32,000 bases of DNA from Nanoarchaeum equitans Kin4-M (GTDB lineage: Archaea; Nanobdellota; Nanobdellia; Nanobdellales; Nanoarchaeaceae). Made by a program: the position numbers and the translations under genes. Where the stretch lies: contig AE017199.1 in assembly GCA_000008085.1 (NCBI GenBank), forward strand, positions 458,886 through 490,885, read 5' to 3'. Below are positions 1 to 32,000 of this stretch, piece by piece (position 1 is the first letter of the stretch; each line of letters starts with the position of its first letter). Below the pieces are notes generated by a model, which was not told the origin of the DNA, ran no database searches, and saw only the letters and a program-made list of their open reading frames with translations.

Positions 1-8
1 AATTAACT

Positions 9-503
9 ATGCCAGGCGAGAGATATTGGGAGCTATTCGCGAAAAAAGTTAATAGCTTTAACGATTTATATGATTTCGTCAAAAAATATAATCCTAGATT
101 TTTATCGAATAAACTAAAAAGGTTAGAAAGGTTTAAGCCTTACATAGATATAATAGAACAAAATCGAGAGCACTATTATGAAAATATGGTTGCTCTGAAT
201 AAATTTTTGGCCAAAATAATGAACCAAAATATTTACGATAAAACTATTGTTTTTTCTATAAAGATGTTTGCATATGCTATGAGAGCTTTGGGCTATAAAT
301 TTAAGCCTTTCCCATTTGAAATAGCTATTCCTTTAGACTATAGGCTAAAAAAGATAAATCCCGATCTAAATTATTGGTTTTATGTGAGCAAACAAACCAA
401 CATACCACCATTACATATAGATAGTTTGATATGGCCCATATTTAGAATAAAAAATTTGCCTAAAAAGTTTGCCCTATTGAAGGAATATCTATCGAACCTT
501 TAA
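9..503 (+). CDS. Possible HhH-type DNA glycosylase (AGOG-like N-glycosylase/DNA lyase); may be truncated by the window edge
   Basis: 164-aa ORF. The frame stays open back to position 3, so the N-terminus may lie upstream. Only motif-level resemblance recalled from memory (KTIVFSIKMF..., AIPLDYRL); not verified. Confidence 0.35.
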   Translation: MPGERYWELFAKKVNSFNDLYDFVKKYNPRFLSNKLKRLERFKPYIDIIEQNREHYYENMVALNKFLAKIMNQNIYDKTIVFSIKMFAYAMRALGYKFKPFPFEIAIPLDYRLKKINPDLNYWFYVSKQTNIPPLHIDSLIWPIFRIKNLPKKFALLKEYLSNL

Positions 504-524
504 ATTTGTTAACCAAATTAATCG

Positions 525-776
525 ATGGCTGAAAAAGAAGTTTTGTTACAACAAATTTTGATGCAAAAACAAGTATTAGAAGCGCAATTGGAAGAAATTA
601 ACAATGCTATAAAAGAGATAGAAGAATCTAACGGGAAAGTATATAAAATACTAGGTACATACTTTTTAGAGATACCAAAGGAGAAAGCATTAGAAGAATT
701 AAATGAAAAGAAAAAACTATTAGAAATCAGATTGGATGCATTGAAAAAACAAGAGGAAAAGCTAAAGGGAGAATAA
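525..776 (+). CDS. pfdB: Prefoldin beta subunit (short form)
   Basis: 83-aa coiled-coil ORF. Two heptad-rich helices flank a central NGKVYKILGTYFLEIPKE hairpin segment, the prefoldin-beta layout. Shorter than the usual ~115 aa. Confidence 0.7.
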   Translation: MAEKEVLLQQILMQKQVLEAQLEEINNAIKEIEESNGKVYKILGTYFLEIPKEKALEELNEKKKLLEIRLDALKKQEEKLKGE

Positions 777-835
777 ATTCTTTCATTACCTCTTAGTGGT
801 AGAAAAAAAATTAAATCGCAAGAGGACACATCTCT

Positions 836-1621
836 ATGCAAGACATAAAAGCTTTTAGGGATGATTTTTTATTAATTCCTTTAATAAGAGGGGTTTTTCG
901 GGATCCCACAAAATGGAGGATTGTTATAAAAAATGACACTCCCAAATGTTTTAAAGGTATCCCTGTTTGTACTAACATTCCATCGTATGTAAAGAGAAGA
1001 GCACTTACTGATATAGATATTTTATTTTATATTAATGACATAGCATTTGAAAAGAAAAACCTTCTGCAAGGATATAAAAAAATAGTGTATGAAGAGGCCG
1101 ATGTTAACACAAAAGAGTCCCAATTAAATGAACTAATAAATACTGCTGCAATAACAATAATGAAGCAACTATTTACTCAAGCTCTCACAACAATATATGG
1201 CAAACTATATCCTAAAAAACTATATATCGATGTTTTGGGAGGAAAACCCAAAAACGAAGTTTATTGGGGGGTTATTATACCACCAAATTATCTGCTCATA
1301 TCGGCAAGGTTTGCTCGAAGTAAAATATGGCTTAGCGGGTTAAGCTATAGTTTGCCTTTTAATGCGAGTTCTATTATTAATGCATTTTTAGAATTTAGTA
1401 GGACACGTAAACTGGGAGCAAGCTTTTATAATACTTATCCCACTTATACAAAACATATTGAAATATTAAACATACCCCCAAACGAGGAAAGCATAAAAAA
1501 TTTAGCAATATCTTTAACATATGCAGAACATTCTGGATGGGATATTGATACATATTGGGAAGTATTTAATTATTTAAGAGAGTCTTTGGAAGATTTTCTT
1601 AGATATGGAGTGGAAAACTAA
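836..1621 (+). CDS. Hypothetical protein
   Basis: 261-aa ORF with coding-like composition and no recognisable motif. Its 3' end overlaps the convergent aIF6 gene by 4 nt. Confidence 0.5.
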   Translation: MQDIKAFRDDFLLIPLIRGVFRDPTKWRIVIKNDTPKCFKGIPVCTNIPSYVKRRALTDIDILFYINDIAFEKKNLLQGYKKIVYEEADVNTKESQLNELINTAAITIMKQLFTQALTTIYGKLYPKKLYIDVLGGKPKNEVYWGVIIPPNYLLISARFARSKIWLSGLSYSLPFNASSIINAFLEFSRTRKLGASFYNTYPTYTKHIEILNIPPNEESIKNLAISLTYAEHSGWDIDTYWEVFNYLRESLEDFLRYGVEN

Positions 1622-2244
1622 AATAAATCCTGTAATTCAATTAACTCTATACCTGTTGTTTTTGAGCCAACGACTATTCCTTTGTCATTTAACAAAGCTG
1701 CAGCCCCAACAAATTTGTCCCCCATATTTAATGTTACAGGTTTAGCATCTTCTATATCTATATAAATGTCTGGATTGTGCAATAGCATTTTGCTATTCCC
1801 TATTAGAGAACTGCCAACTTCTATGTCAGTATCAATTAAATACAAATCCGCATTTAGCTTTTTAGCTAAAAGCTTTGCTTCTTTTTTAGTATCCTCCGCG
1901 GCAAAAAGCAAATTCTTTTTGGGCCAATAATAATAATTATTGCCTAATGCATTATTAACAACATCTACTACTTCTACTCTAAATAGTTCTTCCAATTTTT
2001 TTAATTCCTCTTCATAAATAGAAGAAGGCACAATAATTAAGTCTTTTTTTCCTATAATGAAACTACCAACCGTTGGAGTTCCAGCTATTGTAGTTTTCAC
2101 TATTCCTTCTAATCCTAATGTATCTTTTATTATTTTTTCCTCTTCTTTCGATATTACTTCTGATAATACCGCTATATCGTTAGCTATATATCCAAATAAC
2201 CCTATAGAGTCGCTCCCATATATTTTAATTTTATTCACTCGCAA
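1618..2244 (-). CDS. eif6: Translation initiation factor 6 (aIF6/eIF6)
   Basis: 208 aa with internally repetitive, pentein-like segments (GSDSIGLFG..., ...GTPTVGSF..., ...VGSSLIGNS..., ...VGAAALLNDKGIVVG). Length and pattern are typical of aIF6. Confidence 0.8.
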   Translation of the reverse strand: MRVNKIKIYGSDSIGLFGYIANDIAVLSEVISKEEEKIIKDTLGLEGIVKTTIAGTPTVGSFIIGKKDLIIVPSSIYEEELKKLEELFRVEVVDVVNNALGNNYYYWPKKNLLFAAEDTKKEAKLLAKKLNADLYLIDTDIEVGSSLIGNSKMLLHNPDIYIDIEDAKPVTLNMGDKFVGAAALLNDKGIVVGSKTTGIELIELQDLF

Positions 2245-2295
2245 GGTTCGAATATAGTATTGCGATATTTATAAAGGTTATGCATTATTCTTAGT

Positions 2296-2685
2296 ATGTG
2301 CATCTTCTGTAAAATAATAAACAAAGAGATACCCGCATATATAGTATATGAGGACGATTTCGTTATAGCAATATTAGATATATATCCAATGGCTAAGGGT
2401 CATACCTTAGTTATTCCGAAAAAACATGTAACTAGGCTAAAAGAGCTAAGCGAAGAAGAAGCTAAAAAGCTATTTGCTGGTCTAAAAAAAGTTATAGAAA
2501 AAATAGAGAAAATCTCTCCTGATTATAATATAATAATAAACCAAGGTCCAAAGGCGGGCCAAGAAATAGACCATTTGCATATACATATAATACCGAGAAC
2601 AGGAGAAGAAAAAATATTTTATAACATTAGGCATAAGCTTACAGAGGAAGAGGCAAAAGAGGTTTTAGAAAAACTAAATGGTTAG
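2296..2685 (+). CDS. HIT-family (histidine triad) nucleotide hydrolase
   Basis: N-terminal CIFCKII motif and the HLHIHIIPR histidine triad (HxHxHxx); 129 aa. Confidence 0.9.
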   Translation: MCIFCKIINKEIPAYIVYEDDFVIAILDIYPMAKGHTLVIPKKHVTRLKELSEEEAKKLFAGLKKVIEKIEKISPDYNIIINQGPKAGQEIDHLHIHIIPRTGEEKIFYNIRHKLTEEEAKEVLEKLNG

Positions 2686-2866
2686 AGTAATAGTAGAAGG
2701 GAGGGGCGAATATAATATAGAAGCGAAAACTGTAAAAGAAGTGTTAGAAAAACTTAATTTGAAGCCTAGCGAAGTAGTAGTTCACGATGGAGAGAACATT
2801 TTATTGGAAGAGGAAGAGATTAAAAGCGATACTATATATATAACTTTGGTCGCTTCCGGAGGCTAA
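2678..2866 (+). CDS. ThiS/MoaD-type ubiquitin-like small modifier / sulfur carrier (SAMP/Urm1-like)
   Basis: 62 aa, beta-grasp size, ending ...ITLVASGG (C-terminal Gly-Gly). Its start overlaps the HIT gene stop by 8 nt. Confidence 0.7.
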   Translation: MVRVIVEGRGEYNIEAKTVKEVLEKLNLKPSEVVVHDGENILLEEEEIKSDTIYITLVASGG

Positions 2867-2959
2867 GGCAAAGTTTTTATTACTATAGAGGAAAAGTCAT
2901 TATAAAAGCTTACCAAAATCATTATAAAAGCTGCTAAACCAATTAAAATTAAAACCAAT

Positions 2960-3712
2960 TTAACTATTTCCTCCACTTTTTATTTTTTCCAATATTTTTT
3001 CTATCTCATTTACATCAACATATTTTGCTTTTTTGGTTTTTTCATCAACATAAGCGATGTCCAACTTTTCAGCAGTTAATTCATTATTATTCTCTTTGTA
3101 GAAATTATACAATGCCTTTAATCCTAGTTCTATCGCTTTTTTAAGGGAGAGGTTTTCGTTATATTCTTTTCCTAAATAATCCAAAACCTTCTGTTCTCCT
3201 TCCCCTATAACAGCTAATTTGTATTCCCAAAACATTCCTCCAGGTTCAGTAACAAATATGTGTTTGCCTGTATCATCTATGCCTGCAAAAATTATAGAGA
3301 CCCCAAATGGCCTTACTCCTCCAATTTGGGTATATTCCTGTTTTATATCGGCTATCTCTTTTACTAACCCTCTAATATCGATGGGGTGGCCATAAAAATA
3401 TTTGTAAGTTTGTGCTATAACTCTTGCTCTCTCTATTAAAACTCTACCATCTCCAATTATACCAGCAGGAGCAGCGATTACATGGTCGTCAACTATGTAT
3501 ACCTTTTCTATGGATGAAGGTATTACGAATTTCTCAACAATTTTCTTATCTCCAATAACGAGGACACCTGTTTTATAAAGCATACCAATAGCGGTAGGGG
3601 ATTGTTTTACTGTTGTTCTCGCATATTCTACTTGTAACAACCTCCCATCGGGGCTAAATAGAGTGCTAGCTCTATCATAGCCCATTACTTGTGGTAATTG
3701 CATAAAATCCAT
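2960..3712 (-). CDS. psmA: Proteasome alpha subunit
   Basis: Contains the YDRASTLFSPDGRLLQVEYA signature of proteasome alpha subunits; 250 aa. Confidence 0.95.
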   Translation of the reverse strand: MDFMQLPQVMGYDRASTLFSPDGRLLQVEYARTTVKQSPTAIGMLYKTGVLVIGDKKIVEKFVIPSSIEKVYIVDDHVIAAPAGIIGDGRVLIERARVIAQTYKYFYGHPIDIRGLVKEIADIKQEYTQIGGVRPFGVSIIFAGIDDTGKHIFVTEPGGMFWEYKLAVIGEGEQKVLDYLGKEYNENLSLKKAIELGLKALYNFYKENNNELTAEKLDIAYVDEKTKKAKYVDVNEIEKILEKIKSGGNS

Positions 3713-3717
3713 CTATA

Positions 3718-4692
3718 ATGCTATTAACCATTTTTATAAACTTTTATATACTTGCAAAAGTGAAATGCTCCTATTGTGACAAACCCGCTATATATTACGA
3801 TGGAAAAAAATATTATTGTAAAGAGCATTTTTTAGAATATTTTAAAAACTTGGCATTCAAAGCGATTAAAGAGTTTAACATGTTTTCGCCTGGCGATAGG
3901 GTTGCAGTTGCTGTTAGCGGGGGGAAAGATTCTGTAAGTTTATTACATTTTTTAACTAAACATAAAGATGAATTGGAATTAAAAGAAGTTGTTGGTTTAG
4001 CTATAGATGAAGGAATTAAAGGGTATAGAGATGTAACTTTAAATTATTTGAAAGATTTCGCTAAAAAGCACAATCTTAAAATTAAAATTATTTCCTTCAA
4101 AGAAGAGATAGGATTAACTTTAGATGAAATGTTCGAATTAACTAAAAAATATAATTTGGGTTATTGGCCCTGCACTTATTGTGGGGTATTTAGGAGATGG
4201 TTGCTAAATAAATATGCTATAGAACATTTCGATGTTTTAGCCACAGGTCATAATTTAAATGATGAAGCACAAACAGTTATATTAAATTTGGCAGAGCATA
4301 ATATAAAGGATTTAGCAAAAGGCGGACCTGTTACTGGTATAAAGAGACATAATAAATTCATAAAAAGGGTAAAGCCTTTCTATTACATTACAGAAAAAGA
4401 AACAACAATCTATTCTATTGTTAACAAACTAAATGTACCTTATATAGAATGCCCCTATGCTAGGGGCGCTTTTAGAATTTATGTGCGAGATTTGTTGTAT
4501 AAAATGGAACATGTTAGGGAATTACACGAAAACATAATAAAGAAATACCTCTCTTTTAGAGATAAGTTGCAAAAAAGGTATAATTTCGAATTGAAAACAT
4601 GCAAAATATGTGGTTTTCCTACTACTAGAGAGATATGCCAAGCATGCCAATTAAGATTAACCTTTCAAAAATTGAAAGAAAAAAACCTTTAG
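3718..4692 (+). CDS. tRNA 2-thiolation PP-loop ATPase (Ncs6/Ctu1/TtuA family)
   Basis: PP-loop AVAVSGGKDSVSL, GHNLNDEAQT, and N- and C-terminal Cys pairs (CSYC...CKEH; CKIC...CQAC). TATA-like boxes at 3731-3750 suggest the real start may be GTG 3760. Confidence 0.8.
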   Translation: MLLTIFINFYILAKVKCSYCDKPAIYYDGKKYYCKEHFLEYFKNLAFKAIKEFNMFSPGDRVAVAVSGGKDSVSLLHFLTKHKDELELKEVVGLAIDEGIKGYRDVTLNYLKDFAKKHNLKIKIISFKEEIGLTLDEMFELTKKYNLGYWPCTYCGVFRRWLLNKYAIEHFDVLATGHNLNDEAQTVILNLAEHNIKDLAKGGPVTGIKRHNKFIKRVKPFYYITEKETTIYSIVNKLNVPYIECPYARGAFRIYVRDLLYKMEHVRELHENIIKKYLSFRDKLQKRYNFELKTCKICGFPTTREICQACQLRLTFQKLKEKNL

Positions 4693-5757
4693 TTTATTGT
4701 GGTAAATTTCCCTCTCATGTTTTAGAGTAAAGTTATATTTTTCAGCATACTTTAATACCCATTCTTTATGGGGGGATAACAAAGCTAAAACTCCATTGTC
4801 TTTTAATATATACTCTGCTTGGTAAAACAAATATTCATGAACCTTCTCGCTTTCTTCTCTGTCTGCAGCTTTTATACCATAGGGAGGATTAGTAATTATA
4901 TAATCTATGGCCTTTTCTCCCAATTTAAAATCTACATCTTCCAAATTTATTTTAGATACTTTAACTATATCTTTTACCCTTGCATGTATGCAATTTAGCT
5001 CTGCTCCTCTCATATGTTTTACGAATTTATCAAAACACAATATTTTGGCTTTCCTATCCCATTTTATTGATTGTTCTATTTCATCAATTATATCGGGATT
5101 TAATTGATAGGCAAAAGTTTTATCGTATTGTCTATATAATGGAGGGATTTCCCTTAAATATAAAGCTGCCTCTATTGGAATTGTGCCAGACCCACACAAT
5201 GGGTCTAACAAAGATTGGCCATTCCATTTGGTTAATCTAATTAAAGAATTAGCAATAGTTGGAGCTAAACCTGCGGGATGGTAATATACTCTATAATACC
5301 TCTTATCTAAAGGTTGTTCCCCAATTAAATCATATCCAAAAATAGCGATATCTTTTAATATGTAACCTCTAAATATTACATCTGGGTTGGTTAGATCTAC
5401 TTTATTATTGGTTTTTCTTCTAATAACATCGCCCAACCTATTATATAAATCCATTATATCTATGTCTATATCATATTTGTGCGCCCTAACAGCAAATTTT
5501 TTATTTATTATTTCGCTATAATCTATTTGGTTCGCTTCTCTTATAATGCTATCTATGTTTGGTTCACTAAAAAATTTTACCCACAATACTCTTTTAGATG
5601 TTTGAGTTTTTAGAGCTATTTTAACTATAGAATCCAAGTCCTTTACCTTGAATATATTAATAAAATCGTATTGTTTATCAAATTTTGCGCCTAGACTCTC
5701 TATTTCTTCTCTATTTATATCTTCTAAACCTTTATTAGCTATAGTAGCAATGTACAT
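4657..5757 (-). CDS. THUMP-domain tRNA (guanine-N2) methyltransferase (Trm14/Trm11-like)
   Basis: N-terminal THUMP-like region, SAM motif I PLCGSGTIPIEAA and motif IV ITNPPYG; 366 aa. The 3' end overlaps the convergent gene by 36 nt. Confidence 0.8.
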   Translation of the reverse strand: MYIATIANKGLEDINREEIESLGAKFDKQYDFINIFKVKDLDSIVKIALKTQTSKRVLWVKFFSEPNIDSIIREANQIDYSEIINKKFAVRAHKYDIDIDIMDLYNRLGDVIRRKTNNKVDLTNPDVIFRGYILKDIAIFGYDLIGEQPLDKRYYRVYYHPAGLAPTIANSLIRLTKWNGQSLLDPLCGSGTIPIEAALYLREIPPLYRQYDKTFAYQLNPDIIDEIEQSIKWDRKAKILCFDKFVKHMRGAELNCIHARVKDIVKVSKINLEDVDFKLGEKAIDYIITNPPYGIKAADREESEKVHEYLFYQAEYILKDNGVLALLSPHKEWVLKYAEKYNFTLKHEREIYHNKLKVFFFQFLKG

Positions 5758-5791
5758 AAAGGGAATTAAATTGCCATTTTAATAATAACAA

Positions 5792-6850
5792 ATGCAACAG
5801 AATTTTGTTATTTACACTAGGGCTAAAAAAGATGCTAAAGCTTTGTCGCATTTAAATTTACCTTTTGAAATAAAAACTTTACAAGGCATAAGGGGAGAAG
5901 AGTTAATAGAAACCATAAAAAATATGGATGGTTTATATTATAAATTGTTTTTATTGGGCAAGAGAGATCCCGATGTAGAAGTTGATAGCTATTTAACTGT
6001 TATACATAAAGTTCCAAAGGCAAATGTAAGAAATGTTAAACTACCTCTATTAAAAAAAGAGCTAAAAACTGCTTTATATAAATTCATTACCAAGCCCTTT
6101 AATATAGAATGTGAATGCGATGTTGGTTTATGGGATAAAGGCATAATACTTTTCAAAAAATACGAAGATTTGTATTATTCTAATGGAAAACTAGTTAAAA
6201 AAATAGATAGAATTAAAGGGGAAATAATAGAATATGGCGAAGCCGATGGAGAAAAACCCTATATAGATATAAAAGAAAAAGTTAATGAAGCTATCGAATT
6301 TATTAAGCAATTTAAAGATTATGAAATTGTTATACCCTTTTCTGGAGGAAAAGATTCAACAACAGTCGCAATATTAGCTAAAAAAGCTAAAGTAGATTTT
6401 GATTTGGTTTTTGTCGATACGGGATTAGAGTTTAAGCAAACTTTAGAGTATATCGATTATATATCGAAAAAAATTAAGCCTATAAATATAGTTTATGCAG
6501 GCATAGACAAAAAATACAAAATGTTCGGTTTTGATTATCTAAAGAGAAGACTATGTACTAAAGATAAAATAACCACTTTATATAATTATGTAAGGAATAA
6601 TTACGAAAACCCTGTTCTATTGGTTGGGGATAGACTAATAGAAAGCGAAGCTAGATTGTTTAGACCTAGAATATTTAAAGATGAATTTTTGGTTGCACAA
6701 CCAATTAAGTTTTTTTCTTATGCTGACGAACAAATATTGTTAGAAAAGGAAAACATAAAGCTTAACCCATTGTACGAAAAAGGCTTTTATAGAGTTGGTT
6801 GTAATGTATGTCCCTTTTTAGACAATTACGAAAAATCAATACCTCTCTAA
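5792..6850 (+). CDS. PP-loop ATPase of the PAPS-reductase-like family with an unassigned N-terminal domain
   Basis: IPFSGGKDSTTVAILA PP-loop, VDTGLEF, and C-terminal RVGCNVCPF. The first ~170 aa have no recognisable motif. Confidence 0.65.
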   Translation: MQQNFVIYTRAKKDAKALSHLNLPFEIKTLQGIRGEELIETIKNMDGLYYKLFLLGKRDPDVEVDSYLTVIHKVPKANVRNVKLPLLKKELKTALYKFITKPFNIECECDVGLWDKGIILFKKYEDLYYSNGKLVKKIDRIKGEIIEYGEADGEKPYIDIKEKVNEAIEFIKQFKDYEIVIPFSGGKDSTTVAILAKKAKVDFDLVFVDTGLEFKQTLEYIDYISKKIKPINIVYAGIDKKYKMFGFDYLKRRLCTKDKITTLYNYVRNNYENPVLLVGDRLIESEARLFRPRIFKDEFLVAQPIKFFSYADEQILLEKENIKLNPLYEKGFYRVGCNVCPFLDNYEKSIPL

Positions 6851-7516
6851 TTCCTTTATTTCTGCATTTCCCTCAGTTAGTTTCTCTATTTTTTCTATAA
6901 ATTCTTGGTATATCCCTGCAGGCAAACTTAATATTGCATAATAATTGTCAGAAAATTCTTCTTTTTGGGGTCTAAACGATTTAATATAGGAATAAGCTTT
7001 GTAGATATATTCGTTTGGTATTTTTATGACAATTCTAATTTTTTCTCCTTTCAATGGTATAATCTTTTTTAACTCTTTTACTATGCTTTCCAATTGCGCT
7101 TCTGCGGGCTTTGTTATATCTATGTTTATTTTAGCTTTTTCCATAGCTAGTTCTATTCTTTGATATGTGTATGGCAAACCTGTTCTAGGATCTATATAGT
7201 TTTTCCTAATTAATTCTATTATTTTTCTTTTTAACTCTTCTTTTATTTTTCTTTTGTACTCAGTAGGGATTTGCAATTGGCCTTTCTTTATTATTTGTTC
7301 TGCAATTACATAAACATCTGTTGTTTTGAATACTTTTTTTAATACTTCTTCGCTTTGCCTTTCCCCAGTTTTAACATTCCTAAATATTTCTGGCACTAAC
7401 AATAGTTTTTCCTTATCGTATGGTTTGCCCTCTTTCAATTTTATTGCTTCCTCAAAATCAACATATACTTCAAAAGTTTCTTTCCCTATTTTTAGTCTAG
7501 CTATTACTTCCTTCAT
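6836..7516 (-). CDS. sdo1: SBDS/Sdo1 ribosome maturation protein
   Basis: 226 aa, co-linear with the SBDS family: ARLKIGKETFEVYVD..., FKTTD, IPTEYKRKIKEE..., IDPRTGLPY..., AEAQ. Confidence 0.85.
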   Translation of the reverse strand: MKEVIARLKIGKETFEVYVDFEEAIKLKEGKPYDKEKLLLVPEIFRNVKTGERQSEEVLKKVFKTTDVYVIAEQIIKKGQLQIPTEYKRKIKEELKRKIIELIRKNYIDPRTGLPYTYQRIELAMEKAKINIDITKPAEAQLESIVKELKKIIPLKGEKIRIVIKIPNEYIYKAYSYIKSFRPQKEEFSDNYYAILSLPAGIYQEFIEKIEKLTEGNAEIKELERY

Positions 7517-8234
7517 ATATTTGTTTTTGCAATTGTTTTAAATTATTTTTTAGGCTCTCTATGCATGGTTCTTTAACTAATGGGTTACCTTGCCCTTTAC
7601 ATTTCTCATAAGTCTTTTCATCTAACAATGGAATAATTTTTATATTTAACTCTTTAGATGCGTCCATTACGGCTTTGTATGTTAGGCTATCCGGTTTCAT
7701 ATATACAGTATAGTAATTGTATTGGTGCCTTCTTAGGAATTCTTTAACCCTTTTATAGGTAACCCAATAATATAGTTTTTTTATGTCTTCGGTTTCTTCC
7801 CATTCAGGCCAATCATAACTATTAAAGGGCCAATAAGTATGGAATTCCCATGGTATTATGCCGGGATTAGAAACTATAACTCTATGAATTCTATTAAATA
7901 TTTGAAATCCCGAAATAGCTCTTTGTATTGTTCTATGAGTTTTAGATTTATAATACGGCTTTTTTGCTGCACAGGGCAAAAACATTAATATGTCTTTTTC
8001 TTTAGGCCTTTCATATATTCTTATAATATAATCGAACCATGCTTCGTAAACTTCGTTAACCAAATTCTCTACTTTGGCCCCTTTAATTTTATTGCTATAA
8101 TACTTTTTTATTTGTTCATTGAATTTAGGTATAAATTTTAGATTTTCATAATCTATTTCTATTTTTGGATTGTCTTTATATTTGCTTACTATAGCTTCAA
8201 ACTCTTCTTTCGATAATGGTTTCCAACAACTCAT
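7497..8234 (-). CDS. Stand-alone ArcS-motif protein (archaeosine synthase core-like, DUF5591-like)
   Basis: LPCAAKKPYYKSKTH fits PC-X3-KPY-X2-S-X2-H, the motif I recall as diagnostic of the ArcS family. At 245 aa it lacks TGT-like and PUA domains. Its start overlaps the herA-like stop by 4 nt. Confidence 0.55.
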   Translation of the reverse strand: MSCWKPLSKEEFEAIVSKYKDNPKIEIDYENLKFIPKFNEQIKKYYSNKIKGAKVENLVNEVYEAWFDYIIRIYERPKEKDILMFLPCAAKKPYYKSKTHRTIQRAISGFQIFNRIHRVIVSNPGIIPWEFHTYWPFNSYDWPEWEETEDIKKLYYWVTYKRVKEFLRRHQYNYYTVYMKPDSLTYKAVMDASKELNIKIIPLLDEKTYEKCKGQGNPLVKEPCIESLKNNLKQLQKQIYEGSNS

Positions 8235-9700
8235 AGATGGGACAAATCGTAATCTTTTATGAGCTTTATTGTATCATGTTTTATACTCCTTATTTTTAAT
8301 GGCATCGGTAACCTAAATTCTACCGAGTAAAAGTAAGCTGTATATTTGGGCAACCCTTTTATAGAAGAAGCGCTAATCCCTAACATATCTGCAACTCTAT
8401 TTATGTCTTCTCTAGCAGTTAACCTAAAGGCTGCTATAGTTGTTAGTTGTGACAATAATTCGCTATCTAAACCAGAAGGGCTTTGCGCCACTACTAACAA
8501 ATGCACATTAAATTTTCTTCCCTCCCTAGCTAAAGTAATAGCAGTTTCTAACAAATCTTCATATGTTCTATTTAAATAGGCATGAGCTTCTTCCATAACT
8601 ATATAAATATTGCTTTTTTCCAAGTTAGATAAATCAATTTCCCCAGTTTTTAATAATAATGTTTCGTATAATAGTATACTCAATACCGCACCATAAATTT
8701 TTGTGCTTAGCCTTTTTGCTTTCAATCTTATTACATTTATTTGGTTAGGAACTATCCTTTCTATTATATATTGGTTGCCTATACTTGGTTTTAGCAATAA
8801 TAGATCTTTGGCAAACCTTTCTATTGCTCTCCATCTTCTTAATAATCTAATTCTTGTTTTGTCATAATCCTCAACCAAATTCATAGATAGCCTATTTAGT
8901 TTTTGCTTTAGCTCTCTAAACTCTTCTAAATTTTTATTTCCCCACATGGTCTCAAAGAAATCCGCTATAGTTCTATTCTCGAACAAAGAATTGTCCGCTT
9001 CATACAACAAATCTAAAGTATTAAAAAGAACTGTATGTAGGTTAGTATAATTTGGGGGTACATTAAATAATAATTCATAGAATGATACATATTCGTTAGG
9101 GTTTAGGTTTTTTATATCTATTTTTATTTCGGGGTATTTAGCATAATCTCCAAAAGCCTGTTCATATTCGCCATGCCTATCTAATATAATTATTGTAGCA
9201 TCGGGATCCTCTTTTTTGATTTGTTTTAATATTAGTTTAACGAAATTGGATTTACCACTACCGGTTTGACCAAAAACCCCGATGTGGGGCGAGAATATAA
9301 CATTTTTGTTAGTGTATATTTTTATATTGCTGGCTTTCCCTATTTCTATACTACCTTTGGGAATTGCTTTTTCTATCTCTTCTTCTTTTGCTTTCCTAAT
9401 TAAAACATTGTGTGTTGGGATATCTATTATTTCGCTATCATTTTGGGCTAATAATTGTATAACATACAAATTTTTTCCTCTATTTTCGATCCATTCACTT
9501 TCTTTTAATATTCTTTCAAATTTTAGATCGATAAAAGCTTTTCCTATTTCTCCCAAAGTAAATCTTTTGTTTTTAACTATACCGATCCATTTGTCTTGGT
9601 TTTTCTCTATAATTACATAATCATCTAAATGTAAATTCTCCTTAGTAAGAATTTTTATTTCTTCTCTATCCGCTTCTAGCACTACAGCATTATATTCCAT
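8231..9700 (-). CDS. HerA/DUF87-type hexameric ATPase (FtsK-HerA superfamily)
   Basis: Walker A GVFGQTGSGKSN, IIILDRHGEY, Walker B IYIVMEEAHAYL, and an N-terminal barrel-like region; 489 aa. Confidence 0.8.
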   Translation of the reverse strand: MEYNAVVLEADREEIKILTKENLHLDDYVIIEKNQDKWIGIVKNKRFTLGEIGKAFIDLKFERILKESEWIENRGKNLYVIQLLAQNDSEIIDIPTHNVLIRKAKEEEIEKAIPKGSIEIGKASNIKIYTNKNVIFSPHIGVFGQTGSGKSNFVKLILKQIKKEDPDATIIILDRHGEYEQAFGDYAKYPEIKIDIKNLNPNEYVSFYELLFNVPPNYTNLHTVLFNTLDLLYEADNSLFENRTIADFFETMWGNKNLEEFRELKQKLNRLSMNLVEDYDKTRIRLLRRWRAIERFAKDLLLLKPSIGNQYIIERIVPNQINVIRLKAKRLSTKIYGAVLSILLYETLLLKTGEIDLSNLEKSNIYIVMEEAHAYLNRTYEDLLETAITLAREGRKFNVHLLVVAQSPSGLDSELLSQLTTIAAFRLTAREDINRVADMLGISASSIKGLPKYTAYFYSVEFRLPMPLKIRSIKHDTIKLIKDYDLSHL

Positions 9701-9728
9701 TTTTAATACGAAAATACTTAATTTAAAT

Positions 9729-9818
9729 ATGCGCTATCTTGGCAAAAAGAGAGTTATTTTATATGATTTATCTACTGAATCGGGTAAATTTTATGTTAAT
9801 GGGCTAGTTTTACACAAT
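9729..9818 (+). other. Split mini-intein C-terminal fragment (30 aa)
   Basis: Terminal ...VLHN is followed by the +1 nucleophile Thr (ACC at 9819). This matches the published description of the N. equitans split PolB intein, which has a 30-aa C-piece. Confidence 0.85.
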
Positions 9819-10490
9819 ACCGATTCATTATTCATTTCTGGGGACAAAGACAAAGTATTAGAATTTTTAGAGAAAGTAAATAAAGAATTACCCGGTAAAA
9901 TACAATTAGATTTAGAAGATTTCTATGTTAGAGGGATATTCGTAAAAAAGAGGGGTGAACAAAAGGGGGCAAAAAAGAAATATGCTTTATTAAGCGAACA
10001 AGGTTACATAAAGCTAAGGGGCTTCGAAGCAGTAAGAACAGACTGGGCTCCCATAGTTAAAGAAGTCCAAACAAAGCTATTGGAAATTTTGCTAAAAGAA
10101 GGTAACATAGAAAAAGCAAGACAATACATAAAAGAAATTATTAGAAAGCTAAGAAATAGAGAAATACCATGGGAGAAGCTTTTAATTACAGAAACGATAA
10201 GAAAGCCTTTAGAAAAATACAAAGTTGAAGCTCCTCATGTGGCAGCAGCAAAAAAATATAAAAGGTTGGGCTATAAAGTTATGCCTGGCTTTAGAGTTAG
10301 ATATTTAGTGGTAGGTAGCACTGGAAGGGTTTCAGATAGAATTAAAATAGACAAAGAAGTTAGGGGTAATGAATATGACCCCGAATACTACATAGAAAAA
10401 CAACTATTGCCTGCAGTAGAGCAAATATTAGAATCTGTAGGTATTAAAGACACATTCACAGGCAAAAAACTAACAGATTTCTTTAAATGA
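9729..10490 (+). CDS. polB: DNA polymerase B, C-terminal split fragment (intein-C piece plus C-extein)
   Basis: The first 30 aa, MRYLGKKRVILYDLSTESGKFYVNGLVLHN, end in the intein His-Asn. The next residues, TDSLFISG, complete polymerase motif C (DTDS). The remainder is the thumb domain (KKKYALL..., RGFEAVRTDW..). Confidence 0.9.
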   Translation: MRYLGKKRVILYDLSTESGKFYVNGLVLHNTDSLFISGDKDKVLEFLEKVNKELPGKIQLDLEDFYVRGIFVKKRGEQKGAKKKYALLSEQGYIKLRGFEAVRTDWAPIVKEVQTKLLEILLKEGNIEKARQYIKEIIRKLRNREIPWEKLLITETIRKPLEKYKVEAPHVAAAKKYKRLGYKVMPGFRVRYLVVGSTGRVSDRIKIDKEVRGNEYDPEYYIEKQLLPAVEQILESVGIKDTFTGKKLTDFFK

Positions 10491-10888
10491 ACAGGAAAGA
10501 TCATTTCCTATTAACATTACCTTGGGCTTACATATTTTTTAGGCTAAAATATACTAAAATACAAGCAATAATTTTAGCTATTTTATGTGCTTATTTGACA
10601 TTTTTGCCAGATCTTGATTTGGTTTTAGGAATAAAGCATAGAACTATAACCCATTCCTTGTTAATAGTGTTATTATTTTTTATTCTATATTATTTAACCA
10701 AATTTTTCTTCTTTGAAGTATTAGCCTTAGCTTTCCTTTTCCATATAATAGAGGATTCCTTTACTAGTATGGGCATAAAATTGTATCCATTAAATTATAG
10801 AATTAGATTGGGTAAAACCGGTTATTGGATTAATGTAGCATCAATAATTTCTTTATTATTGTTCATATGGCTCGCTTTAAACTATTGA
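10487..10888 (+). CDS. Membrane-bound metal-dependent hydrolase-like protein (DUF457/YdjM-like)
   Basis: 133 aa with ~4 hydrophobic helices and an HRTITHS motif. An ATGA overlap joins it to the polB fragment stop. Confidence 0.5.
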   Translation: MNRKDHFLLTLPWAYIFFRLKYTKIQAIILAILCAYLTFLPDLDLVLGIKHRTITHSLLIVLLFFILYYLTKFFFFEVLALAFLFHIIEDSFTSMGIKLYPLNYRIRLGKTGYWINVASIISLLLFIWLALNY

Positions 10889-10902
10889 TTATATAATAAA
10901 AA

Positions 10903-11874
10903 ATGCTCGAAATATGGGAAAAACTAATAATCCCGATAATAGTTTCTTTTGCTATTATTATATTGCTAGATAAATTCTTTTTCAAAGACGATAAAGCTTT
11001 TATCTTGCTTAGAAAGAACCTATACTTAGGTTTCTTCATTGGAACTATATATGCGGTACTGTATTTCTTTAACCTAAAAATTTTGGGTGATTTGGTTGCT
11101 ATAATTTATGCAGCAAAGCTTTTGGATAATATTATAGTTATATATATTAGAAGGATTGTTGGGGAATTTTTCAAAACAAAAGAAACAGAATTCGCTATAA
11201 TTTTGATTGCAAGAACATTCCTATGGCTTACCGCAGTACATATGGTTTTATCTTCTTTTGGAATAGATATTGCCCCATTATTGACTTCTTTGGGTATAGG
11301 TTCTATAGTTATAGGTTTGGCTTTGCAAAGCACACTATCTAATTTCTTTTCGGGAATGGCAATCGCTAGTGAAGGTATTTTAAAAGAAGGAGATATAATT
11401 GAATTGCCCGAATTAGGAATTAGGGGCACTATAATAGATATAACTTGGAGAGGAGTACATATTAAAACCATAAGTGATACTATCGCTATTATACCCTTCA
11501 ATTACATAAACAACAATATAATAATAAACAAAACGAAGCATTGGCCTTGGTATTGGGGTAGAATAAATTTCGGTATATCTTATTATAGTGATTTAGATAA
11601 AGCTAAACAATTAATAAGAACAATCCTAAAAGAAAAAGGTTTAGAAGGAGATGTAAGGTTTACTAATTTTGGCGATAACAATATAGAAGGAGTAATCTTT
11701 TTCAAAGTTTATAATATTTTAGATGAATTAAAATATAAAGACGAATTAATTAGAGAAATAAAAAGGCGCTTCGATAGGGAAGGCATAGAAATAAGTTTCC
11801 CGAACAGGAATATCTATTTAAGACCAGAAGGCCTAGACAAAGTTTTAGACATTATAAAACGGGGTTTGCAATAG
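10903..11874 (+). CDS. Small-conductance mechanosensitive channel (MscS family)
   Basis: TM helices followed by the pore-helix signature GIGSIVIGLALQSTLSNFFSGMAI and the beta domain GDIIEL...GTIIDITWRGVHIKT. Confidence 0.9.
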   Translation: MLEIWEKLIIPIIVSFAIIILLDKFFFKDDKAFILLRKNLYLGFFIGTIYAVLYFFNLKILGDLVAIIYAAKLLDNIIVIYIRRIVGEFFKTKETEFAIILIARTFLWLTAVHMVLSSFGIDIAPLLTSLGIGSIVIGLALQSTLSNFFSGMAIASEGILKEGDIIELPELGIRGTIIDITWRGVHIKTISDTIAIIPFNYINNNIIINKTKHWPWYWGRINFGISYYSDLDKAKQLIRTILKEKGLEGDVRFTNFGDNNIEGVIFFKVYNILDELKYKDELIREIKRRFDREGIEISFPNRNIYLRPEGLDKVLDIIKRGLQ

Positions 11875-12259
11875 GTATAGATAATTCTTTTGCTTTTTCT
11901 AATATTTGTTGCCTTTTCCTTTTACCTACAGCATGGTGTATAACTGCTATTTCTCCTTCTTTTATTTTTGTTAGTTCTTCAACATTATGTATAATAACTG
12001 GTTTTAATCCATTTGGTAATAGGCCTCTAACTTTTCTAGGAGACCTATAACCTGGTTCTGGGGGCCTTGGTTTACCTTTCATTTTAAGCCTAAATTTATT
12101 GTCCCTACCATGGCCCCATCTCCATTTTGGATCATTTCTGAAAGCTTTTTTCCTATACCAGTTGGTTCTTAAAAATTCAGGTTTCTTTCTTTTTAGTTTT
12201 CTTCTAATCTTTAGATAATGGCCCATTCCTTTAGGTTTAATTATTAGTTTAAAAATCAA
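11852..12259 (-). CDS. rpl32e: Ribosomal protein L32e
   Basis: KKPEFLRTNWYRKKAFRNDPKWRWGHGRDNKFRLKMKGKPRPPEPGYRSPRKVRGLLPNG...VGKRKRQQILEKA is the L32e family pattern. The true start may be the internal Met (MGHYLKIRRK). Confidence 0.9.
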   Translation of the reverse strand: MIFKLIIKPKGMGHYLKIRRKLKRKKPEFLRTNWYRKKAFRNDPKWRWGHGRDNKFRLKMKGKPRPPEPGYRSPRKVRGLLPNGLKPVIIHNVEELTKIKEGEIAVIHHAVGKRKRQQILEKAKELSIPIANPVL

Positions 12260-12319
12260 ATCTTTTTACTACTAGATAGTGGTAATTGCGTCTTTTCAAA
12301 TATCTCTTATTGACCTAAA

Positions 12320-12402
12320 GCCGCCGTGCCCGAGCGGTCAAGGGGCCTGCCTGCTAAGCAGGTCCCCGTATGGGGGCGGGGGTTCGAATCCCCCCGGCGG
12401 CG
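12320..12402 (+). tRNA. tRNA-Ser (anticodon GCU), class II
   Basis: Hand-folded. Acceptor GCCGCCG/CGGCGGC, anticodon stem CCTGC/GCAGG, loop CTGCTAA, long variable arm TCCCCGTATGGGGGC, T arm GGGGG-TTCGAAT-CCCCC, discriminator G. CCA is not encoded. Confidence 0.9.
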
Positions 12403-12435
12403 CTAAAGCTTTAAATGTTTTATAATAATCTCTCT

Positions 12436-12507
12436 GGGCCCGTAGTCTAGGGGTATGACGCCGCCCTGACGAGGCGGAGGTCCGGGGTTCGAATCCCCGC
12501 GGGCCCA
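12436..12507 (+). tRNA. tRNA-Val (anticodon GAC)
   Basis: Hand-folded. Acceptor GGGCCCG/CGGGCCC, anticodon stem CCGCC/GGCGG, loop CTGACGA, T arm CGGGG-TTCGAAT-CCCCG, discriminator A; 72 nt. Confidence 0.9.
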
Positions 12508-12564
12508 TGTATTCACTAAACCAGAAAAACATTCCATTTAAAATAACTTATTTTAAAGAGTAAT

Positions 12565-12846
12565 GTGGATATAAGGAATTTAGAAAAAAGAATTAGGCTA
12601 TTAGAAGAAAGGCTATCAATTATTGAACAACTAATTGAATCACTAAATTCTCAATTGGTTGAGCTGTCGAAAAATATAAAATATAAATTGTACACAACAG
12701 AAAACGATTTAGAAACAATTAAAAGAAAAATTGATTTAATAGAGAAAAGGATAAAAATTTTAGAGCAAGAAATGAATTTTGTTGCTACAAAAGAGGAATT
12801 AAAGGCTTTAGAAAAAGAAATTGAATACCTCAAGCTAATAAAATGA
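12565..12846 (+). CDS. Hypothetical coiled-coil protein (first gene of a four-ORF overlapping cluster)
   Basis: 93 aa, GTG start, heptad-rich (LEKRIRLLEERLSIIEQLIESL...). A TATA-like TTTAAAATA lies ~28 nt upstream. The stop overlaps the next ATG (ATGA). Confidence 0.5.
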   Translation: MDIRNLEKRIRLLEERLSIIEQLIESLNSQLVELSKNIKYKLYTTENDLETIKRKIDLIEKRIKILEQEMNFVATKEELKALEKEIEYLKLIK

Positions 12847-13187
12847 TAGAGCTATTGTTGTATGGATTATTCTATATTTTGGGTATATTTCTCATTTCAT
12901 TTTTCGCTTCCCATTCATATAGCGCTTTGAATTACCCAATAGAGAAGCAAATTATTCATACTATTGAGATTTTAGATAAACTAAATAACAATAGCACGGT
13001 TTCTATAAGATACAATAATGTAAATGTGAAGATTACATGTGGAACTAATATTGTTTACATTGGTAACTCTATAATAGTGCCATCTAAAAGATTGTCATGC
13101 GATTGTGATAAGCCCCCATACAATGTTGAAATAACATTAAAAGATGGCCAGATAACTATAAAATGCGAGCCATTAATGAAGAAGTAA
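12843..13187 (+). CDS. Hypothetical N-terminally anchored, Cys-containing membrane/surface protein
   Basis: 114 aa with an N-terminal hydrophobic helix MIELLLYGLFYILGIFLISFFA, followed by a beta-rich domain with 4 Cys (..ITCG..LSCDCD..IKCE). Confidence 0.5.
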   Translation: MIELLLYGLFYILGIFLISFFASHSYSALNYPIEKQIIHTIEILDKLNNNSTVSIRYNNVNVKITCGTNIVYIGNSIIVPSKRLSCDCDKPPYNVEITLKDGQITIKCEPLMKK

Positions 13188-13318
13188 TGGCTATAATGAT
13201 AATTTTAGTTTTATTAACAATTACGGTTTTGTTTTTGACAGTAACTCCAATATATTCAAATGCACAAATAGAAAAAGCCATAGATATAGTTAAAAAAGAC
13301 ATACATTTATTACAATGA
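13187..13318 (+). CDS. Small single-pass membrane protein (43 aa; below the ORF-track size cutoff)
   Basis: Translates as MAIMIILVLLTITVLFLTVTPIYSNAQIEKAIDIVKKDIHLLQ. The start shares TAATG with the upstream stop, and the stop shares ATGA with the downstream start. Confidence 0.45.
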   Translation: MAIMIILVLLTITVLFLTVTPIYSNAQIEKAIDIVKKDIHLLQ

Positions 13319-13542
13319 GAGCGGGTATAGCTGATGCAACTATAGCAGTAATCTTAGCTTTAATATTAACTATGATGTCATTCACTTTTGGAATGCTCTA
13401 TTCAATAAAAGGCAAAATTCTTTGTGAATACCAAAATACTAAGATAGAAGATTTCCCAAAAGGGCCGTGTTGCTATCCTATATACTATTTTGAGAATGGA
13501 AACGTGTTAAAAAAATATGTATGTCAAGAACAAAGTGAATAA
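13315..13542 (+). CDS. Hypothetical small membrane protein, possibly pilin-like (class III signal-peptide-like N-terminus)
   Basis: 75 aa. MRAG-IADATIAVILALILTMM resembles a short charged leader plus hydrophobic helix. The C-terminal part is Cys-rich (5 Cys). Confidence 0.45.
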   Translation: MRAGIADATIAVILALILTMMSFTFGMLYSIKGKILCEYQNTKIEDFPKGPCCYPIYYFENGNVLKKYVCQEQSE

Positions 13543-13619
13543 AGCAAAAATAAGGATAACTAAACAAAATAAAAGTAATACTGCTTGAAAGCATTTAAAT
13601 GATAGTGTTCTAAAATAAT

Positions 13620-14063
13620 ATGCAGGTCTCCTTAACACCAGTATCAAAGAAAGACATACATTTATTAGAAACAGTTTTGTTAGTTAAAACCATATTCAGA
13701 CCAGATGTAATAGAGATGATAAAAGACCCAGCAGAGAGAGTAACATGGTTAGACTCTTTAGCTGTTGCAGCTGGGGCATTTGCTAGAAGGCAAGCAGGCA
13801 TGTCTATTCCAGAAATAGCAGAAGAACTTGGAAGAAGTGAAGCAACAATTAGAAAACATTTGAACCAAGAGACAAAAGCTGGTAAATTAGTTGCAGAAAC
13901 ATTAGAAGAGCTAAGAAAGGCCGGAGGTAAAGTAGAGTTCGAAGTTATAGATGCATTAGAATACAAAGCTAAAGTAAGCAAAGTCAAAGAAGAGCTATCC
14001 AAAGCTTTAGAAGAAGTTAAAGACGCTTTAAACAAAATCGAAGACGCTTTAAATTCTCTATAA
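13620..14063 (+). CDS. HTH DNA-binding protein (putative transcription regulator) with a C-terminal coiled coil
   Basis: 147 aa. The GMSIPEIAEELGRSEATIRKHL helix-turn-helix is followed by a K/E-rich helix. Preferred over the low-complexity antisense ORF 13610-14035. Confidence 0.6.
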   Translation: MQVSLTPVSKKDIHLLETVLLVKTIFRPDVIEMIKDPAERVTWLDSLAVAAGAFARRQAGMSIPEIAEELGRSEATIRKHLNQETKAGKLVAETLEELRKAGGKVEFEVIDALEYKAKVSKVKEELSKALEEVKDALNKIEDALNSL

Positions 14064-14105
14064 ATTAGATAGAGAATATCCTATTATCGATTTTTATAAA
14101 TTATT

Positions 14106-15320
14106 ATGTCTCTCTATTTAATGCAAATCAAAGGTTGGGTCCATAAAGTTAGAGATTTAGGTAAAATAAAGTTCCTCTTAATTAGGGACGGTTATAAAAT
14201 AATGCAAGCTGTAATAAAGAAGGGGGAGTCTCCTGATTATTTATTGGATTTAGACATACCAATAGAGAGTGCTGTAGAAATAGAAGGTGAAGAAAGGGAG
14301 ACCAACGGCAAAAAAGAGATATTAGTAAAAGATTTAAAGATATTAGCAAAAGCAGAACCATTGCCTATAGATCCTAAAAAAGCTACTCCTAAAAAAAGGT
14401 TTGACTATAGAATTATAGATCTAAAATTGCCAGAAAGACAAACCTTATTTAGATTAAGGGCCAAAGTACAAAAATTCTTTAGAGATTGGTTTATGGAAAA
14501 TGGTTTTGTCGAAATAAATACTCCTAAAATAGTTATCATAGGAGCAGAAAGCGGAGCAGAGGTGTTCCCAGTATTGTATTTTGGGAAAGAGGCTTATTTA
14601 ACACAATCTCCCCAATTGTATAAACAAATGATGGTTTCGGTATTTCCAAAGGTATTCGAAATTGCTTTCGCTTATAGGGCAGAGCCATCGAGGACTTCAA
14701 GACATTTAGCAGAATTCACTTCTGTAGATGCTGAAATGGGATTTATAAAAGATGAATATGATGTTATTAATACAATAAAGAAAATGTTAATCGATGTTAG
14801 TGAAAAGGCGATGCAAACAAAAGAATTTGAAGAATTAGCCAAACCCATAGATTTGGGTTTTGAGATTATTACTTTTGATGAAGCAAAAGAAATAGTAAAA
14901 GGCAATCCCAATGAAGATTTAACAACAGAAGAAGAGAGAAAATTAGGAGAACATTTTATGGAAGAGGGGGTAAGCTTTGTAGCAGTAACCAAATACCCAT
15001 GGAGTGAAAGGCCATTTTATACTATGCGATTAGATGATAACCCATCTTATACAAGAGGTTTTGATATTATATTTAGAGGGCTAGAAATAATAAGTGGGGC
15101 ACAAAGAGAGCATCGCTATGAAAAGTTATTAGAAAACATAAAAGAAAAAGGAATAGATCCAAACAAGTTAGAATATTATTTAATGGCTTTCAAATATGGT
15201 ATGCCCCCTCATGGGGGATTTGGATTGGGATTAGAGAGGTATTTAAGACAATTATTAGGATTAGACGATGTTAGGGAAGTAATACTCTTTTATAGAGACA
15301 TAGATAGGTTATTGCCGTGA
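14106..15320 (+). CDS. aspS: Aspartyl-tRNA synthetase, archaeal type (class IIb)
   Basis: OB-fold N-terminus GWVHKVRDLGKIKFLLIRDG, motif 2 FAYRAEPSRTSRHLAEFTSVDAEM, motif 3 GGFGLGLERYL. AsnRS is not fully excluded. Confidence 0.8.
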   Translation: MSLYLMQIKGWVHKVRDLGKIKFLLIRDGYKIMQAVIKKGESPDYLLDLDIPIESAVEIEGEERETNGKKEILVKDLKILAKAEPLPIDPKKATPKKRFDYRIIDLKLPERQTLFRLRAKVQKFFRDWFMENGFVEINTPKIVIIGAESGAEVFPVLYFGKEAYLTQSPQLYKQMMVSVFPKVFEIAFAYRAEPSRTSRHLAEFTSVDAEMGFIKDEYDVINTIKKMLIDVSEKAMQTKEFEELAKPIDLGFEIITFDEAKEIVKGNPNEDLTTEEERKLGEHFMEEGVSFVAVTKYPWSERPFYTMRLDDNPSYTRGFDIIFRGLEIISGAQREHRYEKLLENIKEKGIDPNKLEYYLMAFKYGMPPHGGFGLGLERYLRQLLGLDDVREVILFYRDIDRLLP

Positions 15321-16315
15321 CAAAATATATAGAATACAAGGGGTTTAAAATTAAAGAGCGCTTTGTAAAGCATTATGAAAAAATTGTTGATGATATAGAT
15401 TTGTTCTTAGATTGGAGTTTAAGACCATTAAAAAAAGCTATTAGGGTTAACACATTGAAATTAAAAGATGATATAGGTAATTTAAACAAAGAAAACCCAT
15501 TTCCAAAACTAATAAGCGCCAAAGAGATACTAAAATCTTTAGAAGAAGAAGGGTGGGAGATAGAACCAATTCCTTTCTATAAATATGGTTTTTGGGTTAG
15601 ACATGAAAGCGAATCCATTGGAAATACATGGCAATTCCAAATGGGCTATATATATTCCCAAGAAGCAGCATCGATGATACCACCCTTGGCTTTAGATTTG
15701 GAAGAAAACCTATTAATATTAGATATGGCCGCTGCTCCTGGCTCTAAAACAACACAAATAGCAATGCATACTCAAAATAATTCCTATATAATAGCTAACG
15801 ACATTTCTTTAGATAGAATCTCTGCTTTGGCAGAAAATGTTCAAAGAACAGGCTCTTTAGTTACTATTACAATGCAAGATGGCAGGAATTTTAAAAAATA
15901 TAAAAATACTTTTGATAGAATATTATTAGATGCGCCTTGCTCCGGGGTAGGAGCATTAAGAAAATCGTACAAAACCTTACAAATGTGGAATCCTAATATG
16001 ATAGAGAGACTATCTAAATTGCAAAGACAACTAATCCAAGCAGCATTCGAAGCTTTAAAACCAAATGGTATTTTAGTTTATTCCACATGCACATTAGAGC
16101 CTTTGGAAAATGAATTTGTTGTAAATTGGCTATTAGAAAGGTACGAAAATGCCAAAATAGAACCAATAAGAATAGAAAACCTAAAATCGAGCGAACCAAT
16201 ATTAGAATGGGAGAACTATAAATTTTTCGATGATATTAAATATACATTAAGAATTTACCCTTGGGACAATGATACAGAAGGCTTTTATATTGCGAAAATA
16301 AGAAAATTGGAATGA
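15317..16315 (+). CDS. NOL1/NOP2/Sun-family RNA cytosine-C5 methyltransferase
   Basis: DMAAAPGSKTT motif I, plus DRILLDAPCSGVG and VYSTCTLEPLENE catalytic-Cys motifs. Confidence 0.9.
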   Translation: MTKYIEYKGFKIKERFVKHYEKIVDDIDLFLDWSLRPLKKAIRVNTLKLKDDIGNLNKENPFPKLISAKEILKSLEEEGWEIEPIPFYKYGFWVRHESESIGNTWQFQMGYIYSQEAASMIPPLALDLEENLLILDMAAAPGSKTTQIAMHTQNNSYIIANDISLDRISALAENVQRTGSLVTITMQDGRNFKKYKNTFDRILLDAPCSGVGALRKSYKTLQMWNPNMIERLSKLQRQLIQAAFEALKPNGILVYSTCTLEPLENEFVVNWLLERYENAKIEPIRIENLKSSEPILEWENYKFFDDIKYTLRIYPWDNDTEGFYIAKIRKLE

Positions 16316-17175
16316 TCCTATACAATGATGTTTTCCTAAAACATGATTGTCCCCATATAGAAAACAAAAATAGGGTTTTGGCCATTAAAAAAGCTTTAAT
16401 TGATTTGGGTATAAAATATTATTCTCCCCAAATTGAAGAAGACCCTATAAAATATATAGAAAAGGCCCATGATAAACAATACATCGAAATGATAAAATCT
16501 CTAATTGATATGGCAAAAGAGATGGGTTGTATTTATATAGATGGTGATACTTATCTATCTAAAGATAGCTGGGATCCTATTTTGTATGCTGTATATTATT
16601 CGGTTTATGCAGTAAATAATGATTTTTTATTTGCTGTAGTAAGACCGCCAGGGCACCATGCGGGTAAATATGGTAAAGCTAATGCAATTAGCCAAGGTTT
16701 TTGCATTTTTAACAATGCAGCAATTGCAGCTTTAAACTATAAAGGAAGGGTAGCAATAGTAGATATAGATTTACATCATGGCAATGGTACAGAAGATATA
16801 GTTAAGCATAACAAAAACATTAGATATTACAGCATTTACGCTAAAGACATATACCCATTACCCGATAATAAAAGTTATGACAACATATATAAATATCCAT
16901 TACCCATAGATGCCACAAACGAGGATTGGATTTCTAGTTTTGATTTGTTATTGGCTAACCTAATAGAATGGGACCCCGATAAAGTAATTGTAAGCCTCGG
17001 CTTCGATGCGCATAAAGACGATCCATTGTCGGTATTTAGAACAGATTATACCATATATAAATACGCTTTCCAAAAATTGGCTCAATTTAATCCTACATAT
17101 ATATTAGAAGGGGGTTATAACTACGATGTTTTATATAATGGTACAAAATTACTAATAAAATTTAGTCGCTCCTAG
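16312..17175 (+). CDS. Histone deacetylase-family enzyme (AcuC / acetylpolyamine amidohydrolase-like)
   Basis: Motifs RPPGHHA, DIDLHHGNGTEDI, GFDAHKDDPL and EGGYN. Confidence 0.9.
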   Translation: MILYNDVFLKHDCPHIENKNRVLAIKKALIDLGIKYYSPQIEEDPIKYIEKAHDKQYIEMIKSLIDMAKEMGCIYIDGDTYLSKDSWDPILYAVYYSVYAVNNDFLFAVVRPPGHHAGKYGKANAISQGFCIFNNAAIAALNYKGRVAIVDIDLHHGNGTEDIVKHNKNIRYYSIYAKDIYPLPDNKSYDNIYKYPLPIDATNEDWISSFDLLLANLIEWDPDKVIVSLGFDAHKDDPLSVFRTDYTIYKYAFQKLAQFNPTYILEGGYNYDVLYNGTKLLIKFSRS

Positions 17176-17926
17176 GCGCCAATATGAATATTAATGTCAT
17201 TTTATCCAAATATCTATACTCTAGCCATAATGGATAGTCTGTTTTTAGCTTTAATATCGCTATATCGCTTACATCTGCTGCTTTTGCGAATTTTTTGAGA
17301 TAATCTATAGAATAGCTCGCATACGCTTCCTCTTGTATGTCTATTGATACTACTGCATCTTCTCCCTCTGTTAACTCTACAGTCATCTCCTTCATTTCAC
17401 CTTCTGCTTTGATTATTAACTTAGATGGGGGTTCTGCTTTGAATTTTAGTGAATCAGCTATCGCTGAGGCATCATCTATAATTTCTTTTATAGCTTTAGA
17501 ATCAAGCTCTACCACATTATTGTATTCTAATGAAGGTATTGGTGTTTCGGTTTCTTCTCCCTCTAATAATGGAATAGAAAAAGTCTTTTTTATTGTACCT
17601 CTTGCCAAAATTTTTAGCTTGTTTTTCTCTCTATCTGTTTCCCAAACAACCATCTCTCTTTGTTTTAATTTTTTAACTATAGTTTTCAAATCATCCATAC
17701 TTACAGTTATAATCTCTTTGTCTCCCTCTATAGTATAATCGATAAACGCCTCGGGTTTCATTTCCCATATAACCATAGCTATGCTAGCGGGATCCATAGC
17801 TACTAATTTAATACCTTCTTCTGTGGCAACAAATTGGCCTTCGCTAATTAAATCTGCTACAATTGGAACTATTTTCTTTAATGCCTTCGCATCTGGAAAG
17901 GTTACTCTCATATTTAGATTATGCAA
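17162..17926 (-). CDS. pcn: DNA polymerase sliding clamp (PCNA)
   Basis: 254 aa, acidic, with a two-domain clamp pattern (F.DAKALKKIV.IVADLISEGQFVATEEGIKLVAMDPASIAMV...). Length is typical of archaeal PCNA. Confidence 0.85.
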   Translation of the reverse strand: MHNLNMRVTFPDAKALKKIVPIVADLISEGQFVATEEGIKLVAMDPASIAMVIWEMKPEAFIDYTIEGDKEIITVSMDDLKTIVKKLKQREMVVWETDREKNKLKILARGTIKKTFSIPLLEGEETETPIPSLEYNNVVELDSKAIKEIIDDASAIADSLKFKAEPPSKLIIKAEGEMKEMTVELTEGEDAVVSIDIQEEAYASYSIDYLKKFAKAADVSDIAILKLKTDYPLWLEYRYLDKMTLIFILAPRSD

Positions 17927-17931
17927 TAAAG

Positions 17932-17939
17932 TTTATAAA
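17932..17939 (+). promoter_or_regulatory. TATA-like box upstream of tRNA-Leu
   Basis: TTTATAAA lies 21-28 nt upstream of tRNA position +1 (17960), compatible with transcription starting at the mature 5' end. The AT-rich background weakens this call. Confidence 0.4.
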
Positions 17940-17959
17940 GGTTTTTTGATAAAGCTTAT

Positions 17960-18043
17960 GCGGCCGTGCCCGAGCGGACAAAGGGGCCAGGTTGAGGTCC
18001 TGGTGGGGTAGTCCCTGCCGGGGTTCGAATCCCCGCGGCCGCA
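17960..18043 (+). tRNA. tRNA-Leu (anticodon GAG), class II
   Basis: Hand-folded. Acceptor GCGGCCG/CGGCCGC, anticodon stem CCAGG/CCTGG, loop TTGAGGT, long variable arm, T arm CGGGG-TTCGAAT-CCCCG, discriminator A. Confidence 0.9.
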
Positions 18044-18673
18044 CTATTTGTTTTCTAAAAGTTTTTCCAACTCTTTCGCGGCTTTATCTTTTAATGCTAA
18101 ACCCAAGGCAACTCCAAAAGCTATAGATAGGGAAACAAAAAACGCTGCTACCGCTATGGTTATTATTTGATATATTAAATCTATTCCTTGTAAGTTTAAT
18201 TGTTTCAATGCAGAAACAATACCTATAAACAATATAACCAAATAACCACCTTCCCCTAACATAGCCAAAGAGGGGCTACCGCTTTCTTGGGCTTTGGTTT
18301 TTATATAATAACCAGCTAAATAGAAAATCAATAAAATTAATGCTGCAGCAATCACATTGCCAACAAAAGATAATAGCATACCTAATACTGGTATCAAAGC
18401 TTGTAAATTAAATACCCCTGCTGCGGCTGTTAATATATAGAAAAAGGCATACCACCTCGCTGCAATGGCTAATATTTCACTTAATTTATATCTACCTAAT
18501 GCTTTAGATATTTCCAATTCTTTCGCTATATCGTCTATTCCTAACGATTCTAAGAATAGTCTTACGGCTTTCTCTATTATGTGTTTAGAAACCAAATATG
18601 CAACCACTATAACAGACATTGTTACTACAAAACCGATTAAAACTTGTTTTGCAAATTCTAACCATGGGTTCAT
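18044..18673 (-). CDS. Integral membrane protein (conserved TM-helix repeat type)
   Basis: 209 aa with ~5 hydrophobic helices. Its stop codon directly abuts the 3' end of tRNA-Leu. Confidence 0.5.
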   Translation of the reverse strand: MNPWLEFAKQVLIGFVVTMSVIVVAYLVSKHIIEKAVRLFLESLGIDDIAKELEISKALGRYKLSEILAIAARWYAFFYILTAAAGVFNLQALIPVLGMLLSFVGNVIAAALILLIFYLAGYYIKTKAQESGSPSLAMLGEGGYLVILFIGIVSALKQLNLQGIDLIYQIITIAVAAFFVSLSIAFGVALGLALKDKAAKELEKLLENK

Positions 18674-18676
18674 CTT

Positions 18677-19204
18677 TTGCTATCTAATAAATATTTAAAA
18701 GATTTTATTTTTAACAACCAAATGATATGGATAGTTAAAACTGCTGGAGGAAAAGAAGAAATAGTTGCAGATTTAATAGAGGCAAAAGCTAAAAAGCTGG
18801 GTGCGAATGTATATTCTATAGTTATTGCCCCAGGAATTAAAGGTTATATTTTTGTGGAGGCAGACAAATATGATACTGTAAATGAATTAGTCCACGATAT
18901 AAAACATGTTAGAAAAGTTTTGCCTAAACCCATAGAAGTTAAAGACATAGAAAAATTCATAAAAGCAGAGCCATTGGTAACAAAAGTAAATGTTGGCGAC
19001 ATCGTAGAAGTAATAGCTGGCCCATTGAAGGGCTCTAGAGGGAAGGTAGTAGCATTCAATGAAAATACAGGAGAGGTAACAATAGAAACATTAGATTCGG
19101 TAATACCTTTGCCTGTTACAGTATCTATTCATGATATAAAATTAGTTGAGCCCAGCAAAGAAGAGAAGAAAGAAGAAGTCGAAGAGTTTTTGTTTTTCGA
19201 ATAG
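18677..19204 (+). CDS. spt5: Transcription elongation factor Spt5 (NusG homolog)
   Basis: NGN domain (KGYIFVEA) plus KOW motif GDIVEVIAGPLKGSRGKVV. The likely true start is ATG 18722 (MIWIVKT), downstream of a TATA-like stretch at 18689-18700. Confidence 0.9.
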   Translation: MLSNKYLKDFIFNNQMIWIVKTAGGKEEIVADLIEAKAKKLGANVYSIVIAPGIKGYIFVEADKYDTVNELVHDIKHVRKVLPKPIEVKDIEKFIKAEPLVTKVNVGDIVEVIAGPLKGSRGKVVAFNENTGEVTIETLDSVIPLPVTVSIHDIKLVEPSKEEKKEEVEEFLFFE

Positions 19205-19516
19205 TTGCGAAAGAAACTTATTAAAATTCTGCAAGATTTATTAGATATATCTGATACTGAATTAGAAATTTATAGTTTTATACTAAACAACTCTAGGGTA
19301 ACCGTTAAAGATATTGTAAACAATCTCAAAATAAGCAAAAAAACTGCACATGAAAAACTAAAAAAACTAATTAGTTTAGGATTAATAGATAAAAAAATCG
19401 ATAAGAAAGGTTATATTTACGAAGCGAAGGCTGATAAATATACAATACTATCATTGTTAAAAAAACAATTGGAAAAAATATATAAAGAGTTTGAAGAGGA
19501 ATTTTCTAAATTGTAG
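19205..19516 (+). CDS. Winged-helix transcription regulator (TrmB/MarR-like)
   Basis: 103 aa, TTG start. ELEIYSFILNNSRVTVKDIVNNLKISKKTAHEKLKKLISLGLIDKK is a typical wHTH layout. Confidence 0.6.
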   Translation: MRKKLIKILQDLLDISDTELEIYSFILNNSRVTVKDIVNNLKISKKTAHEKLKKLISLGLIDKKIDKKGYIYEAKADKYTILSLLKKQLEKIYKEFEEEFSKL

Positions 19517-19547
19517 GTCTTTTTAAATATATTCTTTAGGTCGCTCT

Positions 19548-21779
19548 ATGGTTTCCGAAAAAACAATGGCAGAGAGAGTTTTAGCCCTAATGGGTAGGCC
19601 AAACAATATAAGAAATATCGGTATTATAGCGCATATACATCATGGTAAAACAACACTAACAGACAACCTTTTAGCAGGGGCAGGAATGCTTAGCGAAGAG
19701 CTCGCTGGAGATGCAATGTTTACTTGGTGGCATGAACAAGAGAGAGAAAGAGAAATGACAATATATGGAGCAGCAGTTTCAATGGTTCACGAATATGAGG
19801 GAGATGATTATTTGATTAATTTAATTGATACTCCCGGGCATGTCGAATTTGGGGGCGAAGTAACTAGAGCAGTAAGAGCTATAGATGGAGCAGTTGTAGT
19901 AGTAGATTTCGTAGATGGTATAATGCCCCAAACTGAAACTGTATTAAAACAAGCTTTAAGAGAATATGTTAAACCCGTTTTATTCATAAACAAAGTTGAT
20001 AGAGCAATAAAAGAATTGCAATTACCTCCAAATAAAATAATGGAAAGGTTAGCAGAAATTGTAGTTGGAGTAAACGATTTAATTGAAAGATATGCCCCAG
20101 AGGAGTTTAAAGATAAATGGAAAGTTAGTGTACAAAATGGGACAGTTGCTTTTGGTTCCGCTTTGCATAATTGGGCATTAAGCGTTCCATATATGCAAAA
20201 AACAGGTATAGGGTTTAAACAAATAGCAGAAATTTATAATACTGCAGCCGATGCTAAAGAGATAAGAAGAAGGGTATGGGAAATAGCCCCATTGTATAGA
20301 GTAGTATTAGATATGGTTGTTAGACATTTGCCTTCTCCAAAAGAAGCACAAAAATATAGAGTGCCTAAACTATGGCATGGTGATCTAAATAGCAAATATG
20401 GTAAAGCCATGCTAGAAGCAGATCCAAACGGGCCAGCTGTAGCAGTAGTAACTAAAGTTATTGTCGATAAAACATCTAAACAAGAAACTGCCATAGCGAG
20501 GGTTTGGTCTGGCACAATAAGGAGAGGTATGGAAGTTTGGCTATTAAATGCTAACAAAAAAGTAAGACTCCAACAAGTTGGTGTATTTAAGGGTATACAA
20601 AAAATACAAATAGAAGAAGCGAAAGCTGGAAACATTATTGCTATTAGTGGAGTAAGAGATTTGCAAAGTGGTGAAACCATTGTAGAACCAGAACCAGATG
20701 GGTCTAAACCAAACATACCCCCATTCGAAGCAATAAAGCATATATTCGATCCAGTAGTAACTAAAGCTATAGAACCCAAAGATCCAAGAGACTTGCCAAA
20801 ACTAATAGAAGTATTGAAACTAATTCAAAAAGAAGATCCCACATTAAAAGTAGAAATAGACCAAGAAAGTGGACAAATACTAATCTCTGGTTTAGGAGAC
20901 TTACATTTGGAAATAGTTGAATATAGAATAAAGAACGATTTCAAAGTAGATATAATAACATCTAATCCAATAGTTGTATATAGAGAAAGCGTTAAAGGAC
21001 AAGCCGGCCCAGTAGAAGGTAAATCTCCAAACAAATTAAACAAATTCTATATTACTGTTGAGAAGATGCCCGATGAATTATATTGGAAGCTAAGGGAGAA
21101 ACTATTAAAAGGCGAATTGCCAGAAGGTAAAATAAAGAAAATGAACGAAGATATAATAAAACATTTGATGTCTTTAGGTTTTACAAGGGAAGAAGCACAA
21201 AGGTGTAAGGTAATCTATAGAGAAAACATGTTCTTCGATATGACTAGAGGTATAATACATATTGGAGAAGTAATAGATATGGTTATGGACGCTTTTATGC
21301 AAGTTATGGACCATGGTCCAATAGCATGGGAACCATGTATTGGATTAATAGTAAAGCTAACCGATGCACAATTGCATGAGGATGCTATACATAGGGGGCC
21401 TGGTCAAGTTATTCCTGCAGTAAGGGAAGCAATTAAATTAGCCATGAAAGATGCAGGCCTTGTATTATATGAACCAGTACAAGTAATTTTGGTTGATGTG
21501 CCCCCAGATTACATTGGGGATGTCACAGCTTTAATAAACTCTAGGAGAGGGGCAATATTAGATATACAAACCGAAGAAGATAGGGCATTGATTAAAGCTA
21601 AAGTCCCAGTTAGAGAGATGATAGGCTTTACAGATACTCTAAGGTCTGCCACTTCTGGAAGGGGAGTATGGTATCTGGTAGACCAAGTTTATGAACCAGT
21701 ACCAAGAGAATTATTCGACCAAATAGTTAGAGAAATAAGACAAAGAAAAGGCTTACCATTAGATGCAGATATAGTCTAA
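19548..21779 (+). CDS. fusA: Translation elongation factor 2 (aEF-2)
   Basis: G1 AHIHHGKTT, G3 DTPGHVEF, NKVDR, and the diphthamide-site region HEDAIHRGPGQ; 743 aa. Confidence 0.95.
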   Translation: MVSEKTMAERVLALMGRPNNIRNIGIIAHIHHGKTTLTDNLLAGAGMLSEELAGDAMFTWWHEQEREREMTIYGAAVSMVHEYEGDDYLINLIDTPGHVEFGGEVTRAVRAIDGAVVVVDFVDGIMPQTETVLKQALREYVKPVLFINKVDRAIKELQLPPNKIMERLAEIVVGVNDLIERYAPEEFKDKWKVSVQNGTVAFGSALHNWALSVPYMQKTGIGFKQIAEIYNTAADAKEIRRRVWEIAPLYRVVLDMVVRHLPSPKEAQKYRVPKLWHGDLNSKYGKAMLEADPNGPAVAVVTKVIVDKTSKQETAIARVWSGTIRRGMEVWLLNANKKVRLQQVGVFKGIQKIQIEEAKAGNIIAISGVRDLQSGETIVEPEPDGSKPNIPPFEAIKHIFDPVVTKAIEPKDPRDLPKLIEVLKLIQKEDPTLKVEIDQESGQILISGLGDLHLEIVEYRIKNDFKVDIITSNPIVVYRESVKGQAGPVEGKSPNKLNKFYITVEKMPDELYWKLREKLLKGELPEGKIKKMNEDIIKHLMSLGFTREEAQRCKVIYRENMFFDMTRGIIHIGEVIDMVMDAFMQVMDHGPIAWEPCIGLIVKLTDAQLHEDAIHRGPGQVIPAVREAIKLAMKDAGLVLYEPVQVILVDVPPDYIGDVTALINSRRGAILDIQTEEDRALIKAKVPVREMIGFTDTLRSATSGRGVWYLVDQVYEPVPRELFDQIVREIRQRKGLPLDADIV

Positions 21780-22855
21780 GGCAAAAATTCTCCCTTTTCG
21801 ATTTTTTCGGGCAAATATTTGTTCGCTACAAACTCTAAAGAATGCTTAGCCAAAGCATCTTGTTCAGCTTTAATATTTAGTTTTAGCATTTTGTTGAATT
21901 GTCTTTGCCATTCCTTGTTTTTAAACCATGGATATTCCATTAGTTCTTTTACTCTTTTTACATCTATGGGCTTTAATTGTATTGCTACATCTTTCAGATC
22001 GTATTTTATTACATCATCTATAGTTAAACCGATAAACTTAGCATCTGGTGTTGCCAATTGCTCAGAAAACATTGCTAAATTCATAGAACCTCTTTTGATT
22101 ACCGAATATATATAGAACCCCCAGGGGTCGCCATCAGTAAATACATAAACAGGCAACCCTACTTCGTATCTAAGTTTTCTTATTAGCCTTCTCGTCCCTC
22201 TCGAAGGTTGTCCCTTAGTAGCAATCAATAAAGCTCTATTCTTTTCGGGAAACCTTTCCTCGATTAATCTCTCAAACATAGCGTCTTTCTCAACAACTAA
22301 AACATAATCTGCATTTACATCAACTATATCTATTTCTTCTATTGTTGAGGGTATTCCCCAACCCCCAAGGCCTAGCTTAGAGCAATTCCATTCGTCTCCC
22401 CTATTTCTGTCTTTCAATGTTATGTCTCCATATAGATAGCCTTTTCTATCTGCCACTATACCAAATTGTTCTCTTATCGCTCTTAACGCTCTTTCCAAAT
22501 CTTCGATAACAGAATCGCTTTCGCTTTGTTCGTCAAATGTGTTTTCATTAATATAAGGGATTGTGTGTTTCAATTGGTAGTACACTTCTCTTAATGAAGC
22601 ATGCTTATTAGATTCAACCAATTCTTTGGCCAACGCCGCAACTAATAAAGTTTGGGTAAACCTCCTTGTTTCTCCAACATCAAAAAACCTTCTTACAGAT
22701 TGCTTCTCCTTTAATTTAATTATATCCTTTTCTTCATCATACTCTACAGTTTTAATATTACCCCTAGTTAAGAATTCTATCCTTGGATCACCATTTTTTA
22801 AGAATTCATTATATATTTTTTCTCCCAATTGTTTTAGTTTTTGTAGTATATCCAT
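21776..22855 (-). CDS. top6A: DNA topoisomerase VI subunit A (Spo11 homolog)
   Basis: Catalytic Tyr region SLREVYYQLKH and Toprim motifs VVEKDAMF, GQPSRGTRRL, DGDPWGFYIY. Confidence 0.95.
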   Translation of the reverse strand: MDILQKLKQLGEKIYNEFLKNGDPRIEFLTRGNIKTVEYDEEKDIIKLKEKQSVRRFFDVGETRRFTQTLLVAALAKELVESNKHASLREVYYQLKHTIPYINENTFDEQSESDSVIEDLERALRAIREQFGIVADRKGYLYGDITLKDRNRGDEWNCSKLGLGGWGIPSTIEEIDIVDVNADYVLVVEKDAMFERLIEERFPEKNRALLIATKGQPSRGTRRLIRKLRYEVGLPVYVFTDGDPWGFYIYSVIKRGSMNLAMFSEQLATPDAKFIGLTIDDVIKYDLKDVAIQLKPIDVKRVKELMEYPWFKNKEWQRQFNKMLKLNIKAEQDALAKHSLEFVANKYLPEKIEKGEFLP

Positions 22856-22891
22856 TTTAAGTTTAATAAATACTATTTAAATAATATATAA

Positions 22892-23545
22892 ATGGATTTT
22901 GAGGCTATAGCCAAAAAATTCGGTCTAAAAAAGCGGTATGTGGAACATTTATTATATTATTCCTATTTCTACAAACCTGTAAACTTTGATAAAATAGAAA
23001 TACCTAAGGAAAACTTGCAATGGTGGGCCAGAGAGATATTAAAACTACAAAGACCTACAAAAGAGAGATTGCCTTTTTATGAAAAAATATGGGAGAAACA
23101 TAAAGAATTTAGCGATACTATAATAGATATAGGGAGTGGGCTTAACCCAATATCTTTATTATTAATAGATTGGAGACCAAAAGAATATATCGCTTTAGAT
23201 ATCGCAGATAGTATTGTTAATTTTTTAAACAAACTGGATTTTCTTCCAATAAAGGCTAAAAAATTCGATTTTCTTAGCGAAATTCCAAAAGAGAAGGGTT
23301 TAATACTATTATGGAAAGTAATCCCAATTATGGATAAATTCTATGGTTTTAGATATGTGAAAAACTATTTAGAATCATTAAGAGGAAACATAATTTCTAT
23401 AAGTTTTCCTAGAAAAAGTTTGAGCGGTAAAAAGCTAATTGGTAGGGCGTGGCGCTATTATATTAAAAGGGCTTCTCCCTATAAAATTATAGACGAATTT
23501 GAAACCGATAATGAATATTTCATAATATTCGATGCTACAGAATAG
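22892..23545 (+). CDS. SAM-dependent methyltransferase, possibly FmrO/ArmA-like 16S rRNA (G1405-N7) type
   Basis: Motif I IIDIGSGLNPISLLL is preceded by TKERLPFYEKIW, which resembles the (S)T(R/K)ERL...FY segment I recall from FmrO-family enzymes. Not verified. Confidence 0.45.
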   Translation: MDFEAIAKKFGLKKRYVEHLLYYSYFYKPVNFDKIEIPKENLQWWAREILKLQRPTKERLPFYEKIWEKHKEFSDTIIDIGSGLNPISLLLIDWRPKEYIALDIADSIVNFLNKLDFLPIKAKKFDFLSEIPKEKGLILLWKVIPIMDKFYGFRYVKNYLESLRGNIISISFPRKSLSGKKLIGRAWRYYIKRASPYKIIDEFETDNEYFIIFDATE

Positions 23546-24494
23546 ACCATATAATATTTATTAGCACTATAGTTAGGAAAAAGCTATTTATTTCAACCCA
23601 ATATTTGTTTAGGAATTCCCTTAATATTTGGGCCCCGTCTGTTATAAACAATGGAACCAAATTAGCTAACCCAATTCCTATATTTACTATGCCCAATACC
23701 GATATTAGCGAATACAAGAAATAAAAGCCCTTTTTAATATAATACGGTATTACCCATACTCCTAAAAATGGTTTCCCATTTTTCTCTTTTAATTTCGTCA
23801 CTATTTCCCCTTTGTCAGTATTTACTATAACTCTATCGCCAGGTTTATGCTTATATATAATATCTCTTATGTTTTTTATTGTAACATTTGTATTGTCTAT
23901 ACTATAGATGCATTTTACTCCTTCTAAATCTGGATTAGTAGTTTTTACCAATTTTAAACATTTGTATTGATGGAAATACGGAAATAGAATATTGGATAAA
24001 CCTAAAAAAATTAATCCTAATATTATATTAACTGCGGGCCCAGCAGAGAGAACCATAATTCTATTTATTGGTTTGTCCTTTTTGAATTCTTCTTCATCTG
24101 GTTCAACAAATGCTGCTAAAATAGGGCCCAGCAAAGCTAAACCCCAACTTTTTATTTTTCTATTCAGAGAAACTAACATTTGTGCATGGGCCAATTCATG
24201 AACTAATGCGGCTATAGAAATAGCAATTATGCCTTCAATTAATGGTAACTTCAATCCCCCTATTTCTATACCGGGAATTAATGGGGTAACAACAGGAGTA
24301 AAATTATTGGGTCTAAAAATAAAATCGTATAGCGATTTTAATAAAAAAGCAATTGTAAAACCTATCCCTGCAAAAGCTATAACTGTATAAATGAAGCCCA
24401 ATACTTTATAATGCTTAGTTTTCAATTTATATAGAATAGAGGGATCTAGCTTTATCATTATTAGGGGAAACCTTACCTCTATCATCGACCGCAA
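23535..24494 (-). CDS. Site-2 protease family (M50) intramembrane zinc metalloprotease
   Basis: HExxH in a TM helix (VHELAHAQM), second motif NLVPLFITDG, multiple TM helices, and a PDZ-like insert. Confidence 0.8.
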   Translation of the reverse strand: MRSMIEVRFPLIMIKLDPSILYKLKTKHYKVLGFIYTVIAFAGIGFTIAFLLKSLYDFIFRPNNFTPVVTPLIPGIEIGGLKLPLIEGIIAISIAALVHELAHAQMLVSLNRKIKSWGLALLGPILAAFVEPDEEEFKKDKPINRIMVLSAGPAVNIILGLIFLGLSNILFPYFHQYKCLKLVKTTNPDLEGVKCIYSIDNTNVTIKNIRDIIYKHKPGDRVIVNTDKGEIVTKLKEKNGKPFLGVWVIPYYIKKGFYFLYSLISVLGIVNIGIGLANLVPLFITDGAQILREFLNKYWVEINSFFLTIVLINIIWSIL

Positions 24495-24532
24495 TAAAAA
24501 TATATTTATAAAAACTTTCTTTTCGTTATACG

Positions 24533-25174
24533 ATGGTATCTGTAGACCAAGTAAAAAAAGCTAGAGAGGGCAAAAAAAGAAGGTTTACCCAAACATTCGA
24601 ACTAATATTCAACCTAAAAAATGTAGATTTAAGGAAATATAGGCTTTCAACCTATATAGTTTTACCTAGAGGGAGGGGCAAAAAGATGCCAATTCTCGCT
24701 ATCGTGGGCCCAGAAAATAAAGAATTGGCAGAAAAATATTTTGACATAGTATTAACTAGAGAAGATCTAAAACAATTAGATAAAAGGACAGCTAAAAAAT
24801 TAGCTAAAAGGCATTACCATGTCGTAGCGCAAGCAGATTTAATGCCAGAATTAGGTAAATCTTTGTTAGGTAGATTCCTAGGAATTAGGGGAAAGATGCC
24901 AAACCCAAAAGCAGGCCAAATATTGCCTCCAAATTTGAATGAAAAAATGTTAGAGGCATTAAGAGAAAAGCTAAACAATACTGTAAGAGTTAATGTTAAA
25001 AAGCATGTTACCTTTGGAGTACCAATAGGCACAGAAGATATGGAAGATGAAGCTATAGCAGAGAATGCAGATACTGTTATTAATGAAATAATATCCCAAT
25101 TACCTCAAGGCAAACAAAATATAGATAGTGTGTATCTAAAACTAACTATGGGGCCAGCGGTTAGAGTTTTATAA
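24533..25174 (+). CDS. rpl1: Ribosomal protein L1
   Basis: 213 aa. KRRFTQTFELIFNLKNVDLRK... and the overall pattern are typical of archaeal L1. Confidence 0.9.
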   Translation: MVSVDQVKKAREGKKRRFTQTFELIFNLKNVDLRKYRLSTYIVLPRGRGKKMPILAIVGPENKELAEKYFDIVLTREDLKQLDKRTAKKLAKRHYHVVAQADLMPELGKSLLGRFLGIRGKMPNPKAGQILPPNLNEKMLEALREKLNNTVRVNVKKHVTFGVPIGTEDMEDEAIAENADTVINEIISQLPQGKQNIDSVYLKLTMGPAVRVL

Positions 25175-25181
25175 ATAGTTT

Positions 25182-25481
25182 TTGGTATTAATTCGTATGG
25201 CTAAATATTCTATTATAATGGAAAAGAAAAACAAACTATTCGATAGAACAGAATATATTATACAAGTGGAGCATCCAAAGGAAAAAACCCCAACTAGGGA
25301 GGAGGCAAAAGAAAAAATAGCAGAGATGCTTAATGTCGACAAAAATAAATTAGTTATTAAAAAGATTGTATCTAAATATGGCTTACCCTATAGCTTTATA
25401 TACGCTAGGGTTTATGATAACATCGATACCGCAAAAAGAGTAGAGCTAAAACAAATTTTAAGAAGGAATAACTTACAATAA
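25182..25481 (+). CDS. rps24e: Ribosomal protein S24e
   Basis: KKNKLFDRTEYIIQVEH...KTPTREEAKEKIAEMLNV...VIKKIVSKYG...YARVYD is the S24e pattern. The probable true start is ATG 25197 (MAKYSII). Confidence 0.85.
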   Translation: MVLIRMAKYSIIMEKKNKLFDRTEYIIQVEHPKEKTPTREEAKEKIAEMLNVDKNKLVIKKIVSKYGLPYSFIYARVYDNIDTAKRVELKQILRRNNLQ

Positions 25482-26618
25482 ATCTTTTTGTATTAGCTCT
25501 ATAACTTTTTCTATTTCAAAGCCCTTTTCTTCCATAATTTTGAAAACCCTTCTTAACAATATTCTAATATTATAACCTCCCCCCGTATTAGATGGGAGCA
25601 TTCCATCTTTTATCGCTAAATAAACACTTCTCAAATGGTCTGCTACTATATACATTTTAGCATATTCTTCCCAGGCTTTTAATACATAGTCCAAATCGAA
25701 TCCAAAGTTTTCGGCATATTCTTTTGCCACATTAATTATATCGTCCTTACTTTCTATTTTATATCCCAAATAATAAATATCTTTGATTTCCCTATCTAAA
25801 TCGAAATAATTTCTCAAATATTTCAAACTATTTGGAAAAGTAACTTCATAAGCGTTTATAGAACCATTTAGAGCCCAAACTATTCTTTCATGACCCGCAC
25901 CCATATCTAAAACTCTTATATTCTCCATAGGAATTAGTTTATTATCTATTACTTTGTAAACCATATATACTTGGTTGGCCAACTCTAAACCGGTATAGAA
26001 TATCTCTAATGAAGGGCCCGCATTACCTCCGCCAGCCCAAGCATCTTCATGTATAACCAATTGGTTATCCTTGAAACCTAAATAATTAAAATAATCTAAC
26101 AAATCTCTTAAATATTTGTAAGGATTATAATTTTCGGGTTTTTCAAAAGCATGTTGGCCAATCATTATAAAGCTAGTAAAATGTCTCCCACTATAGCCAA
26201 CCAAGGGTAAATCATCAAACCTTAAACAGTATTGGGGGATTATTATTCTATTTGCTATAGGCTCTATTTCTCCATTAACTATGTGGGGTTGGAAATCAAC
26301 TATAGAGGCAATAACAAAATCTAAATCATCTCTCCATCTCGCTACGACAGGATAACTATTTAATGGAACATACCCTCTTTCGCTGAAAAATTTTTTAGTT
26401 AAATCCCATAGTTTTTTATATTCTATCGGTTTTATTGGTTTGCCTATAAAAGAATATGGCTCATGGTCTGCACATGTTTCTCTATTCTCTATAGACCAAA
26501 AATACCTTTTACATATTTTGCATTGTTTTCTTTTGAAACCCCTTTCATTTAGAGCAGCAATAGGATAAACCTTTTCAGGATTTTTAGAAGCAATATTTAT
26601 TATTTGCTCTTTAACCAT
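25473..26618 (-). CDS. alaS: Alanyl-tRNA synthetase, N-terminal (catalytic) half encoded as a separate gene
   Basis: Archaeal AlaRS N-terminal motifs: GFKRKQCKICKRYFWS...CADHEPYSFIG, ARWRDDLDFVIASIVDFQP, LEIFYTGLELANQVYM, LPSNTGGGYNIRILLRR. It ends after 381 aa, whereas archaeal AlaRS is ~900 aa. Confidence 0.9.
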   Translation of the reverse strand: MVKEQIINIASKNPEKVYPIAALNERGFKRKQCKICKRYFWSIENRETCADHEPYSFIGKPIKPIEYKKLWDLTKKFFSERGYVPLNSYPVVARWRDDLDFVIASIVDFQPHIVNGEIEPIANRIIIPQYCLRFDDLPLVGYSGRHFTSFIMIGQHAFEKPENYNPYKYLRDLLDYFNYLGFKDNQLVIHEDAWAGGGNAGPSLEIFYTGLELANQVYMVYKVIDNKLIPMENIRVLDMGAGHERIVWALNGSINAYEVTFPNSLKYLRNYFDLDREIKDIYYLGYKIESKDDIINVAKEYAENFGFDLDYVLKAWEEYAKMYIVADHLRSVYLAIKDGMLPSNTGGGYNIRILLRRVFKIMEEKGFEIEKVIELIQKDLL

Positions 26619-27414
26619 TTAAATTTTTGTCTGTATTATTAAAAAATTCGAGCTTTTTGTTATTATATACAGGGCAGAAATATTTATAATCGCAGTATTG
26701 GCAATATTTTTTATTAGCGATCATCCTTGGGCTGTCTAAGAAAAGTTTGACTTTTTCATATAATTCTAAAAATAACTCTTTATATGGATCTAACTCTACT
26801 TCTATATATCTATCGGTTTTTGTGTAATACAATAAGCCAACATCTATTTTAGTATTATAGTTTTTTTCTAACAATATGGCATAGCCCGCCAATTGGATTT
26901 TATGATATTCTTTATAAGTGCCAGTTTTTATTTCTATTGGTATTAGCCTACCACTTTTGTATTTTTCAAGCCTATCTATTCTTCCAACTAAATCGTTATA
27001 TTTTAGCAAAATCTCACTTTTTATAATTGGATTAATTTTGTTGTAAAATTGTTCTCCGTATTTTTCTATAAAAGACCAAACATAGTTTGCTCTAAATTTG
27101 GCTTCTCTATGGATTATGTCTTTTAGTTCTAAAATATAAGTTTGGGGAGCATTAAATTCTAAAATAGCCCTAACCAAACCCCTATTCGCCATTATTATAT
27201 AGTCTTTTGTAAATCTTTCTAATTCTATAGGTAATTCCAAATCGTTTAAATATTCTTTTTCAAAAGAATCGAACAATTCAAAAGCTCTATGCAATATTTT
27301 GCCCCTTAATAATCGCTTGTTCTCTATTTTTATATTCTTTATTTTCTTTAAATATAACCTAACAGGGCAAATCAAATATTCTATTATATCAGTAACGAAT
27401 ATCATTGCTTGCAA
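26611..27414 (-). CDS. cas4: Cas4-like RecB-family (PD-(D/E)xK) exonuclease with a 4-Cys cluster
   Basis: N-terminal Cys in YLICPVRLYL and C-terminal C-x2-C-x5-C (CQYCDYKYFC). Also GRIDRLE...IPIEIKTG and QLAGYAILLE (QxxxY). Lies 2.3 kb from the CRISPR array. Confidence 0.8.
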   Translation of the reverse strand: MQAMIFVTDIIEYLICPVRLYLKKIKNIKIENKRLLRGKILHRAFELFDSFEKEYLNDLELPIELERFTKDYIIMANRGLVRAILEFNAPQTYILELKDIIHREAKFRANYVWSFIEKYGEQFYNKINPIIKSEILLKYNDLVGRIDRLEKYKSGRLIPIEIKTGTYKEYHKIQLAGYAILLEKNYNTKIDVGLLYYTKTDRYIEVELDPYKELFLELYEKVKLFLDSPRMIANKKYCQYCDYKYFCPVYNNKKLEFFNNTDKNLNG

Positions 27415-27426
27415 ATTAATGTTATT

Positions 27427-27435
27427 TTTAAATAT
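27427..27435 (+). promoter_or_regulatory. TATA-like box upstream of tRNA-Ser(CGA)
   Basis: TTTTAAATA lies 18-26 nt upstream of tRNA +1 (27453). The AT-rich background weakens this call. Confidence 0.35.
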
Positions 27436-27452
27436 GGTTTAATATTTAGATT

Positions 27453-27537
27453 GCCGCCGTGCCCGAGCGGCCCAAGGGGGAGGGCTCGAGACCCTCTCCC
27501 CGCCAAGGGGGCGGGGGTTCGAATCCCCCCGGCGGCG
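27453..27537 (+). tRNA. tRNA-Ser (anticodon CGA), class II
   Basis: Hand-folded. Acceptor GCCGCCG/CGGCGGC, anticodon stem GAGGG/CCCTC, loop CTCGAGA, long variable arm TCCCCGCCAAGGGGGC, T arm GGGGG-TTCGAAT-CCCCC, discriminator G. Confidence 0.9.
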
Positions 27538-28077
27538 TTATTGGATAAACAACCACTTTTCCGCTTTAACAACAAAATCTGCAGAAATTGTTATTTTTAC
27601 ACTATCTTTAGAAGTTTTGATTATATATGTGTTTTGTTCTCCAACAACTTTTTGTACTGTTATACTTGGATCATTAGGATTAATTTTTATGTTTTTCAAT
27701 TCAGCTAGCCCATTTACAGTTATTTTAATACCATTAGGAATAATGGTTGCATCCTGTATATAGATAATACCTTTCTTTAGATCATAACTTAGTTTTTTGT
27801 TTTGCCTATCTATTATAAATGTAAATTCCCTATTTGCTTTCCCTTCTACTATTGCAACTATAGGAAATTTAAATGGAAAATCAAAAGCGATATCGGATAA
27901 ACTAACTTTATAATTAACCTTATCTTCTTTAGTACTAGTTATAACGTTAAGAGAGTCGGATATATAATAAAAGGGGTTAACCAATTTTATTGTATAACTA
28001 GTTGCATATTCAGGTTTTTTGAATTGGGCTAGAACATACAAAATAGATTGCTTAAACCCTGCTAATAATTCTAGCAT
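27538..28077 (-). CDS. Hypothetical beta-rich protein
   Basis: 179-aa ORF with no recognisable motif. Its stop codon directly abuts the 3' end of tRNA-Ser(CGA). Confidence 0.5.
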   Translation of the reverse strand: MLELLAGFKQSILYVLAQFKKPEYATSYTIKLVNPFYYISDSLNVITSTKEDKVNYKVSLSDIAFDFPFKFPIVAIVEGKANREFTFIIDRQNKKLSYDLKKGIIYIQDATIIPNGIKITVNGLAELKNIKINPNDPSITVQKVVGEQNTYIIKTSKDSVKITISADFVVKAEKWLFIQ

Positions 28078-28095
28078 AAAAACTAATATATAAAA

Positions 28096-28103
28096 TTTTT
28101 AAA
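28096..28103 (+). promoter_or_regulatory. TATA box for the tRNA 3'-half transcript
   Basis: TTTTTAAA lies 20-27 nt upstream of the first G of the GC-rich leader (28123). Confidence 0.45.
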
Positions 28104-28122
28104 GCTCTACAACAATATACTC

Positions 28123-28179
28123 GGCCGGGGCAGTGGGAGGAAAATCCCCGTGACCCGGGTTCAAATCCCGGCGGGGGCA
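28123..28179 (+). tRNA. tRNA 3' half gene (GC-rich leader plus positions 38-73), probably tRNA-Glu
   Basis: A-TCCCC-GTGAC-CCGGG-TTCAAAT-CCCGG-CGGGGGC-A reads as the 3' anticodon stem, variable loop, T arm, 3' acceptor strand and discriminator. No matching 5' acceptor strand or D arm lies upstream. It is preceded by GGCCGGGGCAGTGGGAGGAAA. GUGACCCGGGUUCAAAUCCCGG is typical of archaeal tRNA-Glu. Confidence 0.75.
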
Positions 28180-28342
28180 TTTATGATTTGATCTATTATC
28201 TTTATTATTATCGATGTTTATATATTTTTGAATTATTTAAGATACCTCTTCATCCAATTTTTACCTAGCTCTATTTCGAGAACATAACTATTGCATAGCT
28301 TTTAATACATGGATAAAATATCTATTTGAGGAGTAGTTTGGA

Positions 28343-28362
28343 ATTTCTAATATATTAGAAAT
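28343..28362. repeat. Isolated copy of the palindromic CRISPR-repeat core
   Basis: ATTTCTAATATATTAGAAAT is a perfect 20-bp palindrome that contains the 18-bp core of the array repeat. It lies 1.4 kb from the array. Confidence 0.7.
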
Positions 28363-28548
28363 CCTATAAATTGTGGGAATGAGTAAACTCTCAATATCTT
28401 TTATTACAAAAAATTACAAATAATTTGAATTACTTAATCTCTCTAATAGTTTGTTTTATGACTGGAATGCGGTTTGTTTCCTTCTAATTCCTACCTATAA
28501 GCTATTTTATATTAGAACTTTTGGATAACGAAAGCTTAAATAAATATA

Positions 28549-28605
28549 GGGAGGCCCCCGGAGTAGCCCACTCCCAGGTGGGTGGGGGCGATGACACGGG
28601 GGCGC
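28549..28605 (+). repeat. GC-rich structured element A (paralog of element B, inverted)
   Basis: GCCCCCGGAGTAGCCCACTCCCAGGTGGGTGGGGGCGATGACACGGGGGC. A 7-bp terminal clamp GCCCCCG/CGGGGGC and an internal hairpin GGAGT/ACTCC. The transcribed strand, if any, is unknown. Confidence 0.6.
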
Positions 28606-28628
28606 TATTTTCTTTATATTTACAATTA
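28604..28628 (-). promoter_or_regulatory. Second copy of the motif that flanks the CRISPR array (leader-like)
   Basis: GCTATTTTCTTTATATTTACAATTA matches GCTATT...CCCTTATATTTACAATTA at 31660-31693, with a 15-nt identical core TTATATTTACAATTA. Read on the minus strand it gives TAAATATAA, which is TATA-like. Confidence 0.4.
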
Positions 28629-28723
28629 GCTTTCTTAAAATGTTCACTATGCTATTATTTTCAAGGATTTAAGCATTTAGTGTTAATGTACTAGAAACCT
28701 TGCATAAGGTTGTTATACAAAAA

Positions 28724-28746
28724 GTTAACATTTTTAATATGTTAAC
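28724..28746 (+). promoter_or_regulatory. Inverted repeat enclosing a TATA-like box upstream of element C
   Basis: GTTAACAT-TTTTAAT-ATGTTAAC is a perfect 8-bp inverted repeat. The TATA-like centre lies ~25 nt upstream of the GC-rich element starting at ~28760. Confidence 0.4.
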
Positions 28747-28759
28747 TTAATAAAATAAA

Positions 28760-28846
28760 CACGGCACCCAACAACAACGGGGGCGAGGTTCGGTTCCCGA
28801 TGATCCCCGTGAGGATGAGGGAGCCGTGAGCGGTCACTTCTTTTTT
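28760..28846 (+). ncRNA. Candidate structured small RNA (element C), family unassigned
   Basis: A GC-rich island in AT-rich DNA. Outer stem CACGGCACCC/GGGAGCCGTG (28760-69/28819-28), inner stem CGGGG/CCCCG (28778-82/28805-09), followed by TTCTTTTTT. A promoter-like box sits upstream. Confidence 0.5.
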
Positions 28847-28934
28847 ATGATTTTTCTAATTATTTCAATTCTTCTTGTTGGATTTCTAAATAAATCTCTT
28901 ATTCTTCTAAATAAGTTGGCCAAGTTATCTGCAA

Positions 28935-29399
28935 CTAGGTCAATCTTTTAATGTTGGGATCTCTAACTTTTCCCTCTTTTATTATATCTACATTGAAGAA
29001 GATCTGCTTAAATTTATGAAAAATGTTATCATCTACAACTATCAATTGGCTTTCATTTTTTATCAACTCTTCATACTCGGCTAGCAATTTATCTAAGTTT
29101 GTAGAATAATCTACGACCCTAAAAATGCTATTATCAAACTTTTCAGCAAATTTTTTAAGGTAGTCTCTCTTTTTCCAGTCTTCTTTTATTTCTTTTATAT
29201 GCTTTAATGTGGGAAACTTTTGTTTTAATAGAGATAGCTTGCTTTTTTCTATTGATATGATTGCATAAACTCCTCTTTCGAAATATTTTCTTTGATTGAT
29301 TGGGATGGTAGAAAAATTGGTTTTTGATCAATCTATTGCGGTTATTGGGGTTAAGTCTTTGTTATTTTGTTTCTTGCTTATTCTGTTGTTTTTTCCCAT
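28935..29399 (-). pseudogene. Interrupted ORF: 154 sense codons with a single in-frame TGA at codon 24
   Basis: ATG 29399-29397, in-frame TGA 29330-29328, then 130 open codons to TAG 28937-28935. The downstream part has no ATG or GTG, which explains its absence from the ORF track. TATA-like GTTTTATTAAAAT (29433-29421) lies upstream. Confidence 0.6.
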
Positions 29400-29499
29400 T
29401 CCTTAAGCTATCTTTGTGGGATTTTAATAAAACGTGTGGTAGAGACCTATTAAAATAACTAATATAACAAATAAAATGAGTCAAAATCGCAAGGGATAT

Positions 29500-29522
29500 A
29501 ATATTTCTAATATATTAGAAAC
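29500..29522 (-). repeat. Orphan truncated CRISPR repeat (23 of 28 nt)
   Basis: AATATTTCTAATATATTAGAAAC is identical to repeat positions 6-28. It has the same orientation as the array and directly abuts element B. Confidence 0.8.
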
Positions 29523-29574
29523 TCTTGCCCCCTATTTCATCGCCCCCCCATTGAGGGAGCCCGCTCCGGGGGGT
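29523..29574 (-). repeat. GC-rich structured element B (paralog of element A, inverted)
   Basis: The minus strand reads CCCCCCGGAGCGGGCTCCCTCAATGGGGGGGCGATGAAATAGGGGGC. It shares the ordered blocks CCCCCGGAG / CTCCC / GGGGGCGATGA / GGGGGC with element A. Confidence 0.6.
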
Positions 29575-29675
29575 TATATTATTACTCAATAATCTCCAAT
29601 ATATTTTTAAATCTTTATGCCTTATCAAAAAGTTTTTTATAAATATATTATCATATAATATTTTATGATAACCCA

Positions 29676-29711
29676 CTTCCAACATTTCTAATATACTAAT
29701 ATTCTAGAAAC
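29676..29711 (-). repeat. Degenerate terminal CRISPR repeat
   Basis: CTTCCAACATTTCTAATATACTAATATTCTAGAAAC equals the canonical repeat with 3 substitutions and an 8-nt internal duplication. One 39-nt spacer separates it from the first canonical repeat. Confidence 0.8.
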
Positions 29712-29750
29712 AGTATTTTTGTGTCTCGTCCAGGAATAACCATGTTTCAT

Positions 29751-31652
29751 CTTTCAATATTTCTAATATATTAGAAACACTACAGTGTAATTTGGTCAGC
29801 AGGCGTCGGTTGGCTATAACTTTCAATATTTCTAATATATTAGAAACTAGCGACAATATCTTCTTCTCTCGTGTATCTCGGGAATCTTTCAATATTTCTA
29901 ATATATTAGAAACTATAGACCGCCATTGCGTATATGCTTAATTCCTTATCCGCCTTTCAATATTTCTAATATATTAGAAACGAGAAACAATTAAGCTATT
30001 ATCAATAACATTCACAGCAACCTTTCAATATTTCTAATATATTAGAAACTGGAGGACAACGAAAGGTTTTTAAAGGAACAGGGCGAGAATGTGGACTTTC
30101 AATATTTCTAATATATTAGAAACGTGGTTGGGAGGGAGCCGAAGGGTCCGAAGGGTTCGAATCTTTCAATATTTCTAATATATTAGAAACATGTTGTGTT
30201 CTATTGCCACGGATGTATCTGCTATTATGTCTTTCAATATTTCTAATATATTAGAAACTTGATAAATTCTTTGAAGTTATATGTAATTATCACTCTATCT
30301 TTCAATATTTCTAATATATTAGAAACATTTTCAAAGACTCTAAAAATCTGGGGGAAATGAAATTGGCTTTCAATATTTCTAATATATTAGAAACTATATG
30401 AATTGTCTAGGTACTTTTGTGTCTCATCCAAAAATAACCATGTTTCGTTCGAATTTCTGTCTTTCAATATTTCTAATATATTAGAAACCACATTTATGTA
30501 TATTATATAATACTTTAAAAGTCTAACAGCTTTCAATATTTCTAATATATTAGAAACGATCACATACAGGAATTGCTGAAGAAATTGTTACAGGAAAAGC
30601 TTTCAATATTTCTAATATATTAGAAACATGATAAGATGTTTGCTCAAAAAGCCAAATGCTTTTACACACTTTCAATATTTCTAATATATTAGAAACCATC
30701 ATATTTAAAGAGTTTGAGAACACGATACATTTCTTTCAATATTTCTAATATATTAGAAACGTGGGTCAATTTAAAGGATATTTCACAAATGTAGAGTTAG
30801 AAACTTTCAATATTTCTAATATATTAGAAACATCCTATCAATTCTGGAATCTGATGCTGGATCAAATATAACTTTCAATATTTCTAATATATTAGAAACT
30901 TCAGGACAAGAACAATGTAAAATAACTCAATTTAACATACTTTCAATATTTCTAATATATTAGAAACTCATTCTTAGATAAACAAGATATAGTATTTAGA
31001 AAGATGCTTTCAATATTTCTAATATATTAGAAACATGGCGGAACATTACAATTGAAGATAGATAATAAGAGTAACTTTCAATATTTCTAATATATTAGAA
31101 ACATCATTTCTTGTTGTCTCTGAAGCCAAAGAATCTGTAGAGCTTTCAATATTTCTAATATATTAGAAACCAGTCTTAACTATAATGCATGTTATTTGCC
31201 TAACTGATAACTTTCAATATTTCTAATATATTAGAAACATTGCAGTTTATACTGAAGATCCTTCTTAATTCTAGTTACTTTCAATATTTCTAATATATTA
31301 GAAACACAGCTAAACATTTATAAATAATTATATTATTATTATCCATACTTTCAATATTTCTAATATATTAGAAACTTACATTATCCCTAATTACTATTCT
31401 TACTATCGAATTGTACTTTCAATATTTCTAATATATTAGAAACTGTTACAAATGTGTATACTACCAATATCAATGCAAATCAACTTTCAATATTTCTAAT
31501 ATATTAGAAACTGTTAATGATTATATGCTGAGTTGTTAATAATGTTGTCCTCTTTCAATATTTCTAATATATTAGAAACTTAATCCCGTTCAAAGTAGCA
31601 CTTGAATCCAATAGTGAACTCTTTCTTTCAATATTTCTAATATATTAGAAAC
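29751..31652 (-). CRISPR. CRISPR array: 28 identical 28-nt repeats, 27 spacers (36-66 nt, mostly 40)
   Basis: Plus-strand repeat is CTTTCAATATTTCTAATATATTAGAAAC. Repeat starts: 29751, 29820, 29886, 29954, 30022, 30096, 30163, 30231, 30299, 30367, 30461, 30530, 30600, 30669, 30733, 30804, 30872, 30940, 31007, 31075, 31143, 31211, 31278, 31348, 31416, 31484, 31552, 31625. The minus-strand reading GTTTCTAATATATTAGAAATATTGAAAG ends in the canonical ATTGAAAG handle. Confidence 0.97.
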
Positions 31653-31800
31653 CCACAGGGCTATTCGAGCCTTTTCCCTTATATTTACAATTACGAACCT
31701 TATTATTTAAAAACCTTCTGCGAGGTTTTATAGTAAAAATATTTAAAAACCCCTGCAGAAAGCTATTTGTTATTTTTGTTTATACAAATTCGGTTTTTCA
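31653..31800 (-). promoter_or_regulatory. Probable CRISPR leader with a TATA-like box
   Basis: AT-rich and ORF-free, adjacent to the non-degenerate end of the array. Minus-strand TAAATATAA (31687-31679) lies ~25-30 nt upstream of the first repeat. Confidence 0.5.
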
Positions 31801-32000
31801 ATTGAATTAAATTAAAACCCTACCAATATTTAACAATTAACAATAGAATCACATAGGATTTTGTAAATAAAAATAAAATCCGTAATAGTACATTGAATCA
31901 AAACAAAAACGCTCAAAATAATAAATAACAAAAGCGATAGAGGAAAGTGTAAGAGATTTCAAAAATAGCTAAAAGGCGTTTTCAAAAATGTAAAACCTTA

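Follow-up and report, generated by a model that had tools for sequence, protein, structure and literature searches.

Beside the CRISPR array of Nanoarchaeum equitans Kin4-M, two GC-rich hairpin elements of about 50 nt, A and B, bracket a segment of about 1 kb in inverted orientation, and the question arises whether they are RNA genes, parts of the CRISPR locus or the ends of an insertion. They lie in a stretch of 32,000 nucleotides (contig AE017199.1, positions 458,886 to 490,885), here called the window, which has a GC content of 31%. The initial annotation took GC islands in this background to be structural RNAs, and the islands of at least 60 nt in the window are indeed only four tRNAs, a tRNA 3' half, A, B and a third element, C. 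Comparison with related contigs led to the view that A and B are very probably copies of one hairpin, hp1, of a conserved small structured RNA, and that the N. equitans module is decaying beside a dead nuclease gene. This view draws on homology, synteny, covariation, strand asymmetry, the lesions of the pseudogene and the fold of the encoded protein. The features of the locus are collected in Table 1.

Table 1. Features of the locus, with positions in the window, strand and supporting evidence.
Feature	Positions	Strand	Evidence or remark
AT-rich upstream flank of A	28463..28552	+	homologous to B flank; TTTATA and AAAGC-TTAAAT boxes
Element A, hp1-type hairpin	28553..28604	+	covariance model R2, 45.2 bits, E 2e-7
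A-C spacer, 155 nt, AT-rich	28605..28759	.	hp1 and hp2 contiguous here in three related contigs
Element C, hp2-type hairpin	28760..28838	+	covariance model R1, 94.1 bits, E 3e-27
DUF3800-like, RNase-H2-fold pseudogene (predicted)	28834..29399	-	tblastn against intact homologues; protein alignment
Orphan CRISPR repeat	29495..29522	-	24/28 positions match; 8-nt tag end degenerate
Element B, hp1-type hairpin	29574..29526	-	covariance model R2, 53.9 bits, E 3e-9
AT-rich upstream flank of B	29575..29684	-	homologous to A flank; AAAGA-TTTAAA boxes
Degenerate terminal repeat	29676..29710	-	
CRISPR array, 28 full repeats	29751..31662	-	leader from 31663 onward

The sequences and coordinates originally given for A (28554-28603, plus strand) and B (29573-29527, minus strand) were correct, and both elements contain the blocks CCCCCGGAG, CTCCC, GGGGGCGATGA and GGGGGC in the same order, GGGGGCGATGA occurring exactly twice in the 32 kb, once in each element. 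Homology extends beyond the limits first drawn, into about 100 nt of AT-rich upstream flank. With the flanks included, the global alignment of A and B scored 79.5 against 22 +/- 6 for shuffled sequences, and the local alignment scored 38 against 19.8 +/- 3.3, a value reached by none of 500 shuffles. The elements are about 72% identical and their flanks, of which that of B has a 20-nt insertion beside the hairpin, about 73%; the hairpins are therefore not better kept than their surroundings, as is expected of relics. Judged by the spacing of its boxes relative to the tRNA promoters of the window, the upstream flank of A may be a promoter. A consists of a G/C clamp, a GGA / GAU-GA internal loop and an apical stem, and belongs to the 'GAUGA-CAC' subtype together with a standalone copy on related contig L169. 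B belongs to the 'GAUGA-AAU' subtype, the one that is fused to the second hairpin, hp2, in relatives; it is 85% identical to hp1 of contig L167 by blastn, lies inverted with respect to the ancestral orientation and is without hp2. The compensatory hairpin that had been proposed (GGAGT/ACTCC in A, GGAGC/GCTCC in B) had to be abandoned, as it leaves a 2-nt loop in B and lies 7-10 kcal/mol above the minimum-free-energy fold. In the homologues, GGA is part of the conserved internal loop and not of that stem.

Homologous modules were found on four contigs (L166, L167, L168 and L169) from uncultured AT-rich vent archaea of putative kinship. The GC islands next to the gene are homologues of C on all four contigs and, on three of them, also of A and B. 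Including the window, RNA and gene are adjacent at five of five loci. In L167, L168 and L169, hp1 lies directly 5' of hp2, and the two together span about 130 nt as a unit that is convergent (tail-to-tail) with the gene, the 3' tail of the RNA overlapping the gene's stop codon. TATA-like boxes precede the hairpins and T-runs come after them, on the strand opposite to the gene. Positions 29344-28761 of the window are colinear with positions 670-1252 of L168 at 77% identity. Standalone hairpins with flanks of their own are A, the L169 copy and a copy termed L168b. L167 carries a third hairpin, hp3, a paralogue of hp1, and modules may recur in tandem in relatives. A partial tyrosine-recombinase-like (integrase-like) ORF adjoins the modules in L167.

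The hairpin unit is marked by the exact seed sequences GTGAGGATGAGGGAGCC and GATGATCC. A covariance-model search of 67 kb, similar in kind to the genome-wide one that the initial annotation had suggested, matched extra copies beside homologous genes in the relatives, and the copies show covariation. Five intact hp2 copies scored 94-104 bits, and a sixth copy, interrupted in L166, gave two partial matches of 18-23 bits; six hp1 copies scored 44-60 bits. Beyond these copies, no further match to either model was found in the 67 kb searched.

As an hp2-type hairpin, C comprises a lower stem of 8 bp with a conserved A.A mismatch, a purine-rich 8x9 internal loop with an invariant GGAUGA, an upper stem of 6 bp closing on an invariant G.U, and an apex with a K-turn/K-loop-like GA / (G/A)AU-GA motif; a T6 run follows. 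The covariation analysis drew on five loci, with five distinct sequences of hp1 and six of hp2, some of them near-identical. All 16 pairs of hp2 are 100% paired, three with compensatory changes (AU/GC, CG/GC and CG/GC) and one an invariant G.U; this covariation score was reached by 2 of 500 shuffles, and RNAalifold independently returned the same stems. The hp1 alignment, hand-fitted to the structure, has 17 pairs that are 93.8% paired. Four of these pairs have changed on both sides, among them the apical closing pair (UA/CG/GC) and a pair of the clamp (CG/AU/GC). At 37 C, 9 of 10 copies fold more stably as the sense strand than as its complement. In B, the minus-strand fold is ahead of the plus-strand fold by 5.7 kcal/mol owing to two G.U pairs, and the invariant G.U of hp2 and the G.U pairs of hp1 turn into C.A mismatches on the gene strand. 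The compensatory changes and the G.U asymmetry thus argue for a constraint at the RNA rather than the DNA level. A and B are paralogues of each other and represent one conserved structured hairpin, whose G.U pairs fit a single strand.

The internal loops of hp1 and hp2 have the form 5' ..G-GA-G.. / 3' ..C-(G/A)AU-GA-.. and resemble the K-turn of the N. equitans H/ACA RNA, known K-turns of which read C-GAU-GA / GA-G. All hp1 copies and the apical motif of hp2 keep this signature, which the gene strand lacks; in the basal motif of hp2, five of six copies carry AA rather than GA. At the -1 pair, hp1 has G-C throughout and the hp3 paralogue of L167 has C-G, and the G->A changes in hp1 of L167 and hp2 of L168 and L169 fall at loop position L1. 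The only 2-bp helix open to all hp1 copies is the K-turn register. In a kink-turn, a 3-nt bulge and the tandem G.A/A.G pairs after it lie between a C stem of Watson-Crick pairs (-1b.-1n) and an NC stem. The NC stems of both candidate motifs are irregular, with a bulge of 2-3 nt between the G.A pairs and the clamp in hp1 and one extra nucleotide on the non-bulged strand in apical hp2, and minimum-free-energy folds favour other local pairings over the K-turn register. Judged by sequence, the loops would fit a non-canonical kink-turn, which might be bound by L7Ae.

The gene beside the hairpins is a pseudogene in N. equitans. Compared by tblastn with intact homologues, which are 61-76% identical and come from four independent contigs, it shows a TGG->TGA change at 29330-29328 and a frameshift near 28938. 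At its ancestral stop codon (28836-28834), the pseudogene runs into the 3' tail of C. In relatives, the intact gene has about 175-190 codons, and the protein family keeps the motifs D.S, KH, DD, E and ADN..R. The match to Pfam DUF3800 lies just below the threshold (E 0.0011, 20.2 bits against a cutoff of 21) and concerns only 2 of 20 family members, so that the protein appears to represent a short, divergent, DUF3800-like family. An AlphaFold model reached a pLDDT of 94.3, and its best PDB matches were RNase H2 (E 1e-4, probability 1.0); the protein is thus confidently modelled with an RNase H2 fold. An RNase H2-like fold has been described for DUF3800 (PMC7736814, PMC10910872). A Cas2 origin of the ORF, raised by a weak Pfam match (E 0.01-0.02), was superseded by the RNase H2 fold, and a supposed C-terminus of a relic paralogue to the right of A was not significant (tblastn E 5.8).

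The initial annotation had linked the hairpins to the CRISPR locus, and the contacts that it described were confirmed. A abuts a motif flanking the array, since the 15 nt at 28614-28628 are identical to 31679-31693 in the true CRISPR leader, and B abuts the orphan repeat, which lies 3 nt from its 3' end, where relatives have hp2. This 15-mer belongs to a leader copy, degenerate and about 110 nt long, within the A-C spacer. In the same spacer, a palindromic TATA-like stretch (28722-28748) precedes C by about 28 nt; leader and right flank of A aligned with a score of 51 against 26 +/- 6. With the array oriented by the crRNA tag ATTGAAAG (PMC3491384), A, B and C are on its trailer side. A degenerate repeat upstream of A (28438-28468) was not supported. 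From these contacts one might suppose that A and B are CRISPR-linked RNAs, either stabilisers or terminators of the pre-crRNA 3' end or giant 'spacers' between degenerate repeats, all the more as B runs in the direction of array transcription between the degenerate terminal repeat and the orphan repeat, a degenerate leader copy adjoins A, and DUF3800 genes are at times accessory to CRISPR loci (PMC10910872, PMC13594972). However, the strand of A opposes array transcription, and the B unit could not be recognised as a diverged leader (43 against 37.7 +/- 6.6, not significant). On the four related contigs, whose shortness leaves room for a more distant CRISPR link, hairpins and DUF3800-like gene occur without a CRISPR repeat, the best match being 18-19 of 28 positions and no 20-mer being repeated. 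The conserved partners of A and B there are element C and the interrupted ORF, not CRISPR. What stands of the earlier reading are the paralogous RNA hairpins, borne out by covariation and one-strand G.U pairs; a conserved link to CRISPR is not seen on these short contigs, a CRISPR function is very unlikely, and the adjacency in N. equitans looks secondary.

A second earlier proposal, in which a non-autonomous insertion carries C and the interrupted ORF and ends in A and B as terminal inverted repeats, much like a MITE, is extremely improbable. The inverted arms do measure about 140-160 nt with their flanks and bracket about 920 bp, but relatives have a single hp1 per unit, in fixed orientation to the gene and fused to hp2, and only B is inverted. 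Moreover, the arms reach just the identity given above, their outer ends are the least defined parts, the window holds no transposase and no other copies, and the compensatory changes and G.U asymmetry point to RNA. It is also improbable that the hairpins act as DNA or on the gene strand, as a 3'-UTR or terminator of the DUF3800-like mRNA or as a site at which a mobile element recombines or is bound by protein. Such a role might be suggested by the start of the elements right at the gene's stop codon, by the recombinase-like ORF in L167 and by the fact that the complements of the hairpins fold too. It is opposed by the C.A mismatches that arise on the gene strand, by the greater stability of nearly all sense strands, by the confinement of the GA/GAUGA signature to the non-gene strand, by the boxes and T-runs on that strand, and by the standalone copies with flanks of their own. 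A replication-origin (ORB) reading was dropped, as no orc1/cdc6 was present among the ten ORFs scanned (12.8-23.5 kb) and the likeness was limited to the hairpin apex.

A conserved structured RNA thus remains the preferred explanation, and it was compared with known families. The initial annotation could assign A and B to no RNA family, and Rfam likewise had no match there: in the window (28050-29720) and in L167-L169, no model, DUF3800-I to -XI included, matched at E up to 5-10. As had been noted, the 7-bp clamp of A exactly repeats the acceptor stem that the tRNA half implies; a kinship to tRNA does not follow, and the match is a coincidence specific to A, as B and all homologues have CCCCC(C)/GGGGG(G) clamps. 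The acceptor-stem 7-mer is limited to A, and neither Rfam nor ARAGORN found a tRNA at A or B, which speaks against a tRNA or split-tRNA half.

A likeness exists between hp2 and the 159-nt N. equitans H/ACA sRNA (Randau 2012): from the base upward, hp2 shows the lower stem, the large internal loop, the upper stem (about 6 bp) and the K-turn/K-loop-like apex of such a hairpin. Both have the C-GAU-GA / GA-G signature, are GC-rich and possess a putative promoter of their own and a T-run. However, the ACA (ANA) box that archaeal H/ACA RNAs carry right after the lower stem on its 3' side, at 14-16 nt from the pocket top, is missing from both hairpins: all six copies of hp2 continue past the lower stem with N-AGC, at a distance of about 18-19 nt to the upper stem, and hp1 is followed by UAA or GCU. 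The 'pocket' strands of hp2 are invariant with a second GAUGA motif, hp1 has no pocket, and the Rfam H/ACA models gave no match, so that the H/ACA assignment was rejected.

The intron RNA of N. equitans tRNA-Met resembles A in having GAUGA (box-C-like) beside a 6-bp G/C hairpin (GGGGAUGAUCUCGGGGGC..GCCCCC in the intron RNA, GGGGGCGAUGACACGGGGGC ][ GCCCCC in A). Both kinds of RNA would be likely to bind L7Ae. In contrast to box C/D sRNAs, the hairpins have no CUGA box D, motif order and topology differ, and the GAUGA-GUGA spacers of 5-7 nt are too short for 12-nt methylation guides. Randau 2012 reports 26 C/D sRNAs, one intron-derived C/D-like RNA and one H/ACA sRNA; the elements are absent among these 26, and a C/D identity was rejected on all these grounds. 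That study had inspected intergenic regions and lists no sRNA at the A/B/C locus, so any transcripts of A, B and C are scarce or were missed. The sRk RNAs of P. abyssi (PMC3124441) are likewise GC-rich small RNAs of a hyperthermophile with K-turns and no known function, some of them repeated and some near relic CRISPR or mobile-element sequence. They differ in having no sequence or Rfam kinship to the hairpins and no tie to a DUF3800 gene.

Wider scans added no copies among the matches listed. The strict A/B pattern had no match in metagenomes. Chance matches were obtained with the pattern CCCCGGAGN{8,38}GGGGCGATGA in the genome collection (at least 120, in GC-rich bacteria), with GGGGGCGATGAN{2,6}GGGGGC (36) and the seed sequence GTGAGGATGAGGGAGCC (8) in the viral collection, and with a CRISPR-repeat 22-mer in metagenomes (two, on non-archaeal contigs). 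Contigs with NEQ550 were 99.98-100% identical to the window and therefore offered essentially no variation to use; no NEQ550 homologues were found. The closest Csa1/Cas4 homologue (L164, 55% identity) was not syntenic and lacked GC-rich RNA islands.

DUF3800 genes are scattered over bacterial and archaeal mobile elements, retrons and CRISPR loci. Eleven RNA motifs, DUF3800-I to -XI, flank such genes on either strand (Weinberg et al. 2017, PMC5737381; Rfam entries such as RF02969 and RF02968), in bacteria and archaea and in mobile-element and defence contexts, with a function that is still unknown. The present RNA is similar in being a covarying structured RNA immediately beside a DUF3800-like (RNase H-like) gene, where either strand is possible and a terminator is often next; the UAA trinucleotide common in DUF3800 motifs lies here at the hp1-hp2 junction. 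It differs in its two or three K-turn-like hairpins, in its hosts, N. equitans and uncultured AT-rich archaea, and in a protein that is sub-threshold for Pfam DUF3800. The eleven motifs are structurally unrelated to one another, and as DUF3800 genes are already known beside them, hp1-hp2 would be a new structural class of a known, unexplained RNA-protein pairing.

From these findings we infer how an intact unit might work. Its hp1 and hp2 would be transcribed from their own TATA-like box up to the T-run, each hairpin with a G/C-rich clamp, a conserved asymmetric K-turn-like loop and a variable apical stem held paired by compensatory changes. The RNA might bind L7Ae through its K-turns and could be a partner, regulator or substrate of the DUF3800 nuclease, in parallel to the DUF3800-I to -XI motifs. 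In N. equitans, decay would have struck the nuclease gene by a nonsense mutation and a frameshift, parted A (hp1) from C (hp2) by 155 nt with a CRISPR-leader fragment, and left B as an extra, inverted hp1 whose hp2 was replaced by a CRISPR repeat. A more far-reaching idea, possible and yet rather doubtful, is that hp1-hp2 is a new multi-K-turn, L7Ae-bound RNA class that forms a dedicated module with an RNase-H2-fold DUF3800 nuclease in Nanoarchaeota-like archaea. That module might serve in defence, as an RNA antitoxin or RNA sensor paired with a nuclease effector, or belong to a mobile element, and it would settle in defence islands, the CRISPR trailer of N. equitans being an example.

For N. 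equitans, three unannotated GC islands and a pseudogene by the CRISPR array would become one decaying gene-RNA module, and fragments of CRISPR repeat and leader are seen joining local rearrangements in a minimal genome. For the DUF3800 family, the RNA would add a twelfth, structurally distinct class to its neighbours, in an AT-rich, probably thermophilic archaeal lineage. The AT-rich genome background makes RNA structure easy to spot there, and the K-turn-like motifs suggest L7Ae as a candidate protein partner. If the module reading is true, this would be a tractable thermophilic system for the role of DUF3800-associated RNAs.

Elements A and B, the inverted pair of homologous GC-rich hairpins flanking a 1-kb segment beside the CRISPR array, are copies of one hairpin type (hp1) of a conserved predicted RNA that is genomically paired with a DUF3800-like nuclease gene. 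Reading of the window confirmed both sequences and their shared blocks in the order given in the initial annotation. A and B hold the only two occurrences of GGGGGCGATGA in the 32 kb, and the AT-rich flank of about 100 nt upstream is also homologous between them. The only other GC islands of at least 60 nt in the window (31% GC) are four tRNAs, a tRNA 3' half (28110-28185) and a third hairpin, C, which lies between A and B (hp2 type). The internal hairpin suggested earlier (GGAGU/ACUCC in A versus GGAGC/GCUCC in B) had to be abandoned: in B it is not viable, as it would close on a 2-nt loop, and it folds 7-10 kcal/mol less favourably than the structure common to A and B, in which a terminal G/C clamp leads through an asymmetric internal loop to an inner G/C hairpin. 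Rfam yielded no match at its gathering threshold, nor when E values as high as 10 were allowed, and none of the sRNAs reported for N. equitans (26 C/D sRNAs, an intron-derived C/D-like RNA and a single H/ACA sRNA) lies at the A/B/C locus (PMC3491384).

Features of the locus, in window positions
Feature	Position	Strand	Basis or remark
NEQ550	27538-28077	-	ORF, 100% identity
Element A	28554-28603	+	Sequence read; hp1 type
Element C	28756-28842		GC-island extent; hp2 type
DUF3800-like pseudogene	29399..28834	-	tblastn against intact homologues
Element B	29573-29527	-	Sequence read; hp1 type
CRISPR array	29751-31662	-	Transcribed strand; leader to the right

Four independent contigs (L166 to L169), from ENA metagenomes, JGI metagenomes and the NCBI assembly GCA_054010715.1, encode intact homologues (174-193 aa, 61-76% identity) of the ORF that is interrupted between A and B. 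Comparison with these by tblastn identified the N. equitans copy as a pseudogene, with TGG changed to TGA at 29330-29328 and the reading frame shifted near 28938. Window positions 29344-28761 align colinearly with L168 670-1252 (77% nucleotide identity), and the 3' tail of C and the gene's ancestral stop codon overlap. The protein family is small (a search of 1.84 billion proteins gave 19 representatives at E < 1e-3) and shares the motifs (I/V)D.S, KH, DD, KE(G/S) and LADN(L/I)AN..R. The match to Pfam DUF3800 falls just under threshold (20.2 bits versus a cutoff of 21, E 0.0011; two of 20 members). A confident AlphaFold model (pLDDT 94.3, pTM 0.88) has archaeal and human RNase H2 as its closest PDB structures (Foldseek E 1e-4, probability 1.0, TM ~0.5). 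DUF3800 proteins have been described as RNase H2-like (PMC7736814; PMC10910872) and associated with mobile elements and defence systems (PMC13594972).

A homologue of C is present among the GC islands beside the gene on all four contigs, and three of them (L167, L168 and L169) carry A/B homologues there as well. On these three contigs, the hairpins form three contiguous units of about 130 nt on the strand opposite the gene, in which hp1 is followed by a UAA-containing junction (GGGGGGU-AA-CGGC), hp2 and a T-run. B matches the hp1 of the relatives at 78-85%, in inverted orientation. L168 contains two gene-RNA modules in tandem, and in L169 one hp1 stands alone; like A, it is of the "GAUGA-CAC" subtype. 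In L167, a larger hp1 paralogue with two GAUGA motifs (hp3) lies upstream of hp1-hp2 (2021-2393, minus strand); directly upstream of hp3, a partial ORF resembling a tyrosine recombinase/integrase hints at a mobile-element context. In L166 (JBPCYY010000026.1 of GCA_054010715.1), no hp1 precedes hp2 (1067-1243, minus strand), and the apical loop is interrupted by an AT-rich stretch of about 120 nt with CUGAUGA, which may be an insertion, a nested RNA or a product of decay.

Folding was compared across five loci. The six hp2 copies (alignment A5) can form each of the 16 proposed pairs without exception, with compensatory double changes at three pairs and one invariant G.U; the observed score was reached by two of 500 column shuffles, slid controls collapsed, and RNAalifold independently recovered the stems. 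The hp1 alignment (A7, five distinct copies) was padded by hand and is biased toward structure; read with this leaning, 93.8% of its 17 pairs are paired and double changes occur in four, in the clamp and the apical stem. An A-U pair in the apical stem of the L168 hp1 has no equivalent in the shorter stem of L167. Covariance models matched only the known hp1 and hp2 copies in 67 kb (the window and related loci). The sense fold is more stable than the antisense fold in nine of ten copies (37 C). In the sense orientation, a TATA-like box stands before each unit, spaced roughly as in N. equitans tRNA promoters, and T-runs come after it; we infer these to be promoters and terminators. In L167, L168 and L169, a conserved motif, (A/T)AACATTTAT(T/A)..., precedes each RNA unit by about 30-45 nt; it reads TTAACATTTTTAAT before C (28726-28739) and is probably a BRE/TATA element of the RNA genes.

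Every hp1 and the hp2 apical motif carry a common signature (5' strand ..G-GA-G/C.., 3' strand ..C/G-(G/A)AU-GA-..), which is also found in the two K-turns of the N. equitans H/ACA sRNA. In favour of a K-turn, the G to A variants sit at loop position L1, and a K-turn-compatible 2-bp helix is the sole local pairing open to all hp1 copies, the minimum-free-energy alternatives varying by copy. Also in favour are the closing pair, G-C in every hp1 copy and C-G in the L167 hp3, and the hp2 basal motif, which reads AA five times and GA once. The irregular NC stems count against a K-turn; the motif is therefore named K-turn-like, and L7Ae is a predicted binding partner. Membership in the H/ACA class was ruled out by the missing ACA/ANA box, and that in the C/D class by the missing box D and spacers of 5-7 nt.

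A link to CRISPR had also been suggested. The repeat and leader of the array fit the published N. equitans description (Randau 2012, PMC3491384), and as the leader lies to the right, the A/B/C region is on the trailer side. Both adjacencies proposed earlier were found: an orphan repeat adjoins B (29495-29522, 24 of 28 positions identical), and A adjoins a 15-mer that matches the leader exactly and belongs to a degenerate leader copy about 110 nt long. This copy (28614-28713, minus-strand sense) would transcribe into the antisense of A, and no array follows it except a possible repeat remnant at 28343-28370. With related contigs this short, either a defence-island setting or simple repeat rearrangement may account for the adjacency. 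The spacer beside the degenerate terminal repeat (29713-29748) is 89% identical to part of an unusually long 66-nt in-array spacer (30411-30446), which speaks for a duplication inside the array. A lone Csa1/Cas4-type gene (26611-27414, minus strand) lies beside NEQ550 with no cas operon adjoining.

The ends of A are indeed identical to the acceptor stem of the neighbouring tRNA half, as initially annotated; the match is coincidental. This split-tRNA 3' half (28124-28180, plus strand), possibly Glu, has the T arm CCGGG-TTCAAAT-CCCGG, the acceptor CGGGGGC, discriminator A, a GC-rich leader and a TTTAAA box 26 nt upstream, and was missed by both Rfam and ARAGORN. Elsewhere in the window, tRNA-Leu(GAG) (17960-18044, plus strand) was found by ARAGORN and is absent from the Rfam gathering-threshold scan, and the genes scanned at 12.8-23.5 kb are housekeeping ones (AspRS, RsmB, PCNA, Spt5, EF-2 and Topo VI-A).

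The N. equitans module is decaying, since its gene is dead, A is split from C by a 155-nt gap that includes the CRISPR-leader fragment and the apparent TATA box of C, and B, in inverted orientation, is cut short by a CRISPR repeat where hp2 would be expected. Eleven unrelated structured RNA motifs of unknown function (DUF3800-I to XI) have been reported to flank DUF3800 genes, on either side and in either orientation (Weinberg et al. 2017, PMC5737381); no later functional study of such RNAs was found in the literature searched. The hp1-hp2 RNA is thus probably a new structural class within this known, unexplained pairing of RNAs with DUF3800.

Follow-up and report, generated by a model that had tools for sequence, protein, structure and literature searches.

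Among cellular genomes, that of Nanoarchaeum equitans is one of the smallest and most compact, and RNase P has been lost from it, together with most of the metabolism. In so minimal and compact a genome a non-coding RNA that has been retained is likely to matter. The small-RNA inventory of this archaeon is regarded as known, with 26 C/D sRNAs, one H/ACA sRNA, the tRNA halves and the crRNAs, and the candidate described here would add one to it. From 12 million reads these 26 C/D sRNAs, the tRNA-Met intron RNA and the one H/ACA sRNA were described (PMC3491384), in a study where the abundant species were in focus and structured RNAs, e.g. tRNAs, were poorly recovered. In RNA genes of N. equitans a purine start follows a TTTAAA-like box A at a distance of 26 nt, and a T-stretch acts as terminator (PMC3491384). 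The published H/ACA sRNA is 159 nt long, has two hairpins and is found between NEQ389 and NEQ392 (Randau 2012, PMC3491384). As a rule, H/ACA RNAs have the ACA/ANA located 14-16 nt 3' of the pocket-closing pair, after a lower stem of 7-9 bp, and their kink-turn follows 8-11 stacked layers, 10 being the productive number (PMC4652768). The H/ACA-like sRNAs of Pyrobaculum have an ANA that is degenerate, displaced (NCA) or absent (PMC4652768).

Position and transcription signals of the candidate

The window analysed here, i.e. the whole 32,000-nt stretch of the N. equitans Kin4-M genome, contains a candidate element at positions 28759-28846 of the plus strand, adjacent to the ORF NEQ550 (Table 1). 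The G+C content of the element is ~0.61-0.62 versus 0.31 for the window and the genome. Eight islands of at least 70 nt with a G+C content of at least 55% were detected in the 32-kb window, five of them corresponding to tRNAs or a tRNA half, and the other islands of the candidate's size are tRNAs, the tRNA half or two further orphan islands (A and C). The locus sequence with the predicted start A is ACACGGCACCCAACAACAACGGGGGCGAGG (NC_005213). In five other assemblies that include the region, 2-5 kb of sequence are 100% identical, so that there is zero population variation there. The neighbourhood of the candidate is the trailer end of a CRISPR array, and the flanking 1.5 kb are partly decayed in appearance, with relic CRISPR repeats and an ORF devoid of start codon, a frame of 130 codons without any ATG, GTG or TTG start.

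The preliminary description of this locus had proposed a stand-alone ncRNA gene on the plus strand, equipped with a promoter of its own and an oligo-T terminator, and the box A at -26, the T-run and the absence of a credible ORF are all consistent with that proposal. The candidate has the signals of a stand-alone RNA gene of N. equitans, namely the box A at -26, the purine start and the T-stretch, and in our judgement it is probably a genuine RNA gene. Its hexamer, TTTAAT, appears at the same spacing in the mapped sRNA16 (PMC3491384), while TTTAAA is located at -26 in the H/ACA sRNA, sRNA12, tRNA-Val, tRNA-Ser(CGA) and the tRNA 3' half. The candidate promoter thus agrees with those mapped experimentally for tRNA, C/D and H/ACA genes of the same organism. 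Box-A-like hexamers are found in the window at 0.0054 per position, which gives a chance of ~1.6% of a match at -26 +/-1. The TATA-like box is surrounded by an inverted repeat that had been described with 8-bp arms; the repeat is perfect as described, and its arms actually extend to 10 bp. Only three perfect inverted repeats in the 32 kb, this palindrome included, reach arms of 10 bp or more with a spacer of up to 15 nt. The palindrome is centred on box A and is possibly the binding site of a regulator. In a search for an operator regulon the half-site showed no enrichment elsewhere.

Only mechanical ORFs of 31 aa and 41 aa were found, none of them credible. The immediate surroundings of the element contain a 34-codon hydrophobic frame that opens at ATG 28848, 3' of the T-run, and a minus-strand frame that ends at 28935, converging on the candidate. 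In addition, 10-nt identities on the same strand were found between the candidate and the tRNA 3' half, island C and a CRISPR spacer. All this could be taken to mean that the candidate does not stand alone, and that it is rather a 5' leader or attenuator of the 28848 ORF, a terminator or stability hairpin of the minus-strand frame, or untranscribed foreign G+C-rich DNA. We give such explanations only a slight chance. The ATG is separated from the hairpin by the T-run, no Shine-Dalgarno sequence is present, and a T-rich strand is expected to contain frames rich in F, L and I by chance. No protein family supports the small ORF or the minus-strand frame, their best Pfam matches being below the cut-off, and the 10-nt identities (p ~0.01-0.02 each) are at the level expected from 13 comparisons. 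Furthermore, a dedicated gene is favoured by the box A, which lies exactly at -26 from the first G+C-rich base.

Table 1 Features of the candidate element and its neighbourhood, in window coordinates
Feature	Position	Strand	Remarks
Relic CRISPR repeats near the candidate	28340-28375, 29495-29532, 29654-29710		
Island A	28549-28607	+	orphan G+C-rich island
Perfect inverted repeat AAGTTAACAT-N7-ATGTTAACTT	28722-28748	.	10-bp arms, box A at centre
Box A (TATA-like) TTTAAT	28733-28738	+	starts 26 nt upstream of A28759
Predicted transcription start, purine A	28759	+	inferred from box A spacing rule; directly precedes G+C-rich body
Predicted RNA body	28759 to ~28842	+	~85 nt, inferred from sequence
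Basal stem P1, 5' strand CACGGCACCC	28760-28769	+	pair probabilities 0.85-0.99 at 37 C
Internal loop (pocket), 5' strand AACAACA(A), AACAACAA	28770-28776	+	fold prediction
Upper stem P2, 5' strand ACGGGGG	28777-28783	+	pairs with 28804-28810
C28784	28784	+	bulge, or 3n position of kink-turn
Kink-turn / K-loop	28785-28803	+	kink-turn hairpin descriptor
Upper stem P2, 3' strand UCCCCGU	28804-28810	+	pairs with 28777-28783
Internal loop, 3' strand GAGGAUGA	28811-28818	+	purine-rich; fold prediction
Basal stem P1, 3' strand GGGAGCCGTG / GGGAGCCGUG	28819-28828	+	pairs with 28760-28769
3' tail AGCGGUCAC / AGCGGTCAC	28829-28837	+	AGC at the ACA/ANA place; UCA 6 nt beyond
Oligo-T terminator TTCTTTTTT	28838-28846	+	T-stretch ending the element
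Island C	29524-29578	-	orphan G+C-rich island

Predicted fold and kink-turn

Transcription would proceed from A28759, 26 nt past the start of the TTTAAT box A, to the T-run, and the RNA is predicted to form one long hairpin with a 10-bp base, a big internal loop, a G-C stem of 6-7 bp and a kink-turn or K-loop near the tip. The 10-bp outer stem with one A.A mismatch that had been drawn before is indeed present (P1, with nine Watson-Crick pairs and the mismatch at 28766/28822), and so is the 5-bp GC stem CGGGG/CCCCG (P2), which can be lengthened to 7 pairs by A-U and G.U. The 5' loop strand, the GAUGAU, UGAGGAUGA and the 3' tail are also found where they had been placed; what changes is the role of UGAGGAUGA, which had been considered a kink-turn-like loop and instead makes up the 3' side of a pocket-like internal loop of ~7-8 x 8-9 nt. 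The pairs of P1 and P2 had probabilities of 0.75-0.99 at 37 C and of 0.62-0.99 at 70 C. The register of P2 is ambiguous, as position 3b.3n may hold a U.C pair or, alternatively, one nucleotide may be bulged out. Folding-energy z-scores at 37 C were weak; the core of the element ranged from -1.5 to -2.7 and the element as a whole scored -1.1. The minus strand of the element has a folding energy similar to that of the plus strand, and neither a GA.AG kink-turn nor a consensus box A was found on it.

The preliminary description had spoken of GA-rich loops reminiscent of k-turns. There is a kink-turn, not as a general property of the loops but as one specific, canonical motif. It consists of the GA of the non-bulged strand (28785-28786), the 3-nt bulge GAU (28799-28801) and the GA of the bulged strand (28802-28803), with a C-stem GG/CC of just 2 bp that closes an 8-nt loop (28787-28798). 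In the numbering of the element, G26A27 are opposite C38C39-GAU-G43A44, G28G29/C38C39 being the C-stem, and the attributes of the motif class are all found: the bulge G40A41U42, the pairs G43.A27 and A44.G26, and then a 4-bp G-C NC-stem. The strict kink-turn hairpin descriptor gave one G+C-rich match on both strands (64 kb), and this match is the candidate. Judging by the motif, the kink-turn would be the site for L7Ae, and we regard it as reasonably likely that the candidate binds this protein through it. The naked fold is marginal at ~90 C and a protein clamp is therefore to be expected.

Known RNA families and the search for targets and relatives

The candidate is missing from the published catalogue of N. 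equitans sRNAs (PMC3491384, Additional file 2), and a full-text search of the literature with its sequence matched no paper. Comparisons with both Rfam and this catalogue had been recommended from the start, and the element belongs to no family in the former. Queries of the whole window, 1.3 kb or 101 nt gave no Rfam match above the gathering threshold and, for the H/ACA models, none even at E <= 10, the weak alignment to sR22 being non-significant (E = 3.1, with 33 model positions deleted). A tRNA or a half of a split tRNA was discarded as well, ARAGORN and Rfam being negative and the 10-nt identity with the neighbouring 3' half being at chance level. As for C/D sRNAs, including permuted ones, the box-like elements of the candidate are 4-7 nt apart and leave no room for guides of 10-12 nt; they are only CGAUGAU / GGAUGAG and GUGA, without the terminal RUGAUGA / CUGA pair.

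The overall architecture, a point that had been overlooked in the preliminary description, is H/ACA-like: a two-stranded pocket separates a lower from an upper stem. Between the pocket-closing pair and the second G.A there are 9 pairs plus the bulged C, or 7, depending on the register. However, a canonical H/ACA guide was rejected, since the candidate has AGC instead of ANA, at 18 nt, a lower stem of 10 bp and no bipartite target in 16S, 23S or the tRNAs of the window. The early verdict that the element is neither a C/D nor a canonical H/ACA RNA thus holds on both counts, the spacing of the boxes excluding the former and the AGC at 18 nt the latter.

We have searched for targets in the 16S (1500 nt) and 23S (2990 nt) rRNAs of N. 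equitans, which were rebuilt from the alignment supplements of PMC4644070 and checked against published guide-target fragments. With three pocket definitions and at least 3+3 contiguous pairs, no bipartite target was found in 16S, 23S, the window's 4 tRNAs and the tRNA 3' half. When 4+4 pairs with one mismatch per arm were allowed in eight pocket registers, and the H/ACA sRNA was included among the targets, seven of the eight registers were without a site. The outlying register gave a single marginal site at 23S U2202 that is equalled by shuffles 7% of the time, and this register breaks the predicted fold. When the transcripts of the window were used as targets the scores were no better than those of shuffled guides. 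The sequence UUGUUGUU, which the 5' guide AACAACAA would need, is absent from both 16S and 23S, and plain antisense complementarity to rRNA was limited to 8-9-mers, at chance level. Since an ANA is missing at the needed distance and the rRNAs and tRNAs searched show no bipartite complementarity, we think that the candidate does not serve as a canonical rRNA pseudouridine guide, and we consider it unlikely that it acts as a pseudouridine guide at all.

There could still be a functional guide of an atypical kind, on which L7Ae, Nop10, Cbf5 and Gar1 would assemble and whose loop would pair around a target uridine. The layout of hairpin, pocket and hairpin with a kink-turn is that of both hairpins of the N. 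equitans H/ACA sRNA, the pocket sizes are near those of this RNA, and the GA stem, with 9 pairs plus a bulged base, could yield 10 stacked layers (PMC4652768). Furthermore, there are precedents in Pyrobaculum without a proper ANA, some of them with an NCA downstream (PMC4652768), and here a UCA is found 6 nt past the stem. Targets of such a guide might be other tRNAs or tRNA halves, 5S rRNA, SRP RNA, C/D sRNAs or A+U-rich mRNA. Nevertheless, the triplet is AGC and lies at 18 nt rather than 14-16 nt, the RNAs tested have no 3+3 site and no 4+4 site with one mismatch save the marginal U2202, the sites in the window transcripts do not exceed those of shuffles, and both rRNAs lack UUGUUGUU. We therefore see little prospect for an atypical guide.

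No relatives of the candidate came out of the homology searches. An exact 69-mer had 0 matches across genome contigs. Patterns of the structure coded as purines and pyrimidines gave 22 random bacterial matches in genome contigs and one in metagenome contigs, and only random ones in viral contigs. When a covariance model of the fold was applied to the window and to 56 kb from the nearest relatives, it recovered the query alone. These relatives have a split AlaRS with 61-62% identity and different gene neighbours, and the route through synteny led to NEQ550, an orphan. As neither a homologue nor a paralogue was found, there is no evidence from covariation. Similarity to the tRNA-Met intron RNA was not significant.

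The lack of homologues in these searches would fit a decaying paralogue, i.e. a former H/ACA hairpin deprived of its ACA and guides and remaining as a non-functional relic at the CRISPR trailer end. Such a history would also account for an H/ACA architecture without ANA box or target, and relic CRISPR repeats and the startless 130-codon frame are located nearby. We find this unlikely, given that the promoter, the purine start, the T-run, the stems (9/10 and 6-7 pairs) and the canonical kink-turn are all intact. An unselected segment of 62% G+C should erode in a compact genome of 31% G+C, and broken stems would be expected. Besides, there is no detectable sequence similarity between the candidate and the known H/ACA sRNA (z = -0.5).

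The candidate among kink-turn RNAs

What we propose, with moderate confidence and from the features of the sequence, is that the candidate is an orphan L7Ae-type kink-turn sRNA on an H/ACA-like scaffold, independently transcribed and not present in the published catalogue. Given the architecture of an archaeal H/ACA hairpin, the particle would probably be an RNP nucleated by L7Ae and related to, or derived from, the pseudouridylation-guide scaffold. The open internal loop would be its likely business end, where a partner RNA or a protein could dock.

The two orphan islands A and C resemble the candidate in being unannotated, G+C-rich and located within 800 nt. As in the candidate, box-A-like hexamers precede them, the 3' flank is T-rich, the core is kink-turn-like with GA / GAUGA, and GGGGGCGA is common to the three. 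Islands A and C are homologous to each other (z = 6.1), while their similarity to the candidate is not significant (z ~2), and they are of ~57 nt and without the large internal loop, versus the longer candidate. One of the three is fused to a relic CRISPR repeat. It is tempting to speculate, although we hold it to be improbable, that the candidate is a founding, non-guide member of a class of small L7Ae/kink-turn RNPs that put an H/ACA-derived scaffold to another use and that, with islands A and C, it belongs to three unlisted kink-turn sRNAs that form a cluster at the CRISPR trailer end. If this were true, the cluster would hint at a link of L7Ae RNPs to CRISPR RNA biology or to genome rearrangement.

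Among the described systems, archaeal C/D sRNAs (26 in N. equitans) bind L7Ae by means of kink-turns or K-loops made up of GAUGA and GA, a kind of motif that the candidate also has. The candidate has two GAUGA and two GUGA elements, and is long, base-paired and G+C-rich, whereas the C/D sRNAs of N. equitans are compact (52-61 nt) and have unpaired ends. The H/ACA sRNA of the same organism has likewise a box A at -26 and a T-stretch terminator. The order of elements along its hairpins is that of the candidate (basal stem, pocket, upper stem, GA, hairpin, GAU, GA), the GA...GAUGA core is identical in both of its hairpins and the candidate, and the pockets are of similar size, 7-8 / 8-9 nt in the candidate and 9/7 and 7-8/7-8 in the H/ACA sRNA. 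In contrast, the candidate is a single hairpin instead of two, its basal stem is of 10 bp rather than 8-9 bp and is followed by AGC rather than ACA, the distance from the closing pair of the upper stem to the triplet is 18 nt, compared to 16 nt in both H/ACA sRNA hairpins, and its C-stem of 2 bp is K-loop-like, unlike that of the H/ACA sRNA.

The H/ACA-like sRNAs of Pyrobaculum (Bernick 2012; reclassified in PMC4652768) have a kink-turn hairpin with a GA stem of ~10 layers, sometimes with a bulge beside the GA pairs. Their lower stem is lost or residual and their single-stranded guide flanks are complementary to rRNA, whereas the candidate has a strong lower stem of 10 bp and no such complementarity was found. 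Membership in this type was discarded for the retained lower stem, the lack of rRNA complementarity and the absence of a match in Rfam. An H/ACA build without the ACA box and without an rRNA target would make the candidate a natural example of a guide scaffold that is being reused or is degenerating. As such it would be relevant both to the evolution of H/ACA-like RNAs, for which Pyrobaculum offers the comparison, and to the partners of L7Ae beyond the classical guides.

Genomic setting of the candidate

The candidate, a putative G+C-rich sRNA gene of ~85 nt with a kink-turn hairpin, sits in a stretch of 1.5 kb in which no gene is convincing and which runs from NEQ550 (ORF with 100% identity) to the trailer end of a CRISPR array on the minus strand. 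The repeat of this array, GTTTCTAATATATTAGAAATATTGAAAG (read on the minus strand), has at its end ATTGAAAG, a tag that crRNAs of N. equitans are described as carrying. Across the candidate region, five independent assemblies match the window at 100% identity. The same stretch contains a split-tRNA 3' half, two other orphan G+C-rich islands (A and C), several relic CRISPR repeats and a 130-codon frame without a start. The split-tRNA 3' half has a G+C-rich leader GGCCGGGGCAGUGGGAGG, a T-arm CCGGGUUCAAAUCCCGG and an acceptor CGGGGGC-A; it received no ARAGORN call and Rfam detects its T-arm only. The start-less frame runs towards the candidate in convergent orientation. No Pfam match of this frame reaches the cut-off (best: Spo0E-like E = 0.0012, Cas2 E = 0.018), and the frame may be a decayed gene beside the CRISPR array.

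Features of the candidate region (window coordinates) and anatomy of the candidate (element positions, with C28760 as position 1)
Feature	Position	Strand	Description
NEQ550	27538-28077	-	
Split-tRNA 3' half	~28123-28179	+	leader, anticodon-stem 3' strand, variable loop, T-arm, acceptor
Relic CRISPR repeats outside the array	28340-28375; 29495-29532; 29654-29710		
CRISPR repeat core	28343-28362		palindromic, 10+10
Island A	28549-28607	+	
Candidate	28759-28846	+	
Open frame, ~130 codons	28935-~29330	-	no ATG/GTG/TTG ahead of last 50 codons
Island C	29524-29578	-	
CRISPR spacer	30124-30162		G+C-rich
P1 (basal stem)	1-10 with 60-69	+	
5' loop strand	11-17(18)	+	
P2 (upper stem)	18-24 with 45-51	+	
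C25	25	+	either one-base bulge or 3n partner of U45
G26A27	26-27	+	non-bulged GA of kink-turn
G28G29/C38C39	28-29 with 38-39	+	short C-stem closing 8-nt loop
G40A41U42	40-42	+	kink-turn bulge
G43A44	43-44	+	GA of bulged strand
3' loop strand	52-59	+	
Tail AGCGGUCAC, then T-run	3' of P1	+	

Islands A and C form a homologous pair (z = 6.1 in local alignment), with the common blocks CCCCCGGAG ... GGGGGCGAUGA.A..GGGGGC, that is, an outer G-C stem and a GA/GAU-GA kink-turn-like core. The box-A-like hexamer found upstream of each would yield an A+U-rich leader of 13-17 nt. Neither island has an Rfam match or appears in the published sRNA table, and their common blocks, used as a pattern in viral contigs, gave random matches only. 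On the minus strand island C has degenerate copies of the CRISPR repeat on both sides, GTTTCTAATATATTAGAAATATTATATCCC following it directly and another preceding it, so that its placement at the array's trailer end resembles that of an oversized 'spacer'. One CRISPR spacer (30124-30162) is tRNA-like on the plus strand (...GGGAGGGAGCCGAAGGGTCCGAAGGGTTCGAAT), this portion corresponding to a class-II variable arm and the start of a T-arm; it has the 10-mer GAGGGAGCCG in common with the candidate and GAGGGAGCC in common with island C.

Composition, transcription signals and predicted fold

In A+T-rich hyperthermophiles, structural RNA genes classically show up as G+C islands, and an approach using these was reportedly taken by Klein, Misulovin and Eddy in 2002. 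With 40-nt windows and a limit of 55% G+C, the whole window (31% G+C) holds just eight islands of 70 nt or more: five correspond to tRNAs or the tRNA half, the remaining three to the candidate and islands A and C. The tRNA, tRNA-half and H/ACA genes of N. equitans start at a purine, with a TTTAAA-type box A 26 nt ahead of it, and are followed by a T-stretch (PMC3491384). Ahead of the candidate, TTTAAT begins 26 nt before A28759, the base just 5' of the G+C-rich body. The same hexamer is found at the same distance from the mapped 5' end of C/D sRNA16, and TTTAAA stands at -26 in sRNA12, the H/ACA sRNA, tRNA-Val, tRNA-Ser(CGA) and the tRNA 3' half (G start). With 0.0054 box-A-like hexamers per position, the chance of a coincidental one at this spacing is ~1.6%. 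The perfect 8-bp inverted repeat described previously around this box is real, its arms being in fact 10 bp long (AAGTTAACAT-N7-ATGTTAACTT). The 32 kb contain just three perfect inverted repeats this large, and the palindrome over box A is statistically unusual; its half-site does not recur elsewhere in the window, and therefore a regulatory role is still speculation.

The elements listed in the preliminary description, namely the stem CACGGCACCC/GGGAGCCGTG with one A.A mismatch, AACAACAA, CGGGG/CCCCG, GAUGAU, UGAGGAUGA, the tail AGCGGTCAC and the T-run TTCTTTTTT, are all present, and the nested fold proposed there was recovered by RNAfold at both 37 C and 70 C, with the inner stem lengthened to seven pairs (A-U, five G-C, G.U). 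A kink-turn descriptor (four NC-stem pairs, GA, at least two C-stem pairs, loop, 3-nt bulge, GA) matched 26 times on both window strands, and the sole G+C-rich match was GGGGCGAGGTTCGGTTCCCGATGATCCCC at 28785/28802. The full element has a folding-energy z of -1.1 and its 70-79-nt core one of -1.5 to -2.7, and the naked fold is marginal at 90 C. Folding energy by itself says little on whether the candidate exceeds chance; composition, transcription signals and the kink-turn are stronger, and on these features of the DNA it is probably a real stand-alone sRNA gene.

Catalogued sRNAs and possible relatives

The candidate is missing from the RNA-seq catalogue of 26 C/D sRNAs, the tRNA-Met intron RNA and a single H/ACA sRNA (PMC3491384), its sequence has no match in 8 million full texts, and a literature search found no later N. 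equitans sRNA survey. Since the catalogue applied thresholds of thousands of reads and recovered structured RNAs such as tRNAs poorly (PMC3491384), this absence is weak evidence against expression.

An exact 69-mer had no match in the genome collection, where the N. equitans source region appears masked or missing, and a degenerate pattern that matches the window did not retrieve N. equitans itself from genome or metagenome collections; these searches are thus silent on paralogues elsewhere in N. equitans, for example near the second CRISPR array. Structure-aware purine/pyrimidine patterns gave random matches only, in G+C-rich bacterial DNA (metagenomes and genomes) and viral contigs. The flanking NEQ550 is an orphan, and the nearest relatives, reached via the adjacent split alanyl-tRNA synthetase, are 61-62% identical and non-syntenic; 56 kb of their DNA contained tRNAs and a tRNA half and nothing candidate-like. 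The searches can reach only fairly close relatives; none was found, so covariation speaks neither for nor against the fold. One of these organisms, from a hydrothermal vent (GCA_054016815.1, synthetase 61% identical), has an A+T-rich contig (JBPMCH010000016.1) with G+C-rich RNA islands and an apparent split-tRNA 3' half (234-330 of the extracted sequence), so split tRNAs are seemingly shared beyond N. equitans.

Comparison with known sRNA families

No Rfam family matches the candidate, whatever the threshold, the only alignment being a non-significant one to sR22 (E = 3.1). A tRNA-related identity was rejected (no ARAGORN or Rfam match), as was a C/D sRNA: CGAUGAU, GUGA, GGAUGAG and GUGA are spaced by 4-7 nt, not by 10-12-nt guides, and there is no RUGAUGA/CUGA terminal pair.

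H/ACA guides have a lower stem of 7-9 bp, an ANA box 14-16 nt from the pocket-closing pair, a GA stem of 8-11 layers (10 in productive guides) and bipartite guide-target pairing (PMC4652768). The lower stem of the candidate has 10 bp and is followed by AGC at 18 nt, whereas ACA stands at 16 nt in both hairpins of the published N. equitans H/ACA sRNA; the GA stem of the candidate counts either 9 pairs and a bulge or 7 pairs, depending on the register. Targets were sought in 16S (1500 nt) and 23S (2990 nt) rRNA rebuilt from the PMC4644070 alignment supplements and checked against five published guide-target fragments. Under three pocket definitions, these rRNAs, the window's four tRNAs and the tRNA 3' half lack any uridine with so much as 3+3 contiguous pairs around it. 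With one mismatch per arm and the H/ACA sRNA added as target, seven of the eight pocket registers gave no 4+4 site, and the outlying eighth, which breaks the predicted fold, gave one marginal match (23S U2202) equalled by 7% of shuffles. The complement required by the 5' strand, UUGUUGUU, is absent from both rRNAs, and in the A+T-rich window transcripts the sites of the candidate were no better than those of shuffled guides. The same scan does return sites, themselves unvalidated, for the published hairpins, so the method is able to find pairings. One of them joins hairpin 2 (guides GAGAGUC / UGUUAGU) to GAUG-UC-GGCUCUU in the peptidyl-transferase region, at 23S U2608 (~2608 in our own numbering), by 4+7 pairs including five G.U; 10% of shuffled guides score at least as well, which is not significant, and the site differs from the RNAsnoop predictions of the original paper (PMC3491384).

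With two defining features, the ACA box and a bipartite target, tested and lacking, the candidate was not filed as an H/ACA guide. An atypical yet working pseudouridine guide for an RNA outside the tested set seems improbable, and so does a cis element or untranscribed foreign DNA. A decaying H/ACA paralogue, suggested by decay in the surroundings and by the missing ANA box, target and homologue, is also unlikely: promoter, start, terminator, stems and kink-turn are all intact, and 61% G+C is maintained within a 31% genome. 

In the favoured reading the RNA of the candidate is probably clamped by L7Ae at the kink-turn. The result would be a particle of H/ACA-like type, its large internal loop (CA-rich on one strand, purine-rich on the other) engaging a partner that is neither rRNA nor one of the tested tRNAs.

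The initial observation was correct, and its cautious interpretation holds, the candidate agreeing with neither C/D nor canonical H/ACA sRNAs. What is added is that the hairpin is of H/ACA type and has a canonical kink-turn, yet falls short on ACA box and target, and from its sequence the candidate is best described as an orphan kink-turn sRNA. In our parsing, each published H/ACA hairpin runs through lower stem, pocket, 6-7-bp upper stem, GA and closing hairpin in its 5' half, and GAU, GA, upper stem, pocket, lower stem and ACA in its 3' half; by this order the candidate shares both its build and its kink-turn core with the published N. equitans H/ACA sRNA.
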